Notes under the pieces: generated by a model | Told to the model about the DNA's origin: nothing | What the model saw: the letters and a program-made list of their open reading frames with translations, nothing else | Database searches by the model: none | Source: an uncultured cyanobacterium | GTDB taxonomy: Bacteria > Cyanobacteriota > Cyanobacteriia > Pseudanabaenales > Pseudanabaenaceae | Assembly: GCA_963703315.1 (NCBI GenBank) | Contig: OY969811.1 | Span: 2,656,001 to 2,720,000, forward strand | Length of the DNA: 64,000 nucleotides | Reading direction: 5' to 3' | Shown: positions 1 through 64,000 of the stretch, piece by piece | Position numbering within the stretch: position 1 is the stretch's first letter | How the letters are laid out: the number at the start of each line of letters is the position of its first letter | Position numbers and translations under genes: made by a program

Positions 1-156
1 TATCTTCATTCAGCAGAAGCAAAAGCCATCTCACGACTACCAGATCAAGACGATCCCAGTAAATGGATTACATCTATAGATGAGGACGAACCAATTGATG
101 AGCAAGCTCTAAACGCTTGGCTAGAACAGAAAGGCTATCAAAAAGCAAATGTATAG
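1..156 (+). CDS. 5'-truncated small acidic protein, probable antitoxin
   Basis: Frame 1 is open from the window edge (YLHSAEAKAISRLPDQDDPSKW...KANV*) and overlaps the start of the RelE-like ORF by 8 nt. Confidence 0.55.
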   Translation, partial: YLHSAEAKAISRLPDQDDPSKWITSIDEDEPIDEQALNAWLEQKGYQKANV

Positions 157-454
157 AATTACCTTACATCAGGATATTCAAGCTGAAGATTTGCCACTAT
201 TACCTGAAGAACTAAGAGAAGACTTCATCCAGTATCAAAGAGTCTTGAAGCTCGATCCATATCAAACGAGAGGTATCGCCAGTCACGATTTGCGCGGCGA
301 TCTCAAAAATCACAGAGCGCTAGAAATAAACTGCAACGGTGTGAGTTATCGTCTTGTTTATCGAGCCTACGAATCGCCATCACCCAAACGTGTTCAAATT
401 ATCAGTTTTGCTGAACATGATCTAGCCTATGAAAGAGCCAAAGATAGAAAATGA
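149..454 (+). CDS. RelE/ParE-superfamily toxin-like protein
   Basis: 101 aa; HDLRGDLKNHRALEI...YRLVYR...VQIISFAEHDLAY pattern is typical of the RelE fold; coupled to upstream acidic ORF. Confidence 0.65.
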   Translation: MYRITLHQDIQAEDLPLLPEELREDFIQYQRVLKLDPYQTRGIASHDLRGDLKNHRALEINCNGVSYRLVYRAYESPSPKRVQIISFAEHDLAYERAKDRK

Positions 455-470
455 GTATTCGATTCTACAC

Positions 471-3400
471 TTAACCAACTAACTGCACCGTTGAGCCTTC
501 TTCAGTCTTAGACACTTCAATTAATGTATTGAAGGCTTCTTTCATTTGTGGCATATGCGTAATCACTAAAATACATTCAAAATCAGGCGCGATCGCATTG
601 ATAGCACTGACAAGGCGATCGCAACCTAATTGGTCTTGACTGCCGAAACCTTCATCGATAATGAGGGTTTGTAAAGTGCTGCCTTTACGCTGAGCAAGAA
701 CACGGGATAGAGCAAGACGCACCGCAAAATTAATCCGAAAGGCTTCACCGCCCGAATAGGTTTCATAAGGTCTTGTTCCTTTGGTATCAGCAATTTCAAT
801 GTCGAGGGTTTCGATGATGCGATCGCTTTTTTTGCCAGATTTTTGAGTGATGAATCTGACATTTAATTGGCGATCGCTGAGTTGTGCCAGAATTTGATTG
901 GCTTCCACTTCAATTTGCGGCAGGACATTTTCGAGCATCAGGGCTTGAATGCCATTTTTACCAAAGGCTTGATAGAGTTCTGTATGGATACGTTGACGTT
1001 GACGGGCAACTTCGATTTGAGAGAGAGTTTCTTGCTCACGTTGACGGCTTTGCTCTAGTTGTTGTTGGGCTTGTTGGAGGCTACCAATTTGGGCAAAGAG
1101 TACATCCATTTGCGATCGCCAATTTTGTAGATTTTGTCTGAGCGCATTAATTTCTTGAGCATGATCGCCATGTAAAGCTTGAATTTGCGACTGTAATTCT
1201 GAAATTTGAGCCGTAATATTTTGCAATTCCTGTTGATTAGCACTGAGATTTTGTTGTAAATGACTCACCTGCTGCTGAAGTTCGGGATATTCCTGTTCAG
1301 CGCGAGTGAGTTCTTGATAGCGCAATAATGACGGGGTGAGTTCTTGCTTTTGGGTGCGAAGTTGTTGATGGCGATCAGGATCGTAGGCTAATTGAGCAAG
1401 GGCGCGATCGCATTGTTCGAGTTCATGCTGTACTTCTAAATCAATCAGATTTTTGGTTAAGCGCTCTTGTAGTTGATGGATTTTGGTTTGCAGATCAGGG
1501 ATTTTTTGCGAGAGATGATCGGCTTGACGTTGAGCATTTTTTAATTCTGATTGCTTCACCTCTGCCCAGCGCCAACGCTCGACATCACCGCGTGCAAGGG
1601 CATGGTTTTTTTCATCGTAGGCAAATTTATGAATATTGCGATCAATTAGTTCCATCTCTTCCCATGCTTCACGCATATAGTTTTGAGTTTGGAGGCGATC
1701 GCCCAAATCCTGAATCTCAACATCAATTTGCACAAGCCTTTGCTTTGCCTCGGATATTGCCTTGAGCCTTTCCTGCAAAGTTCCCTTACGCTGAATCAAA
1801 TCATTTAGTGGTGCGAGTTCTTTTTTGAGATTACGATATTCCTCGCGCAAAACTTCAATCTCACAATTAGAAGCCGCTTGCTGTTCTTTTACCACCCAAA
1901 TATCCGCTTGCAAATCACGAGATTCCTGTTTGTGCTTTTTCTGAACTAATTGCCAATGGGCTGCATCGAGGGGGCGATCGCACAATGGACAGGGTGCATC
2001 AGGCACGGTTAACTGACGCATTTTCGCTTCCAATTTATGAAACGCGGCTTCACTATCTGCCAATCGCGTTTTTAATCGTTCCAAAAAATCACGGCGTTCT
2101 AATCCTTTTTCATGGACACGCTGTTGATAGACTTGCTTATTTTGTAACAAAACAATTTGGCGATCGAGTTCCTTAGCATTAGACAGCAATTGATCGTGAT
2201 TTTTGACCTGTAAATATAACTGTTCTCTTTTGGCAGTTAATTCTTCTAATTTTGCACTCAGTCGAGTTTGCTCTCGTTCCAATTGATGCTTGAGAACTTG
2301 ATGACGATGGACTAGCGGTGTGGATTGAGCGTGGAGACGATCAAATTCCTGTAAGACGGCTCTGGCTTTGTGTAATTCCGCGATCGCTGCTTCAATTTCT
2401 GATCCTCGACTGAGAATGCTTTTTAAATCGCTTTCCTGTTGGACTAGTCCCTCTAACTGCTCTTGGTAATGCCGTAGCTGACCCTTCAGTTCACTTTGCA
2501 AACTCGCGAGTTTATGGCTAAATTCACCACGTCTTTCACTTAATTGTTGATATTTCTGAAACTTGCGCTCTAGTTCTGCTTCCTGAGTTGATAGCACCTG
2601 ATAGCGCTCATAGTCTTGCACAATCTGCGATCGCTTCGAGAGATAACCTTCTAACTGTTGTAATTGCTTTTGTTGATTGGCTAGTTGTCGTGAACTTTGA
2701 GCGAGATTACCCGTTATCGAAATATGTTGCTGCTGTTGCCAAGCTAATTGCTGGGAGACAGTTTGATACTGTTTTTGCAATTCTTCCACTGTTTGTAATT
2801 TGGCGCGATCGCGACTTTCCCATGACTGCAAATCGGTTAACTGCGATCGCAAAGCTTCTAACTGCGGGGCGATCGCTTCTCCTGCCAGAATTTGTTCGCG
2901 CAGATGTGCCAGCAAACTTTCTAACACTGCGGACTCTGCCTTGCTAGTCCGCGCAATATCTTTTGCCCGTTCTGCTAATTCGTCGTACTGCGATAATGCC
3001 AACATATCGGCAAGAATCTGCTTGCGATCGCTTGGACGCTTCAGCATAAACTCATCGGCACGACCTTGACGCAAATATGCCGAATTAATAAAAGTTTCGT
3101 AATCCATTTTCAGATGCGAAATGATCGTCATCTGAGTCGATTGCACCTTACGCTCGGTGAGAGATTTAAACTTGCCTTCACTTTGTACCTGAAATTCTAA
3201 AGAAGTTGAACTATTCCGCGATCGCGTTCTAATCACCCGATAGACTTCACCACCTGCAATAAAAGTAAAGTCCACCTGTGCTTCTTTAGACCCAACATGA
3301 ATCACATCATCTTGGCTTGCGACGCGGCTTGTACCCCAGACCGCCCAAGAAATTGCTTCTAATAATGAAGACTTACCCGCTCCATTTGCACCACAAATAC

Positions 3401-3482
3401 AAGCAACATGAAGCCCACTAAAATCTAAGGCTAATTGTTGATAGCTCAAGAAATTTTTTAATCGTAATTTCTGAGGGATCAT
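471..3482 (-). CDS. sbcC: Exonuclease SbcC (Rad50/SMC-like ATPase)
   Basis: Walker A GANGAGKS, long coiled coil with CPLC zinc hook, signature YSGGE, Walker B LIIDEGFG. Confidence 0.95.
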   Translation of the reverse strand: MIPQKLRLKNFLSYQQLALDFSGLHVACICGANGAGKSSLLEAISWAVWGTSRVASQDDVIHVGSKEAQVDFTFIAGGEVYRVIRTRSRNSSTSLEFQVQSEGKFKSLTERKVQSTQMTIISHLKMDYETFINSAYLRQGRADEFMLKRPSDRKQILADMLALSQYDELAERAKDIARTSKAESAVLESLLAHLREQILAGEAIAPQLEALRSQLTDLQSWESRDRAKLQTVEELQKQYQTVSQQLAWQQQQHISITGNLAQSSRQLANQQKQLQQLEGYLSKRSQIVQDYERYQVLSTQEAELERKFQKYQQLSERRGEFSHKLASLQSELKGQLRHYQEQLEGLVQQESDLKSILSRGSEIEAAIAELHKARAVLQEFDRLHAQSTPLVHRHQVLKHQLEREQTRLSAKLEELTAKREQLYLQVKNHDQLLSNAKELDRQIVLLQNKQVYQQRVHEKGLERRDFLERLKTRLADSEAAFHKLEAKMRQLTVPDAPCPLCDRPLDAAHWQLVQKKHKQESRDLQADIWVVKEQQAASNCEIEVLREEYRNLKKELAPLNDLIQRKGTLQERLKAISEAKQRLVQIDVEIQDLGDRLQTQNYMREAWEEMELIDRNIHKFAYDEKNHALARGDVERWRWAEVKQSELKNAQRQADHLSQKIPDLQTKIHQLQERLTKNLIDLEVQHELEQCDRALAQLAYDPDRHQQLRTQKQELTPSLLRYQELTRAEQEYPELQQQVSHLQQNLSANQQELQNITAQISELQSQIQALHGDHAQEINALRQNLQNWRSQMDVLFAQIGSLQQAQQQLEQSRQREQETLSQIEVARQRQRIHTELYQAFGKNGIQALMLENVLPQIEVEANQILAQLSDRQLNVRFITQKSGKKSDRIIETLDIEIADTKGTRPYETYSGGEAFRINFAVRLALSRVLAQRKGSTLQTLIIDEGFGSQDQLGCDRLVSAINAIAPDFECILVITHMPQMKEAFNTLIEVSKTEEGSTVQLVG

Positions 3483-3606
3483 TTTTCTGTGTCAGAGGCT
3501 TTCAGATGTGGCTATACTAGTCATTATTTAATTATCATAATAATGTATCCTTTAACAAAAGTTGATCGCTGCAATTTTTTACTTTTACCTTCAAACCGAG
3601 GGAGTT

Positions 3607-3972
3607 ATGGAAATATGGGAAGAAATTAGTCGCCAAAGAGTCAAGTACATCATCGATAGCTATCAGCTTGATGGCTGGGATGATGACTTTTTTGATGAAT
3701 ATTTAGAAGACCTATTGCAAGCCTACTCACCGCCACAAATTGAATTAGCGCTTGTAGAAACTCTGATCGAAATTTGGCAAACTACACCACTCATTCGTGG
3801 TACGGCATTTTTAGAGCGATCGCACCAGTTGCTAAAATCATGGGAAAACGCTCTGATTATGACTAAGATTTCTCCCACGCATTTTCGACTGATTACAGGC
3901 TTAGACCCGACACCAATATTTGGAGATATCATAGCTCCCCAAAATAAAAATGCACTTTCTGTTAAGTTTTGA
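3607..3972 (+). CDS. Hypothetical protein
   Basis: ORF 3562-3972; ATG at 3607 is preceded by GAGGGAG RBS. Confidence 0.7.
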   Translation: MEIWEEISRQRVKYIIDSYQLDGWDDDFFDEYLEDLLQAYSPPQIELALVETLIEIWQTTPLIRGTAFLERSHQLLKSWENALIMTKISPTHFRLITGLDPTPIFGDIIAPQNKNALSVKF

Positions 3973-4043
3973 TGTTAAGCATGGCGATGATCGGCAATTT
4001 TAAGCCTGTGAGCTAGAATTTTATAGAGTGCAATAGTTATGCC

Positions 4044-7000
4044 ATGAATCCTTTTTCAGAAATTGCAAGTTTCTTTATTAAAGTTTCGCAAAAAAAGTTT
4101 AAAAGTGATTTTCAGGGTAAGTTAGACAGAAAATTTACTCTGAGAAATTTATTTGGAGCTTTATTACTTGCATTACTAGGATATTTAGGCAATTACTTTT
4201 ATCTACCAATGTTTTATGGGGTTGACTTCCTATTTGGTAGCATTTTTACGCTGATTGCCACCTACTTCTATGGTCTTAAAATTGGAGTCACGGTTTCCGC
4301 GATCGCCAGTATTTACACGATTATTCTTTGGGGACAGCCCTACGCAGCCGTTTTACTGATCTTAGAAACCATTTGGGTCGGAATTGGACTCTATTATCGA
4401 AGACGGAGAAACCAGTCTCCTAACATGGTCTTGCTCGTACTGTCTTATTGGCTATGTTTGGGCATTCCCCTATGTTTTTTTTCCTATTCCTTTTTTCTCA
4501 AGTTTGGAATTAGCTCAGTTATCTTAGTTATTCTGAAGCAAGTAGTTAATGGGGCATTTAATAGTCTTATCGCTCACCTATGTATTGACTACTTACCTCT
4601 AGGGAAATGGCTTCAGCCAATTCATACTAAACAGCATCGTTTGACCATTCAGCAGGTGCTTTTTAACTTGTTATTGGCATTTGTCTGCATTCCTATTCTG
4701 ATTATTGCCACATTGACGGGTCATCAATCCCTAAATAATATTGAACGAGAAATTAATCATCAGTTACAGTCAAGTACTGTTAACTTAGCATCTGATTTAA
4801 AAATTTGGCATCGCCGAGATTTATTAGCTCTCCAACAATTAGCCGATATAGCTATGGATGATCGGAATTGGGAACGATTGCAATTTGCAACGACTGCTTT
4901 AACACAAGTCACGCCAACATTTTCAAGGATTTATGTAACAGATAGGCAAGGCAATGTCTTGTCAGACTTTCCAATTATTTCCAATTCAGAAAGAGCTGAT
5001 CTGAGTACCTATATTGCTAACAACGAAATATTTCAAATAGCCCGTTCGAGTTTAAGTGTTGCCTTCAGTGATATTTATAATGATAGTTCTAGTTCATCCA
5101 CTAATCATATCGATGTTGCTGTACCAGTCATCAAAGATAACCGTTTTCATGGTCTTGTGATTGGTCAATTAGAGTTATCTCAGATTAAGAGATTGTTAGT
5201 AGAAGATGCGATCGCATGGAATATTGATGCTTTCTTACTAGATCGCCACAACAAAATAATTTCTAGTAGTTCTCCTGCTAACAAAGTAGGCAGTGTTTTT
5301 GACTGGCAACAGGGAGGATACATTCGTCCTTTTCGGGCTGGGCAGATGCAATGGCTTCCCAAAATGAAAGCTGCTTCGATGATCCGTTGGCGTAATTCTT
5401 ATTACTTTCAGCAGACTAAAATCGATGATCAAAATCCTTGGACTTTAGTGATGCGATTGTCGCCAGTATCCTATATTAATGCCCTTGAGACTTTATACAC
5501 TCACATTCTCGCGATCGTTCTAGGGATTATTTTATTAGCGACAACAGTAGCAAATTTGCTAAGTCGTCGTTTGATCAAACCGATCGCCAAGCTCATTCGT
5601 CTCACCACTGATCTGCAACAAAAACTAGCAGATCAGTCAAATTTTGTCTGGGAATCCAAAAGTTTTGAGGAAATCGATACTCTTGGTGATAACTTTCAAG
5701 ACATGGCGATCGCCTTACGCAATAAGTTTCAAGAAATTAGCCAAGCAAACCTCACTCTCGAAGAAAGAGTAATGGAACGGAGTGCTGAACTTTTTAAAAG
5801 TGAAGAACGCTGGCAATTAGCAATTCACGCGGCTGACGATGGCATTTGGGACTGGAATATTGAAACAGGGATCACATTTCGTTCAGAGCGTTGGTACTCG
5901 ATGTTAGGTTTCAATCCTGCTACTGAATCAGAAAAGGAAATTGATTGGGCTAGCCTAGTTCATCCTGATGATCGCGATCGCCTCTTAAAAGCACAAGAAG
6001 ATTATCTAACTCATAAAGCTCCAAGTTATATTGCTGAATATCGAATGCGATCGCAGGATGGAAGTTATAAATGGATCTTAACTAGAGCGCTGGCGATCTG
6101 GAATGATGAAGGTAAAGCCATTCGCTTAGTGGGAGCCAATAGTGATATTACCGATCTTAAAATAGCCAAAATGGAAATGCTGCAAGCAATGGAGTCTGCT
6201 CAAGCCGCAAGTCAAGCTAAGAGCGAATTTCTTGCCACCATGAGCCATGAGATTCGTACGCCAATGAATGCGATTATTGGCTTTACTAGCTTACTGTTGG
6301 ATTCACCACTCAATTCAGAACAACAAGAATTTATAGAAATAATTCGCTCTAGTAGTAATAATTTACTCACAATTATCAACGATATTCTCGATTTTTCCAA
6401 GATAGAAGCAGGTCAAGTTAATTTAGAGATTCAATCTTTCAATTTACGCAACTGTATCGAAGATTGTTTAGAGATGTTTGCCTCTCTTGCTATTTCCAAA
6501 CAGATTGAACTCGCCTACTGCATGGATGCAGATGTGCCTGAATGGATTGTGAGCGACATCACCCGCCTCCGACAAATATTGATAAATTTATTTAGTAACG
6601 CGGTAAAGTTTACGGCTCAAGGGGAAGTAACGATGCGAGTATCTCTGCTACCGACCATAGGCAGAACCTCTCATCAATTAAGATTTGCGGTCAAAGATAC
6701 TGGCATTGGCATTCCTCAAGAATCTTACAATCGCCTCTTTAAGCCCTTTAGTCAAGTTGATTCATCGACGACTCGACAGTATGGTGGCACGGGATTGGGA
6801 CTAGCGATCGCCAATCGTCTCACCCAACTTCTTGGTGGCGAGATGTCTGTTGCCAGTGAAGTAGGCGTTGGTTCAATTTTTACCTTTACGATCGCGACAA
6901 CAGTTCCTGAGACAATAGCAATATCTAATCAGCCTCAAAATTTGATTTGTGCTAGGAAACGACTATTAGTTCTTGAAGATAATGAGATTAATCGTGAGAA

Positions 7001-7787
7001 TTTGATTGTATTTGCTCAGTCGTTAGCAATGGAGGTAATGGCAACGGATTCTACTGAGCAAGCGATCGCATGGTTGCAGAGTGGGCAGCAATTTGATTTA
7101 GCGATTGTGGACGCTTGTATCCCCATAGCCAATAAACCGCAAGAATCCTGTGGAGACTGCCAGATTAGGGAATTGATGAGAGCGAAAACAAGTACATTGC
7201 CCATGATTTTGATGACGCTGCGTTGCCAAGGTTTCGTTAAAGTCGATGATCCGATTACGAGTTATTTGCCCAAACCCTATAAGCGATCGCAACTATATAA
7301 GGCTCTGTTAAAACTATGTAGTTTGCATCTATTGATCGAAAGTCCACCAAAGCAGAAAGATGATCATGGTTTTGATGAGAACTTTGCAGCTAAATTTCCT
7401 TTAAAAATTTTACTCGCCGAAGATAATATCGTTAATCAAAAAGTTGCCACGCGATTTCTCAACCGACTCGGCTATCATATCGATGTGGTTATGAATGGCA
7501 TAGAAGTTATAGATTCGATTTCCCATCAAATATATGATGTGATCCTAATGGATGTATTTATGCCTGAAATGGATGGAATAATGGCAACCAAGCAAATTGT
7601 GGCGGAGTTTGAACACCGACCTTGGATTATTGCTCTCACCGCTAATGCTTTACATGATGATCGGAATATTTGTATACAGGCAGGAATGCAAGATTATCTA
7701 AGTAAACCGCTTCAGATTCATGATTTAACTCAATCCTTAGAAAGAGCCTACAGAAATAAAGTCAACCATAAAAATGAAGTTCTATAG
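4044..7787 (+). CDS. Membrane hybrid histidine kinase (multi-TM, Cache, PAS, HisKA, HATPase, two receiver domains)
   Basis: H-box FLATMSHEIRTPMN, N box NAVKFT, G boxes DTGIGI and GGTGLGL, PAS DGIWDWN, C-terminal REC LLAEDN...MDVFMP. Confidence 0.92.
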   Translation: MNPFSEIASFFIKVSQKKFKSDFQGKLDRKFTLRNLFGALLLALLGYLGNYFYLPMFYGVDFLFGSIFTLIATYFYGLKIGVTVSAIASIYTIILWGQPYAAVLLILETIWVGIGLYYRRRRNQSPNMVLLVLSYWLCLGIPLCFFSYSFFLKFGISSVILVILKQVVNGAFNSLIAHLCIDYLPLGKWLQPIHTKQHRLTIQQVLFNLLLAFVCIPILIIATLTGHQSLNNIEREINHQLQSSTVNLASDLKIWHRRDLLALQQLADIAMDDRNWERLQFATTALTQVTPTFSRIYVTDRQGNVLSDFPIISNSERADLSTYIANNEIFQIARSSLSVAFSDIYNDSSSSSTNHIDVAVPVIKDNRFHGLVIGQLELSQIKRLLVEDAIAWNIDAFLLDRHNKIISSSSPANKVGSVFDWQQGGYIRPFRAGQMQWLPKMKAASMIRWRNSYYFQQTKIDDQNPWTLVMRLSPVSYINALETLYTHILAIVLGIILLATTVANLLSRRLIKPIAKLIRLTTDLQQKLADQSNFVWESKSFEEIDTLGDNFQDMAIALRNKFQEISQANLTLEERVMERSAELFKSEERWQLAIHAADDGIWDWNIETGITFRSERWYSMLGFNPATESEKEIDWASLVHPDDRDRLLKAQEDYLTHKAPSYIAEYRMRSQDGSYKWILTRALAIWNDEGKAIRLVGANSDITDLKIAKMEMLQAMESAQAASQAKSEFLATMSHEIRTPMNAIIGFTSLLLDSPLNSEQQEFIEIIRSSSNNLLTIINDILDFSKIEAGQVNLEIQSFNLRNCIEDCLEMFASLAISKQIELAYCMDADVPEWIVSDITRLRQILINLFSNAVKFTAQGEVTMRVSLLPTIGRTSHQLRFAVKDTGIGIPQESYNRLFKPFSQVDSSTTRQYGGTGLGLAIANRLTQLLGGEMSVASEVGVGSIFTFTIATTVPETIAISNQPQNLICARKRLLVLEDNEINRENLIVFAQSLAMEVMATDSTEQAIAWLQSGQQFDLAIVDACIPIANKPQESCGDCQIRELMRAKTSTLPMILMTLRCQGFVKVDDPITSYLPKPYKRSQLYKALLKLCSLHLLIESPPKQKDDHGFDENFAAKFPLKILLAEDNIVNQKVATRFLNRLGYHIDVVMNGIEVIDSISHQIYDVILMDVFMPEMDGIMATKQIVAEFEHRPWIIALTANALHDDRNICIQAGMQDYLSKPLQIHDLTQSLERAYRNKVNHKNEVL

Positions 7788-7830
7788 AGATGTGGCGCAC
7801 GCGCAGCGTGCGCCACATCTCTATAGAACT
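7778..7830. repeat. Perfect 25-bp-arm palindrome spanning two convergent stop codons; probable bidirectional terminator
   Basis: AGTTCTATAGAGATGTGGCGCACGC-GCA-GCGTGCGCCACATCTCTATAGAACT. Confidence 0.9.
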
Positions 7831-9647
7831 AGCAATAGCTGAACAGGATCTAGATAAACTTGACAAGGTTGAGGATATTGCTTCAAAACAAGCCACTTCT
7901 CTTTAAATACTTCTGCTTGTAGATGATAATCCCAATCATGGTGAGGCGGAGCATTTAATTTCAAGTATAAGGTCATACGGTGCGGGGTTTCTGTGGTACG
8001 AACAAACCAGCAGGGAATCAAATTGGGTAATGCCTGTTTGTCAGAACTATCAAAAAAGGCAATATGGTGAGCGCGAATTCCAATATGCGTTGGTAAATCT
8101 GCGCCAATATCGTTGACTTGTAACATACATTCCCAATCCAGAGCTTCGATCAAATCAGGGGCGATCGCCTTAATCCGCGAAAAGTTTTTACAACCTGTGA
8201 GCCGCGCTGTTTCCACATTAATGGGATGATCAAAGACATCAGACTTCTCTCCATAACGCATCACCTGACCGTGATCCAAAATTAGGAGGTTCTGACAAAT
8301 GCGATAGGCTTCTTCAATATTATGGGTAACTAATAGAGTGATGCCTGAATAGCGATTAAGAACTGAGATTAATTCTCGTTCCATTTGACTGCGGAGATGG
8401 GTATCTAATGCTGAAAATGGCTCGTCTAGCAGCAAAATGTCAGGTTGGCTGACCAGCGCTCTCGCTAGGGCGACACGCTGTTGCTGACCGCCTGAGAGTT
8501 GATGAGGGTAGCGATCGCCAAATCCCTGCATGGCAATGCTTTGTAATTGCTCAGCAACTTTTTGTCTAATCTGCGATCGCGAAAGTTCTGGAGATAATCC
8601 AAAAGCAATATTTTGAGCAACGGTGAGGTGAGGAAAGAGCGCATAATTTTGAAATAAAAAACCAATCGAGCGATCGCGGCTAGGTAAATTAATTGCTTCA
8701 GCACTATCAAAGAAAACCTTACCATTGATTACGATCCGCCCACGTGACGGGGTTTCCATGCCCGCAATGCAATTGAGCAGCATACTTTTACCCATACCCG
8801 ATGCCCCTAAAATACCAATGGATTTGTCAGTACAGTGCAGCGCAATTTGCAAATCAAACTCCAGTAATTGCTTATTGATATCAATGAGTAAGCCTCGGTC
8901 GTGATTGGTGATTAGCGATCGGTGATTGATGATTGGTGATTGAAATTTTTCCTTTTTCCTTTTTCCTTTTTCCTGCTTCTCATCCCATTGGATTGTCCAG
9001 AGATTAGCAATGGCGATCGCTGAACAAGAAATCGAGAGAATTACAGCCGTCCAAATCCATGCTTCTTGATTTGCCCCCGCCTGTACCGCCGCATAAATTG
9101 CTAGAGGAATTGTAGTTGTCTCTCCTTGAATATTACCTGCTAGCATCAATGTTGCACCAAATTCACCCAAACCTCTCGCAAAAGCAAGCATCGTTCCTGC
9201 TAAAATCCCTCGAAATGCTAAAGGCAATGCAATTTGCCAGAAAATACGCCACTCAGAAGCACCAAGGGTTTTGGCGGCATGGAGTAAGTTTCTATCTACT
9301 TGTTCAAATGCAGCCTGTGCGGTCTTGTACATCAATGGAAAAGTCACGACTATTGCCGCTAATACACCTGCATACCAAGTAAAAATAATATTAAAATGGA
9401 ACATCTGTAGAAATTTTCCTAGCCAGCCATACTTCCCAAATAGTTGTAATAGTAAGAAACCAACTACTGTGGGTGGCAAAACGAGCGGTGCAAGGAAAAT
9501 ACTATCCAATATAGATTTCCATCTGCCACGATAATTGAGCAGACTATAGGCAGCCGCAATCCCTAAAAAGAACGTAAAAAAGATCGCAGTAATTGCTACC
9601 TTGAGCGAAATCCAAAATGGAGAGAAATCAAAGGGCGCTGAATCCAT
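7821..9647 (-). CDS. modBC: Fused molybdate ABC permease-ATPase ModBC
   Basis: ModB motifs PLVLPPTVVG and FARGLGEFGAT, then Walker A GASGMGKS, LSGGQQQR, LLLDEP; start 9647 (ATG) or 9656. Confidence 0.9.
   Translation of the reverse strand: MDSAPFDFSPFWISLKVAITAIFFTFFLGIAAAYSLLNYRGRWKSILDSIFLAPLVLPPTVVGFLLLQLFGKYGWLGKFLQMFHFNIIFTWYAGVLAAIVVTFPLMYKTAQAAFEQVDRNLLHAAKTLGASEWRIFWQIALPLAFRGILAGTMLAFARGLGEFGATLMLAGNIQGETTTIPLAIYAAVQAGANQEAWIWTAVILSISCSAIAIANLWTIQWDEKQEKGKRKKEKFQSPIINHRSLITNHDRGLLIDINKQLLEFDLQIALHCTDKSIGILGASGMGKSMLLNCIAGMETPSRGRIVINGKVFFDSAEAINLPSRDRSIGFLFQNYALFPHLTVAQNIAFGLSPELSRSQIRQKVAEQLQSIAMQGFGDRYPHQLSGGQQQRVALARALVSQPDILLLDEPFSALDTHLRSQMERELISVLNRYSGITLLVTHNIEEAYRICQNLLILDHGQVMRYGEKSDVFDHPINVETARLTGCKNFSRIKAIAPDLIEALDWECMLQVNDIGADLPTHIGIRAHHIAFFDSSDKQALPNLIPCWFVRTTETPHRMTLYLKLNAPPHHDWDYHLQAEVFKEKWLVLKQYPQPCQVYLDPVQLLLVL
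8902..8973. repeat. Heptamer tandem repeats (STRR-like) in the ModB-ModC linker
   Basis: 6 x TGATTGG-like units (8902-8943) and 4 x TTTTTCC (8946-8973). Confidence 0.85.
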
Positions 9648-10458
9648 ATTTTTCAAATATAGTTTTCGCTGGTTCGCTGGATAGGAATTCTAGATAGGAT
9701 TTGGCACTCTGCTGATCGGGACTTCTCTGTAAAATAGCGATCGGATAGACAATGGGCTGATGGAGTTTTGCATCAACAATTTGCACAACTTTAACTTTAG
9801 AAGAAGTTTTGGCATCCGTTGCATAGACAATTCCTGCTTGAGCATTGCCCGATTCCACAAATTGCAGCACTTGACGCACGTTATTTCCGAGGACAAATTT
9901 TGATTGGACATCTTGCAGTAGTTCTAGTTTTGTCAAGGCTTGCGCGGCATATTGACCTGCGGGAACACTACGAGGATCGCCGATCGCAATCCTTACAATA
10001 TTGGCATTGGTTAAATCTTTTAATGTTTGAGTATCACTTTTGTCCGCAGGGACAATCAATACCAGACGATTGCTTAATAAATTGCGACGAGTATCAGCAA
10101 TGATTAAATCCTTTTTTTGCAGTTCATCCATCTGTTTCGCGGCTGCGGAAATAAAGATATCCACAGGCGCACCGTTGATGATTTGTTGTTGTAAATCACC
10201 AGAACTGCCAAAGTTATGCCGAATTGCTAAATTGGATTTTGATTTGCGGTAAAGAGGAGTGATTTCGCCTAATGCTTCTTGAAGACTAGCTGCCGCCGAA
10301 ACCGTTAATTGGATGTTTTCGGATTTAACTTCGCTTGACTGAAGCGTTCTAAGTTTATTTTCCTGATTATTTGAGAGTGAAAAAACACTTATTCCTGCGA
10401 TCGCACCTAGTGTGAAGACAAGCAAAACGATGAAAGTAATCAGTTTGTTCTTATTCAT
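9628..10458 (-). CDS. modA: Molybdate-binding protein ModA
   Basis: VSAAASL, FGSSGDL, DIFISA, GDPRSVPAGQYA, GIVYATDA; adjacent to modBC. Confidence 0.93.
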   Translation of the reverse strand: MNKNKLITFIVLLVFTLGAIAGISVFSLSNNQENKLRTLQSSEVKSENIQLTVSAAASLQEALGEITPLYRKSKSNLAIRHNFGSSGDLQQQIINGAPVDIFISAAAKQMDELQKKDLIIADTRRNLLSNRLVLIVPADKSDTQTLKDLTNANIVRIAIGDPRSVPAGQYAAQALTKLELLQDVQSKFVLGNNVRQVLQFVESGNAQAGIVYATDAKTSSKVKVVQIVDAKLHQPIVYPIAILQRSPDQQSAKSYLEFLSSEPAKTIFEKYGFSAL

Positions 10459-10482
10459 ACAGATTTTGCTTTAGCTTTGCGA

Positions 10483-10515
10483 TTAGAGAGGCGGCGCAAA
10501 GCGCCGCCTCTCTAA
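10483..10515. repeat. REP-like hairpin (GCGGCGC-NNN-GCGCCGC core)
   Basis: TTAGAGAGGCGGCGC-AAA-GCGCCGCCTCTCTAA. Confidence 0.85.
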
Positions 10516-10516
10516 A

Positions 10517-11728
10517 TTATATTTTCTCAGCAATATATTTAGCGATACGCGATGATGCACCTGCTTGTCCCATGCGCTCTTCGCCATTACGACTGACTTC
10601 TTGAAAGTAATCAGGATCTTGCAAAATAGAACTAACCACATCCGCTGCCTGAGCAGGTTTTTCAATCAAATTAATCGAACAACCTAATAAATCTGCCTGT
10701 TCGTTGGCAAATTTGCGGGTAAATTGGGGACCATTGCCTGCGATCGTAATCACGGGTTTACCAACTCCCACCAGTTGCTCAGTAGCAGTTCCTGCCATCG
10801 CTAACCCTAAATGACATTGATTTAAGCAATCGCTAAAGCCATCTTGCAATAAAATCAATCGCGCATTTTGGACTTTAAAAGTGGTTTCGTCAATGCGTAG
10901 CCAACCTTTTTGGATAATGCTCTGTCCAATTACTTCTAGATCTAAATCAGGGGCGATCGCCACTAAGAAATGTACATTATGGGGAATCGTGCGGGCAACG
11001 ACTTGGGCGCATAGCATTAAGGTCATCCAATTTTCGTAGGCTTCAGGCGATCGCGAACCAGGTAAAATTGCTACAACCCAATCATCTTCACCAATGCCAA
11101 AGTTAATGCCTTGGGGTTCGAGTCCATCCATCATCGAGTTACCAAGATAGACCGCAGGTAATTTAAAATCGCGATTCAAGATTTCCGCAGTTAATAAATC
11201 ACGAACAAATACCGCTTTGCAGCGATCGCTATTCATTAAGCTGCGTTCCCAAGGGAAAAAGATGGAGCCACCAAAAGGCTTTTTGACATGGGGTAAAACG
11301 CTTTTGCGATCGCGCCAATAATATTCTGATTTCGCGGTAGCCACAAACACAAAGTCACAGCCCCCAAATTTTGACGGTAACCATGCAAATAGCAATGGCA
11401 CAATATCGCCAACTGCCAAAATCAGTCGTTTCCCTCTTCTCTTTTCCCGTGACCAGTTCCAGACAAAACCGAGTTGTTTGCGAGTTAGCCCCACTAACCC
11501 ACTTTTGACATCACGGGCAAGTTGGCGGCTATCCATGCGGACAAATCCCCCTGATGGCATTGCCTGTGTTACTTGCTGAGCAATGGGGATATTTGCTTTG
11601 GTGTAGGCGTGTCCCACACCTACCATTGGCAAAGCGATCGCCGTAAATCCTAATTTTTCGAGTTCAATGCAAATACGGGTAGCGATGATATCTTCACCAT
11701 GACCATTACTAATACATAAAATTTCCAC
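10517..11728 (-). CDS. Lipid-A-disaccharide synthase-related protein (GT-B fold)
   Basis: ISNGHGED N-terminus, LPGSR, AMAGTATEQ, GPQFT motifs; GTG start. Confidence 0.8.
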   Translation of the reverse strand: MEILCISNGHGEDIIATRICIELEKLGFTAIALPMVGVGHAYTKANIPIAQQVTQAMPSGGFVRMDSRQLARDVKSGLVGLTRKQLGFVWNWSREKRRGKRLILAVGDIVPLLFAWLPSKFGGCDFVFVATAKSEYYWRDRKSVLPHVKKPFGGSIFFPWERSLMNSDRCKAVFVRDLLTAEILNRDFKLPAVYLGNSMMDGLEPQGINFGIGEDDWVVAILPGSRSPEAYENWMTLMLCAQVVARTIPHNVHFLVAIAPDLDLEVIGQSIIQKGWLRIDETTFKVQNARLILLQDGFSDCLNQCHLGLAMAGTATEQLVGVGKPVITIAGNGPQFTRKFANEQADLLGCSINLIEKPAQAADVVSSILQDPDYFQEVSRNGEERMGQAGASSRIAKYIAEKI

Positions 11729-11810
11729 GGGTTACCAAAAGTCTCTGATCTACAAATTCTAATTACTGCTTTTCTGCCCCATATAACAAAGTGAAAATCA
11801 GCTAAAACCC

Positions 11811-11873
11811 CAGAAGTGAGGGGCGGCGCTTTGCGCTGCCCCTCACTTCTGCTTTTATGTCCTAAGCAAAACT
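11811..11873. repeat. REP/MITE-like hairpin with TTTTATGTCCTAAGCAAAACT tail
   Basis: CAGAAGTGAGGGGCGGCGC-TTT-GCGCTGCCCCTCACTTCTG; similar tail recurs near 43581, 44449 and 56108. Confidence 0.85.
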
Positions 11874-12062
11874 TTCTTTGCCATAGATGCAGCAAATCCA
11901 CATTGGTCTACTGTAACTTTAGTAGAAACCGCGACATTATGCTGATCGCAGTTTTCATTTTGTCGTAGGCAAACCTTAAACTTAAAACTCAAAACCTTTA
12001 CTGTGATTGTTTTTTGTTTTGCAAATGAGTGCATACTCCTTTGCAAAACGCTATAGGTCGTT

Positions 12063-12833
12063 ATGTTAAGACAAAAAATCAGCTTTTATCTTGATGATCT
12101 TGCGACACCAATCGGCAAGTTAATTAATATTGCGATCGCTTTCCTTGTCCTTGCCTCTGCCAGCAGTTTTGTCGCCCAAACCTATGAAATTGCTGAGATC
12201 ACCCGTCACAGACTGAATCTTTTGGATGACATCATCCTTTGCGTATTTGTCTTTGAATATTTTTTGCGGCTTTGGTGTGCCGAGGACAAGCTTAAATATC
12301 TGTTTAGTCTGTATGCGATTATCGATCTCGTCGTAATTTTACCCTTCTTTTTGGGAGCGATCGATGTCGCCTTTATTCGCCTACTACGCTGGTTTCGAGT
12401 TTTACGCTTGATTCGTCTCGTGGAGTCGCGATCGCTCTTTGTGAATAAGACCGAAGATATTGCCATTTTATTGCGGATTCTCTTCACCCTATTTGCGATC
12501 GTCTTTGTCTTCTCAGGTTTGGTTTATCAAATAGAACACCCTAGCAACCCTAAGTTCCATAATTTTCTTGATGCTTTCTATTTCTCAATTTTCACAATGA
12601 CTACGGTGGGCTATAGCGATGTTATGCCCAAGTCTGATGCTGGCAAACTTACCACCGTGCTGATGGTACTTACAGGAATTGCACTGATTCCTGTTCAGTT
12701 AGGAGAACTATTTAAGAGATTGATTAAGACAGCTAATCAAAGCGAGACACAACAGGTGATCTGCACTGGTTGTGGACTGTCATTACATGATGCGGATGCC
12801 CAGTTTTGTAAAGTATGTGGAACTAAACTCTAA
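12063..12833 (+). CDS. 6-TM potassium channel / ion transporter with C-terminal zinc ribbon
   Basis: S4 RLLRWFRVLRLIR, pore TMTTVGYSD, C-terminal CxxC...CxxC. Confidence 0.88.
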   Translation: MLRQKISFYLDDLATPIGKLINIAIAFLVLASASSFVAQTYEIAEITRHRLNLLDDIILCVFVFEYFLRLWCAEDKLKYLFSLYAIIDLVVILPFFLGAIDVAFIRLLRWFRVLRLIRLVESRSLFVNKTEDIAILLRILFTLFAIVFVFSGLVYQIEHPSNPKFHNFLDAFYFSIFTMTTVGYSDVMPKSDAGKLTTVLMVLTGIALIPVQLGELFKRLIKTANQSETQQVICTGCGLSLHDADAQFCKVCGTKL

Positions 12834-12836
12834 CCA

Positions 12837-12877
12837 CAGAATTGAGTGGCGGCGCAAAGCGCCGCCACTCAATTCTG
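12837..12877. repeat. REP-like hairpin
   Basis: CAGAATTGAGTGGCGGCGC-AAA-GCGCCGCCACTCAATTCTG. Confidence 0.85.
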
Positions 12878-13024
12878 GTTTTGATTTGTCTTAATGCAAG
12901 TGACTAAATCGATAGGACAAATGTTTTTTGACCTATCGATTTAGTTAGATGGTTGAATTGGTCTATGGTTGATCAACTGATATTGAGCATGATCACTATT
13001 GTTATCGTTAGACTTCTCTCTTTC

Positions 13025-13067
13025 GTACTAGGTGCTACAAAAGTGACCTAAAGGCGGTGCTTACTAT
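13025..13067 (+). promoter_or_regulatory. NtcA-activated promoter
   Basis: GTA-CTAGGTGC-TAC (13025-13038), 23-nt spacer, TACTAT -10 (13062-13067). Confidence 0.75.
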
Positions 13068-13098
13068 AAATAGAAGTTACTAAAGCCAAGGTTCGCTA

Positions 13099-14382
13099 AT
13101 GCATAACCATTATTCTGTAATCATCGTTGGTGGTGGTCAGGCAGGACTCTCCATGAGCTATTGCTTAAAGGAAAGAGAAATTGACCACATTGTGTTTGAG
13201 AAAAATCGCATCGGACATTCATGGCGCGATCGCCGATGGGATTCTTTTTGCTTGGTGACTCCCAACTGGCAATGTCAGCTTCCGGGCTATCACTACAATG
13301 GCAGTGATCCCAATGGATTCATGCAAAAAGATGAAATCGTGAAATATATTGAGGAATATGCCGCTTCCTTTTCACCGCCGATCAAAGAAGGTGTCGAGGT
13401 TTTAAAAGTAACTAAAAATGATGCCTTGAATGTATTTGAAATCAATACGACGATTGGTGATTTCACTGCCGATCAGGTGGTAATTGCAGTGGGAGGCTAC
13501 CATAACCCGAAGCTACCACGTATTGCTGAGAGATTTCCTGCAAATATCATGCAGTTGCATTCTTCTCAATACCAAAATCCTGAATCTTTGCCTGACGGTG
13601 CGGTGCTGGTAGTTGGGACTGGGCAATCGGGCTGTCAGATTGCGGAAGATTTGCACCTCGCAGGTAAGCAAGTCCATTTATGTGTGGGCAGTGCGCCGCG
13701 ATCGCCTCGTCGCTATCGGGGTAAAGATGTCGTGGATTGGCTCGCGCAAATGGGCTATTACGACCTAGCGATCGATGAGCATCCGCAAAAAGAGAAGGTC
13801 AGAGCTAAAGCTAATCATTATGTGACAGGGCGTGATGGTGGTCGGGAGATAAATCTGCGCCAGTTTGCGATCGAAGGAATGCAACTGCATGGCAGATTGA
13901 AAGCTATTCATAATAGCAAGTTGGAATTCTTTGATGATTTAGTCCAGAACCTTGATAGTGCTGATGCAGTGGCGGAAAGCATCAAGAAAACTATTGATGG
14001 ATTTATTGACAAGAACCAGATTGCAGCACCGATTGATCCGCCTTATCAACCAGTATGGCAACCTCAAGAATCCATCTTAGCGATCGATTTTGTGAAAGCA
14101 AATATTAGTGTCGTGATTTGGTGTACTGGCTATCATACGGACTTTAGCTGGATTGAGATTCCTGTGTTTGATGGCAAGGGCTATCCCGGACATAAGCGTG
14201 GTGTGACAGATGTCAGTGGTTTCTACTTCTTAGGATTGCCTTGGCTATACACTTGGGGCTCGGGGCGATTCTCAGGAATTGCGAGGGATGCTAACTATTT
14301 AGCTGATGGCATGATCTCCAAGAAGAAAGCTTCCTCTTCTAGTGCTTGGAGCATTGTCAATGAATTTCTCATTGGTTCGTAA
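13099..14382 (+). CDS. nitH: Nit1C flavin-dependent oxidoreductase (MSMEG_0569 family)
   Basis: GGGQAG FAD motif, RWDSFCLVTPNWQ, GTGQSG, LPWLYTWGSGRF; Nit1C context. Confidence 0.85.
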   Translation: MHNHYSVIIVGGGQAGLSMSYCLKEREIDHIVFEKNRIGHSWRDRRWDSFCLVTPNWQCQLPGYHYNGSDPNGFMQKDEIVKYIEEYAASFSPPIKEGVEVLKVTKNDALNVFEINTTIGDFTADQVVIAVGGYHNPKLPRIAERFPANIMQLHSSQYQNPESLPDGAVLVVGTGQSGCQIAEDLHLAGKQVHLCVGSAPRSPRRYRGKDVVDWLAQMGYYDLAIDEHPQKEKVRAKANHYVTGRDGGREINLRQFAIEGMQLHGRLKAIHNSKLEFFDDLVQNLDSADAVAESIKKTIDGFIDKNQIAAPIDPPYQPVWQPQESILAIDFVKANISVVIWCTGYHTDFSWIEIPVFDGKGYPGHKRGVTDVSGFYFLGLPWLYTWGSGRFSGIARDANYLADGMISKKKASSSSAWSIVNEFLIGS

Positions 14383-14499
14383 CATCAGCTACAACAAATT
14401 CACAAACTAGCGATTTCGCTAGGTGATTTAGATGGATTTTGGTTGATTGCTGACATTGCGATCGCCATCCCTATACATATGAATAGACTTCGATCTTCC

Positions 14500-14542
14500 G
14501 TATTCAGTGTTACAAAACACCTTGTGAGAGAGCGCTTAATCT
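14500..14542 (+). promoter_or_regulatory. NtcA-activated promoter
   Basis: GTA-TTCAGTGT-TAC (14500-14513), 23-nt spacer, TAATCT -10 (14537-14542). Confidence 0.75.
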
Positions 14543-14587
14543 GGCTTTCATCAAGCAATACCAATCATCAAACTAAGGATACATATC

Positions 14588-15070
14588 ATGCCTCAAGTTA
14601 CAGCGCCTGCTCATCAAACTGGTGACTTTTTTGTTGATTACGAAGAGAAAGTATTTCCTGATGTCAAAGCCGAAGCTGGAGAGAAAGCATTAGTAACTTT
14701 CCATACAGTTGCTTTTGAAGGTTCGATTGGTTTTGTGAACTTACTCCAAGCAACTCGCTTACAGCGTAAAGGTTTTGAGACTTCTATTTTACTCTATGGT
14801 CCTGGGGTAACTCTGGGGGTACAACGTGGTTTTCCAAAATTGGGCGATGCTGCTTTCCCTGGACATCAGAACTTCAACGAGCAAATCACTAAATTTATGT
14901 CCGAAGGTGGCAAGGTTTATGCTTGTCGTTTCGCATTGCAAGCACTCTATGGTCACGGTGAAACTTCCCTCATTCCGGGAATCCGCCCCATTAGTCCCCT
15001 AGATGTATTGGATATCATGCTTATGCACCGCAAGGATGGCGCTTTCATTTTAGATACTTGGACTCTCTAA
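14588..15070 (+). CDS. nitB: Nit1C Sll0783/MSMEG_0572 family protein (DsrE-like)
   Basis: [33 protein letters not shown]. Confidence 0.88.
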
Positions 15071-15080
15071 GGAACTTTTT

Positions 15081-16052
15081 ATGGACTATTCACGCATAGT
15101 TAGAGCTGCTGCCGTTCAAATTAGCCCCGTTTTGTTTAGTCGTGATGGTACGACGGAGAAAGTTCTCGATGCGATCGCTAAAGCATCTAAAGAAGGCGCT
15201 CAACTGGTTGTATTTCCAGAAACATTTATCCCTTACTACCCCTACTTTTCCTTTGTGCAGCCACCTGTTTTGATGGGTAAAGAACATATGCGTCTTTACG
15301 AAGAAGCGGTGACAGTACCAAGTCCTGTAACTGAGGCGGTGAGTAATGCGGCAAAATCCTATGGCATTGTTGTGGTGCTAGGGATAAATGAGCGTGATCA
15401 TGGTTCGCTGTATAACACACAGCTTATCTTTGATGCTGACGGCACATTGGTGTTAAAGCGCCGCAAAATTACGCCGACCTATCACGAACGGATGGTTTGG
15501 GGACAGGGCGACGGTGCGGGTCTAACTGTGGTGGATACGGCTGTGGGCAAAGTTGGGGCTTTAGCTTGCTGGGAGCATTACAATCCTCTAGCAAGATATG
15601 CGTTGATGGCACAACATGAGCAAATCCATTGCGCTCAGTTCCCCGGTTCCTTAGTTGGGCAGATTTTCACCGATCAGATTGAGGTGACAATTCGCCATCA
15701 TGCTTTGGAGTCAGGGTGCTTTGTGATTAATTCTACGGGCTGGCTATCACCTGAACAGGTCGCTCAGATTACAACTGACGAGAAGTTACAGAAAGTACTG
15801 AGTGGTGGTTGCAACACAGCAATTATTGGACCAGAGGGCAATCATCTCTGTCCACCCATTACGGAAGGTGAAGGTATCGTGATCGCCGATCTAGATTTCT
15901 CGCTGATCACTAAGCGAAAGCGGATGATGGATTCGGTTGGTCACTATGCCCGTCCTGAGTTGCTGCAATTACATCTCAACTCTAGTGCTGCATCAGTAAT
16001 GACAGAGCAGTTACCTGAAGTGCTAGGAGATCTAGAAATTCCGATTGCTTAA
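15081..16052 (+). CDS. nitC: Nit6803-family nitrilase
   Basis: Catalytic E (FPE), K ([11 protein letters not shown]) and C (ACWEH); GHYARPELL. Confidence 0.93.
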
Positions 16053-16090
16053 TTTCTCTCTACTACTCTTTTTAAATAAAATTCAAATCA

Positions 16091-16519
16091 ATGGAACTCA
16101 AGCCGCCCTTACCTCCTTTTACTCTAGAAACTGCGATCGCCAAAGTGCAAGCCGCCGAAGATGCTTGGAATACTCGCGATCCTGCTCGAGTTGCTTTAGC
16201 CTATACCGAAGATTCTCAATGGCGGAATCGGGCGGAATTTTTTAGCGGACGGGAGGCGATTCGGGAATTTCTCAAGCGTAAATGGGCGAAGGAGATGGAC
16301 TACCGCCTCAAAAAAGAACTTTGGAGTTTCACCGATAACCGCATATCCGTACGCTTTGAATATGAGTGGCACGATGACTCTGGTTATTGGTATCGCGCCT
16401 ACGGGAATGAGCAGTGGGAATTTGCGGAAAATGGGCTGATGCGACGACGGGAAGCCAGTATTAATGATGTTCTCATTCAAGAATCGGAACGTAAGTTTCG
16501 CTGGGAGCGTAAGTCCTAA
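16091..16519 (+). CDS. DUF1348 / NTF2(SnoaL)-like protein
   Basis: [41 protein letters not shown]. Confidence 0.85.
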
Positions 16520-17611
16520 ATGAACAAGCAACAGCTAATTACCGATATTCAAACTCAGGGATTGAGTTGGGTGGAGCCGAATGTGGGTGTAGCGGGTCGT
16601 AAAGGTGGTGCGGGACCTTCTGACCATAAGGCGGTCACAATTGACGGTACGACGGTGATGGTTCCTATTTACACTGGCTCATCGGCGCGATCGCCTTATA
16701 AGGCAACAATCAATCCCGATACTGAGCAATTAGTCCTCCATTTAGACGATCTCGAAGTGCTACCGATCGCCTTTCCGCAGGAGCCAAAGTTCTATAGCCT
16801 GACCACAGCAGATGGTATTCCCTATCGCAAAATTGCCCTATTGCATAGCCGAGATGTCCTTGCGACAACGGTTTTGCAAACCTGTATGCGATACAACAAT
16901 ACGGAAACTTCCTGTCAATTTTGTGCGATCGGTGCATCTCTAGAGGCAGGTCGCACGATCGCCAGAAAAACTCCTGCTCAACTTGCGGAAGTGACCGAAG
17001 CAGCCGTGCGTCTTGACGGAGTTAAGCATCTGGTTATGACCACAGGTACACCAAATACTAGCGATCGCGGTGCAGCATATTTAACGGAATGTGCGCGGGC
17101 AATTAAAGCAAAGGTGGATATTCCGATTCAGGCACAATGCGAACCGCCCGATGATTTTATCTGGTTCGATCGCATGAAGGAGGCAGGAATTGATACTTTA
17201 GGAATGCATTTAGAAGCCGCCGATCCAGAGGTGCGATCGCGCATTATGGCAGGTAAAGCTTCTGTACCCATCGCATATTATTTTGAAGCCTTTGCGGCGG
17301 CGGTGAAAGTCTTTGGTTGGGGACAGGTTAGCACCTATTTGCTGGCTGGGTTGGGTGATAGTTTTGAAACTCTTGTGGAAATTAGCGATCGCCTAATTAA
17401 TTGTGGTGTCTATCCATTTGTAGTTCCCTTTGTGCCGATCTCTGGCACGCCCTTAGCCAATCACCCTGCACCGAAGAGTGAGTTTATGTTTGCCCTTTAC
17501 GAAAAAATTGGTGCGATGCTCAGAGAAGCGGGAATGTTTTCCGCCGATATGAAAGCAGGTTGCGGCAAGTGCGGTGCTTGTTCGGCGCTTTCTACTTTTG
17601 AAAAGTTATAG
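16520..17611 (+). CDS. nitD: Nit1C radical SAM protein (MSMEG_0568 family)
   Basis: RKGGAGPSDHKA, non-canonical CX9CX2C (CMRYNNTETSCQFC), C-terminal CGKCGAC. Confidence 0.88.
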   Translation: MNKQQLITDIQTQGLSWVEPNVGVAGRKGGAGPSDHKAVTIDGTTVMVPIYTGSSARSPYKATINPDTEQLVLHLDDLEVLPIAFPQEPKFYSLTTADGIPYRKIALLHSRDVLATTVLQTCMRYNNTETSCQFCAIGASLEAGRTIARKTPAQLAEVTEAAVRLDGVKHLVMTTGTPNTSDRGAAYLTECARAIKAKVDIPIQAQCEPPDDFIWFDRMKEAGIDTLGMHLEAADPEVRSRIMAGKASVPIAYYFEAFAAAVKVFGWGQVSTYLLAGLGDSFETLVEISDRLINCGVYPFVVPFVPISGTPLANHPAPKSEFMFALYEKIGAMLREAGMFSADMKAGCGKCGACSALSTFEKL

Positions 17612-17622
17612 AAAACAACAAT

Positions 17623-18129
17623 ATGTCCCAATCCTATATATTTAAACTGGCAACCTCTCCTCAAGAAATAAAAGCATACTTCGATTTAAGAAGAGCGATC
17701 TTTGTGGAAGAGCAGGATGTATTTGAAGAAGATGACTTTGATGATATCGATCAGAAAGCTTATCCAATCGTCGCCATTGAACCTACTAGCGATCGCGTTG
17801 TGGGCGTAGTCCGCATTTACGAAGTGCAACCTAGACTTTGGTATGGTGGCAGATTGGGAACTCATCCCGAATTTCGCCGTGGTTGGCAGATTGGCAAGGG
17901 CTTAATCCATAAGGCAGTTACTACTGCGAATACTTGGGGTTGCGATCGCTTTTTGGCAACCGTACAATTACAGAACGTGCGCTTTTTCCAACGCTTGCAT
18001 TGGGAATCCCTAAACGAAATGACGATTTGCGATCGCCCACATCATTTAATGGAAGCCGATCTTAACTTCTATCCTGCGGCGATGGAATTATGTCCTAGTC
18101 TACTACGTCAAGATCTTAAGGTGTCTTGA
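17623..18129 (+). CDS. nitE: Nit1C GNAT acetyltransferase (Sll0786 family)
   Basis: LRRAIFVEEQ, WYGGRLG, FLATVQLQNVRFFQRLHW. Confidence 0.85.
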   Translation: MSQSYIFKLATSPQEIKAYFDLRRAIFVEEQDVFEEDDFDDIDQKAYPIVAIEPTSDRVVGVVRIYEVQPRLWYGGRLGTHPEFRRGWQIGKGLIHKAVTTANTWGCDRFLATVQLQNVRFFQRLHWESLNEMTICDRPHHLMEADLNFYPAAMELCPSLLRQDLKVS

Positions 18130-19091
18130 TGCTGTCAGAATTGGTGACCAGATTAAAGCGATCGCTAAGTTTACCGCAAAAACAGGATATTCAAACGGCT
18201 GCAAAAGCACTATATCAAGGATGGCAACCTGAAACATGGCAAAGCGATCGGGTTCTAGTGGGCGATGATTGTGCGGCAATTCCCGATGGTGATGGCTACT
18301 TGCTATTTGCGGCGGAGGGAATGTTGCCGAAGCTGATTGAAACCGATCCTTGGTTTGCGGGTTGGTGTGCGGTGATGGTGAATGTTAGTGATATCTACGC
18401 GATGGGCGGTACACCAATCGCTGTTGTCGATAGCATTTGGAGTCAATCTCGTGAACAGACAGATCCCTTATGGGAAGGAATGAAGGCTGCATCTCTTGCC
18501 TATCAAGTTCCCATTGTTGGTGGTCATACTAACTGTCATAGTCCCTACGCTGCTTTGTCAGTAGCGATCTTAGGACGCGCCCAACATCTGATTACTAGTT
18601 TCAATGCGAAGCCGAATGATTTGCTGATTATGGCAACAGATTTTCGTGGTAAATCTCATCCTGATTATGCTTTTTGGAATGCTGCGACCACTGCCGAGCC
18701 TTCTCAATTACGACAAAATCTAGCTATATTACCGAAACTGGCAGCGAACGGATGGTGTGATGCGGGGAAAGACATCAGTATGGGTGGACTGATCGGTACG
18801 TTATTGATGCTTTTAGAAACCTCTGAATGTGGTGCAATTCTCGATCTTGATCGGATTCCCTTTCCTGATTCACTTTATCTCGAAAAATGGCTAACTTCAT
18901 TTCCTAGTTATGGATTTCTCTTGAGCATTCGTCCTGAACATTTAGCTAAGGTGCAAGTGGAATTTGCAGAGCAGGATTTAGTCTGTGCAGTGGTTGGAGA
19001 AGTACAAGCATCCAAGAAGTTAATTTTGCGATCGCAATCAGAAGCTGCTCTATTTTGGGATTTTGATCATGAGGCTTTAACGGGATTTTAA
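18126..19091 (+). CDS. nitF: Nit1C AIR-synthase-like protein (Sll0787 family)
   Basis: GDDCAAI, VNVSDIYAMGG, VGGHTN, GKDISMGG. Confidence 0.88.
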   Translation: MMLSELVTRLKRSLSLPQKQDIQTAAKALYQGWQPETWQSDRVLVGDDCAAIPDGDGYLLFAAEGMLPKLIETDPWFAGWCAVMVNVSDIYAMGGTPIAVVDSIWSQSREQTDPLWEGMKAASLAYQVPIVGGHTNCHSPYAALSVAILGRAQHLITSFNAKPNDLLIMATDFRGKSHPDYAFWNAATTAEPSQLRQNLAILPKLAANGWCDAGKDISMGGLIGTLLMLLETSECGAILDLDRIPFPDSLYLEKWLTSFPSYGFLLSIRPEHLAKVQVEFAEQDLVCAVVGEVQASKKLILRSQSEAALFWDFDHEALTGF

Positions 19092-19127
19092 ATTGCGCCA
19101 TAGTTTTTAAATTGTGAAACGATATCT

Positions 19128-19231
19128 TAAGTAGCTGGGCATAATTAAAAACCAGAGCCAAAACCTGTGGCGCACGCGCAGCGTGCGCCACAGGTTTTGG
19201 GGTTTTATATTTAATTGCGCCCAGATACTTA
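19128..19231. mobile_element. MITE-like element with outer inverted repeats and internal hairpin
   Basis: TAAGTAGCTGGGCATAATTAAA ... TTTAATTGCGCCCAGATACTTA around a perfect hairpin (19158-19200) that has the same GGCGCACGC-GCA-GCGTGCGCC core as 7778. Confidence 0.65.
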
Positions 19232-19306
19232 GTAGGTTTGGCTGATGTATTTTGTTAGAATACATGAAGTTTTACTTAAGAATTTATCTTTCTATATAAC
19301 TAAGGT

Positions 19307-22009
19307 ATGAGTCGCTCGCATTGGTTAAAACGTTTGTCAAGTGTCATACACAATGCGAGTTTTAGTGCAATTACTATAACTCTAGTATTTGTTTCAATAT
19401 TCGTATTGAGCATTGCAGTTTTTTCGCCAACTCCTGTCATATCTTCAGCAAAACTAGGACAGGAATTATCAGACTCCTCCAATATCATTAATCTTAGCGA
19501 TCGCCAAGAATTTTATAACCTAAACAGGAATTTAAGATTTTTAGAAGACAAAAACAAGAACTTTACCATAGAGCAAGTTAGTAGTCCCGAATTTAGTCAG
19601 CAATTTCAACCTAGCAAAATTGATCCGCCTAACTTTGGTTACACCTCGTCAGCCTATTGGGCAAGATTGCAGGTGCAAAACCCAAGCGATCGCGATATAG
19701 CATGGATTCTCTCCGTCGAACATCCACATCTTGACCATATTTCGCTTTACTTGACTGATGCTCAAGACAAATGGACAGTTAAAACGACAGGGGTACTATA
19801 TCCATTTTCTTCACGGGAAATTCGCGATCGCCTTCCTGCATTTCATATTAATGTTGCGGCTCAAACCAGTCAAAATATTTATTTACGCTTTCAAAGCGAA
19901 ACTCCGATCATTGCCAAAGTCTGCTTGCGAAGTCCGACTAACTTCTGGCAATACCGCACCGATCAAAATATCTGGCTGGGATTGATGATCGGAATTTTAG
20001 CATTTGCAATTCTTTACAATCTGTTTTTATTTGCAGTCTTAAAGGAACAAGTTTATCTGTGTTATAGCCTATTCGTGTTTGGAATATTATTAGCTTCTAT
20101 TAGTTACGATGGAATTGGCAAGCAATATCTATGGCAAGACTGGATTTGGTGGAGTAAATATTCTTCTGCAATTATGCTACTTATTGGCTTAACCAGCCTT
20201 CTAGAGGCAGCTAGCCTATTTTTGGAAGTTCAAACTCAACACCCAAAATGGCATTACCTTTTGCGCGTCCATCAAGTATTGCTAATAATGATATGTTTTG
20301 GCTTTTTGGTATTACCCTACAAATTAGTATCGATAACCGCAATAATCATAAGTATCTCTAGCTGTAGTTTGGCATTTATTTTAGGAATCATCTCTCATTT
20401 AAGAGGCTATAAACCTGCTCTCTACTATTTACTGTCATTCTCTAGTTTTTTGCTAGGAGTTATGACCTATTTATTATCAATAATTGCAATCATTCCTCCC
20501 TATGAATGGATTAAAGATATCTATCGCATCGGTATGGTTGCGTTTGTGATTTTCTTGTCCTTAGTCCTAGCAGATCGGATTAACTTTTTAAAATTAGAAA
20601 AATTTCAAGAGCAACGGCTCGCGCTCAAGGAAAAAGACGGACTTAATCAAAGCTTACAGCGATCGCAAGAGCAGTTATTAGAGAGAGAAAAACAACTGGA
20701 ATATGATGTGCTTCATGATGCCCTTACAGGTTTAGCAAACCGTACTTGGCTAACGCAGCGTTTGCAAGACTTGCTGCAACAACAGGAGAAGTTTGCGATT
20801 CTTTTTATCGATCTTGATCGGTTTAAAGTGATCAACGATAGTTTAGGACATCTCGTTGGCGATGAATTACTTAGACACGCTACTAGACGGATGCAGTTGA
20901 TTTTGCCAGAGTTCGGTACATTAACCAGATTTGGTGGCGATGAATTTGTGATCTTGATGGAGGAATATATCGATCTTGAAAGTCTGACCGAACTTGCAGA
21001 TCTGCTGCAAATGCAGTTACAACTACCTTTCAATCTCCACAATTATGAACTCTTTATTAGTGCCAGTTTAGGAATTACCTTAGCCACTGAAGAATATACG
21101 CAACCCGATGAAATGTTGAGGGATGCTGATCTAGCGATGTATCAGGCAAAGCATAAGGGTAGAGGACGCTATGAGCTATTTACTCAAAGCGATCGCACTG
21201 CGGCAATGACTAGATTAAATCTAGAACGTGATCTCCGCCGTGCCTTAGACAAACATGAATTCTATTTAATGTATCAACCGATTGTGTCTCTGCAAACGCA
21301 GCAACTCTGTGGATTTGAAGCCCTTGTGCGCTGGGAAAATAGTGCAGGTAAGCATATCCCTCCCAATGAATTTATTCCCATCACTGAAGAAACAGGCTTA
21401 ATTAATTCGCTAGGTTGGTGGATTATGCACGAAGCTTGTCAGCAAATACAAATCTGGAATCAGCAATTAAATAATCTAAATAATACGAATTTATCGATCA
21501 ATGTAAATGTATCGCCGATCCAACTACGTCAATTTGATTTTGTGAAAACTCTCCAGCGCATATTGATAGAAACTGGTTTACCAAATCATTGTCTCAAGCT
21601 GGAAATTACCGAAAGCTGTCTACTCGAAAATATCGACTCCGATACCAATCTGCTACAGGATCTCAAAGACTTGGGTATCAAATTATGTATCGATGACTTT
21701 GGAACTGGCTATTCTTCTCTAAGTCGCTTGCATGAGTTACCCATCGATACTCTCAAAATCGATCAGTCCTTTGTTAATCGCATCGGTTCAGACTTAGATA
21801 GTACCGTCATCATCGAGACGATTATCTCCCTATCGCAAAGCTTAAATATGTATACTGTCGCTGAGGGGATCGAGACGCGATCGCAACTAGACAAATTAAT
21901 CACACTCGGTTGTAATTCTGGTCAGGGCTATCTTTTCTCTAGACCATGCGATCTGGCTACCGCTTCTAAACTTTTGCAAAGCGGGTTGATATGTGCGATC
22001 GATTGTTGA
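19307..22009 (+). CDS. 7TMR-DISM sensor GGDEF-EAL protein
   Basis: DISMED2 NFGYTSSAYW, 7 TM segments, RFGGDEF, EALVRW, DDFGTGYSS. Confidence 0.92.
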   Translation: MSRSHWLKRLSSVIHNASFSAITITLVFVSIFVLSIAVFSPTPVISSAKLGQELSDSSNIINLSDRQEFYNLNRNLRFLEDKNKNFTIEQVSSPEFSQQFQPSKIDPPNFGYTSSAYWARLQVQNPSDRDIAWILSVEHPHLDHISLYLTDAQDKWTVKTTGVLYPFSSREIRDRLPAFHINVAAQTSQNIYLRFQSETPIIAKVCLRSPTNFWQYRTDQNIWLGLMIGILAFAILYNLFLFAVLKEQVYLCYSLFVFGILLASISYDGIGKQYLWQDWIWWSKYSSAIMLLIGLTSLLEAASLFLEVQTQHPKWHYLLRVHQVLLIMICFGFLVLPYKLVSITAIIISISSCSLAFILGIISHLRGYKPALYYLLSFSSFLLGVMTYLLSIIAIIPPYEWIKDIYRIGMVAFVIFLSLVLADRINFLKLEKFQEQRLALKEKDGLNQSLQRSQEQLLEREKQLEYDVLHDALTGLANRTWLTQRLQDLLQQQEKFAILFIDLDRFKVINDSLGHLVGDELLRHATRRMQLILPEFGTLTRFGGDEFVILMEEYIDLESLTELADLLQMQLQLPFNLHNYELFISASLGITLATEEYTQPDEMLRDADLAMYQAKHKGRGRYELFTQSDRTAAMTRLNLERDLRRALDKHEFYLMYQPIVSLQTQQLCGFEALVRWENSAGKHIPPNEFIPITEETGLINSLGWWIMHEACQQIQIWNQQLNNLNNTNLSINVNVSPIQLRQFDFVKTLQRILIETGLPNHCLKLEITESCLLENIDSDTNLLQDLKDLGIKLCIDDFGTGYSSLSRLHELPIDTLKIDQSFVNRIGSDLDSTVIIETIISLSQSLNMYTVAEGIETRSQLDKLITLGCNSGQGYLFSRPCDLATASKLLQSGLICAIDC

Positions 22010-22026
22010 AGATTCTGTTGGTGTTC

Positions 22027-22139
22027 TATAGCAAAGTAAGAGTTGGTTAGTACAAATAAAAAAACAAGAAGCGAGTTACGGAGCGCCGCGCCGCAACTCG
22101 CTTCTTGTTTTTTTGTATAGCAAAGCTTTTTTGCTATAC
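22027..22139. repeat. MITE-like repeat (TATAGC...GCTATA ends, internal hairpin)
   Basis: AGTTGGTTAGTACAAA + CAAGAAGCGAGT...ACTCGCTTCTTG, closely matching the copy at 43513-43610. Confidence 0.75.
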
Positions 22140-22370
22140 AAAAAACTATTGTAAAAAGTAAGATTTATGCGTAGACTTGAAAAAGCTTATAATCTCTTTT
22201 GAGGAATAGAGTTTAGCTTCTTTTGTTGTTTTTTCTTTGCAACATTAGTGTAGCCAATTGTTTGAGATAAATTTGTAAATTAGCGCATAAACCTAAACGT
22301 GGGATATTAAGGATCTAAAGCAAGTCCTAGTTTTTTGAACCTTCCCCTCATCTTAACCATATCATAACCT

Positions 22371-23279
22371 ATGAAACGGCGCAAACTTTTTTTCTACTCT
22401 CTGCTTTTATTTGGATTTGGTTGCGCCAATATTCCACAACCAAATCAAACTATTTCACAAGATACGACCTCTTCTAGCATTAAGAGACCGCAAAAACTAC
22501 GCTTTGCCGTCTCTGATGTAAAGGGAATAGAAGACCTCAAAAAAGATTACGAAACCTTGCGATCGCTTTTAGAAAAGATTCTGGAACTGCCAGTTGAGTT
22601 TTTTCCCGTAGATAGCTATATTGCGGCGGCGGCAGCACTGCAACAGGATCAAGTCGATCTAGTTTTTACTGGACCTTCTGAATATGTGGTCATGCGGGCG
22701 CGCACAAATGCTTTGTTGATTGGTGGCATTCAGCGCGATCGTTACTATCCAGTTTTTGTCACACGAGACAATAGCGAACTAAAGACCATCAAGGATTTGA
22801 AAGGCAAGAAAATAGCCATGTGGGAAGTTGGCTCGACCAGTGGATATCTAGGACCTATTAAATTACTGATTGATGCTGGCATCGATCCTAAAACTGATGT
22901 CAAAATTGAGTTGCTAGGTAAAAAAGGACTACCTGCCCTAAAAGATAGTGAAGTAGATGTTTGGGCAGGTTCTATCCGTCGCTATGACACATTTTTAGAG
23001 AAAGAAAAAGCCGTAGAAAGTAAATTCCCGATTCTTGCTCAAGGCTCAGCTTTTCCTCCCGATCCATTTGTAGTAAATAGCAAACTAGATGCGGGCTGGG
23101 TAAAAGAAATGCAACAAAAATTGTTTCAAAATCAAGAGCAGGTTTTAAAAGCGATCGTAGCAGCAGACGGCGACAAATTTACCAAAGCCAAATTAGTGGA
23201 AGTTAAAGACTCTGACTATGAGGTAATTCGTGATGCCTATAGAGCGATTGGACAAGGTTCATTTATACAAAAAAATTAG
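22371..23279 (+). CDS. PhnD-like phosphate/phosphonate-binding lipoprotein
   Basis: Lipobox-like FGFGC, DLKGKKIA..GSTSGYL, DSDYEVIR. Confidence 0.8.
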   Translation: MKRRKLFFYSLLLFGFGCANIPQPNQTISQDTTSSSIKRPQKLRFAVSDVKGIEDLKKDYETLRSLLEKILELPVEFFPVDSYIAAAAALQQDQVDLVFTGPSEYVVMRARTNALLIGGIQRDRYYPVFVTRDNSELKTIKDLKGKKIAMWEVGSTSGYLGPIKLLIDAGIDPKTDVKIELLGKKGLPALKDSEVDVWAGSIRRYDTFLEKEKAVESKFPILAQGSAFPPDPFVVNSKLDAGWVKEMQQKLFQNQEQVLKAIVAADGDKFTKAKLVEVKDSDYEVIRDAYRAIGQGSFIQKN

Positions 23280-23318
23280 ATGAAACCATCAATAAAAATA
23301 AGTATATAGAACTAAATC

Positions 23319-25154
23319 ATGAGTCATTCTCTCTCAAATAACACTGATAATCTTTCTCCAACTTTACTTGAGAATGATCAAACCAAGCATCACTCTGCTT
23401 TTAGTAATTGGTGGCAACAACGCATTTTAAGCTTGAGTACTTCTCAAAAAATTGCCTATGGATATGGAATCGCAATTGGTATTTCAGTCATAGGAACAAC
23501 AATTGGACTAGTTGTCGGTGACCATTACCATCATCAGGCAGGGAAACAAGCAGAGATCGCTCAGAAACAAAAAGATTTGCTTACTCAATTAGATAGGGAA
23601 GTTTTAGCCCTACGATCTCACCCTCAACGACTAATGAGAGTGTTTGGTGATGCGATTTGGTTTGATTTTGAGCGGTCTAGCTTTCTGGGGTATGTTAGCC
23701 GCATCAAAGCCCTTTCATCCGAGCTTAATGCCTTTATTTCATTGCATCCTCGTAATCTAGCGGTAGAGGCTCCCGAATTGCAAAATCTAGCCCAGAATTA
23801 CATCACAAGTACATCGGACTATACGACATGGATAGAATCTTTTTGGCGACAAGTCAATCCCGGAAACCTGCGACCCCAAGAGATTCAAACTGCTCAACAG
23901 AACTTACTCCAATCTATGCGGACGCAAACAGCCCTTGCAGTAGAGGTAAAGTTTGAACGCTTAGCTGAAGATCTCAGCCGCATTATTCAGATTGCTCAAG
24001 CTCAACAAAATCAAGCGGAAAAGCAACTTGAATCGTCTGAGGTATTACGAATGCAAATACTAATAGTGAGTATGTTAGTATCAATTTTAATTGCTACAGC
24101 ACTTGCTTGGTATACTAGTCGCGCGATCGCCAAACCCATTGAAGCCACAACCCAAATCGCCCAACGTGTTACTCAAGAATCTCGTTTCGATCTACAAGTG
24201 CTTGTAACCTCAAAAGATGAAGTTGGTTTACTAGCCGTGTCACTCAATCAATTAATTACTTGGGTAGGTAAATACACGCAAGAATTGCAAAACAAAAACA
24301 ATGAATTAGCTACTGCTCTCAAGCAAGTGAAAATCATCCAAAAACAGATGGTTGTGCAGGAAAAGCTAGCTTCTTTAGGTAACTTAACCGCAGGTATTGC
24401 CCATGAAATTAGAAATCCATTAAACTTTATTAACAATTTTGCCGACCTTTCTAAAGAACTTACCCAAGAACTGAAGACAGTCATAGATCAAAATCAACCT
24501 AAACTAAGTGCTGAGGATTTTGCCTATCTTCAAGAACTGTTAACCGATCTAGAGCAAAACGTGACTATCATCAATCATCACGGACAAAGAGCCGAAAGTA
24601 TTGTTAGTAATATGCTGTTGCATTCTAGCGGTGGGGAAGGAAAGCGAGAAGCCACAGATATTAATAAATTACTGGCTGAATCAGTTAATCTTTCTTATCA
24701 CGGAATGCGAGCTAAGGATACCACTTTCAATGTCAAGATTGAAAGCAATTATGACGATATGATTGGTTTTATAGAAATAATTCCACAGGATTTAAATCGT
24801 GTATTTCTGAATATTATTAATAATGCTTGTTATGCAGTTCATCAAAAGCAGATCCAATCAAATGAAACCTTTTCGCCTTTATTACGCATCCAAACTAAAA
24901 ACTTAGATCAGCAGATAGAAATTCGGATTTATGATAATGGTGGAGGTGTACCTTCTAGCGTGATGGAGAAAATTTTTAATCCGTTCTTTACTACCAAACC
25001 TCCGGGCGAAGGAACGGGATTAGGTTTATCCTTAAGTCATGATATTGTCGTGCAGAAGCATCAGGGAGAAATAAAGATAGAAACCCAAGAAGGTAGTTAT
25101 ACAGAATTTATAATTATACTTCCAAAAACATTAAATACATTAGTTATAGATTAA
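23319..25154 (+). CDS. Membrane HAMP sensor histidine kinase
   Basis: Two TM segments, HAMP DEVGLLA, H-box [26 protein letters not shown]. Confidence 0.92.
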
Positions 25155-25179
25155 ACTATGGATTTTGGAGAAAAGTCTG

Positions 25180-25551
25180 ATGAAAATCATGGTGATTGAT
25201 GATGAGAAAGATATTGAACCATTGTTTAAGCAAAAGTTTAGAAAAGAAATAAGAGCAGGACAGATAGAATTATTATTTAAGTTTTCGGCTGAATCTGCTC
25301 TAGAATACTTACGAAGTGAAGTTACTCCTTCAGTTGTGATGATCTTATCTGACATCAATATGCCTGGAATGAATGGACTAGAGCTTTTAAAAGTGATTAA
25401 ACAGGAATTTGCCACCTTAAAGGTAGTGATGATTACGGCTTATACAGATGAACATAACTATCAAACTGCGATCGCTAATGGAGCTGACGACTTTATTAGT
25501 AAACCTCTTAACTTTGAACATCTCAAAGCAAAAATTATACTTAATTTGTAG
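25180..25551 (+). CDS. Single-domain response regulator
   Basis: MVIDDE, LSDINMPGMNG, FISKP; start 25180 (ATG) or 25165. Confidence 0.92.
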   Translation: MKIMVIDDEKDIEPLFKQKFRKEIRAGQIELLFKFSAESALEYLRSEVTPSVVMILSDINMPGMNGLELLKVIKQEFATLKVVMITAYTDEHNYQTAIANGADDFISKPLNFEHLKAKIILNL

Positions 25552-25663
25552 TTTTTATCATTAAATATATCTAGTAGAAGCATGGTAGGTATATTTAAAT
25601 CTTAGTTTAAAATCTGAAATCTAAAATAGTATACCTACTACCTAAGCAATCAAGTCCAAATTT

Positions 25664-26968
25664 ATGCCAGCTAAAGTTTTATTTGTAGATGATGAGCCTG
25701 ATATGGAAACTTTAATTTCTCAGAGATTGAGAAAAAAAACGCGATCAGGAGAATTAGAATTGGTTTTCGCTCAACATGGCAAGCTGGCATTGGAAGTATT
25801 ACAAAAACATCCTGATGTTGATGTGGTGATGACTGATCTCAATATGCCTGTGATGGATGGTTTGGCTTTGCTGGCTGAACTTAAAGCAAATTATCCTTTA
25901 CTAGCCACCATCGTTATATCTGCCTATAGCGATATGAAAAACATCAGAACAGCTATGAATTGCGGCGCGTTTGATTTTCTCACTAAGCCTATCGAATCAC
26001 AAGATTTGGAGTTAACGTTAGAACGCTCTTTATCCTATGTGGCAAAATCTAAAGCTGACTTACAGATTAAACAAATGCAGGAAGCAGAGCTAAGAAAATC
26101 AGAAGCCTACGCCAAAGAGAAAGCACTGCAATTATCTCAAACATTAGAGCAACTGGAACAAACGCAATTGCAGCTAGTCCAAAATGAAAAAATGTCTGTA
26201 TTAGGGCAAATGATTGCAGGAGTTGCCCATGAGATGAATAATCCGATTAATTTCTTATCGGGAAATTTAAAGTATATTCGTGAGTATGCCCAAGATTTAG
26301 TTAATCTGATTAAACTTTATCAGCAAAGTTATCCCGAACCAACTGAAATAATTAAAGCGACTATTGAGAAGATCGAGTTGGATTTTTTGATGCAAGACTT
26401 GCTAAAAACAACTGATTCTATGCAAGTAGGATCGGAACGAATTCAACGATTAGTTGTCTCATTACGCAATTTTTCGCGATTGGATGACTCATTAGTTAAT
26501 GATATAGATTTACATGAGGGAATTGAGAGCACTTTGCTAATTATAAGTAATAGAATTAAACAAGGAATTTCTATTTCCAAGCAGTATGGTACATTACCTA
26601 AAATTGAGTGTTATCCATCTCAACTCAATCAAGTATTTATGAATCTTTTAGGGAATGCAATTGATGCACTGTTAAGTCAGCCTAGGGAATCTGAAAAAAT
26701 AATTGTGATTCGTACAGAAGTTAATAATGAACAGGTGTCTATTTGTATTTGTGATAATGGTCCAGGTATTCCTAGTGAGAATAAAGATAAAATCTTTCAG
26801 CCTTTCTTTACTACGAAATCAGTGGGACAAGGTACTGGACTAGGATTACCAATTTGTCGCCAAATTATTGAAAAACATCAAGGTACTTTAGAGATGATAT
26901 CTGAACCTAATGAAGGGACAGAATTTGTGATTACGTTACCTATAAAGTTTAATAAACAAATTAACTAA
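25664..26968 (+). CDS. Receiver-histidine kinase hybrid
   Basis: N-terminal REC (VDDE, TDLNMP), H-box AHEMNNP, PFFTTKSVGQGTGLGL. Confidence 0.92.
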   Translation: MPAKVLFVDDEPDMETLISQRLRKKTRSGELELVFAQHGKLALEVLQKHPDVDVVMTDLNMPVMDGLALLAELKANYPLLATIVISAYSDMKNIRTAMNCGAFDFLTKPIESQDLELTLERSLSYVAKSKADLQIKQMQEAELRKSEAYAKEKALQLSQTLEQLEQTQLQLVQNEKMSVLGQMIAGVAHEMNNPINFLSGNLKYIREYAQDLVNLIKLYQQSYPEPTEIIKATIEKIELDFLMQDLLKTTDSMQVGSERIQRLVVSLRNFSRLDDSLVNDIDLHEGIESTLLIISNRIKQGISISKQYGTLPKIECYPSQLNQVFMNLLGNAIDALLSQPRESEKIIVIRTEVNNEQVSICICDNGPGIPSENKDKIFQPFFTTKSVGQGTGLGLPICRQIIEKHQGTLEMISEPNEGTEFVITLPIKFNKQIN

Positions 26969-26970
26969 GG

Positions 26971-27024
26971 AATGGTCGTAATTGGGTGGACTTACCTAAA
27001 GACCTAGCACCATACTCCCCAGTA
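26971..27024 (+). pseudogene. IS5-family transposase remnant
   Basis: Reads NGRNWVDLPKDLAPYSPV versus NGCNWADLPKDLPPYSTV in the intact IS5 at 48762-49604. Confidence 0.7.
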
Positions 27025-27042
27025 TTAAGAACCTCTAGCGGC

Positions 27043-27215
27043 GTGGAACCCGATACGCTTTTGCAAGATGGTGATGAAGTGGCTTTAATTCCGCCAGTTA
27101 TACCAAAACTAAAAATGGCGTAGCCATTTTTAGTTTTGAAAACCCTTACTAGGTTTGGTTTTTAGTTCACAAAAGTGTTGTCACACTTTCGTGAATTGAT
27201 ATTAGTGGGGGATGA
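27043..27215 (+). pseudogene. moaD: MoaD/ThiS sulfur-carrier 3' fragment interrupted by an insertion
   Basis: VEPDTLLQDGDEVALIPPV [101-bp insert + TTA duplication] SGG*; removing the insert restores the PPVSGG C-terminus. Confidence 0.75.
27101..27201. mobile_element. 101-bp MITE with TTA target-site duplication
   Basis: TTA (27098-27100) TACCAA...TTGATA TTA (27202-27204); internal AAAACTAAAAATGGC-GTA-GCCATTTTTAGTTTT hairpin also at 43611-43643. Confidence 0.8.
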
Positions 27216-27503
27216 CAATAATTTAGTCTGTTACTCTACAGCAAACTGAACCATCTATTTCATAGCTATACGGAATCCCGAGTAAAAAAATAAGTTATCG
27301 CTTAGCATAGTCAACTATAGCTGTCGCCAGTCTTGTTAGGACATAAAAGACGAGGGGCGGCGCTTGGCTCCGACACTCATTTCTTGGGTTCTGATTTGAC
27401 GAGCTAAAGCTATAAGGCGAATTTTAACTTGGATATTTTGATACACTGGGGATCGGTTGTCAGCGTAAAATCAAAATCTCTGTCGCTGTGGAATCGGCAA
27501 AAT

Positions 27504-28394
27504 ATGCAAATCGATCAATGCTATAAACTCTTCGGTTTGACATCTAATGCGACTTTAGAAGATGTCAACAAAGCTTACAAAGCTTTAGCTCTGCAATGGC
27601 ATCCCGATCGCATTCCTAGAGAAAATGTGCAACTCCAACTGCAAGCGCAAGAAAAACTCAAAGAAATTAATCACGCCAGAGATAGCTTACGCAAGGCGGC
27701 TGAAGACAACGAATCACGCCGACAAACCAAGTCTACCTATCAAAGTTCTCACAGTTCCCATCAAAATTCCCATCAAAATCCTCGCCAATATCATCACCAC
27801 CAAACTCGATATCAAAGTAGGTATCAGAGCGCAAGCACATCTCAATCGCAACAACAAACTTCTCAACAAACCTCTGAAAGCTACCGTTCACAACAATCTC
27901 AATCTCAATCCCAGTCCCAGTCCTATCAGTCTTACCAGTCGCGTCAGCAATCTAGTAAACAACCAAATTATCAGCCCGATCCCTACAGAACACCACAACA
28001 TGCTAGTCAAGCTTCTACACAGCCCCAAAAGCCTGATCTGAGTGGCTCAGACTTTCAGGGAGCTAATCTCCGCGAAAAGTATCTAGAAGGGCGTAATCTG
28101 AGCTATGCCAATCTCAGTAATGCTGACCTGACCGATGCTTTTTTGCATCGTATTAATTTGCAAGGGGCAAATCTCCAAGGGGCAAACCTATTTCGGGCGA
28201 ATCTATTTCAGGCAAATTTGCAAAATGCAGATCTGCGCGGAGCTAATTTGATTGGGGCGGATTTAAGTGGGGCAGATTTAAGTGGGGCAAATTTAGAGGG
28301 TGCAAAGGTGGGGTTTGGAGAAAAAATTATGGTTAAGCTTACCAATGTCAACTTGACAGGGGCAACAATGCCTAATGGCTCCATGTACCATTAA
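27504..28394 (+). CDS. J-domain + Q/S-rich linker + pentapeptide-repeat protein
   Basis: HPD motif (QWHPDR), A(N/D)LxG pentapeptide repeats at C-terminus; ATG 27504 preferred over TTG 27429. Confidence 0.88.
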   Translation: MQIDQCYKLFGLTSNATLEDVNKAYKALALQWHPDRIPRENVQLQLQAQEKLKEINHARDSLRKAAEDNESRRQTKSTYQSSHSSHQNSHQNPRQYHHHQTRYQSRYQSASTSQSQQQTSQQTSESYRSQQSQSQSQSQSYQSYQSRQQSSKQPNYQPDPYRTPQHASQASTQPQKPDLSGSDFQGANLREKYLEGRNLSYANLSNADLTDAFLHRINLQGANLQGANLFRANLFQANLQNADLRGANLIGADLSGADLSGANLEGAKVGFGEKIMVKLTNVNLTGATMPNGSMYH

Positions 28395-28471
28395 TACCAA
28401 AAACGGCTACGCCGTTTTTGGTATGGTTTTCAAGAATAGGAATGGCGGCGTGAAACGCCGCCATTCCTATT
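28394..28471. terminator. Two hairpins between convergent genes
   Basis: ATACCAAAAACGGC-TAC-GCCGTTTTTGGTAT and AATAGGAATGGCGGCG-TGAAA-CGCCGCCATTCCTATT. Confidence 0.7.
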
Positions 28472-30843
28472 TAGGTGACTGATGCAAGCCAAGCTTTTAG
28501 ATCGTTAGGTACAGTCGTAAAGTGAACGTAAGTTTGTTTAATATCGGGCGATCGCGGTGTTTGCGGAATCGTGGCAATCACTAACTTGTTCTCTAACACT
28601 AAAGATTCAGAAACTACTTGGTCTAAAGCTACTTGGTTCGGTTGTTGATGCTTTAAAACTTTGGCATAGATTTCCCCTTCAATCTCTTGCTGTTGCGATT
28701 GGTCATAGACTTTTAAATGGAGTTTGAGATTAGTTAAAACAGGAATATCCTGATTAGAAAACATTTCCGCACCATATAGAGATATACGCCGCAATTCCCC
28801 TGAAAATATCTCCGTACCTAGATGCTTCTCTTCTAAAATACGATAGGTAATTGTAATCGGTGTGGCTAATACTTGTAGAGATTCACTGAGAGAAGGAAGT
28901 TCTAAATCGTATTTTCCGTCAATGCCACAAATATCGTAAATTGCAATCGGTTGTGATACACCTTTCGGTTCGACCTGCATCGAACCATTGACTTTGGCGA
29001 TATGCTGCACTTCTGAGTATGTGGTTTCGGAAATAAGAATCTGTCCACCTACGGTGTAAGATTCAATTCGGGCGGTGAGGTTAACGTGATTACCAACAAC
29101 GGCATATTTAGCACGGGATTGCGAACCAATATTACCTGCGACGACTTCGCCTGTGTTAATCCCGATTCCCATCGCAATTTCTGGTAATTGGAGTTGGGCA
29201 AGCTTTTCATTTACCGATCGCATGGCTAACTGCATCGCGATCGCACTAGCAACGGCACGCTCAGCATCATCTTCACGATAGATCGGCGCACCAAATAGAA
29301 CTAGAATCGCATCGCCAATAAATTCATCGATTGTGCCTTCATAGGTGGCGATCGCCTCAGTCATCGCTCCCAAAAAAACATTGAGAATTTCGACTACTTT
29401 TTCTGGCGGCATCTTTTCGGAAATCGTAGAAAAGCCGCGTAGGTCACACATCAAAATCGTGACTTTGCGGCGCTCGCCCCCCAATTGCAACCCTTCAGGT
29501 GTTTCTAGTAAACTCTTGACCACCGCATCCGTCAAATAGCGACTGAAATAAGTACGGATTTGCGCCGCCGTAATTGCTAAATAACTAGTAACGATCGCGC
29601 CACTACCGATAAAAGCAATTAATGCAGGGACAAAAGGAAGCCACCAGCCGTAAACTAAGGCAAATAAGCAAGATGCAAATAAACTGCCCCCCACCGTCAC
29701 AACACTGAGCGATCGCAGCAATAGCACTTGAATCTCGCGATCCTTAGTCTTGACATTGCGCCATTGCCAAATTAATAGTGATCCAGCTAGTGACCAACCA
29801 AAAATCCACAGCCATTCCCAATATTCTTCCCATGACTGAATGCGACTTCGTCCATCAAGGGCACTGCTAAGGATGTGACTGACCATCTGGGCGTGAACTT
29901 CAACTCCTGATGTCAAAATGCGATCGCTGCCGATGCCACTATCGAGGGGAGTGAAAAACCAATCCCGCAAACTTATTGCCGTTGTCCCAATCATCACCAC
30001 GCGATCGCGCAATAGATCTGGTGCGATTTTCCCTTCTAAAACATCTGCCATTCGCACGATCTGAAAGCCTTTAAGCGATCGGCGATAGTTAATAATAAAT
30101 TGATGTCCTCCCCCATCAATTTGACTATAGCCCCCATCGTTTTGACGCAGTAATGGAGGCTGTAGGGCTTGTTCAAAGGGAATCGTCTTTTCCCCATCTA
30201 AATACAAAAAAGATAGCTGTAGACTTAAACTCAGAGCGACTTTGCCATCGGGTAAAGTCATAGATAGTACGCCTCGGCGCATCCGTCCATCGGCATCAAG
30301 GGGAAAATTAACGATCCCAATTTGTCCTAAAGCAGCGAGAGCAGGTGGCGGTTGAATATCGGAAACTGAGAAATTTGAGGATACTAAATCAGGTATTTTG
30401 TAAATTCCAACCAAATTGGGTGTGGTTTTAAAGATCTTTTCTAATTGTGGATAACTAGTACCAACTGTTTTGTCACGGACAAGGTCTAAGCCGATCGCCC
30501 TCGGTTTTTGTTGACGGACTTTATCTAATAAGTTGGCAAGTAAAGCGTCATCAATTGGCCATCTGTATTGGCGCACATCCGCTTCATCAATACCAATAAT
30601 CACAATCCGACGATCTTCAGGCTCAGGCGATCGCCACCGAAAAAACTGGTCGAGCATCGCCACTTCGCTAGATTCAAGCGCCCCAATCAGTCTTAGCCCA
30701 ATCACTAATAACGAAATTGATGGTGCAGCGATCGCAATACCACGCCATTTCCAGAGAATATTTTTTAATTTAGATCTAATTGCCATGTTTGATACCGTAA
30801 GAAAATGCAGTGTGCTATGTTTTGCACGGCACACTGCACTCAA
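28471..30843 (-). CDS. CHASE2-domain class III nucleotidyl cyclase (Cya2-like, probable guanylyl cyclase)
   Basis: CHASE2 RIVIIGIDE, PRAIGLD, GVEVHAQ; 3 TM segments; MCDLRGFS, TIDEFIGDAI, VNLTARIES; true start may be at MAIRSKL. Confidence 0.9.
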   Translation of the reverse strand: MSAVCRAKHSTLHFLTVSNMAIRSKLKNILWKWRGIAIAAPSISLLVIGLRLIGALESSEVAMLDQFFRWRSPEPEDRRIVIIGIDEADVRQYRWPIDDALLANLLDKVRQQKPRAIGLDLVRDKTVGTSYPQLEKIFKTTPNLVGIYKIPDLVSSNFSVSDIQPPPALAALGQIGIVNFPLDADGRMRRGVLSMTLPDGKVALSLSLQLSFLYLDGEKTIPFEQALQPPLLRQNDGGYSQIDGGGHQFIINYRRSLKGFQIVRMADVLEGKIAPDLLRDRVVMIGTTAISLRDWFFTPLDSGIGSDRILTSGVEVHAQMVSHILSSALDGRSRIQSWEEYWEWLWIFGWSLAGSLLIWQWRNVKTKDREIQVLLLRSLSVVTVGGSLFASCLFALVYGWWLPFVPALIAFIGSGAIVTSYLAITAAQIRTYFSRYLTDAVVKSLLETPEGLQLGGERRKVTILMCDLRGFSTISEKMPPEKVVEILNVFLGAMTEAIATYEGTIDEFIGDAILVLFGAPIYREDDAERAVASAIAMQLAMRSVNEKLAQLQLPEIAMGIGINTGEVVAGNIGSQSRAKYAVVGNHVNLTARIESYTVGGQILISETTYSEVQHIAKVNGSMQVEPKGVSQPIAIYDICGIDGKYDLELPSLSESLQVLATPITITYRILEEKHLGTEIFSGELRRISLYGAEMFSNQDIPVLTNLKLHLKVYDQSQQQEIEGEIYAKVLKHQQPNQVALDQVVSESLVLENKLVIATIPQTPRSPDIKQTYVHFTTVPNDLKAWLASVT

Positions 30844-30867
30844 TAGATCATTGGCTTTGACAAAGTA

Positions 30868-31686
30868 TCACTTTGTCTTAATAAAAGAATATGGTAGAAC
30901 GCGATCAAGCTTAGCGGATTTCAAAAGAGAAATCCATGTGTCATCAATTTCAGCATTGTAACAACCACCTTGTTTTACCTCAGCTAAAGTTTGGATCGCA
31001 TCAAACCAAATGCCTTCTTTTGCTAATAGGGCAGCCCGATCAATCGGCTGAATAGTATTTACGAGTTGTGCAACTAACTGAGAGCTAGGAGCAACGCGCC
31101 GCAAGGCACTTTGAACCTTGCTATTGGCGGTTAACTCATTCACTTCAAATTCCCATATATAGTTTTTACCAAGCTCCAATTTTGGGGCATCATCAGGCAG
31201 TTTAAAAGCAATGATGCCTGCTTTCTCTTTAATCCGAAAGGAAGTGCGATAAATACGTTTACCTGCCTTTAAATCATTGTCTGGTGAAATATCGGTTTCA
31301 TAAAGACGAAAATCTGCCTTGCCATCTACTTTGGGGATGAGGAAGTACATAGTCGGACGCTCAGAAATAGTCTGAGGTACGGGTGCAGCTTGCAATATCA
31401 AATCAGGTACTAACCCAATTAAACAATTTGTTCCATCAGTACTACAACCTGCGCTACGAGTAGCCCCTGGCACTGAGACTCTCAGTACACCATTACTGGG
31501 TGGATTATAAAGTGTGCGTGACTGCGCTTGACTGGCAGAGGTGAATACAAAAAGTGGGACAGCAGTTGCTGTACTTGCGAGTAAGCAAGCACTAGCGGAT
31601 GCCACTAACAGCTTTTTCGAGAAAAACATAATGCGATCGCCTCCAGAAAAAGTTATCTTTAAAACTAAGAATGCAACTATTATCAA
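30868..31686 (-). CDS. DUF928 family exported protein
   Basis: Signal-peptide-like N-terminus, GATR..C, QTISERPT, LELGKNYIWEF, AKEGIWFDAI, WISLLKSAKL. Confidence 0.85.
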   Translation of the reverse strand: MIIVAFLVLKITFSGGDRIMFFSKKLLVASASACLLASTATAVPLFVFTSASQAQSRTLYNPPSNGVLRVSVPGATRSAGCSTDGTNCLIGLVPDLILQAAPVPQTISERPTMYFLIPKVDGKADFRLYETDISPDNDLKAGKRIYRTSFRIKEKAGIIAFKLPDDAPKLELGKNYIWEFEVNELTANSKVQSALRRVAPSSQLVAQLVNTIQPIDRAALLAKEGIWFDAIQTLAEVKQGGCYNAEIDDTWISLLKSAKLDRVLPYSFIKTK

Positions 31687-31982
31687 AAAGTTGCTATGGA
31701 TATTCGACTGAGATATTTCCCCAAGTTCAAATTTGAAAGCAAAGACTTTGTACTTTCGGTCAAATGACTAGGGGCGTTTGCCTTGCACCCATTCTGCTTT
31801 CTCTTTGGCACGGTAAAGCGTATTATAGTCGTTAGAAAAGTTTATTTAAGTTATTACAAAATTACAAAGTTATGGATATTTTGTCACTAGGTTGGTTTGG
31901 TGTACTGGCTATATTTACCTTGTCGATCGCTTTTGTGGTGTGGGGACGTAACGGACTCTAGATTTACAGCACTAAAACCAAA

Positions 31983-32157
31983 CCCAATTTTTAAAAGCGC
32001 CGCTTCGCGGCGCTTTTAAAAATTGGGCTGCTAATAAAAAACAGCGCTTAGCGCGTTTCCCAATCTAGTGAAGTACGGGTTTGTTTCCCCGCCGAAGGCG
32101 GGGAAACAAACCCCTGCACCTCGCTTGCTTGAAAAGCGCTATAGCGCTGTTTTTTAT
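31983..32157. repeat. Cluster of hairpins including one nested element
   Basis: Hairpin 31983-32027; outer arms ATAAAAAACAGCGCT (32034-32048) / AGCGCTGTTTTTTAT (32143-32157) enclose an inner inverted-repeat element with hairpin GGGTTTGTTTCCCCGCC-GAA-GGCGGGGAAACAAACCC. Confidence 0.8.
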
Positions 32158-32165
32158 GCTGTTTG

Positions 32166-34640
32166 TTATTGCGACTCACCAATTAAAGTAAAAGCTGCCC
32201 AGTTTAGAGGATCTGGGTACTTAGCTTTAGTGGCAAGCATCGCCTGACGTAGAGCTTGTGCCTTATCAGGATTTTCTTGAAACTTTTTGTAGAAGGTGGT
32301 CATGAGCATTGCGGTGGGATCATCAGGGACTGACCATAAAGATACGACTACGCTCGGAACCCCTGCCGTAATGAGCGATCGCGATAAGCCGATTACCCCA
32401 TCACCTGTTAATAAGCCCTGTCCAGTCTTGCAAGCACTGAGTACCACCATCTCCGCATTCAGCCGCATCGCAATAATTTCGCTAGCTGTCAAAAAGCCAT
32501 CATCGGTTTGACCATCGGTTTTACTCGGTGCAAGGGCGATCGCCCCCGGAATGTCGCCTTTACGATATTCCTCTAACAAACCGTGAGTTGCTAAGTGGAT
32601 AAATCTTGCAGATTTCATTTTTTCGACTACTTCCACTTTGGTAGCTTGATCACCCTTTAAAAAAGTGGTGTTTAGCAGAGTGGCGATATCCTTAGCTTCT
32701 TTTTCTGCTCCTAGTAAAGATGATAATTGCCTCGGTGGATTGCCCAGACTCGGCATGGTGGGATTGCCAACGATCAGAATCTCTTGCAAATTAACTTTTT
32801 GGACTTGCTGACGGATTTGGTGAGTCAGGTCGAGAACCTGAATCGCGGGAGCAATTTGCACTGTATATTTATCGATCAGAAATTTATCTTGAGAATCGAT
32901 GAGTGCGGCAAATGGAACTAGAAAAAGTATTGATTGAGGCAAGAAAATTACTCTGGTATTAGCATCCTTCGGTAGCAATTCCTGAATCGGCTGGATCAGA
33001 ATATGATGGAGTTGCTTCAGTTCTTTATATTTAGCGACTACATCTTTAGGATTTGTCTCAATGGAGCCAGCATCATTAAATAATCCTCTTATATCGGCGA
33101 TCAGATCAATGATCGGCGTATCCACCAAATCAACGATGGGCGTATTTAGTTTAGTCAAATCAACTTCCCGAAAGGCGATCGCCCCTGATGGCTGGATTAC
33201 CCAAATATATAGTTTGATATATTCGCCTTTGAGCTTTCCCTGTCCAATAAAACTGGGATTGGCAATCAGAGAATATTCCACCATTACCGCCTTCTGTTGT
33301 TGAGCAATCCGACGAATATCGGCAATATTGACCGACGGTAAATCTGTAACTTTGCGATCGCTTTTTAATTCTGATTTGGATACTGAACTGGAGTTAAGGC
33401 GGAGAGAGAGCAGTTCTGCAAAGGCACGGGCGCGTCCACGCTCCGCAATTTCTAAGGCTACTTCAGGCTTGCCTTGAGCCACCATAATCTGCTGAAGGAG
33501 ATTAAACGCATGAAGTTGGGTATCAAAAATAGAAACCTTATCGTTATCACTTAAATTAGACCTCAAGGATTCTAATAGTTTCAGGCTAGCAAGAAATTTT
33601 TGTTCGGCTTCGGCATACTTTTGCGATCGCCACAATGTATATCCCCAATTGCTCAAAGTTTGTGCTTCCAGTTTGCGATCGCCAATTTGCTGAGCTAGTT
33701 GCCAACTTTTTTCTTGCAAAGCTAAAGCTTGATCATATTTTTCCAAAAATACAGAGGCTAATCCCAAACCACCGATTGCGGCTCCTTCAATTTGGGGATT
33801 TTTGATTTCCTTGGCAATTACTAAAGCGCGTTCATAATAGGCGATCGCTTCTTGGTAATTACCCTGAACGTGAGCGAAAGAACCAATATTATTGAGGGCA
33901 TTCCCTTCAGCGATGCGAAAGCCAATTTTCTGAGCAATCGTCAAGCTTTGTTTGTAATAGGCGATCGCTTCTTGATATTCTTCTCTAGCTCCAGCGATTC
34001 CTCCTAAATTATTAAGTAAGAGAACTACACCTTCTTCATTACCAACGGATTTAGCAATTTCAAGACTTTGAAGATAGAAAGCATTAGCTTTACCATAGTT
34101 ACCAAGATCATAGTGAATACTACCGAGACTAGCCAGAACCTGTCCTTCTCTTCGGCGATTACCTAAGTCATGCCAAATTGTGCGACTTTGATTCTGCGAT
34201 TCTAGAGCCTTGTCATAGTTACCAATAATGCGATAGGTATTGCCCAGATTACCTAATGCAGATGCTTCGGTTGGGCGATCGTTGAGACTTTGTGCTAAAG
34301 CTAATAATTGCTGCGAGTAGGCGAGCGCTTGTTTGTATTCACCCAGCATTTTCGATGCTTGTGCTAGCCCTTCCAAAGCAGCCATCTCACCCTTGCGATT
34401 TTGTTGCTGTTGATAGAGTTGAAGGGCTTGCTGCCAAATTTCGATCGCCAGATCAAACTTTTGTAAGGCAAATTGCTGTACACCGTTTTGAATCAGTTCA
34501 TCTGCTGATAATCGAGTTTCGGGAATGGGAATTGTCGGATTGTTACTTCCTCCTGATGCCAGAGCCGAAATTGGATTTATTAAGCCAATTTCTAATAAAA
34601 TGACGATTAAAGCGGCGATCGCAAGGTCTTTCGTTTTCAT
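32166..34640 (-). CDS. Exported TPR-CHAT (caspase-like) protease
   Basis: Signal peptide, about 8 TPRs, ERGRARAF, catalytic IHLATHG and VVLSACKTG, VVVSLWSV, WAAFTLIG. Confidence 0.92.
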   Translation of the reverse strand: MKTKDLAIAALIVILLEIGLINPISALASGGSNNPTIPIPETRLSADELIQNGVQQFALQKFDLAIEIWQQALQLYQQQQNRKGEMAALEGLAQASKMLGEYKQALAYSQQLLALAQSLNDRPTEASALGNLGNTYRIIGNYDKALESQNQSRTIWHDLGNRRREGQVLASLGSIHYDLGNYGKANAFYLQSLEIAKSVGNEEGVVLLLNNLGGIAGAREEYQEAIAYYKQSLTIAQKIGFRIAEGNALNNIGSFAHVQGNYQEAIAYYERALVIAKEIKNPQIEGAAIGGLGLASVFLEKYDQALALQEKSWQLAQQIGDRKLEAQTLSNWGYTLWRSQKYAEAEQKFLASLKLLESLRSNLSDNDKVSIFDTQLHAFNLLQQIMVAQGKPEVALEIAERGRARAFAELLSLRLNSSSVSKSELKSDRKVTDLPSVNIADIRRIAQQQKAVMVEYSLIANPSFIGQGKLKGEYIKLYIWVIQPSGAIAFREVDLTKLNTPIVDLVDTPIIDLIADIRGLFNDAGSIETNPKDVVAKYKELKQLHHILIQPIQELLPKDANTRVIFLPQSILFLVPFAALIDSQDKFLIDKYTVQIAPAIQVLDLTHQIRQQVQKVNLQEILIVGNPTMPSLGNPPRQLSSLLGAEKEAKDIATLLNTTFLKGDQATKVEVVEKMKSARFIHLATHGLLEEYRKGDIPGAIALAPSKTDGQTDDGFLTASEIIAMRLNAEMVVLSACKTGQGLLTGDGVIGLSRSLITAGVPSVVVSLWSVPDDPTAMLMTTFYKKFQENPDKAQALRQAMLATKAKYPDPLNWAAFTLIGESQ

Positions 34641-34649
34641 AGGAGTAGG

Positions 34650-37277
34650 TTACTCCTTACATAGTGGCAGATTAGAACGATTAGAATTTTGGGCTGTGCG
34701 TGTTGGCAACGTAGGCAAAGATGCCGTGATCGTCAAAAGTGGTTTCTTTGTCCTTGTCGGTTCGCAGTCTTTCACTTGACTAGCATTTGCCTGTAAGTCA
34801 GCCGTTCGAGCAGCTTGAATTGCTGAAGAATTATTCACTGTTGTATTATTCGCAATCTGAGTTGTTGATGGATTATTCGCAGTCAAGGTTCCAGTTCCGC
34901 CGTTATTACTACCTAGATTCAAATTAGAACTAAAGGACTGGTCAGAAACTAACACAAAAACATTGGGGGGAATCGAAGAGACACCTTGAGAAATAGCACC
35001 ATTTGTGCCACTTGTACCTGCGGCGATCGCCTGTGGATAAACTGAAAAGGTCGTGTCTTGGAGAATGGTGATAGAAATAATTGGGATGCCACTTCCTGCG
35101 ATCGTGCGCGGAGCCGCATCCCCCGGTAAAGTAAGCTGAACACTACGGACAGGTATTGACGTAAATGTTCCAGCAGGATCGGTTGTAAAGGCTGCATAGG
35201 CAATCAAACTAGTAGGATTCTGTTGACCGTTGTTCACAAAACCTGTTGCATCGCCAACATTAACAAAATTAGCATTGAAAGATAAAGGATTAATCGCAGT
35301 AAATCTTTGAGCGGTAATTGTAATCTTGCCATCATTACTCGCATTGTTAGCAGTGCCAGCTTGAATGAAACCATCAAGCAGAATGGAACCATTATTGGCT
35401 CTTAGCTCTACATTAGAACCTATAGCGGAAATTGATTTAATGGAACCAGTGGAAATATTACCATTGGTACTGACGATAGAGACATTGCTTGCTTCGATTG
35501 CAGGAGTGAAAAAATTATTTCCCTGTGAAGCGATCGCAATGTTACCCGTAGCAGTTAGGCTAACTAACGGGTCACCACCATTATTGCCAAGCCTACCAGC
35601 AATGTTCATGTTTCCCGCCGTAAAACTAATCGCACCATTATTTGTGATAACACTCACTCCAGAAGCAACAGTCAAGGTATTTCCCGCCGTAACTGTCAGC
35701 CCCACACCATTATTATTGAAGAAAACACTGTTATTGAAGGTGATATTGTTCGATGCTACAAGCGTCACATTGGCAAGTGCATTTGCAATTGTGGCAGGAT
35801 CGATCGTAAAAGTATTGGTAATATCGGCTCCATTAGATACATTTAGCAATGTTGCTCCACCTCCATTTGCCACAATAATGTCAAATGGATCGAGCAGCCA
35901 ATTGCCTGCGTTACCATTAACAGCCGAAGCATCAACGGAAGCATTTTGGACGTTGAGATGATTTTTGCCAGAGGTTTCGACAAAGCCTCCATTACCGCCA
36001 TTCATGCCACCACGCACGGAGATGTTGCCACTAAAACTAGTTTTGTCATTAGCCCAAGCAATCACCTTACCTCCATCTCCTGTTTGCAGGGCATCAGCTT
36101 GAATAGTAGAAGCATTGTCGATAAAAGTAATTTGGGCGTTGGGAACAATCCCTTTACCCAAATAATCACCACCAATCAATACAGTGCCACCACCGATCGC
36201 CCCTGAAGCATTGAGATTGCCTCCAACTAAGCCAACGCGATCGCCTAAAACATTAATCTCTCCACCTTTGCCAGTGGCGCTAGATACATTGATCGTTCCT
36301 GAAGCGATCGCTGTTCCTGCAACATTAGGAATGGAACTATTCGCCACTAGCACATTGCCTGAGTTATCCACATTTAAGCCTGTCATGCTCTTAAGGGTTG
36401 CGGAACCAGTCAGCAAAGTAGGCAAATCTGTAACCAAAATGGGCGATTGCGCTAATTCATTCTGAGAGGCAATGGGAAGTTCTAAACTCAGCAAACTTCC
36501 TTCAGGTGTAATTTTGACATACTTCCCATTCGGTACTGCGGCGATCGTCACTTTACCTGCGGGTGAAGAGATTGTGCCTGTATTGATGACAAGACCACCG
36601 ACGAGAGTAATACTTTGACCTGTTGTTGTTGTCAAATTACCTGCATTAGCGATCGCTGCTACTGGTTGTTCACTCGAAGTAGAACTAGCAAAGCCAAAAG
36701 CTTGAGGAGTGCCTGTTAAATTGTTGACATCATTAATCCCTGTATGTACACCAAACCAGCCATTACCGACCTGAATTCCATTGGCAGTCGTTGCCGTAAA
36801 AGCCGCAGGAACATTCAAACTCGCATTTGCACCAAAAATAATACCAGCAGGATTTAACAAATAGAGATTAGAATTACCACCTGTAACCTGAATTAATCCA
36901 TTAATTATCGATGGATTACCACCACTCACCCGCGCCAGAATATTCTGAATGCTGGGATTGGACATAAAGTTCGCAATCTGTCCTTGAGTCAAGCCGAACT
37001 GCTGAAAACTGTGAAATAGATTTGCACCTGCTTGTGTACCACCAGAAATATTGAATTGCTGGGGATTATCAGCAGAATTGCCAACGGTAGTACCAAGTTC
37101 GTTGCTGGCTGGAACAACCTGAGCCAGTGCTAGTCCCGCACGCAAAGACTGTGCGCAGAGCAGTCCGACAAGTGCTGAAACAAGGCTGAGAATGGCTTTG
37201 TTGGTAACAGTAACTCGACGCATATTCTCTCCTGGGGGATATGTAAAAAAGAGGGTTCCCACAATGATGATCGCCAT
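34650..37277 (-). CDS. Filamentous-haemagglutinin-family TpsA exoprotein 1
   Basis: TPS domain NLFHSFQQF, NPAGIIFG, GGFVETSGK, WLLDP; likely start at MRRVTV (37223). Confidence 0.9.
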   Translation of the reverse strand: MAIIIVGTLFFTYPPGENMRRVTVTNKAILSLVSALVGLLCAQSLRAGLALAQVVPASNELGTTVGNSADNPQQFNISGGTQAGANLFHSFQQFGLTQGQIANFMSNPSIQNILARVSGGNPSIINGLIQVTGGNSNLYLLNPAGIIFGANASLNVPAAFTATTANGIQVGNGWFGVHTGINDVNNLTGTPQAFGFASSTSSEQPVAAIANAGNLTTTTGQSITLVGGLVINTGTISSPAGKVTIAAVPNGKYVKITPEGSLLSLELPIASQNELAQSPILVTDLPTLLTGSATLKSMTGLNVDNSGNVLVANSSIPNVAGTAIASGTINVSSATGKGGEINVLGDRVGLVGGNLNASGAIGGGTVLIGGDYLGKGIVPNAQITFIDNASTIQADALQTGDGGKVIAWANDKTSFSGNISVRGGMNGGNGGFVETSGKNHLNVQNASVDASAVNGNAGNWLLDPFDIIVANGGGATLLNVSNGADITNTFTIDPATIANALANVTLVASNNITFNNSVFFNNNGVGLTVTAGNTLTVASGVSVITNNGAISFTAGNMNIAGRLGNNGGDPLVSLTATGNIAIASQGNNFFTPAIEASNVSIVSTNGNISTGSIKSISAIGSNVELRANNGSILLDGFIQAGTANNASNDGKITITAQRFTAINPLSFNANFVNVGDATGFVNNGQQNPTSLIAYAAFTTDPAGTFTSIPVRSVQLTLPGDAAPRTIAGSGIPIISITILQDTTFSVYPQAIAAGTSGTNGAISQGVSSIPPNVFVLVSDQSFSSNLNLGSNNGGTGTLTANNPSTTQIANNTTVNNSSAIQAARTADLQANASQVKDCEPTRTKKPLLTITASLPTLPTRTAQNSNRSNLPLCKE

Positions 37278-37340
37278 TGAGAATTCTGTTTTAGAATCGT
37301 TGACTCAACTTGTGAATATTTGATCGCTTTTTAAAAACTG

Positions 37341-40300
37341 CTACTCGCGATTTTTGACTTCTAGTTTGATTACAGGGGATTCGTTTTGGGGTAAGAGTAG
37401 GATCGCGCGATCGCACTCATAACCCCTTCTCAAATTTGGGTCATAACTACGACTGAAGCCAGATTCATAAATACATTCTACCTTTTGCCATTCCCTTTCT
37501 AAACGAGTCAGGGTGTCAGCAGTTAAAGTTAGAGATGTTGTGGTTGTAGTTGTAGGTGTAACTACTACTGGCGCGGCTGGGGGCGCACAACTACTATTCA
37601 AACAAATTAAACCCAGAGTACTATCATTTAATTCGTGGTTTAGCCCGCTTTCCACAACATTGTATTGAGCTAAAGTCAAATTCTGCCCCGCCACATTATT
37701 AAATTGAGCCGCCGAAGCATCAATGCGTTGATTGTCCAGCGCATTATTGCTTAGGGCAATAAATCTACTGGTTTGTCCTGAGAAAGACGTATTGTTGATG
37801 GTTAATCCTGTTAAAGCACTACCAGAATCTTGTATAGATATACCAATATTGCCCCCAGTAATCGTATTATTGCTACCAATTGTCGCCGTAGCACCATTTG
37901 CCATCACTGTACCGCCAATCACTTGCAATCCTACTGAATTATTACTCAGCGTAGAATTTTGGATGTTGAGGGTGAGTTGACGATTGGCTAAGGTGGAATT
38001 ATATTGCGTTTGAACGCCTGCTCTAGTAGAATTCTGCACGGTTACACCATTAACATTTAAAGTGCTTCGACCAGTTCCTGCATCGCCAAAGTTAGGGTCA
38101 AGATTATAGAGGGAAATCCCATACTGATTATTACTCAGCGTGCCGCCAGTAATTTGGGCTGTTCCAGATGTGGTAATTTTCCAAGCTTGAATTCCCGATC
38201 TCGAATTACTGATATTATTATTGTTAACATTAACTGAAGTAGTCCCAGTTACCGAACTAAGCATGATCCCCGTATTCGCATTAGGCGAAGTACCTGCGTT
38301 GGTCTTGATTGCATTTACAAACGTATCACCTGGAACTGACCAAGAAGTATAATCAGAAGCAGAAAGATTATTATTCGCAATCGTGTAGGTAGCGTTATTA
38401 GCAGTGACGGGGTTATGCCAAATACCAAAGAAATAGGATTCAATGGTGTTATTGCTAATATTCGTCCGCGTGCCAAGGGTAGTTGAACTCTGAGGTTGTA
38501 TTTGCACCCCAATTAAGGCACGAGTAATGTAGTTATTGGTAACATCGGCATAGGCGTTCCTTAATAGGTACACTCCGCGTCCGCCGTCAGGAGTATTGCC
38601 TGCTGACATATTATCAAAACGATTATTAGTAATTACATTGCCATCCATTGTCGTAGCAGCGGACGAAAACAGCAGCACCCCAGAACGATTGGTATTAGCA
38701 ATGATATTGTTTTTAACGGTCAAGTTTTGAATAGGGGTGTAGCTTGTCCCATCTGTTCCATTGGCTATCCCTCTAGCCGCATTTACATCTATTCCATTTA
38801 AACTACGTCCGCCAGCTAAAGCAGTATTATCCCCATCAAGTTTAAAACCGTCAATTGTGACATTATTTGCCCTGACCGTAATAATATTGCCATCGGTAAT
38901 ACTATTTGCGGCTGGCACAATGATTGCTTCTGCCCCGCGACTGGTGGCGCTAGAATTACCAGCAGAAACTCCCGCAAAGGGACCATTTAAAGTGACATTA
39001 CTGATAGTATTAGGAATTATTAAATTTTCTTGATAGGTTCCCGCTGCCACATTTACAGTAGTGCCGCCGTTAACTGTGCCAATAGTATCAATGGCATTTT
39101 GAATTGTATTCGCAGGCGGCGCAGCATTAGTATTCACAGAGTTTAGATTGAGAACTAGATTGCTACCTGCTCCCGTTAAACTAATAGTTGAGCCACCAGA
39201 ACGACTAATATAGCGTCCAGTCAGAGTTAGGGTGCGTCCAGCAGTAGCAGAACTAACGCTAGAATTTAAAAAGATATCGCCATTACCACCAGCCCCCCCA
39301 GAAGTCGTAATGGAGACATTGCCAGTTGTTAAATTTGTGAGGATTGTAGCGACTGTTAGAACTGCTGGACTAGCAGTGGTATTGAAATTTGGCGCACCAG
39401 CAATGTTAGAGTCAGCAGTAGTATTGATTGTCAGGTCGCTAGGATCGAGGAGCCAAGTACCATCTTGACCATTGGGAGCTAACGTATTGATTTGGCTACC
39501 ATTAACATCTAAGTTGATCTTTCCAGAAGTTTCTACAAAGCCGCCATCACCACTTTGGGTTCCCCCTCTAGCAAAAATATTGCCGTAGAAACGAGTAGTA
39601 TTATCTGCCCACAAAATTACTTTACCGCCATTGCCATTAGTTAAGGCCTCGGCTTGTATAACGGTATCTTGACTGCCAAAGGTAAACTCGGCATTGGGTA
39701 CGCTACCTTTGCCTTGATAGTCGCCCCCCACCAGCACCGTACCGCCCCCGATCGCCCCTGAAGCATTGAGGTTTGCCGAAATTAGACCAACGCGATCGCC
39801 TAAAACATTAATCTCACCGCCTTTACCAGTGGCGCTAGACACATTGATCGTTCCTGAAGCGATCGCTGTTCCTGCAACATTAGGAATGGAACTATTCGCC
39901 ACTAGTACATTTCCTGAGCTATCCACATTTAAGCCTGTCATATTTTGAAGGGATGCGGAACCAGTCAGCAAAGTAGGCAAATCTGTAACCAAAATCGGCG
40001 ACTGCGCTAATTCATTCTGGGAGGCTATGGGAAGTTCTAAACTTAAGAGACTTCCTTCAGGCGTAATTTTGACATACTTCCCATTTGGTACGGCGGCGAT
40101 TGTCACTTTGCCTGCGGGTGTAGCGATCGTGCCTGTATTGATGACAAGACCACCGACGAGAGTAATACTTTGACCTGTTGTTGTTGTCAAATTACCTGCA
40201 TTAGCGATCGCTGCTACTGGTTGCTCACTCGAAGTAGAACTAGCAAAGCCAAAAGCTTGAGGAGTACCTGTTAAATTGTTGACATCATTAATCCCTGTAT

Positions 40301-40784
40301 GCACACCAAACCAGCCATTACCCACCTGAATTCCATTGGCAGTCGTTGCCGTAAAAGCCGCAGGAACATTCAAACTCGCATTTGCACCAAAAATAATTCC
40401 CGCAGGGTTTAACAAATAGAGATTAGAATTACCTCCTGTAACCTGAATTAATCCATTGATTATCGATGGATTACCACCACTCACCCGCGCCAGAATATTC
40501 TGAATGTTGGGATTGGACATAAAATTGGCAATCTGTCCCTGAGTTAAGCCAAATTGCTGAAAACTATGAAATAGATTCGCACCTGCTTGCATCCCACCCG
40601 AAATATTGAATTGCTGAGCATTAGTCACGTCAGGGGCTACTTGAGTTCCCAAATTGCCCACGCCTTGAGTTGGCACAATGGACTGAGCCAATGCTGAACT
40701 TCCCATAACAAAGGGTTGTATCAGTAGTAGTGCGATCGCTGTTTGTCTAATTTGTGTGAAATGACTCTTGACAACTACAGACAT
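37341..40784 (-). CDS. Filamentous-haemagglutinin-family TpsA exoprotein 2 with right-handed beta-helix region
   Basis: Same TPS domain, then VAAGTYQENL, NVTIDGFKLDG and parallel beta-helix repeats. Confidence 0.9.
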   Translation of the reverse strand: MSVVVKSHFTQIRQTAIALLLIQPFVMGSSALAQSIVPTQGVGNLGTQVAPDVTNAQQFNISGGMQAGANLFHSFQQFGLTQGQIANFMSNPNIQNILARVSGGNPSIINGLIQVTGGNSNLYLLNPAGIIFGANASLNVPAAFTATTANGIQVGNGWFGVHTGINDVNNLTGTPQAFGFASSTSSEQPVAAIANAGNLTTTTGQSITLVGGLVINTGTIATPAGKVTIAAVPNGKYVKITPEGSLLSLELPIASQNELAQSPILVTDLPTLLTGSASLQNMTGLNVDSSGNVLVANSSIPNVAGTAIASGTINVSSATGKGGEINVLGDRVGLISANLNASGAIGGGTVLVGGDYQGKGSVPNAEFTFGSQDTVIQAEALTNGNGGKVILWADNTTRFYGNIFARGGTQSGDGGFVETSGKINLDVNGSQINTLAPNGQDGTWLLDPSDLTINTTADSNIAGAPNFNTTASPAVLTVATILTNLTTGNVSITTSGGAGGNGDIFLNSSVSSATAGRTLTLTGRYISRSGGSTISLTGAGSNLVLNLNSVNTNAAPPANTIQNAIDTIGTVNGGTTVNVAAGTYQENLIIPNTISNVTLNGPFAGVSAGNSSATSRGAEAIIVPAANSITDGNIITVRANNVTIDGFKLDGDNTALAGGRSLNGIDVNAARGIANGTDGTSYTPIQNLTVKNNIIANTNRSGVLLFSSAATTMDGNVITNNRFDNMSAGNTPDGGRGVYLLRNAYADVTNNYITRALIGVQIQPQSSTTLGTRTNISNNTIESYFFGIWHNPVTANNATYTIANNNLSASDYTSWSVPGDTFVNAIKTNAGTSPNANTGIMLSSVTGTTSVNVNNNNISNSRSGIQAWKITTSGTAQITGGTLSNNQYGISLYNLDPNFGDAGTGRSTLNVNGVTVQNSTRAGVQTQYNSTLANRQLTLNIQNSTLSNNSVGLQVIGGTVMANGATATIGSNNTITGGNIGISIQDSGSALTGLTINNTSFSGQTSRFIALSNNALDNQRIDASAAQFNNVAGQNLTLAQYNVVESGLNHELNDSTLGLICLNSSCAPPAAPVVVTPTTTTTTSLTLTADTLTRLEREWQKVECIYESGFSRSYDPNLRRGYECDRAILLLPQNESPVIKLEVKNRE

Positions 40785-41215
40785 TGAGTTTCTCCTGTAT
40801 TACAAGTTAGAGAAAATATTAACTGATTGTAATTTGTTTGTAATTATTTAAAACTAGAAAATATTTGAGCTAAGTTGTCTCAAGCTTAATCTTCACAAAT
40901 ATTCTGACATCAATAGACATACTTAGTTTTAGCATAGTATATACCAGTTAATTAAGTAGGCTTAATTAACTGTAAAACTCTAAGCCATGTAGCACACGCT
41001 GGGCATATACTACAGGGCTTAAATTTGTTTTTTGATTTTGCCGAGATAGTTATACTTTATGTAGTGTTATAGAACAATTTACTTAAGCCATTTGTCTGCT
41101 ATTCACTAGCTCAAGAAACGCTATGTTAAATATAAAATAAAAATTTATGCTCTAAATTTAAAATCTCAAGTTATTCTATATTGCACTGTCGCTAATCGAA
41201 GTTGATATTAGGATC

Positions 41216-42859
41216 ATGCACTTATTCAAGCTAATTAGTATTTACAGATCATCTTTCCTTGTTTTTGCCTATATTCTCGTTGGCTCAGCAAAAATAGCGA
41301 CAGCAGAAACTATTAATCCAAGTAATCCCCTAACTACGCCATCATCCGTAGTTTTATCGCCAATCGCTCAAGCGATCGCAATTAAAAAAGTTGAGATCAT
41401 TGGTAGCACTATACTAAGTAAATCCGAACTAGAAACTATCTCTAAAACCCTTGAAGGGAAACAGGTAACTACGGAGCAGATTCAAGCAGCAGCCCAAGCC
41501 ATCACGCAAATCTATGCCGATCGCGGCTACATCACTTCTCAAGCAGTAGTCGATCCTCAAAAAATCGTTGATGGCATAGTGACCATTCAAGTAATTGAAG
41601 GTCGGGTTGAAAAAATTGAAATTCAGGGCTTAAACATCACCAATCCTGATTATGTGCGATCGCGAATAGAGTTAGGTACTAGCACTCCTCTCAATGCCAA
41701 CAAACTCGAAGATCAGTTGCGATTATTACGCGCAGATCCCATCTTTAGCAATGTTGAAGCTAGTTTAAAGTCAGGCAATCAGCCCGATAGCAGTATTGTC
41801 GTCGTTAAAGTTGAAGAAGCAAAGCAGTTTGGAGGATTTGCAAGTATCGACAACTTTTCTCCTCCCGCAGTCGGTTCCGAGCGCTATGGTGGCGGACTAT
41901 TTTTTCGGAATCTGTCGGGTAATGGTGACACTCTCTCTGCTTCCTATTATGGAACGACTACAGGTGGATCAAATCAATACGATTTATCCTATAGTATTCC
42001 CCTTAATCCGATGAATGGAACTTTATCGCTGCGATATTCTCCAAGCAACTATCGAATTACGCAAGCTCCCTTTGATGTGCTGAATATTCGTGGCAATAGT
42101 AATTTGTTTGATTTGAATTTCCGACAGCCATTAGTTAGAACCAGTGTAGAAGAATTTGCTATCTCCCTCGGCTATAGCTATCAAAAAGGACAGACCTTTA
42201 CCTTTAATGATCTTGCCACTCCCTTTGGAATCGGACCAGAAACAGATGGCACAACTCGCACCAGTGTGATCAAATTTGGACAGGACTATACATTACGGGA
42301 TTCCTTTGGAGCTTGGTCTTTGCGATCGCAGTTTAATCTAGGTACAGGTTTATTTGGTTCCACGAACGTGACTACCCCTAGTGGCTCATTTCTAAGCTGG
42401 TTAGGACAAGTTCAGCGCGTTCAAGCATTAGGTACGGATTCACTCCTGATCGGCTCTTTCGATCTCCAATTATCGGCTGATCCTCTGTTAGCTTCACAGC
42501 AATTTACGATCGGTGGTGGGCAATCTTTGCGAGGCTTTCGTCAAAATGCGCGGACTGGTGATAATGGTATCCGCTTCTCTTTAGAAAATCGATTTGTAGT
42601 GCTTCGCAATGACCAAAATGCAGCGCTATTGCAAGTTATCCCTTTTCTAGATACTGGTACAATTTGGAACCATCCTAATAATCCTAACCCTTTACCCAAT
42701 CAGAACTTTTTAGCAGGTGGCGGAGTTGGACTTCTATTTACGCCCTTTAGTCAGCTAAATTTGCGTTTAGATTACGCCTTGCCCTTTGTTAACCTCAGCG
42801 ATCGCGGTTCTAATCTACAAGAATCTGCCGTTTATTTTAGTTTAGGCTATCAATTCTAG
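41216..42859 (+). CDS. ShlB/FhaC/HecB-family TpsB transporter
   Basis: POTRA YADRGYITS..VIEG, GGGQSLRGF motif, C-terminal F. Confidence 0.92.
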   Translation: MHLFKLISIYRSSFLVFAYILVGSAKIATAETINPSNPLTTPSSVVLSPIAQAIAIKKVEIIGSTILSKSELETISKTLEGKQVTTEQIQAAAQAITQIYADRGYITSQAVVDPQKIVDGIVTIQVIEGRVEKIEIQGLNITNPDYVRSRIELGTSTPLNANKLEDQLRLLRADPIFSNVEASLKSGNQPDSSIVVVKVEEAKQFGGFASIDNFSPPAVGSERYGGGLFFRNLSGNGDTLSASYYGTTTGGSNQYDLSYSIPLNPMNGTLSLRYSPSNYRITQAPFDVLNIRGNSNLFDLNFRQPLVRTSVEEFAISLGYSYQKGQTFTFNDLATPFGIGPETDGTTRTSVIKFGQDYTLRDSFGAWSLRSQFNLGTGLFGSTNVTTPSGSFLSWLGQVQRVQALGTDSLLIGSFDLQLSADPLLASQQFTIGGGQSLRGFRQNARTGDNGIRFSLENRFVVLRNDQNAALLQVIPFLDTGTIWNHPNNPNPLPNQNFLAGGGVGLLFTPFSQLNLRLDYALPFVNLSDRGSNLQESAVYFSLGYQF

Positions 42860-43012
42860 ACCAAGGAGATTGACTGTTAGGGATGCACAGTAAAATTCTT
42901 GGCACGGCGGCGTAGCCACGCTAAAAAAATTGCTTCTTTAGCAATATTGCTTTCCCATAGGGGATAGCTTCTTGGTAAACTGGCAAAATATCCGCCCACT
43001 ATTGCATGACCC

Positions 43013-43507
43013 ATGACTTGTCCAGTTCCTAAAGATCAACAGCCATTAAATGAATATATTGAGCTTAAGGAAGCTTTCTTTTACCGTTGGGCAAAACTGG
43101 CGCGATCGCAATACTTAAAAGTTTTATTTCTGATGTGGCTGGGTTTTACGGTCATTTTTTCACCAGTTGCCATGAGCATCGCATCACCTAGTCGTCATTT
43201 GTGGCAATTTATCTGCGTGGCAAGCATCGGCGGCATGGTAGGGCTAATTTTGCCAGTATTGCTATTACTCTCAGGATGGAGTCATGTGAAGCAACGCCTT
43301 GATAGCGCTAAGATTTTTTATGAAGAGTCGGGGTGGTATGACGGACAAACATGGGAAAAGCCAGAAGCAGATTTGACAAAGGATCGCTTGCTGGTTGCCT
43401 ATGAAATTAAGCCTATTTTAAATAGATTACAAATAACACTATTGACAATCATTGGGGTTCTTGTACTTAGCTTTGGCACTTTAAAGATTTTCGGCTCTGC
43501 AATTTAA
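43013..43507 (+). CDS. ycf36: Ycf36/CGLD27 (DUF1230) protein
   Basis: CPVPKDQQPLNEY, YEESGWYDGQTWEKP. Confidence 0.88.
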   Translation: MTCPVPKDQQPLNEYIELKEAFFYRWAKLARSQYLKVLFLMWLGFTVIFSPVAMSIASPSRHLWQFICVASIGGMVGLILPVLLLLSGWSHVKQRLDSAKIFYEESGWYDGQTWEKPEADLTKDRLLVAYEIKPILNRLQITLLTIIGVLVLSFGTLKIFGSAI

Positions 43508-43512
43508 TCAAA

Positions 43513-43650
43513 AGTTGGTTAGTACAAACATAAACCCAAGAAGCGAGTGGCGGCGCTCCGCGCCGCCACTCGCTTCTTGGGTTTTGTCCTAAGCAAAACT
43601 TTTTTGCTATAAAACTAAAAATGGCGTAGCCATTTTTAGTTTTGGTATTA
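43513..43650. repeat. MITE-like repeat plus second hairpin between convergent genes
   Basis: AAACCCAAGAAGCGAGTGGCGGCGC-TCC-GCGCCGCCACTCGCTTCTTGGGTTT (43532-43584) and hairpin 43611-43643. Confidence 0.85.
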
Positions 43651-44337
43651 CCATGCAGGATGCGAAAAAATTGCCTGCATGGTTTTATTGCCACGCAATT
43701 GATTAGAGAGCGGTAAATGCCCTCTTGGTGCATCAAGGCTCCAAATAAACTCATTGGGATAACGAGTAAAGGAACCATCTTTTTTCCAGCCTATCTTTAA
43801 CCAAAACTTTTCCCAACCTTTGCCCAAACTTAGCCAGATTTTACGCTGTACCGAGAAGCCAAACTTGCCTTCGGAATATACTAGCCATAGTTGATTAATT
43901 GTCTGTAAATCACTTACAGGGATTAACTTTGCTTCTGTGAAATATAGCCAACCTCTTGCGAAGGCATCAGCACTCGCCGCTTCGCATAGTTTTTTGCTAG
44001 TAATTCGATCCGCTTCTTCAAAGTCTTGTTTTGCTAGCAAAATTTGAATTGGTTGATAGTCGATCGCCTTTTCCGACTTTAAGGTAACGACACCATGAGG
44101 ATAATGGGTTTGGGCTAATTCCATCGCTCTTGGCAAATCACTTTGTAATAAGACTTGATGGATTTTGCCATCAATCCAAGTCACTTCAGTATTTGTAGCT
44201 TTACGAGTTTGAATAAATTCATCCAATATTTGTAAGCCTTCTTCGCCAAATTTGACTATTTCAGCGATCGCAGGTAATTGATTTGCCTCTTTACCTGAAA
44301 ATAATTTATCTTTTAACGCGGTCAGTTGTGTATCCAT
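43648..44337 (-). CDS. gun4: GUN4 Mg-chelatase cofactor
   Basis: DFEEADRIT, LWLVYSEGKFGFSVQRKIW, APRGHLPLSNQLRG, FSHPAW. Confidence 0.92.
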   Translation of the reverse strand: MDTQLTALKDKLFSGKEANQLPAIAEIVKFGEEGLQILDEFIQTRKATNTEVTWIDGKIHQVLLQSDLPRAMELAQTHYPHGVVTLKSEKAIDYQPIQILLAKQDFEEADRITSKKLCEAASADAFARGWLYFTEAKLIPVSDLQTINQLWLVYSEGKFGFSVQRKIWLSLGKGWEKFWLKIGWKKDGSFTRYPNEFIWSLDAPRGHLPLSNQLRGNKTMQAIFSHPAW

Positions 44338-44387
44338 CAGATCTTAAAAAATCGCAAAAATCGCACCACTTTGAATTTACACCTTTA

Positions 44388-44512
44388 ATACCAAAACTAA
44401 AACCCAAGAAGCGATTTGCGGCGCAAAGCGCCGCAAATCATCTTCTGGTTTTATGTCCTCAGCAAAACTTGCACAGAACTTAAAAAGCAGCACCCATTGG
44501 GTGCTGCTTTTT
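44388..44512. repeat. MITE-like hairpin plus terminator hairpin
   Basis: GATTTGCGGCGC-AAA-GCGCCGCAAATC with TTTTATGTCCTCAGCAAAACT tail; TAAAAAGCAGCACCC-ATT-GGGTGCTGCTTTTTA. Confidence 0.8.
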
Positions 44513-44526
44513 AAAATTTTAGCTAA

Positions 44527-45105
44527 TTAGTCGATGTAACCCATAAGTCCTGCATTGTCGATCGCATTAGACGCAACAGGTCTTGTCCCACCCATTTGCG
44601 AGTAAGTGTCATTGATTACTAAGCCTGCGGAGCCGACAGGACGCTCACCAGCGATATAAAACTTATCAACAATCACAAAGCCATCTTCGACCACAGGACG
44701 CTCGCCTGAGGAGAAAAATGTACTTGTGACATGGACACCACCACTGGTGATCGGACGGATTGCACCCATTGAGTTGTAAGAACTACTAATTACTAACTTG
44801 CTAGCCTCAACAGGACGTTCACCCGAACTGTTGAAATATTCAACGGCACGGAAGCCACCATCAACAATGGGGCGATCGCCATAATGCTTAATAGTTTCAG
44901 TCACAATTAATGATCCTTTTTGAGCGATTGAGGCGGCGACAGGCTTAGAGTCTTCTTTGACTGCTAAAGCTGCGATATCGACAGTACCAGTCGCTTGATT
45001 TTTGGTAGCAGTGGACTCAGTTTCAGACTTAGCCTTGGTAGGACGATTTTTGTCTGTATTTTCAGTTTTGGGGCTATCTGCCTTAGCTTCGGGGCTGTTA
45101 CTCAT
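44527..45105 (-). CDS. Hypothetical protein with six ~19-aa RP[IV] repeats
   Basis: GDRPI, GERPV, AIRPI, GERPV, GERPV, GTRPV at regular spacing after a disordered N-terminus. Confidence 0.75.
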   Translation of the reverse strand: MSNSPEAKADSPKTENTDKNRPTKAKSETESTATKNQATGTVDIAALAVKEDSKPVAASIAQKGSLIVTETIKHYGDRPIVDGGFRAVEYFNSSGERPVEASKLVISSSYNSMGAIRPITSGGVHVTSTFFSSGERPVVEDGFVIVDKFYIAGERPVGSAGLVINDTYSQMGGTRPVASNAIDNAGLMGYID

Positions 45106-45394
45106 ACTGGTTTAATCCTCAAATTTATTCCTAAAAAAATCTTGATTACTTGTAATTGCTCTTAATTTTTTCGCGATCGCTAAAAAACTTTTAAAGTTAT
45201 AACCTTTCAAGTTAATTCTACAGAAAAAGTCAATGTTATTAATCTTTTGACAAATTGCTTATTGATTGACCCAGAAAACAGTCAAGCCCCACCAAATTAA
45301 CCAAAACCCTTTTACAAGCAAGATTCTCCAACTGTTGGATCTTATTTCATAGGACATTGTGATAAGACTCATCAGATATCGCAATATTAAGTCA

Positions 45395-45445
45395 AAACCC
45401 AGTAGAGAGTGGCGGCGCATAGCGCCGCCACTCTCTACTGGGTTT
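45395..45445. repeat. REP-like hairpin
   Basis: AAACCCAGTAGAGAGTGGCGGCGC-ATA-GCGCCGCCACTCTCTACTGGGTTT. Confidence 0.85.
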
Positions 45446-45470
45446 GTCTACGACACATTGTGTCGTGATT

Positions 45471-46022
45471 TTATCCCACTGCTGGCATGACTCTAGGTAG
45501 CTCTAGACGTTGCTGGGCAGATGGACGGCGGGTACGACCTGACAAACGGAAACTGAGGCTTTGCAATTCGATGTGCAACTGACGGTTTTCCTTTTGCAGC
45601 GCTTCAATTTTTTGTTTGATGGGGACAATGCGCTCAGCAAACTTAGCGCGATAAATATTTGGCAATTCCTGTACGACCTGTTCTAACATCCGATTGCGAT
45701 CGCTCATTTCTTGAATGGTTTGACGAAGTTCAACGGCTTCGCGATCGCGATCTTGGATTTGGGCTTGGGTTGCCATCAATTGATTTTCGACCATTGCCAG
45801 CTTTTGTTCCAAAAAGCGCATTTCTTCTGAATGCTGCTCATGCACTTCAGGATTGGGCAGAAAAGCGGTATTCCCCTTTACCAAGCGAAAAAGCTCTTCG
45901 GAAAGCTGCTGTACGAGTAGATCTTTTTGCTCTAGCTCGACCTTAAGTAAATTAATTTCCTGCTGAAGATTTACTGCTGTATTCTCGGAGGGATTTGCTA
46001 GGGTATTTACTGTGGCATTCAT
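45471..46022 (-). CDS. Cyanobacterial coiled-coil protein (Npun_F5560-like)
   Basis: LVQQLSEELFRLVKGN, LEQVVQELPNIYRAKF, LQKENRQLH. Confidence 0.75.
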   Translation of the reverse strand: MNATVNTLANPSENTAVNLQQEINLLKVELEQKDLLVQQLSEELFRLVKGNTAFLPNPEVHEQHSEEMRFLEQKLAMVENQLMATQAQIQDRDREAVELRQTIQEMSDRNRMLEQVVQELPNIYRAKFAERIVPIKQKIEALQKENRQLHIELQSLSFRLSGRTRRPSAQQRLELPRVMPAVG

Positions 46023-46136
46023 AGCTGCGATTCTTTGGGGGATTTAGGCTAAGATTTATAGCACACAAGTACTGAATTGGCAATTTTTTGAAACATCTTT
46101 GAAGCAGCATACTCAGAATCGCGCCTAAACCCTAAC

Positions 46137-46766
46137 ATGATCAACACCCAAGAATCGCCAATTAACCATTATTTGCCTATAACTCCTTTTCAAGGAAACC
46201 TCGAAGATCATATATTGCTAGCTGCTACTCAGTCGGCACTTCAGTTACAAACCTATTTACTCAAAAACTCAATTTCCTACGCTCAATCCGTAAGTGGAAA
46301 TCTCATTCTCAAAACCACGCTCAAAAACACATTGGAAACCCTCACCAAATCTACGGAAGCGGATGAAGGCAGTATTTTTTTGATAGATGAAGACGGGGTG
46401 ATCATGGAGAGCATTTTGGCGCGAGGTCCCGTCACTCGGGATCTCAAGGATTCGGTAATTTCTAAGGTATTAGATGATGGCTTAGCGGGTTGGGCATTGC
46501 GACATCGACAAATTGGGCTTATCTATGATGCAGTTCTGGACGATCGCTGGGTACAGTTACCCGATCAACCATACATAGCGCGTTCGGCTCTGGCAGTTCC
46601 TTTAATCTATGGGATTGAGGCGATCGGCATTATTACGCTGACCCATGCTCAGCCAAATCATTTTGATGAGGCGATCGCGATGATGATGCAATATGCGATG
46701 GAGGGAATTACGGCGATTATTCTAAATGCTAGATTACATTCAGAATATCGACCTTTAGGGCTATAG
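46137..46766 (+). CDS. GAF-domain protein
   Basis: GSIFL, GLAGWAL, DDRW, RSALAVPL, GIITLTH..PNHF. Confidence 0.85.
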   Translation: MINTQESPINHYLPITPFQGNLEDHILLAATQSALQLQTYLLKNSISYAQSVSGNLILKTTLKNTLETLTKSTEADEGSIFLIDEDGVIMESILARGPVTRDLKDSVISKVLDDGLAGWALRHRQIGLIYDAVLDDRWVQLPDQPYIARSALAVPLIYGIEAIGIITLTHAQPNHFDEAIAMMMQYAMEGITAIILNARLHSEYRPLGL

Positions 46767-46801
46767 TTTGATGAACAAGGGGCTTAAACCCCTTGCCCGT
46801 G

Positions 46802-48415
46802 CTAATTTTCAGGTGGCAAAGAAATAGGACTGAGTTTGAGATTTGGGTGATCGGACTTAATTTGTTCTAGATTCCATTGGTTTTTAAACAGCAACACAGG
46901 ACGTTCCCAACGATCTTTGACGACAAAGGTGTTGAATAAACGACCAACTTTTTCCAGCGCTTCCCAGCCATCCACCACCCACTGAGCCACAGAATAGGGT
47001 AGTAGTTCCAAATAGGTTTCTACACCGTACTCTTGAGCTAAGCGAAACTGAACTACCTCAAACTGAAGCTGTCCAACTGCCGCCAGTACAGGGTCACGCT
47101 TACTTTCATCAGTGGAATTGAGAATTTGCACGGCTCCTTCCTCTTGGAGTTCCGAAACGCCTTTATTGAAACTCTTGTACTTAGTCGGATCGGTATTGCG
47201 GAGGTAGGCAAATAGCTCAGGAGAAAATGATGGAATGCTGGGAAAGCGCAGTTTGGAGCCAACACAGACCGTATCGCCAATCACAAAGCTTCCCGGATTA
47301 TTTAAGCCCACTACATCGCCAGCGTAGGCAGTCTCTACAGTCTCGCGATCCTGAGCAAATAATTTTTGCGGACGAGATAGGCGCATTGTTTTGCCAGTTC
47401 GCGCATGGGTGACCACCATATCCTTCTCAAACTTGCCCGAACAAACTCGCAGAAAGGCGATGCGATCGCGATGTTTGGGGTCCATATTCGCTTGCAACTT
47501 AAAGACAAAACCTGAAAATTCGGGGCTTGTGGGCAAGACTTCACCGCGATCGCTATTATGGGGAGTTGGCTTGAGGGCATATTCTAAAAATGCTTCCAGA
47601 AATAGCTCTACCCCAAAATTATTCATGGCACTGCCAAAAAATACGGGTGTGACTTTGCCGTGATGAATTGCTGCTAAGTCCAGTTCGCCGCCAAGCCCAT
47701 CAAGGAGTTCTAAATCTTCTAATAATTGCGCGTACAAATTAGGATCGAGCAATGACTCAATTTCAGGATCATCAAGAGCAACCACAGTTTCATTGGCTTT
47801 TTTGCTACCGTGAGAAGTTCTCGTAAATAAATGAATGACTTGCTGGCGGCGATCGTAGACACCTTGAAACTGATCACCCGTACCGATCGGCCAATTCACG
47901 ACATAGGTGGTTAAGCCAAGTTCCTGCTCGATTTCGTCAATCAGTTCTAGGGGTGTCATACTAGGGCGATCGAGCTTATTGATAAAGGTAAAAATCGGCA
48001 GCGATCGCATTCGACAAACTTCAAACAATTTACGGGTTTGCGTTTCTAGTCCTTTAGCCGCATCAATTAGCATCACTGCATTATCCGCCGCCGCTAAAGT
48101 ACGATAGGTATCTTCACTAAAATCTTGGTGTCCTGGGGTATCAAGTAAATTTAGTAAGTGCTTTTGATATTCAAACTGCATCACTGTGGAGGTAATGGAA
48201 ATACCACGCTGTTGTTCCATTTCCATCCAGTCAGAAGTGGCACTCCGTTGCGATCGCTTTGCCTTAACTGCTCCTGCTTCTTGAATTGCACCTCCATATA
48301 GCAATAATTTTTCCGTAAGTGTGGTTTTACCTGCGTCAGGGTGAGAAATAATCGCAAAATTACGGCGGCGATCGACTTCTATCCCTAATTCGGCAGCAAT
48401 TGGGTCAATTTGCAT
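46802..48415 (-). CDS. prfC: Peptide chain release factor 3
   Basis: [45 protein letters not shown]. Confidence 0.97.
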
Positions 48416-48745
48416 AAATTTCTAATTTTAGACTGTTATTGATAAACTGTAACGATGAAACCTTCTCCAACTTCTTCTATTTCTTCCTTAAACTTCTCCA
48501 TTGATCAGTTACCTGGATTAAGTGCCGAGGATTGTGCCAAGCTCAAAGATCATGGTATCACCACGACTATATCTTTGCTAAAAAAGGCAGGTCGGAGCCG
48601 ATCGCAAAAAGAAGCTCTAGCCATTGCTCTGGGGGTCAGATTTCAACTATTAACAAAATGGTTAGCTTTTGCGGACTTAGCGCGTATTCCCTCGGTGGGT
48701 TGTCAACATTGCGGCGCGATCGTGCATAGTGGTATTGTGTCTATA

Positions 48746-49647
48746 GAACCCATTTGATATCTTAAGAAGTAGCGGCAAGACGCTTAAGCATAAGCCTGAT
48801 AAAGCATAACTTGAGTCTAGCATTGGCATTGACCAGAGTTCTGTCAAAGTTTTTAACAAGGCTTTTACATCTCTCCACCCAAGCATTGCTTCTTTCCACA
48901 ATCCAACGCATAGGAATAACAACGAAACCAGATATTCCTTGAGATTTCTTTTCATGCTTAGACATTTTCGGTGCAACCTTAAACCTAATCTTGGTCATAA
49001 TCTGAGAGTAAATCTTTTCTAATTCTTTAGTTAAATATTCAGGATTGTAGCCGTGATCTACCATGACTGTGATCTTAGGAATGTTGACGGGTTTGGCTTT
49101 GAAGTAATCTATGTTTGCCTCAAACATCTCAATCAAGCCCATGTCATCAGACACACTAGCTTTGGTGCAATGAGTAAAGAAAGGAAAACCAAGCGAATCA
49201 ATACCCAAATGTCGTTTGATGCCGTTAGTAGCTTTGTAGAAGCAGAAACCTTTGGAATCAACACTTGCATTACAAGTATTTTTTGTAGCTTGTGAATCAA
49301 CAATAATTAAGGTTGTCCACTTAGGCTTTTTTTTTACTTGTTCTCTTGTCTGCGCGTGTAATTGTTCGCTAATTGTATCTAGGACTCTTGCTTCGCGCCA
49401 TTGCTTGTAGTACCAATACACTGTGGAGTAAGGCGGTAGATCTTTGGGTAAGTCTGCCCAATTGCATCCATTCTTCAGTTGGTAGAATATTCCATTGAGT
49501 ATTTCGCGTTTTGTCCATTCTGGTGGTCTTGTCTTCTTTTTCTTTGGTAATAGAGGTTCTATGATCTCCCACTCTTTATCGCTTAAGTCTGTTGTATATC
49601 CCATCTTTTAGCCGTTTTTACTTTATTATAAGATATCAAATGGGTTC
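48746..49647 (-). mobile_element. IS5-family insertion sequence, 902 bp
   Basis: Perfect 19-bp TIRs GAACCCATTTGATATCTTA; flanking TATA duplication (exact length ambiguous because the target TCTATAGA is palindromic). Confidence 0.92.
48762..49604 (-). CDS. IS5-family DDE transposase
   Basis: YTTDLSDKEW, GCNWADLPKDLPPYSTVY, IVDSQ, VDHGY, RWIVERSNAW; stop codon lies inside the TIR. Confidence 0.93.
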   Translation of the reverse strand: MGYTTDLSDKEWEIIEPLLPKKKKTRPPEWTKREILNGIFYQLKNGCNWADLPKDLPPYSTVYWYYKQWREARVLDTISEQLHAQTREQVKKKPKWTTLIIVDSQATKNTCNASVDSKGFCFYKATNGIKRHLGIDSLGFPFFTHCTKASVSDDMGLIEMFEANIDYFKAKPVNIPKITVMVDHGYNPEYLTKELEKIYSQIMTKIRFKVAPKMSKHEKKSQGISGFVVIPMRWIVERSNAWVERCKSLVKNFDRTLVNANARLKLCFIRLMLKRLAATS

Positions 49648-50016
49648 TATAGAGCAGCTTGCCCAAACTCCCCTTGATAAGCTCCATCAACAAATTATGC
49701 GGTTACAAGTTCAAAACTTTCAAAGAGCTGATTTGTGTCCCAATATTGCCGAAATGTCAATCTGGATTAAGCAAGCTAAACAATTGACATCTGCTAAAGT
49801 ACGCAAAAATTCGGATTAGTGAAGATAGATAGTTAGCTAGTAGCTGAACGTCACAGACTTTATGAATTTTGAGTAGGTTCGGGGTTGATCCTCAACGGGA
49901 TTGTGATTAGGGGTGTAAGAGCAATTCATGTAAAATAAAATAAGATAAAACCAAAAATATTTTGATATCGTTATTTGAGATATGAATGCTATAAGAGAGC
50001 TTATTTTAGGTAAGTT

Positions 50017-50247
50017 ATGAACTACCGAAATCACATCACGATTGAACCTAATAAGCGCAGTGGTAAACCATGTGTACGTGGTTTGCGAATTACGGTTTAT
50101 GAAGTGCTTGATTATCTAGCTTCTGATATGACGGAAGCAGAAATACTCGAAGACTTTCCCGATCTGACGCAGGAAGATTTGAAGGCGTGTATTGCTTATG
50201 CGGCTGACCGAGAGCGTCGGTTTATGACAGTGCCAATATCCGCATGA
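50017..50247 (+). CDS. DUF433 antitoxin
   Basis: GKPCVRGLRITV..VL..L..GMT-like, EILEDFPDLT.EDL.AC. Confidence 0.88.
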   Translation: MNYRNHITIEPNKRSGKPCVRGLRITVYEVLDYLASDMTEAEILEDFPDLTQEDLKACIAYAADRERRFMTVPISA

Positions 50248-50576
50248 ATTTACTTTTTGATGAAAATCTGTCTCCCCAGTTGCCGATCCGTTTGAATGAC
50301 ATTTTCCCAAATTCGTTACACGTTCGAGATGTGGGGATGAAATCAACTATCGATCCCATAGTTTGGGATTATGCCAAGTCCAATGATTTGATGATTGTCT
50401 CGAAAGATTCTGATATGCACGACCTCAGCTTAGTATTCGGGAATCCCCCAAAGGTTATTTGGATTCGGCTTGGTAACTGTTCGACTTCACAAGTGGAAAG
50501 CCTTCTAAGAAAAGATTTTGAGGCGATCGCCTTATTTTATCAAGATAAGTATTTATCTCTGCTTTCCTTAGGATGA
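50244..50576 (+). CDS. DUF5615 PIN-like toxin
   Basis: LLFDENLSP, D..VWDYA, IVSKDSD, PPKVIWIRLGN; ATGA overlap with DUF433 gene. Confidence 0.85.
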   Translation: MNLLFDENLSPQLPIRLNDIFPNSLHVRDVGMKSTIDPIVWDYAKSNDLMIVSKDSDMHDLSLVFGNPPKVIWIRLGNCSTSQVESLLRKDFEAIALFYQDKYLSLLSLG

Positions 50577-50613
50577 AATAGTGCAATCTGACAATGAGTA
50601 AGTCCTAAGTCCT

Positions 50614-50964
50614 ATGTCACAGTTTTATTTAGATTTAATTCGGAATTTGCAAGGTCAGTTAAAAATATTGCAAGAGGCGATCTCCCTCCAGTTAGAACCT
50701 GCACCTGAAATTGTCAAAGACTGGCAGCGATCGCATAGTGCCATCCAAACTTTTTTCCAAACTAATATTGTGAATACTCAGCTAGAAGTCACACCTCACA
50801 ATTTGTCTTTACAGGTAGAAATCGACAAACAGCTAAAAATGCTTCGTGTAGATTTGACCATGTTGCAAACTTCACGCAATCCTACGACATGGCAAAAGCG
50901 ACATCAGCAGGCTGGCGATCGCTTGCGGTTATTACAAAAATATTGCCAAATGCACGCTAATTAG
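50614..50964 (+). CDS. patD: PatD-family protein
   Basis: EIDKQLKMLRVDLTMLQTSRNPTT.QKR.QQ..DRL..L..YC resembles the cyanobacterial PatD family. Confidence 0.65.
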   Translation: MSQFYLDLIRNLQGQLKILQEAISLQLEPAPEIVKDWQRSHSAIQTFFQTNIVNTQLEVTPHNLSLQVEIDKQLKMLRVDLTMLQTSRNPTTWQKRHQQAGDRLRLLQKYCQMHAN

Positions 50965-50982
50965 CCACTTAATTAGACACAG

Positions 50983-51019
50983 ACCCAGCCAAGAATTGCG
51001 CCGCAATTCTTGGCTGGGT
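50983..51019. terminator. Hairpin after patD
   Basis: ACCCAGCCAAGAATTGCG-C-CGCAATTCTTGGCTGGGT followed by T run. Confidence 0.65.
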
Positions 51020-51098
51020 TTTCTGATCATTGGTCAAATTTGGGCGCGAAACGTTTTGCTGTAAACTTATACAATAATTGATAGATATTAGTATAAAC

Positions 51099-51114
51099 AT
51101 AGTAAAAACTCTAT
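51099..51114. promoter_or_regulatory. Candidate NdhR/CcmR (LysR-type) operator
   Basis: ATAG-TAAAAACT-CTAT, 10 nt upstream of the ndhF ATG. Confidence 0.45.
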
Positions 51115-51124
51115 AGTAAAATCA

Positions 51125-52996
51125 ATGATCCTAGAAACAGCTTGGTTACTTCCTTGCTATGGTTTGCTGGGTGCAGGGCTGACACTTCCTTGGTCATTAA
51201 GGATAGTGCGTCGTACTGGCCCGCGCCCTGCGGTTTACCTAAATATATTAATGACAGTGCTTACCCTAGTGCATAGTTGCTGGCTACTAACCTCAATTTG
51301 GGGTCAACCGACTCAACAGTTTGAGTTTGTTTGGTTTCAAGCTCTTGATTTAAATATTGCTTGTTCTTTAGAAATTTCTACGATTAGCGCTGGTGCATCG
51401 GTAATGATCGCCACCATGAGCTTAATCTCGCAGGTCTATGGATTAGGCTCTCTAGAAACTGACTGGGCGATCGCCAGATTTTGCGCGTTGATTGGCTTTT
51501 TTGAAGCAGCGATTACAGGAATAGCTTTTAGTGACTCGTTATTTTTTAGCTATGCCTTGCTGGAAATGCTTACCTTGTCTACTTATTTATTAGTAGGCTT
51601 CTGGTATGCCCAGCCTTTAGTAGTGACCGCCGCTAGAGATGCCTTTTGGACAAAGCGAGTTGGTGACTTATTTTTATTAATGGGTGTGGTCACACTCGCT
51701 AATCTCACTAATAGCCTCAATTTTTCTGATTTAAAGGAATGGGCTGCGGCTCCAGAAACGATCGCCTATTTTGCGGATCATCAACAATTTGGCACTTTAC
51801 TAGGCTTAGCTCTCATCGCAGGTCCTCTAGGTAAATGCGCTCAGTTTCCATTGCACCTATGGCTTGATGAAGCGATGGAAGGACCTAACCCCGCATCGAT
51901 TTTACGAAATTCGGTGGTTGTGGGAGCAGGAGCTTATGTGTTGATTAAGTTTCAGCCAATTTTATCGTTGTTCCCAGTTGCCTCGGAAGCTTCAGTGATC
52001 ATTGGTGCGATTACAGCGATCGGGACTTCTTTGGTGGCGATCGCCCAGATCGACATGAAACGTGCCTTGGCTCACTCTACCAGTGCTTATCTTGGTTTGG
52101 TGTTCATCGCTGTGGGGATGCAACAAACAGACCTTGCACTAGGTTTGCTCTTTAGTCATGGTATCAGTAAATCTCTGTTATTCCTCAGTTCTGGTGCAGT
52201 GATGATGACCACGATGACTCAAGATCTCACAGAAATGGGTGGATTGAGAACCAGAATGCCCGCAACTCTAGTTGGTTTCATTGTCGGCTCCCTCGGTCTA
52301 GTGGCTTTGTTTCCCTTTGGTGGATTTTGGACACTTTTACGATGGGAAGAAACTTTTTGGGATAGCAACTCTTGGCTAGTAATCATTGCTTTATCAGTTA
52401 ACTGCATTACTACCTTCGGACTCACCCGAATGTTTGGGATGGTTTTCTTGGGACAAATTCAACCCAAAACCCGTCGCGCTCCTGAAGTAGCTTGGCAAGT
52501 AGCAACTCCCCTAATCGCTCTGACGATCATTACTTTGCTCGTTCCCATTTTGTTGCCATCATGGGGATTTGTGAATATTGACTTAAATACAGTTGATATT
52601 GCGGGTAGTGTGGCGCTAATTACATCAGGTTTACTAGGATTTGGTTTAGGTGCATATATCTATATGAAACCCTATGAAACAGGTAGCTCAGTACCATTGC
52701 CTCCAAGATTTCTGCGTGGCTCATGGAAAGCTATCTACGATTTACTTGCCTACGACCTATATGTACAAGCAATTTATAAATATACCGTAGTCTTAATCGT
52801 CGGTGGTGGCTCCAAGCTTCTATCTTGGGTCGATCGCTACTTGGTTGATGGTTCTGTTAACTTTGTGGGATTTGCTTCCATTTTTAGCGGAGAAAGCCTG
52901 AAATACACAGTAACAGGTCGATTACAGCAATACGTTTTAACAATCTTAATTGGTTTAATTCTGATCGGCTTTGCCGCTTTTTATAGATTGAACTAA
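51125..52996 (+). CDS. ndhF: CO2-uptake NDH-1 subunit NdhF (F3/F4 type, probably F4)
   Basis: RRTGPRPA, WYAQPLVVTAARDAF.TKRVGD, WLDEAMEGP, PKTRRAPEV. Confidence 0.9.
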   Translation: MILETAWLLPCYGLLGAGLTLPWSLRIVRRTGPRPAVYLNILMTVLTLVHSCWLLTSIWGQPTQQFEFVWFQALDLNIACSLEISTISAGASVMIATMSLISQVYGLGSLETDWAIARFCALIGFFEAAITGIAFSDSLFFSYALLEMLTLSTYLLVGFWYAQPLVVTAARDAFWTKRVGDLFLLMGVVTLANLTNSLNFSDLKEWAAAPETIAYFADHQQFGTLLGLALIAGPLGKCAQFPLHLWLDEAMEGPNPASILRNSVVVGAGAYVLIKFQPILSLFPVASEASVIIGAITAIGTSLVAIAQIDMKRALAHSTSAYLGLVFIAVGMQQTDLALGLLFSHGISKSLLFLSSGAVMMTTMTQDLTEMGGLRTRMPATLVGFIVGSLGLVALFPFGGFWTLLRWEETFWDSNSWLVIIALSVNCITTFGLTRMFGMVFLGQIQPKTRRAPEVAWQVATPLIALTIITLLVPILLPSWGFVNIDLNTVDIAGSVALITSGLLGFGLGAYIYMKPYETGSSVPLPPRFLRGSWKAIYDLLAYDLYVQAIYKYTVVLIVGGGSKLLSWVDRYLVDGSVNFVGFASIFSGESLKYTVTGRLQQYVLTILIGLILIGFAAFYRLN

Positions 52997-53028
52997 ATGT
53001 CATCATCTTTTCCTTTTCCTTCCTAAAT

Positions 53029-54540
53029 ATGCTAAGTACATTAGTCTGGTTCCCGATCGCTGGTGCGCTGGTTATCGTTTTATTAGGAGGAGTACTTGAC
53101 TCCAAACAGTTACGCAATATCTCTTTAGCAATAGCGATCGCCACCTTTGGCTGGTCATTATTTCTCATCACCAAATTTGATCTCCATCTTGCCACGATTC
53201 AATTCAGTGAATCACTAAGTTGGTTAGATCAAATTGGACTGAGTTATCGATTGGGTATCGATGGTCTGTCATTCCCCTTGGTTTTGCTAAATGGATTACT
53301 CCTCAGCATCGCTATTTACATCAGTAATGACATTCCACGCCCGAAGTTGTATTTTCCATTGCTTTTACTACTTGGCGGTGGTGTGAATGGAGCCTTTCTC
53401 GCTCAAAACTTGCTACTATTCTTCTTGTTTTTTGAAGTTGAACTAATTCCCCTTTATCTCTTAATTGCGATTTGGGGTGGTGAAAGGCGTGGCTATGCGG
53501 CAACTAAGTTTCTGATTTATACCGCTATTTCAGGGGTGTTGATTTTAGCCGCCTTTTTTGGAATGGCAGCCTTTGGCAGTGGCGATAACACTGGTTTTAC
53601 CTTTAACTATCAAGACTTAAATCTGGCAAATGTATCCAAATCCACCCAAGGAATTTTACTAGTTCTACTTCTATTAGGTTTTGGCATCAAAATTCCGATC
53701 GTGCCATTACATACATGGTTGCCCGATGCTCACGTTGAAGCTTCAACCCCTGTTTCGACCCTACTCGCAGGTGTTCTGCTCAAGCTCGGAACTTATGGAC
53801 TATTGCGCTTTGGCTTGGGGTTACTACCCGATGCATGGCAAGCGATCGCCCCTTTCCTTGCAGGTTGGGCAGTGGTCAGCGTCATCTATGGCTGCTTGAC
53901 TGCGATCACCCAAACTGACATGAAAAAAATGGTTGCCTATAGCTCTGTCGGTCACATGGGTTATATTCTCTTAGCCCTAGCTGCTGCGACACCCCTTTCC
54001 CTATTGGGTGCAACCTTTCAAATGGTTAGTCATGGTCTGATTTCAGCCTTATTATTCATTTTGGTTGGCATTGTTTACAAAAAAACAGGAACCCGCAATC
54101 TCAATGCGCTCAATGGTTTGCTCAATCCTGAACGAGGCTTACCGATTACAGGTTCGATGATGATTTTGGCAGCAATGGCAAGTGCTGGGACTCCCGGCAT
54201 GGTGGGCTTTATTGCGGAGTTTGTGATCTTTCGTAGCAGTTTTGCAGTTTTCCCAATCCAGACACTGCTTTGTATGATTGGCACTGGCTTGACTGCGGTG
54301 TATTTCCTGATCATGATCGATCGCGTATTCTTTGGTCGCCTATCTGTAGAGAAAGCTGGTAGCCCAGAACCAATTCAGACTTTTCCTTTTGCCAAATGGC
54401 AAGAAAAATCTCCTGCGATCATTCTGGCGCTGATTATCATTTTCTTTGGTTTGCTACCTAACTTTGCGACCAAGATGATGGAGAGATCTGTACAGGCGCT
54501 CGCCCCAAATCGCACTTACATCAGTCAAATAATTAATTGA
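53029..54540 (+). CDS. ndhD: CO2-uptake NDH-1 subunit NdhD (D3/D4 type)
   Basis: PLHTWLPDAH, LLKLGTYG, GLLNPERGLP; directly follows ndhF. Confidence 0.9.
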   Translation: MLSTLVWFPIAGALVIVLLGGVLDSKQLRNISLAIAIATFGWSLFLITKFDLHLATIQFSESLSWLDQIGLSYRLGIDGLSFPLVLLNGLLLSIAIYISNDIPRPKLYFPLLLLLGGGVNGAFLAQNLLLFFLFFEVELIPLYLLIAIWGGERRGYAATKFLIYTAISGVLILAAFFGMAAFGSGDNTGFTFNYQDLNLANVSKSTQGILLVLLLLGFGIKIPIVPLHTWLPDAHVEASTPVSTLLAGVLLKLGTYGLLRFGLGLLPDAWQAIAPFLAGWAVVSVIYGCLTAITQTDMKKMVAYSSVGHMGYILLALAAATPLSLLGATFQMVSHGLISALLFILVGIVYKKTGTRNLNALNGLLNPERGLPITGSMMILAAMASAGTPGMVGFIAEFVIFRSSFAVFPIQTLLCMIGTGLTAVYFLIMIDRVFFGRLSVEKAGSPEPIQTFPFAKWQEKSPAIILALIIIFFGLLPNFATKMMERSVQALAPNRTYISQIIN

Positions 54541-54587
54541 CACAAAAAAAGGAGGATGGGCTTTGCCCATCCTCCTTTTTTTGTGTC
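54539..54587. terminator. Bidirectional intrinsic terminator
   Basis: GACACAAAAAAAGGAGGATGGGC-TTT-GCCCATCCTCCTTTTTTTGTGTC between convergent ndhD and desA. Confidence 0.85.
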
Positions 54588-54589
54588 GA

Positions 54590-55630
54590 TTAAGCTGCTT
54601 TGTTAGCGGCATCTACTTCAGCAAAAGATTTGTAACACTTCTCAGCATCGTAAATATGGCAGCGATCGCCGATATCCTTCATCAATTCCCAAGAGAACTT
54701 AGTTTTGTACATATACTGCCCCCAATTCTCATCAAGAGACTTATGCGCTAAACGTAAATTATAGGAAGGAATACCCGTAGAAACGTGATGAGGAACATGG
54801 ACATTAATATCGTGACACAGCCATTCTATCCAAGCAGGATAGTCGCAATGTACGGTTCCAGTTAGCTGATCGGTCGCTGCGTGCCATTTGTCCTGATCTT
54901 TAAATTGAATATCAGGCATTGTGTGGTGAACGATCGTGAAGGTACTCATCCAGAAATGATAGACCAACCAAGGCATCAGGAAGAAATTAACAAATCCTAA
55001 GAAACCTGTGGTGTAAATCAAAGCTGGTAAAGCGATCGCCGCGAAAACAATCACTAAGCGATAGGAAAACTTAACTTGCTCTTGCTGACGCTCAGGATAG
55101 AGACTGGCATCAAAGTGTAAATTTGCCCAGTGAATAATCGAACCAATCCACCAGAAACGGGTGCGGATCAGACGATATACACCAGAAATCAAACCTTTGC
55201 CTTGCTCATATTCTTCAACAGTGAAAGGATACCAAGCATTATCTTCACCCATTTTATTGGTATGGAGGTGATGGTGATCATGCTTGAAGCGCCAGCAATG
55301 AAAAGGATAGAGCAAAGGTAAGAAAGCGATATGTCCGACTAGATCGTTAATCCAATTCTTGTTAGAAAAGGAGCGATGACCGCAGTCATGACCGATTACA
55401 AACCAACCTGTGAGGGCAGTACCTGTAAAAAACCAAGCAAAAGGCAATAAATACCAAGGAGAAAATGCGATCGCTGCGTAACCCAGTGCGGCGGCGGTTA
55501 CAGACAATAAAACACCCAACCAAGCCTTGAGAGGCTTTTTCTCAAAGTATTCAGAAGGGATAGTTTTGATAATGTCGCGGAGGCTAGTCTCAGGGGTAAG
55601 AGTGTGTGAGGAGTTTTGTATGGCAACCAC
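54590..55630 (-). CDS. desA: Delta-12 acyl-lipid desaturase
   Basis: His boxes HDCGH, HDHHH and [16 protein letters not shown]. Confidence 0.9.
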
Positions 55631-55812
55631 TACTGAGCACTCCCTGCGGTGGTCAAACGTTGACGGCTCAAGCTTTGCAATTGCTGGAAAAGAACATCAA
55701 TATCAGATTGTAATTCCGCTAGTTCAGCTTGCACTTCTTCGGAATATAACTTTTTCGCGGTTACGTTCAATGTAGAAATCTCTTTGGTTGGGGCTTCAGT
55801 TTGTTTGCTCAT
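55630..55812 (-). CDS. Small protein translationally coupled to desA
   Basis: 60 aa with AAGGAAG RBS; stop codon overlaps the desA GTG start by 1 nt. Confidence 0.65.
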
Positions 55813-56056
55813 ACTTCCTTTTAAAACGCTTTTAAAACGTTGCGATCACACCACAAAAATATTTATGGAACAGATTCTAGCGTATGTGATGTGTATTTTT
55901 GTATACCCATAAACATATCTAATAAGTAATTATACGGATTAAGTGTAATTTTAACTGTCATTTGCACCACATTAACTACGCAGACAGGGGTAATAAACTC
56001 GTTGTTCCTAGATGTTTCGCAAATCTTGAAAGTTTTTAAGTTTAGTTTTATATAGC

Positions 56057-56125
56057 AAAACCCAAGAAGTGAGTTGCGGCGCGAAGCGCCGCAACTCACT
56101 TCTTGGGTTTTATGTCCTAAGCAAA
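56057..56125. repeat. MITE-like/REP hairpin
   Basis: AAAACCCAAGAAGTGAGTTGCGGCGC-GAA-GCGCCGCAACTCACTTCTTGGGTTTT + ATGTCCTAAGCAAA. Confidence 0.85.
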
Positions 56126-56166
56126 GCTTGAATTGCTTCATCTAAGTAGGTTGCGCCGCAACCTGC

Positions 56167-56586
56167 TTAGTATTTAGTACCAAGAGGTGTGTCAGCAAAG
56201 AGGATAGGGGCGATCGCGGCGGCTGATCCTAAACGATCATCTTGATATTCTTCGAGGCTATAGTACTGATCCATGCGATCGCATAGCCCTTCTGGACTCA
56301 GGCTTTGGATATTGTGACTAATAATATAGCTTTGAGCCGCAGAGCCACGGAAGGCTGCAAATGCTTCTTGACAATAGGCTTGCTTAGAATCATTGGAGGC
56401 GGTGATCCAATCTGAGCCATGCATATTTCCACTGAGAATTGGCTGACCATGAGCAGGGATCACAGGGTGACGTTCGGCAGCGATCGCTTGATTTGGTGCA
56501 GTGAATAGAGCTACAAGCGTCACAATAACTAAACAAAAGCCTATTAGAGTCCGAAAACGAAAAATTTGGCTCATAGATTTGTTCAT
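56167..56586 (-). CDS. Exported hypothetical protein
   Basis: Signal peptide ending AIA-AE; two Cys residues. Confidence 0.7.
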   Translation of the reverse strand: MNKSMSQIFRFRTLIGFCLVIVTLVALFTAPNQAIAAERHPVIPAHGQPILSGNMHGSDWITASNDSKQAYCQEAFAAFRGSAAQSYIISHNIQSLSPEGLCDRMDQYYSLEEYQDDRLGSAAAIAPILFADTPLGTKY

Positions 56587-56818
56587 TGTTCACATAAAAA
56601 GTGCTTAAAGTCGTTAAGGTTTGATAACATTTTCTGATTAATCGCACCAAACATATCAAAATAGTAATCGAAATAATACTGAATAGGTTGTATAGTCTAA
56701 ATTCTGGGGGTTGTTTAGATTTTTTTTAATCCCCAAACGATCAAGGTTTCGTTCAACATCTGTTGTTTACGATACAGAAAGGTTACTCTTCATATCCACT
56801 AAATTTTCAGCCCGCCCA

Positions 56819-57088
56819 ATGTCCGAACATTATCTAAATCATCCTACCTTTGGCTTGCTATCTCGCCTGTGCCAAGTAGATGAGTTTCGTAGTTTGTTCA
56901 CAACTCTCTACGCACAAAGGTTATTTTTCTTGATCACTACCTCGCCTGATGGTGTTCAGTTTGATCCCGTCTCGCGAGCAGATGCTAAGCTAATGGTCGA
57001 AAATCAGATGCGATCGCTGCGGCGTTCTGGCTCTGACGACGACCAAAAAAATTTACAACATATCCATAAGCGAACTTTTTCTCAATGA
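56819..57088 (+). CDS. pipX: PipX (PII-interacting protein X, NtcA coactivator)
   Basis: EHYLNHPTFGLL, LFTTLYAQRLFFL, 89 aa. Confidence 0.93.
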   Translation: MSEHYLNHPTFGLLSRLCQVDEFRSLFTTLYAQRLFFLITTSPDGVQFDPVSRADAKLMVENQMRSLRRSGSDDDQKNLQHIHKRTFSQ

Positions 57089-57993
57089 CCTCGCATATTT
57101 CTCTTAAGGCGGCGGCAAAAATTAATCTCTATTTAGAGATCACAGGTAATCGTCCTGATGGTTATCACAATCTGGCGATGATCTTGCAGAGCATTGATCT
57201 ATGCGATCGCGTGGATATTCGGAAAATTGGTACAGATGAAATTAAAGTGCATTGTACGAATCCTGAAGTACCTTGTGATCACACAAATCTTGCTTACAAA
57301 GCTGCTGCATTAATGCAGAATGCCTATCCAGATATCGGGGGACTAGAAATTGCACTCGACAAGCAAATTCCGATGGGTGCTGGTTTAGCTGGCGGATCTG
57401 CCAATGCAGCAGCAGTTTTAGTGGGGATTGATCGCCTTTGGGAGCTAGGACTTACGCAATCACAACTTTGTGAATTTGCGGCACTATTAGGCTCAGATAT
57501 TCCGTTTTGCGTTACTGGCGGTACGGCTCTAGCCACAGGTCGGGGTGAGATTCTCTCGCCTTTGCCAGACCTAAAGGATATGGTATTAGTCATTTGTAAG
57601 CCGCGTCAGGTGGCGATCGCGACGGCATGGGCATATCAAACTTTTAGGGCGCAAGGTTTACTCGCAACCAGCAGAATTAAGGATCAAAATCTATCTAGCC
57701 AGATGGTTGCCGCGATCGCTTCTGGTGGAGAATCTGCTGCTACTAAAATTGGACGATTGCTTTATAACGATCTAGAGCGAGTAGTTTTACCCGAATATCC
57801 TGTGATCGCTGATCTCAAAAATAAATTACTGGATCAAGAATGTCTTGGTGCAATGATGTCAGGTTCGGGATCAACGGTATTTGCGATCGCCGCCGATCTT
57901 GATCGCGCCCATAAAATTGCTGAAGCCGTCAAAACTGATGAGATCGATATATGGGTAGTGAAGAGCTTAGTAAGATCGATCTTTGATGCTTAG
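57085..57993 (+). CDS. ispE: 4-diphosphocytidyl-2-C-methyl-D-erythritol kinase
   Basis: AKINLYL, DGYH, IPMGAGLAGGS, LGSDIPF, MSGSGST. Confidence 0.96.
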   Translation: MTSHISLKAAAKINLYLEITGNRPDGYHNLAMILQSIDLCDRVDIRKIGTDEIKVHCTNPEVPCDHTNLAYKAAALMQNAYPDIGGLEIALDKQIPMGAGLAGGSANAAAVLVGIDRLWELGLTQSQLCEFAALLGSDIPFCVTGGTALATGRGEILSPLPDLKDMVLVICKPRQVAIATAWAYQTFRAQGLLATSRIKDQNLSSQMVAAIASGGESAATKIGRLLYNDLERVVLPEYPVIADLKNKLLDQECLGAMMSGSGSTVFAIAADLDRAHKIAEAVKTDEIDIWVVKSLVRSIFDA

Positions 57994-58029
57994 ACATCGT
58001 AGAAAAAGGGTCTTAGGGACGTGCAGTGA

Positions 58030-58092
58030 AATCAAGGAACCAGTTTTTTGTGGCGCGGCTACGCCGCGCCACAAAAAACTGGTTCCTTGATT
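58030..58092. repeat. Perfect 30-bp-arm REP-like hairpin
   Basis: AATCAAGGAACCAGTTTTTTGTGGCGCGGC-TAC-GCCGCGCCACAAAAAACTGGTTCCTTGATT. Confidence 0.88.
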
Positions 58093-58178
58093 AAGGATTT
58101 TCAAATTTTAGTTTTGGGATTAAGGTTAAAGTGGAGTCAAGCTCACACTTTACAACCTTAAAATCAATCTGCTCTGCT

Positions 58179-58781
58179 ATGTCCTACGATACTCCGCGCA
58201 TTGCCAAAGTCCACCGTAAAACTGGCGAAACCGATGTCACTGTGATGCTAAATCTTGATGGCACAGGTAAAGGCAATATCAATACAGGTATTCCTTTTCT
58301 CGATCATATGCTGCATCAGATTTGCTCTCATGGCTTAATCGATCTTGATGTCCAAGCCACAGGTGACTTGCATATCGATGACCACCACACCAACGAGGAT
58401 GTGGGAATTGTATTAGGACAAGCGCTCGGACAAGCATTAGGCGATCGCAAAGGGATTAACCGCTTTGGTCATTTTGTTGCACCTCTTGATGAGGCTTTGG
58501 TACAGGTTGCCCTTGATTTTTCTGGTCGTCCCTATTTAGTCTATGGATTAGTCATTCCCAATCAAAGGGTAGGAACTTACGATACAGAATTGGTGAAAGA
58601 GTTTTTCCAAGCTGTCGTCAATCATGCCCAGATGACTTTGCATATCAGGCTTTTAGAAAGCGGTAATTCTCACCACATTATTGAAGCAGGATTTAAAGCT
58701 TTTGCCCGCGCCATCAAGATGGCGATCGAAGTTGATCCACGCCGTGCCAGCGTGATTCCTAGCTCTAAAGGTGTTTTATAG
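58179..58781 (+). CDS. hisB: Imidazoleglycerol-phosphate dehydratase
   Basis: [35 protein letters not shown]. Confidence 0.96.
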
Positions 58782-58899
58782 ATAAAAATGGTGCAAAGCG
58801 CCATTTTTATCCATTTGGGAATGGTGTTTTATGTTAGTGTCAGGAATTATTCGTGTTTACGATGATCTTGATGTAGATACTGTCTTGAGTACCAAAAAG

Positions 58900-59886
58900 T
58901 CAAGAGGGAATTTGAACAAAATTTGGGTCGAAAGAACGCTGAGACTTGAGAACGCCAAAGACCTGTCGTAACAGCTTGTGCATGACAGCCCCAATGACAG
59001 ACATTTTGGACTTACCCTTAGCCGTAAGGCGAGCGCAGAAAGCAGCAATCGGCAAATTATAACGACGGGCAACAATCGCAGGCATAAACAAAGCTTTACG
59101 CAAACGCGAATTACCAATTTTAGATAAACGTGGCTTACCATGAATCGAAGAACCAGATGAGAACTCACGGGGAGTTAAACCCGCAAAAGCTGCCAGTTGA
59201 TCAGCAGTATCAAAGGCAGAAATATCCCGAATTTCCGCCAGTAATATAGTTGCGGTCAGTTCAGCAATACCAGGAATAGAAGTCAACAAATCCCGTTGAG
59301 ATTTCAAATGAGGGTGTTGATCAAAGTGCTGACGGATCAATTTTTTGGTCATCTCAATTTGCTCTTTGAGAAAATCAATGTGAGCATTAATTGCCTCAAC
59401 CAAAATTGGATCAGCCGTAGCAAGACGATTCTGCTCTTGCTGCTGCATAGCAGTTAAGCTATCTAAACGATGCACCAATGCTTGTAGTTGCTCAATTTCT
59501 AATGCTGGTGGTGTCCAAAGAGCAGGTTTTAAGGCTGCACAAAATCTAGCAATGACTTTAGCATCAGCACGGTCAGTCTTTGTACGACTTAACTCACTCT
59601 TGCCAAAGGCTTTGGGACGGGATGGATTAACAATACTTACTTTGTATCCTGCCTCTACTAAGAATCTAGCTAACCCATTGCCGTAAGTGCTGGTAGCTTC
59701 CATACAACTATGCAAGTTTGTCACATTTTGAAGGTTTAGCCATTCTTGTAATTCAGCAAATCCTTCAGGATTGTTGGCAAATACTTTGCTCTTGATTTTG
59801 GCGTTGCCTTGGATTAGAGCAACATCAAATTTGGCTTTGCTGATATCTATTCCTAAAACATCATATACTTCATTGTTATTGTTCAT
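58900..59886 (-). CDS. IS110 DEDD recombinase
   Basis: GIDISK, CMEATS, KTDRAD (DEDD), SIPGI, FSSGSS serine wedge, GNSRLRKAL; 328 aa. Confidence 0.95.
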   Translation of the reverse strand: MNNNNEVYDVLGIDISKAKFDVALIQGNAKIKSKVFANNPEGFAELQEWLNLQNVTNLHSCMEATSTYGNGLARFLVEAGYKVSIVNPSRPKAFGKSELSRTKTDRADAKVIARFCAALKPALWTPPALEIEQLQALVHRLDSLTAMQQQEQNRLATADPILVEAINAHIDFLKEQIEMTKKLIRQHFDQHPHLKSQRDLLTSIPGIAELTATILLAEIRDISAFDTADQLAAFAGLTPREFSSGSSIHGKPRLSKIGNSRLRKALFMPAIVARRYNLPIAAFCARLTAKGKSKMSVIGAVMHKLLRQVFGVLKSQRSFDPNFVQIPS

Positions 59887-59921
59887 TGGGGGGCAGTCCT
59901 CTTGCTAGATTTGTCCATCAA

Positions 59922-60125
59922 GCAATCAGTGGTATTGAACTATCCTTGTGAATGCAGGTTTACCCGTTGGGCGACCTCTGATACTGTCCAGTCTTTACTT
60001 GTTTCCACTGTTTAAGCAGAGACGACTCTATCTACAAAACGGGCTTGGTGTCCCTAGGGGCAGATCGAGTTTATCTCTGCTTTTGCTTTTTCGGATTGTA
60101 GTAAAGATTTTATCCTTTACTTTTC
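59922..60125 (-). ncRNA. Predicted bridge RNA, copy 1
   Basis: Reverse complement of the copy-2 RNA region with 1 SNP; transcript ends approximate. Confidence 0.75.
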
Positions 60126-60139
60126 CTCCTAGATACAAG

Positions 60140-60311
60140 GGGCAGAGCATTCCCACAGAAATTCATGGATTTTGAGATTGTTTTAATTTGGGAATGCTCT
60201 GCCCTAAACCCGCAACGCAGGGACAATTTATCGATGAAAGCGAAGAGGGTAGAGCATTTGCGTTTCGAGATGATGGATGAGTATCAAAATCTTGGCGCAA
60301 ATGCTCTACCC
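60140..60311. repeat. Two REP-like long-loop inverted repeats forming the IS110 target locus
   Basis: GGGCAGAGCATTCCC...GGGAATGCTCTGCCC (60140-60204) and GGGTAGAGCATTTGCG...CGCAAATGCTCTACCC (60247-60311). Confidence 0.85.
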
Positions 60312-60325
60312 CTTGTATCTAGGAG

Positions 60326-60530
60326 GAAAAGTAAAGGATAAAATCTTTACTACAATCCGAAAAAGCAAAAGCAGAGATAAACTCAATCTGCCCCTAGGGA
60401 CACCAAGCCCGTTTTGTAGATAGAGTCGTCTCTGCTTAAACAGTGGAAACAAGTAAAGACTGGACAGTATCAGAGGTCGCCCAACGGGTAAACCTGCATT
60501 CACAAGGATAGTTCAATACCACTGATTGCT
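60326..60530 (+). ncRNA. Predicted bridge RNA, copy 2
   Basis: 5' hairpin GTAAAGGA/TCTTTAC; stem AAGCAGAGA/TCTCTGCTT encloses TCTGCCCCT and TGTAG; stem CAGTGG/CCACTG encloses GACAGTATC and ACAAG; transcript ends approximate. Confidence 0.8.
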
Positions 60531-60563
60531 TGATGGACAAATCTAGCAAGAGGACTGCCCCCA

Positions 60564-61550
60564 ATGAACAATAACAATGAAGTATATGATGTTTTAGGAA
60601 TAGATATCAGCAAAGCCAAATTTGATGTTGCTCTAATCCAAGGCAACGCCAAAATCAAGAGCAAAGTATTTGCCAACAATCCTGAAGGATTTGCTGAATT
60701 ACAAGAATGGCTAAACCTTCAAAATGTGACAAACTTGCATAGTTGTATGGAAGCTACCAGCACTTACGGCAATGGGTTAGCTAGATTCTTAGTAGAGGCA
60801 GGATACAAAGTAAGTATTGTTAATCCATCCCGTCCCAAAGCCTTTGGCAAGAGTGAGTTAAGTCGTACAAAGACTGACCGTGCTGATGCTAAAGTCATTG
60901 CTAGATTTTGTGCAGCCTTAAAACCTGCTCTTTGGACACCACCAGCATTAGAAATTGAGCAACTACAAGCATTGGTGCATCGTTTAGATAGCTTAACTGC
61001 TATGCAGCAGCAAGAGCAGAATCGTCTTGCTACGGCTGATCCAATTTTGGTTGAGGCAATTAATGCTCACATTGATTTTCTCAAAGAGCAAATTGAGATG
61101 ACCAAAAAATTGATCCGTCAGCACTTTGATCAACACCCTCATTTGAAATCTCAACGGGATTTGTTGACTTCTATTCCTGGTATTGCTGAACTGACCGCAA
61201 CTATATTACTGGCGGAAATTCGGGATATTTCTGCCTTTGATACTGCTGATCAACTGGCAGCTTTTGCGGGTTTAACTCCCCGTGAGTTCTCATCTGGTTC
61301 TTCGATTCATGGTAAGCCACGTTTATCTAAAATTGGTAATTCGCGTTTGCGTAAAGCTTTGTTTATGCCTGCGATTGTTGCCCGTCGTTATAATTTGCCG
61401 ATTGCTGCTTTCTGCGCTCGCCTTACGGCTAAGGGTAAGTCCAAAATGTCTGTCATTGGGGCTGTCATGCACAAGCTGTTACGACAGGTCTTTGGCGTTC
61501 TCAAGTCTCAGCGTTCTTTCGACCCAAATTTTGTTCAAATTCCCTCTTGA
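60564..61550 (+). CDS. IS110 DEDD recombinase
   Basis: Protein identical to copy 1. Confidence 0.95.
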   Translation: MNNNNEVYDVLGIDISKAKFDVALIQGNAKIKSKVFANNPEGFAELQEWLNLQNVTNLHSCMEATSTYGNGLARFLVEAGYKVSIVNPSRPKAFGKSELSRTKTDRADAKVIARFCAALKPALWTPPALEIEQLQALVHRLDSLTAMQQQEQNRLATADPILVEAINAHIDFLKEQIEMTKKLIRQHFDQHPHLKSQRDLLTSIPGIAELTATILLAEIRDISAFDTADQLAAFAGLTPREFSSGSSIHGKPRLSKIGNSRLRKALFMPAIVARRYNLPIAAFCARLTAKGKSKMSVIGAVMHKLLRQVFGVLKSQRSFDPNFVQIPS

Positions 61551-61632
61551 CTTTTTGGTACTCAAGACAGTATCTACAAGTTCGTTGTTGTAAATCGTTA
61601 AGAGTGCTTTGCGCCGCCTTTATTTCAGAATT

Positions 61633-64000
61633 TTAAGGAAAGAAATCCTTGAGAAAGAGAGATACTTCGGCGCGATCGCTAACATTAAAGAAGTCAAGGG
61701 GAACAACTCCATCCAAATGCCGACTGACGACACTAAAACCTTGTCTGGCGCGACGATAGTTGATGACTAGAGGACTATTAGCTGGTAAGGGCGATCGCCA
61801 CCAAGCATCAAAATTCGCAGCATTTGCCATGCGATCGCTCATTACCTTGACTGTTAAAGCAGCACGCTCATCAAGAAGATTACTGGTGGCAAAGACATAG
61901 GCGCGTTCTAATAACTTGTCTCGCAAGTTAGGATTTAACCAAGCGGAAATCACCATTTCTAGAGGAGTTTGGGGATTTTGCTTCACTGCTTGCAAGGCGT
62001 TAGTGTCATTGGCGATCGCCTTGGCAAGTAATATCGCTGTCGGATTTTTAGTTTGCTTGAGTTCAGCAATGGCATCAGGTTTACCAGTCCACCATCGCAA
62101 AATAGCAAGGTTCAGTGATTGATTGGAAGTCTTGCTATATATTTCCTCAAGCTTGGCAACTACCTGTGGATAAAGGGGTTGAAAAGTTGGTTCTGTCCAA
62201 ATGGGACTCGTAATAAAGATCGGATCATTAATTACCTCACGGGTCATCGCGGCGATCGCTTCAGGGGTTTTACCTTGACGCAATAAACTCACACCTAAAC
62301 CAAAATAGAGAGACCGCTTCAGAGGGACTAGTTCTAAACCACGACGGAAGTAGCTCTCAGCTTCTTGAGCAGCACTAGTTTCAGGCTGTCGAATACTTAG
62401 CCATGCGGCGGCATTATACACCGCCTCATTATTAGGATTTGTGGCGATCGCTTTTTTGATCCATGCTAAGCCATCTTTTTGCCATGCGGCGGACTGCGGT
62501 AAGTTGGGATAATTCAGGGCGAGATCCGCTAAGTTCCATCCTAATTGATAGGGATAGTAAGGCTCCCAAGGAGCTAGTTGATTAGCTAATTTGAGCCGAT
62601 CTTGAAACTTGTCAATGGAAGTGAGGGCTTCCGTGAGAGATTCCTGTTTATTGCGATCTTCCATCAAATTGCTTTTTGCCCTTGATAGATATAGGAATCC
62701 CACACTAGAGGCTTGCCAAGCGGTATTTACGGGAACTAGCCATGCGATCGCCGCGATTAAATAGACTGTGGCAACAATTGCTAACCAAAGGCGAGGCTGC
62801 TTTTGATAGCCCAAGGTAATCAATTGACGGGTATGGATTTGTCCGAGATAGGCAAGACTTGCGAAGATAATTACCAAGCCGCCGCTAATTGCAGGGACAT
62901 CAAGCTGATAGTCGGTAATTGCTAACAGACCATATCCCAGCAAACTACCGAATAAACCATAGGCGATCGCCTGATCCTGTGGATGCGTTTGCCAACTCTG
63001 AGATTTATGTAACTTGATAAATAAGGTAATGATCGCCATGAGCAAAAAGACAAAGGTAATCACTGCCCCGATTCCCAGTTCTGCCCAAAGATGCACGGGG
63101 GTGCTGTGCAACTGAAATAAAAGCTCCGCTTCACGTCCAGCCCATTGTGGACGATATTGCTGATAGAGCATCACGGCGGAACCTGCCCCTGCCCCAAAGA
63201 GCCAATGCTCCAAACCAATCCGCCAACCCGTATCTGCGGCGATCGCCCTGAATAATAGCTCTCCTGAGCCTTGAGCAGGATTAGCAAAACTTGTGAATAG
63301 TCCTGAAATCAGCGATCTCAACCGATTATTCGCCGCGATCAAAAATCCTAAAATGGCGATCGCCGCACTACTGCCCCAAAACACTAACCAGCGATTGCCA
63401 CGATTCCGTAACAGAGCGACAATGACTCCAAACAAAACAATGCCCCCTAGTCCCAGAAAGCCCCCCCGTGAACTGGTGGTATATAAATCGAGTAAACCTA
63501 AGCCGATCGCTGTCAGCCATAGTGATCGCCATATCCCCTGTTGAGCGATCGCTAAGCTAGCAAAAATTGGTAAAACCAACATCAAAAATCCTGCCACATA
63601 ATTTTGATGCCCCATCGGAGCCCAATTGCGGGATTGCAAATCGGAAAAGTCATAACTAAGATTCAGCCCCCATTGATTGAGCTTGGCAAAACTAGCTAAC
63701 TGGGGTAACCATGTTTGGGTCGTCCACAAAAATAAGCTTTCTAAAATTACAGCAAGTCCTAACAAGCCATGAAAACGCATGATTGGTAAGAGTGCCGATG
63801 TTTTTTCTACAGTTGGCTCCAGATATTCTCTAGTTTTGGGTTCTCTAGTCTGGGGTTCAACAACCTCCCTATGCAAAAAATTATTAGTTACATACAGCGC
63901 TATAAAATAACCGAATGCAGTTAGGGCATACCACATACCCTGATTGGGAAACCGTGAAAACATCGTCGATAAGCACAGCGTTACGAAGCCAGAGCCAATT
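61633..64000 (-). CDS. O-antigen ligase (Wzy_C)-family membrane protein with TPR-like C-terminus, 5'-truncated
   Basis: GHQNYVAG, TSSRGG, FGAGAG, QLHSTPVHLWAELG; frame stays open to the window edge. Confidence 0.8.
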   Translation of the reverse strand, partial: IGSGFVTLCLSTMFSRFPNQGMWYALTAFGYFIALYVTNNFLHREVVEPQTREPKTREYLEPTVEKTSALLPIMRFHGLLGLAVILESLFLWTTQTWLPQLASFAKLNQWGLNLSYDFSDLQSRNWAPMGHQNYVAGFLMLVLPIFASLAIAQQGIWRSLWLTAIGLGLLDLYTTSSRGGFLGLGGIVLFGVIVALLRNRGNRWLVFWGSSAAIAILGFLIAANNRLRSLISGLFTSFANPAQGSGELLFRAIAADTGWRIGLEHWLFGAGAGSAVMLYQQYRPQWAGREAELLFQLHSTPVHLWAELGIGAVITFVFLLMAIITLFIKLHKSQSWQTHPQDQAIAYGLFGSLLGYGLLAITDYQLDVPAISGGLVIIFASLAYLGQIHTRQLITLGYQKQPRLWLAIVATVYLIAAIAWLVPVNTAWQASSVGFLYLSRAKSNLMEDRNKQESLTEALTSIDKFQDRLKLANQLAPWEPYYPYQLGWNLADLALNYPNLPQSAAWQKDGLAWIKKAIATNPNNEAVYNAAAWLSIRQPETSAAQEAESYFRRGLELVPLKRSLYFGLGVSLLRQGKTPEAIAAMTREVINDPIFITSPIWTEPTFQPLYPQVVAKLEEIYSKTSNQSLNLAILRWWTGKPDAIAELKQTKNPTAILLAKAIANDTNALQAVKQNPQTPLEMVISAWLNPNLRDKLLERAYVFATSNLLDERAALTVKVMSDRMANAANFDAWWRSPLPANSPLVINYRRARQGFSVVSRHLDGVVPLDFFNVSDRAEVSLFLKDFFP

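What the first reader, a model, noticed from the sequence alone, without database searches (positions are those of the whole stretch)
58875..61575. Two IS110 copies inserted back-to-back in the outer arms of a REP doublet: a natural specificity test
Seen in sequence: the 172-bp spacer holds two inverted repeats, giving four related arms. The two outer arms reconstruct to AATGCTCTRCCCCTACA and both are occupied. The two inner arms read TCTGCCCTAAA (60198-60208) and, on the minus strand, TCTACCCTCTT (near 60243-60253); they lack one C and the ACA, and both are empty. Copy 2's target has A where the guide has G, which implies a tolerated rG:dT wobble. I found only two differences between the copies, both in the left end: a SNP two bases 5' of the left target guide (60066 vs 60385) and a 1-bp homopolymer indel before the ATG. 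Inference: recent, independent, guide-directed insertions into a REP safe harbour. The 1.26-kb inverted repeats could also invert the spacer.
Basis: partly seen in the sequence, partly recalled or inferred. Interest (0 to 1): 0.75.

Follow-up and report, generated by a model that had tools for sequence, protein, structure and literature searches.

The report
RNA-guided IS110 pair in REP doublet
Two copies of an RNA-guided jumping gene of a known type (IS621-like) have landed in the two ends of a small host repeat in a cyanobacterium; the arrangement is real and follows from known targeting rules, and related elements show their guides changing to match different versions of that repeat.

Summary
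Both 1.26-kb copies are IS621-like IS110 elements with a CT core and a bridge-RNA-type left end. They sit in the outer arms of a 180-bp GTAG-REP doublet of a family that also flanks the genome's single RAYT gene. An independent run holds the doubly empty allele at the predicted joints, with the spacer uninverted. The genome has 7 copies, 6 in such arms, and a second back-to-back pair. The inner arms are a poor specificity control because they lack the REP tag. Genome-wide, 5 of 10 perfect, 1 of 10 wobble and 0 of 48 other outer arms are filled. ACA is not required, and the position-4 wobble is already published for IS621. The one off-repeat copy splits a GmrSD-type gene. In relatives, 12 different guides track their targets, with signs of guide swapping. 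Two doubly filled doublets is a mild excess (post hoc p about 0.025), so 'independent' is unproven. A hairpin-stability bias in this genome did not replicate in a second one. Verdict: a new member of a known kind.

The parts
58131..58781 (+). hisB (imidazoleglycerol-phosphate dehydratase), left flank, intact
   Evidence: PF00475
58872..58874 (-). right-target remnant (ACA) of REP arm 1, displaced by copy 1
   Evidence: joint in X3 and X4
58875..60138 (-). IS110 copy 1 (1264 bp; G allele, C6)
58898..58903 (-). -35-like TTGACT in the right end of copy 1 (promoter half, inferred)
58900..59886 (-). bridge recombinase gene, 328 aa (D14, E63, D105, D108, S244)
59943..60129 (-). predicted bridge RNA of copy 1: LTG 60056-60064, RTG plus handshake 60030-60039, LDG 59980-59987, RDG plus handshake 59943-59950
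60138..60146 (-). left target plus core of arm 1 (TCTGCCC-CT), a perfect guide match
60140..60204 (.). REP 1: 16-bp stem (60140-60155/60189-60204) with a 33-nt loop
60247..60311 (.). REP 2: 16-bp stem (60247-60262/60296-60311) with a 33-nt loop
60305..60313 (+). left target plus core of arm 4 (TCTACCC-CT), G-to-A at position 4
60313..61575 (+). IS110 copy 2 (1263 bp; derived A at 60385, C5)
60322..60520 (+). predicted bridge RNA of copy 2: LTG 60387-60395, RTG plus handshake 60412-60421, LDG 60464-60471, RDG plus handshake 60501-60508
60564..61550 (+). bridge recombinase gene, 328 aa, identical protein to copy 1
61547..61575 (+). right end: -35-like TTGACT (61547-61552), left donor and CT core (61567-61575)
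61576..61578 (+). right-target remnant (ACA) of arm 4
61633..63963 (-). O-antigen ligase/TPR gene, right flank, intact, convergent with hisB

Best explanation
Two sequential, ordinary insertions of an IS621-like bridge recombinase element. The host (most likely a Pseudanabaena-like cyanobacterium) carries a RAYT-associated GTAG-REP doublet: two long-loop hairpins whose GTAG tags face outwards. Read inwards-out, each tagged arm is N4-CCC-CT-AC, which is the element's target. Inferred steps, by homology to IS621: the element forms a circle that joins its right and left ends; the left end yields a bridge RNA whose target loop pairs TCTGCCC-CT on the bottom strand and CT-AC(A) on the top strand; the recombinase joins circle and target at the CT core. 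Insertion always puts the left end next to the left target, and the two targets of a doublet point outwards. A doublet filled twice must therefore be left-end to left-end, so the back-to-back form is geometry, not a special mechanism. Only 20 arms in 16 elements fit the guide, so with six insertions some double filling is expected. Shown here: junctions, empty allele, target table, guide-target covariation. Not shown: circle, RNA expression, activity.
For: Catalytic residues and family hits: PF01548, PF02371, NF033542 over cut-off; IS621 structure 8wt6 at E 7e-73. All 7 copies have canonical LT-CT-RD and LD-CT-RT junctions. Occupancy is 5 of 10 perfect, 1 of 10 position-4 wobble and 0 of 48 other outer arms; Fisher p 5.5e-5 for 5/10 versus 0/48. 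Across 34 left junctions in 17 genome-by-guide classes with 12 distinct guides, 3.31 of 4 variable positions match against 1.71 when shuffled (0 of 100000 shuffles reach this; kin are not independent). The target-loop stem has 6 pairs with compensatory changes among 13 left ends. The handshake bases A and G and donor positions 6-14 agree with those given for IS621 (PMC11208158, passages). The empty allele is in X3. In 7 of 7 singly filled doublets of other genomes where a partner arm was found, that arm mismatches the local guide.
Against: Two doubly filled doublets are more than site-independent filling predicts (p=0.025 stratified, 0.018 unstratified; post hoc). Relatives do use sites with position 1-3 mismatches (for example 6 of 8 G044 copies with the TCAA guide), so the strict 0 of 48 is a preference in this genome, not a rule. 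The off-REP copy has two left-target mismatches. Perfect versus wobble occupancy is not significant (p=0.14). No circle junction or RNA was seen; only contigs of DNA runs were laid.
Confidence: 0.85

Rival explanations
1. Pair filling is assisted. A doublet with two permissive arms, or one that already holds a copy, is preferred, through avidity of two nearby targets or local re-insertion of a circle made next door. This modifies the best explanation rather than replacing it.
For: 5 of the 6 REP insertions lie in the 4 elements with two permissive arms (8 of 20 sites), p=0.034 stratified; two doubles, p=0.025. The only filled wobble site is partner to a filled perfect site, while wobble sites with equal or longer right-target match are empty (931376 and 4098783 in the empty-genome numbering). 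A preprint reports no target immunity and repeated local insertion for IS110 (bioRxiv 2026.08.14.744561, section 8).
Against: Only two events, tested post hoc. Pair-mates are not identical in 2 of 2 pairs. Permissive partners stay empty beside the RAYT-flanking copy and in L110/L111, which is one locus. No other back-to-back pair was found in 47 genus genomes, 400 phylum genomes or the metagenome scan, though few of these could show one. Folding gave no clear masking of one arm by the other.
Confidence: 0.25
2. A target hairpin gate, as proposed for ISPpu10, picks among matching arms. Both pairs are filled because their REP stems are the most stable.
For: In G000 the 6 filled arms fold more stably than the 14 empty permissive ones: stratified p 0.0016-0.003 with DNA parameters and 0.002-0.012 with RNA parameters over 7 window sizes. 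The filled wobble arm is the most stable of its 10 in the 84-nt window. Precedent: bioRxiv 2026.03.19.712850, sections 7, 8, 11.
Against: Not replicated in G044: 4 filled versus 11 empty arms, p=0.76. Plain stem pair counts are not significant (p 0.09-0.13). The off-REP copy has no such hairpin (-5.0 kcal/mol). The two DNA parameter sets gave identical numbers and count as one.
Confidence: 0.2
3. One insertion, then an inverted duplication by template switching or gene conversion between the outer arms.
For: The outer arms are inverted repeats 175 bp apart, and this arrangement occurs twice.
Against: Both copies have exact recombinase junctions. The arm sequence differs 4 bases from the core, and each outer arm still matches its own inner arm. 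Pair-mates differ at 2 sites and 1 site.
Confidence: 0.04
4. Assembly artefact.
For: No single laid contig spans the whole structure. The C5/C6 difference could be a homopolymer error.
Against: X1, which may be the source sample, has element depth about 7 times the flank depth and crosses both right-end junctions. Removing both copies gives the allele found in X3, a different study.
Confidence: 0.02

Closest known systems
IS621 of E. coli (IS110 group bridge recombinase; PMC11208160, PMC11208158, PMC13626964)
   Same: CT core; 9-nt left and short right target guides; target ending CCTAC in REPs; position-4 G guide against A target; donor positions 6-14 and handshake A/G as given in the text; DEDD plus Ser.
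   Different: Cyanobacterial host and a long-loop (33-35 nt) REP. In the IS621 genome-insertion assay 74.5% of sites were the wobble form; here perfect sites dominate, 5 of 10 against 1 of 10.
ISPpu9, ISPpu10, ISPa11 in REP clusters (PMC1525189, PMC12288879; bioRxiv 2026.03.19.712850)
   Same: IS110 elements placed almost only in REPs, mostly within BIMEs; ISPpu10 targets often occur as convergent pairs under 200 bp apart.
   Different: The passages read do not describe both REPs of one doublet filled. ISPpu9 uses an AG core. The ISPpu10 stem is about 5 bp with a 4-nt loop, against 16 bp and 33 nt here.
REPIN-RAYT systems and cyanobacterial GTAG-12/15/16 repeats (PMC3733652; PMC3116915 seen in listing only)
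   Same: GTAG-tagged hairpins in inverted doublets, flanking a single-copy RAYT gene on both sides; present in 43 of 48 genus genomes.
   Different: Each REP is about 70 nt with a long loop. Assignment to a numbered GTAG family was not possible because the consensus figure is not held.

Membership tests
IS110 group bridge recombinase (IS621-like) | DEDD RuvC domain plus Tnp domain with catalytic serine | tested here: met
   PF01548, PF02371, NF033542 at 244.7 bits (cut-off 140); D14, E63, D105, D108, S244
IS110 group bridge recombinase (IS621-like) | Long non-coding left end and short right end, insertion at a 2-nt core without a longer duplication | tested here: met
   About 250-bp left end, 25-bp right end, CT core at all 7 copies
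IS110 group bridge recombinase (IS621-like) | Left end encodes target- and donor-binding loops that match target and donor | tested here: met
   LTG, RTG, LDG and RDG located; two stems with internal loops, 6 compensatory pairs; guide-target covariation
IS110 group bridge recombinase (IS621-like) | Circle junction that rebuilds a promoter | tested here: inconclusive
   A -35-like hexamer lies in the right end; no circle joint among contigs of 4 DNA runs
IS110 group bridge recombinase (IS621-like) | Bridge RNA is expressed | not tested
IS110 group bridge recombinase (IS621-like) | RNA-dependent, reprogrammable recombination | not testable with these tools
   Needs a reporter or in vitro assay
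REPIN-RAYT | GTAG-tagged palindromes in inverted doublets, dispersed and intergenic | tested here: met
   74 profile hits at about 38 loci, 68 outer arms; none of 16 permissive elements lies inside an ORF of 100 aa or more
REPIN-RAYT | Single-copy RAYT gene flanked by the same repeats | tested here: met
   Sole PF01797 match at G000:C1:348969-349250; NF047646 at 85.7 bits (cut-off 80); doublets on both sides
REPIN-RAYT | RAYT mobilises or cleaves the repeats | not testable with these tools
   Needs a biochemical assay
Composite transposon carrying the spacer | The IS-spacer-IS unit moves as a whole, with the same spacer at several sites | tested here: not met
   The two pairs have different spacers, and the hisB spacer is native to its locus

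The most novel reading that the evidence does not exclude
A cyanobacterial IS621-like lineage keeps its donor and the invariant REP tag fixed but retunes four guide bases to follow the variable stems of host REP families. It swaps guides between co-resident copies by short gene conversion or in trans, and preferentially fills both arms of a doublet once one is permissive or filled.
Probability: 0.3. Interest if true: 0.62.

Novelty: new member of a known kind. Interest (0 to 1): 0.4.

Why it matters
It extends REP-targeting by IS621-like bridge recombinases to cyanobacteria. It also gives a small natural specificity table (perfect, wobble and other arms in one complete genome) and a natural guide series in near-identical backbones. 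The contrast between six intergenic REP copies and one off-target copy that splits a probable defence gene illustrates the safe-harbour idea. If pair filling or guide swapping holds up, it bears on how bridge RNAs are reprogrammed in nature and on whether neighbouring targets cooperate. The core biology is already known.

Tried and rejected
Empty locus in GTDB relatives: 19 hisB loci (87% nucleotide identity at best) carry neither the ligase gene nor the transposase within about 1.5 kb, and one has a partial REP, so they were uninformative. Other back-to-back pairs: hits in G008 and G058 are unrelated palindromes; 5 hits in 400 phylum genomes are near the control rate (2) and have no transposase nearby; the metagenome scan gave 0. 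Fragmented assemblies would hide such pairs. Hairpin-stability gate: not replicated in G044. Arm masking in the empty doublet: inconclusive. Orientation of flanking genes: no pattern, since one pair lies between convergent genes and the other between tandem genes. Right-target extension beyond AC: weak, 15, 9, 8 and 5 of 25 at positions 3-6. Rfam: only sub-threshold hairpin hits. Earlier scan notes: none bore on this. Paper search returned irrelevant papers and is weak evidence of absence.

Full report
Observation. The window is G000:C1:2656001-2720000 of a single-contig 4.57-Mb genome. Transposase relatives at 94-97% identity lie mostly in records titled Pseudanabaena, and the GCGATCGC motif is abundant (its name HIP1 is recalled). 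The host is therefore most likely a Pseudanabaena-like cyanobacterium. Removing the elements restores TCTGCCC-CT-ACA and TCTACCC-CT-ACA.

The structure is real and recent. Run X3 holds one 752-nt contig that skips both copies at the predicted joints and keeps the spacer colinear. X4 holds a contig that skips copy 1; it ends before arm 4. X1, which may be the source sample and so is not independent, shows element depth near 70 against flank depth near 10 and crosses both right-end junctions. No laid contig spans the whole structure. The genome has 7 copies with only two variable columns. The A at 60385 is private to copy 2; among all fetched left ends that base is G except in copy 2 and L082.

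The element. The protein matches PF01548, PF02371 and NF033542, and the solved ISCro4 and IS621 recombinases (E 3.5e-76 and 7e-73), with D14, E63, D105, D108 and S244 in place. The left end holds a left target guide TCTGCCCCT, a right target guide ending GTAG, and donor guides matching the element's own ends. An alignment of 13 left ends folds into two stems with internal loops; 6 of 34 pairs show compensatory change. The passages of PMC11208158 give donor bases 6-14 and handshake bases A81 and G166, and these agree with this element. Expression, circle formation and activity are inferred from IS621, not shown.

The target. The spacer belongs to a repeat family with 74 profile hits at about 38 loci (my count) and 68 tagged outer arms. 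Each half is a GTAG tag plus a 16-bp stem and a 33-35 nt loop. The genome's only Y1 transposase is a RAYT (NF047646 over cut-off) with such a doublet on each side, so 'REP doublet' is correct. The doublet pattern occurs in 43 of 48 genus genomes and the transposase in 12 of 48. Since both tagged arms point outwards and IS110 inserts in a fixed orientation, a doubly filled doublet must be back to back.

Specificity. The inner arms lack the tag, so their emptiness is expected. The useful test is genome-wide: 5 of 10 TCTGCCCCTAC, 1 of 10 TCTACCCCTAC and 0 of 48 other outer arms are filled. Fisher p is 5.5e-5 for 5/10 versus 0/48, but 0.14 for perfect versus wobble. The position-4 rG:dT pair is published for IS621 (PMC11208160, passage). 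The seventh copy lies outside any REP, with two left-target mismatches and the longest right-target match among filled sites. It splits a 598-aa gene with a GmrSD_N domain and HEC-05-like hits. None of the 16 permissive REP elements lies inside a long ORF.

Relatives. Near-identical elements (mostly 88-93% nucleotide identity) and more distant ones carry 12 different left guides, mostly varying the first four bases. Across 34 left junctions in 17 genome-by-guide classes the guide matches 3.31 of those 4 target bases against 1.71 after shuffling (0 of 100000 shuffles). Duplicate flanks were dropped, two loci whose left end the parser missed (L078, L079) are absent, and kin are not independent. 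Mismatches at positions 1-3 are common in G044 (6 of 8 copies), and metagenome loci are looser still, so the strictness in G000 is not universal. L022 has the backbone of one subfamily, a three-base guide patch of the other, and a site that fits the first subfamily's guide. L074 sits in a site that exactly fits the guide of L082, a more distant element in the same assembly. Both point to guide conversion or guidance in trans (inference). Trans action of bridge RNA is shown for IS621.

Double filling. A second pair lies at G000:C1:3075044-3077747 with its own spacer. Four elements have two permissive arms: two are doubly filled, one singly and one not at all. Given 5 of 10 and 1 of 10, the chance of two doubles is 0.025. 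This is post hoc and rests on two events. Pair-mates are not identical, permissive partners stay empty at the RAYT flank and in L110/L111, and no other pair was found. Filled arms fold more stably in G000, as a preprint on ISPpu10 would predict (bioRxiv 2026.03.19.712850, abstract and sections 7, 8, 11), but G044 did not replicate this. The spacer here is uninverted against X3. At the second pair, the flank words follow their arm types, which weakly suggests the same.

What is known. IS110 targeting of REPs is established (PMC1525189 and PMC12288879, passages). The bridge mechanism is in PMC11208160 (passages and section 7), PMC11208158 (passages) and PMC13626964 (abstract and section 5). Copy-out and half-match insertion are in bioRxiv 2026.08.31.748434 (abstract and section 8), and lack of target immunity in bioRxiv 2026.08.14.744561 (passages and section 8). 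Cyanobacterial GTAG repeats are in PMC3733652 (passages; figure not held). PMC5581495 (passages) added nothing specific. Searches listed no paper on a doubly filled doublet or on this lineage. The supplements of PMC1525189, which I did not open, and the closed preprint supplements may show such cases.

Verdict. Real, well explained, and a new member of a known kind. What remains of interest is the genome-wide table, the natural guide series with signs of swapping, and a modest, unreplicated excess of pairs. Interest 0.4.

Noticed in passing
G000:C1:3075044-3077747 (L060, L113): A second back-to-back pair of the same IS in another REP doublet; both arms are perfect guide matches.
   Followed up: yes
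G000:C1:347314-349517 (L112): An IS copy sits in the doublet just upstream of the sole RAYT gene. A 531-aa transposase-like ORF starts about 140 bp beyond its right end; its family was not checked.
   Followed up: partly
G000:C1:3868925-3870187 (L114): The only off-REP copy splits a 598-aa GmrSD_N, HEC-05-like gene.
   Followed up: yes
L022 (G044:C1:4538390-4542373): Chimeric element: guide patch from one co-resident subfamily in the backbone of the other; its site fits the backbone subfamily's guide.
   Followed up: partly
L074 and L082: L074's site matches the guide of the more distant element L082 in the same assembly, not its own; likely guidance in trans.
   Followed up: partly
L022, L023, L031, L044, L053, L054, L039, L043, L028: Relatives target other repeats ending in the same CCC-CT-AC tag (short GCAG/ACAG, CAAA and CCCG types), so several such repeat families coexist in the genus.
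   Followed up: partly
G000, IS-free numbering 3976110-3977033: Tandem array of six REP units about 131 bp apart, all with TTTG or TATG arms and empty.
   Followed up: no
window 58030-58092 and 56057-56111: A second family of perfect palindromes with a 3-nt loop, common in the genus.
   Followed up: no
window 58778-58814: Hairpin directly after hisB (17-bp arms), possibly a terminator shielding copy 1.
   Followed up: no
window 60168: X1 shows G>A in one contig at depth 10, in the loop of REP 1; it may come from another repeat copy.
   Followed up: no
run X4, record 25: A 1376-nt contig holds the IS (1291 letters laid, 5 differences) and then runs on unlike this locus, so probably a copy in a different REP.
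   Followed up: no

Follow-up and report, generated by a model that had tools for sequence, protein, structure and literature searches.

The closest described relatives of the element reported here belong to the IS110 group of insertion sequences, of which IS621 of Escherichia coli encodes a recombinase together with a 177-nt bridge RNA (PMC11208160; PMC11208158). Durrant et al. (2024; PMC11208160) predicted thousands of bridge RNA orthologues, reported that 85.7% of the IS110-group elements listed in ISfinder have a bridge RNA, and described the second (donor) loop of the RNA as much more conserved than the first. The legend of Extended Data Fig. 7 of the same paper gives the IS621 target as ATCAGGCCTAC, which ends in CTAC. 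The catalytic residues of IS621 are named as D11, E60, D102, D105, and S241 in PMC11208158, where the donor positions are numbered dA6, dT7, dC8-dT9, dT10, and dT12. A second enterobacterial element, ISCro4, is reported to be 88% identical to IS621 (Perry et al., 10.1101/2025.05.14.653916) and is therefore its sister, and the IS1111 group is described as carrying its RNA in a long right end, with subterminal inverted repeats of 7 to 17 bp (PMC11208160). Among the papers that we searched, none deals with a bridge-RNA IS110 element in cyanobacteria.

At the end of the window, by which we mean the whole 64,000-nucleotide stretch of cyanobacterial DNA that was analysed, we found two inverted copies of an element consisting of a 250-nt non-coding left end, a 328-aa open reading frame (ORF), and a 23-nt right end, with a CT on both sides. 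We are highly confident that this is a canonical IS110-group insertion sequence of the IS621 type, the left end of which encodes a bridge RNA. The jumping gene is intact and probably recently active, and it is of the known IS110/IS621 kind. The IS110-group features present are the PF01548 domain, the PF02371 domain with an aligned serine, the CT core, and the long left and short right ends; the bridge RNA features present are the two-loop layout, the target and donor guides, guide covariation, the position-7 handshake, and, in silico, a promoter that exists only at the junction. The element pair is laid out as follows.

58877-60137, minus strand: IS110-group element copy 1, 1261 bp (left end 60137-59887, ORF 59886-58900, match to the bridge RNA model 59904-60106)
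60138-60313, no strand assigned: two-hairpin repeat unit of 176 bp between the two copies, both termini being occupied targets
60305-60311 and 60312-60313, plus strand: left target TCTACCC of copy 2 and its CT core, matching the guide at 6 of 7 positions, with a G:T wobble at the other
60314-61573, plus strand: IS110-group element copy 2, 1260 bp, its inverted arms 100% and 99% complementary to those of copy 1
60314-60563, plus strand: left end of copy 2 (250 nt), the predicted bridge RNA gene, beginning with the right donor TGTAT and scoring 234.6 bits in cmsearch
60564-61550, plus strand: recombinase gene, 328 aa (PF01548 at residues 11-156, PF02371 at residues 199-280; D14, E63, D105, D108, and S244)
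61547-61573, plus strand: -35-like TTGACT at 61547-61552 over the stop codon, and the right end (23 nt), its terminus being the left donor GACAGTAT
61574-61578, plus strand: right CT core of copy 2 and right target ACA

The whole genome contains seven copies of the element that are 99.84 to 100% identical, and the ORF was uninterrupted in all five copies scored by protein search. A covariance model search of the genome recovered the same seven RNA genes and no diverged ones. CT stands at both junctions in all seven copies, as it does in the elements of relatives. Copy 1 is flanked by TCTGCCC-CT and CT-ACA, and copy 2 by TCTACCC-CT and CT-ACA. Taking all seven together, the left flank is TCTGCCC-CT in five, TCTACCC-CT in one (copy 2, with one rG:dT wobble against the left-target guide), and TATTCCC-CT in one, and the right flank is CT-ACA in four and CT-ACG in three, starting with AC in every case. 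The element itself begins with TGTAT and ends with GACAGTAT. When the sequence was read back, every string named in a preliminary description of this DNA was found at the coordinates given there, with flanks and ends as claimed. That description had named copies at unrelated sites as evidence against its reading; all seven sit at TCTGCCC-like-CT-AC sites.

Among the small differences between copies, window position 60385, two nt away from the left-target guide on its 5′ side, is an A private to copy 2, with G in the other six copies and in all close relatives at that column, and the C-run ahead of the start codon is one C longer in copy 1 and in one other copy (1261 versus 1260 bp). HIP1-like octamers, GCGATCGC, are frequent in the genes flanking the pair (window 58000-64000), which fits a cyanobacterial genome. 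One flank holds what we take to be a hisB-like ORF (58131-58781), and the other an ORF of 776 aa (61633-63963, minus strand) that presumably encodes a membrane or TPR-like protein.

The target is the end of a dispersed repeat of about 178 bp. A BLAST search of the genome with the 176-bp unit that separates the two copies gave 46 rows, of which 20 (the unit itself included) span query positions 1-176, and these full-span rows are 71.5 to 90.4% identical to the unit. The local repeat proposed as the target in the preliminary description thus belongs to a dispersed family. Unoccupied TCTRCCCCTAC sites occur 14 times in the genome, all 14 on the 3′ side of a shared motif, (A/T)GCTCTRCCCCTAC; by composition, the 12-mer target TCTGCCCCTACA would be expected about 0.3 times. 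Both termini of the 176-bp unit carry the target, in opposite orientation, which accounts for the head-to-head arrangement of the pair in the window and of another at genome 3075045-3077746. The spacers of these two pairs are 78% identical and the outer flanks differ, and the insertions were therefore independent. As to the repeat family itself, the ~178-bp unit is built from a pair of hairpins, has GTAGGGGCAGAGC...GCTCTACCCCTAC as its inverted termini, and is MITE- or REP-like; further units lie at genome 3076306-3076484, 932461-932638, and elsewhere, and four of the seven element copies form the two head-to-head pairs on such units.

Within the left end of copy 2, the predicted bridge RNA is organized as follows, all on the plus strand.

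60330-60351: 5′ stem-loop, 7 bp with an 8-nt loop
60369-60437: target-binding loop module, with outer stem AAGCAGAGA (60369-60377) paired with TCTCTGCTT (60429-60437), inner stem ACUC (60381-60384) paired with GAGU (60423-60426), and inner hairpin GGG/CCC within 60397-60410
60387-60395: left target guide TCTGCCC plus core CT, together TCTGCCCCT
60415-60421: right target guide U-GUAG, pairing with CTAC-A/G (TGTAG at 60415-60419), then handshake bases AU (60420-60421), the A of which can pair with donor T7
60441-60524: donor-binding loop module (helices 4-7), with outer stem CAGTGG (60441-60446) paired with CCACTG (60519-60524), inner stem GACU (60458-60461) paired with AGUU (60510-60513), and inner hairpin 60474-60495 made of AGGU/ACCU plus CCC/GGG
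60463-60471: left donor guide GACAGTAT plus core C (reading GACAGTATC), equal to the right-end terminus at 61566-61574
60498-60508: right donor guide AU-(UC bulge)-ACAAG, pairing with CT-TGTAT, then handshake bases GA, the G of which can pair with target C7

The left-target guide and core match the flank at 9 of 9 positions in five of the seven copies. The left donor guide, ACAGTATC, matches the left donor and core at 8 of 9 positions, position 9 being A and not the core T. The right donor guide is discontiguous, with AU at 60498-60499 and ACAAG at 60502-60506 separated by a 2-nt bulge, and nine bases of RNA are thereby set against seven of DNA. As for the donor-loop handshake, its second base (A) fails to pair with target C6. 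From composition, 250 nt should contain TCTGCCCCT (a 9-mer) 2e-4 times and ACAGTATC 5e-3 times, and 0 of 200,000 shuffles gave the four guides in this order, in agreement with the earlier claim that all four guides match target and donor. That claim needs trimming at one point, where TGTAG was said to read CTACA: the pairing of GUAG with CTAC holds in all seven copies, but target position 12 is A in only four of them and G in three, and the right-target guide is essentially GUAG.

Folded as a single sequence, the left end (z = -3.13) formed the 5′ hairpin, the inner hairpins, and the 9-bp stem of the target loop; in the minimum-free-energy structure, AUCUGC from the left-target guide is paired to GUAGAU from the region of the right-target guide. 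The 5′ hairpin had been placed at 60331-60350; the hairpin stands, with its limits moved to 60330-60351 by the fold. When 62 nt of each of 15 left ends were folded to minimum free energy, a local hairpin near this position was seen in most, most clearly in the window element, L001-L003, L009, L011, L014, L016, and L032, and the folds differ in L027, L028, and L030. RNAalifold on a plain MAFFT alignment gave 15 pairs, in inner helices only, because the outer stems were misaligned. We drew a 33-pair structure on nine close sequences, built a covariance model from it, and realigned all matches (23 rows, 20 distinct). In this alignment, 93.5% of the cells were paired, compared with 74.4% in shuffles and 32 to 49% in slid-partner controls, and double (compensatory) changes were found in 28 of the 33 pairs, including 16 of 16 in the target-loop module (helices 1-3); the observed values were reached by 0 of 500 shuffles. 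These helix counts lean towards the proposed structure, since the alignment was fitted to it. Even so, the outer stems did not serve as anchors, and double changes as numerous as theirs are hard to obtain otherwise. The inner hairpin proposed for each loop was recovered by both the fold and the covariance-model alignment. Guides buried in consensus stems had been named as evidence against the bridge RNA: the covariance-model structure leaves all four guide segments inside internal loops, whereas the MAFFT consensus fold puts two pairs between the target-guide regions (columns 57-87 and 58-86), with one-sided variation and no compensatory changes. An Rfam search at E up to 1 matched no bridge RNA family and gave sub-threshold miRNA-like matches only, on the hairpins of the target repeat. 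A 65-aa minus-strand ORF (60306-60503) was ruled out as a gene, its frame not being conserved in relatives.

We collected 23 loci of relatives from public genomes, mainly of Pseudanabaena and other cyanobacteria, and a second search of 401 cyanobacterial genomes gave 10 with a match at E up to 1e-60. The 11 distinct left-target guides matched their cognate flanks at a mean of 6.1 of 7 positions, versus 2.45 of 7 for non-cognate flanks, and the cognate guide-flank sum was reached by 0 of 100,000 permutations. The guides and flanks are given below.

Window element: guide TCTGCCC, flank TCTGCCC
L001: guide GCAGCCC, flank GCAGCCA
L002/L014: guide TAAACCC, flank TAAACCC
L005-7: guide ATTGCCC, flank ATTGCCC or ATTACCC
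L009: guide ATTATGC, flank ATTATGC
L011: guide ACCGCGA, flank ACCGCGA
L027/28/30: guide CCCGCCC, flank CCCGCCC
L029: guide AAGCAAG, flank AAACAAG
L031: guide CGTGTCC, flank CGTGTCC
L032: guide ACGCATC, flank ACCCATC
L003: guide GAAACCC (the eleventh guide), matching its own flank at 1 of 7 positions

Besides L003, the exception is L016, a fragmentary copy with the L001 guide, which matches at 4 of 7. The right target starts with AC in all elements, and the right-target guide is always GUAG. The donor ACAGTAT-CT-TGTAT is kept in nearly all relatives, down to 50% protein identity among the cyanobacterial ones, and in E. coli IS621; the one variant, ACAGCAT in L029, appears in the right end and the left donor guide alike. 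The handshake base that follows ACAAG changes together with target position 7, the pairs being G-C in most elements, U-A in L011, and C-G in L029, which matches the handshake-guide concept and covariation described in PMC11208158. The base after GUAG is A in 20 of 20 rows that keep the region, the donor having T7; of the other three rows, two are the pieces of the split L008, and in L002 a deletion of its own cuts into the columns extracted. The second handshake position is not consistently paired across rows. With helices and guides covarying across relatives, the target-loop/donor-loop layout assigned to the left end at the outset is upheld.

Several of these loci have features of their own. 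In the Chamaesiphon copy at L008:761-1183, the bridge RNA gene is split into a target loop (761-881) and a donor loop (994-1183) by about 110 nt of foreign hairpin-forming sequence. A second, diverged bridge-RNA match (L006:449-648, minus strand, 60.8 bits) lies head-to-head upstream of the Chamaesiphon element there and carries the guide CCCGCCC, the same as that of the L027 group. At L028:850-1090, two empty CCCGCCC-CT-ACCAAACC sites in 112-bp tandem repeats lie directly upstream of the occupied site, and the right flank of the element carries the repeat on, so that a single locus naturally shows the site both empty and filled.

The 328-aa protein matched PF01548 (E = 8.5e-27; 94.3 bits against a cutoff of 29) and PF02371 (E = 1.4e-26) in Pfam. 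Its closest solved structures are those of ISCro4 (9t56; E = 3.5e-76, residues 9-321) and IS621 (8wt6; E = 7e-73), and both alignments are gap-free over about 312 residues. Five cyanobacterial relatives all keep D14, E63, D105, and D108, which together with S244 align to IS621 D11, E60, D102, D105, and S241 under an assumed tag offset of two residues, based on two extra N-terminal residues that the deposited chain 8wt6_A appears to carry. The intact DEDD-plus-serine enzyme of the preliminary description is thereby confirmed as a set of residues kept in alignment with those of IS621.

A promoter is formed in silico when the element ends meet. Right ends were joined to left ends in a script and scanned by sigma-70-like criteria in 12 elements: the joined form had a sigma-70-like promoter in 10 of the 12, and the integrated form had one at the same place in 0 of 12, the one match of L027 lying elsewhere in the flank. 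The two joined forms that failed, L006 and L007, both start with TGGAT. The junction promoter of the window element reads TTGACT (61547-61552), N18, and TAT-CT-T (TATCTT), and the promoter scan of the integrated locus in the window found none on the plus strand ahead of the left end and its RNA. This pattern fits the reconstituted promoter described for IS621 (PMC11208160), the bridge RNA of which is reported to be weakly expressed from the integrated element (PMC13626964). Contigs of an RNA library (X5) cover 60309-60484 and 60455-60615 of a relative, as assembled contigs from which neither strand nor start is readable, and the circle joint was absent from the contigs of 4 of 24 public runs, again assembled contigs with no readable ends. 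The junction promoters fall into two registers about 7 nt apart, with the -35 in the right end shifted to match: the -10 lies across the junction (TAT-CT-T) in the window element, L001, L003, and L032, and 4 nt inside the left end in L005, L027, L028, L029, L030, and L031. A 7-nt direct repeat, GTATCT-T-GTATCT, makes up the donor itself.

By analogy with IS621, from which we infer transcription, binding of the RNA by the protein, the circle, and recombination, the element would excise as a circle in which the joint of right end and left end creates the donor site GACAGTAT-CT-TGTAT. The same joint would create the sigma-70-like promoter, with its -35 TTGACT in the right end and its -10 TATCTT across the junction, from which an RNA of about 200 nt with the 5′ hairpin, the target-binding loop, and its donor-binding counterpart could be transcribed. 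In the donor loop, (G)ACAGUAUC and AU..ACAAG would pair with the joined ends of the element in the same way as the target loop pairs with the target, and a tetramer of the DEDD-plus-serine recombinase would exchange strands beside the CT cores. The element would thus be inserted without duplication at TCTGCCC-CT-AC sites, that is, at the termini of the ~178-bp dispersed repeat.

The guides could be real and yet insufficient, if target choice also needs DNA structure, namely, the hairpin arms of the ~178-bp repeat, in a dual match of sequence plus structure under which the guide alone would not retarget the element. Such logic has been reported for ISPpu10 (preprint 10.64898/2026.03.19.712850), and six of the seven insertions as well as all 14 empty perfect sites lie at ends of the hairpin-forming repeat. 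However, a concentration on the repeat is also expected from a 9+4-nt guide aimed at a repeated sequence, and IS621 was retargeted by guide swaps alone, as described in PMC11208160. Moreover, when the flanks are compared with one another, that of the copy at genome 3868926 neither has the GCTCT motif of the repeat nor looks like the other six, and its left target matches at 5 of 7 positions. We regard a structural requirement of this kind as unlikely.

The copies might instead be relics spread by duplication or homologous recombination of repeat units and not by recent RNA-guided transposition, a reading to which the shared layout of the two head-to-head pairs (window; genome 3075045-3077746) lends itself. 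It is very improbable, as the outer flanks differ among all seven copies, the spacers of the pairs are far less alike (78%) than the element copies (at least 99.84%), and all five scored ORFs are intact. It is scarcely credible that the left end has no role beyond that of a 5′ leader or a regulatory stretch in the transposase mRNA, or that it codes for the 65-aa minus-strand ORF, the matches to flanks and ends being by-products of site-specific insertion. The left end does lie directly upstream of the recombinase ORF, with a hairpin (60526-60552) that abuts a Shine-Dalgarno-like AAGAGGA, and the minus-strand ORF is present. Against this, the guides change with the targets in 11 lineages, the helices stay paired through double changes, the order of the four guides was not reproduced by shuffling, and the minus-strand frame is closed in relatives, its longest open stretch being 35 to 47 aa in L005, L009, and L011. 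The IS621-type element with a bridge RNA in its left end is the reading we carry forward.

Because the donor is shared across the clade, the bridge RNA of one element could send a co-resident relative's circle to the target that it reads itself, so that elements in the same genome would share target specificity in trans; we put this forward tentatively, as a possibility that is rather doubtful. The L003 element (= L025; 1100-1200), with an enzyme 92% identical in amino acids to that of the window and the guide GAAACCC, sits at ...GGTTGAAACCGCGA-CT. This L003/L025 site, ACCGCGA-CT, is the exact 9-nt guide of the co-resident L011 element (= L035; 1090-1200), and both elements have the same donor. 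This insertion, a single case, may have been directed in trans by the bridge RNA of the neighbor.

What the element offers is a clean, new case of a known system, with no new mechanism. With its seven near-identical copies, 14 empty targets, and relatives with different guides, it would be a clean case from nature of transposition guided by a bridge RNA in a cyanobacterium, and the small independent set of relatives reproduces the guide-target and handshake covariation reported for IS621. The native pair of enzyme and RNA might be tried for cyanobacterial genome engineering. The preliminary description had presented the element as a candidate programmable tool; the label is true but overstates its significance, as it applies to many orthologues, given the thousands of such RNAs predicted in PMC11208160. 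The known mechanism is left unchanged by this element, which adds an example to an established system.

Compared with IS621, the recombinase has the same two Pfam domains and aligned D-E-D-D-S residues. The core is likewise CT and the RNA is encoded in the left end. As described for IS621, the RNA has a 5′ stem-loop, a target loop, and a donor loop, each loop made of a stem, a 5′ guide, an inner stem-loop, and a 3′ guide, with the bottom strand read by the 5′ guides and the top strand by the 3′ guides. The right donor guide is likewise discontiguous, with a 2-nt bulge and 9-on-7 pairing, and a handshake base follows each 3′ guide. The 14-bp donor, ACAGTAT-CT-TGTAT, is identical. This identity had been put forward in the preliminary description, and it is borne out by the donor DNA oligonucleotide in the methods of PMC13396178, which contains ACAGTATCTTGTAT, as well as by the donor numbering in PMC11208158; it is unsurprising because the donor loop is the conserved one (PMC11208160). 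Both targets end in CTAC, and each element has a palindromic dispersed repeat as its destination (REP in the case of IS621).

The two elements differ in other respects. The proteins are only distantly related (the gap-free 312-residue alignment at E = 7e-73), and a blastn search with the element DNA at a distant setting found nothing among 20,395 E. coli records. TCTGCCC is the left target here and ATCAGGC that of IS621, and the modules are longer here (target loop of 69 versus 65 nt; donor loop of 84 versus 68 nt). The -10 spans the junction here, whereas it lies wholly in the left end in IS621. The host of the present element is a cyanobacterium. In the IS1111 group with its seekRNA (Siddiquee et al. 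2024; PMC11187229), a DEDD transposase and RNA-guided target choice are likewise described; unlike in that group, the right end here is only 23 nt long and the RNA model matches in the left end. ISCro4 (IS622) of Citrobacter rodentium is the best solved-structure match (PDB 9t56) and belongs to the same family with the same bridge RNA scheme, and the enzyme in the window is an outlying relative of both ISCro4 and IS621.
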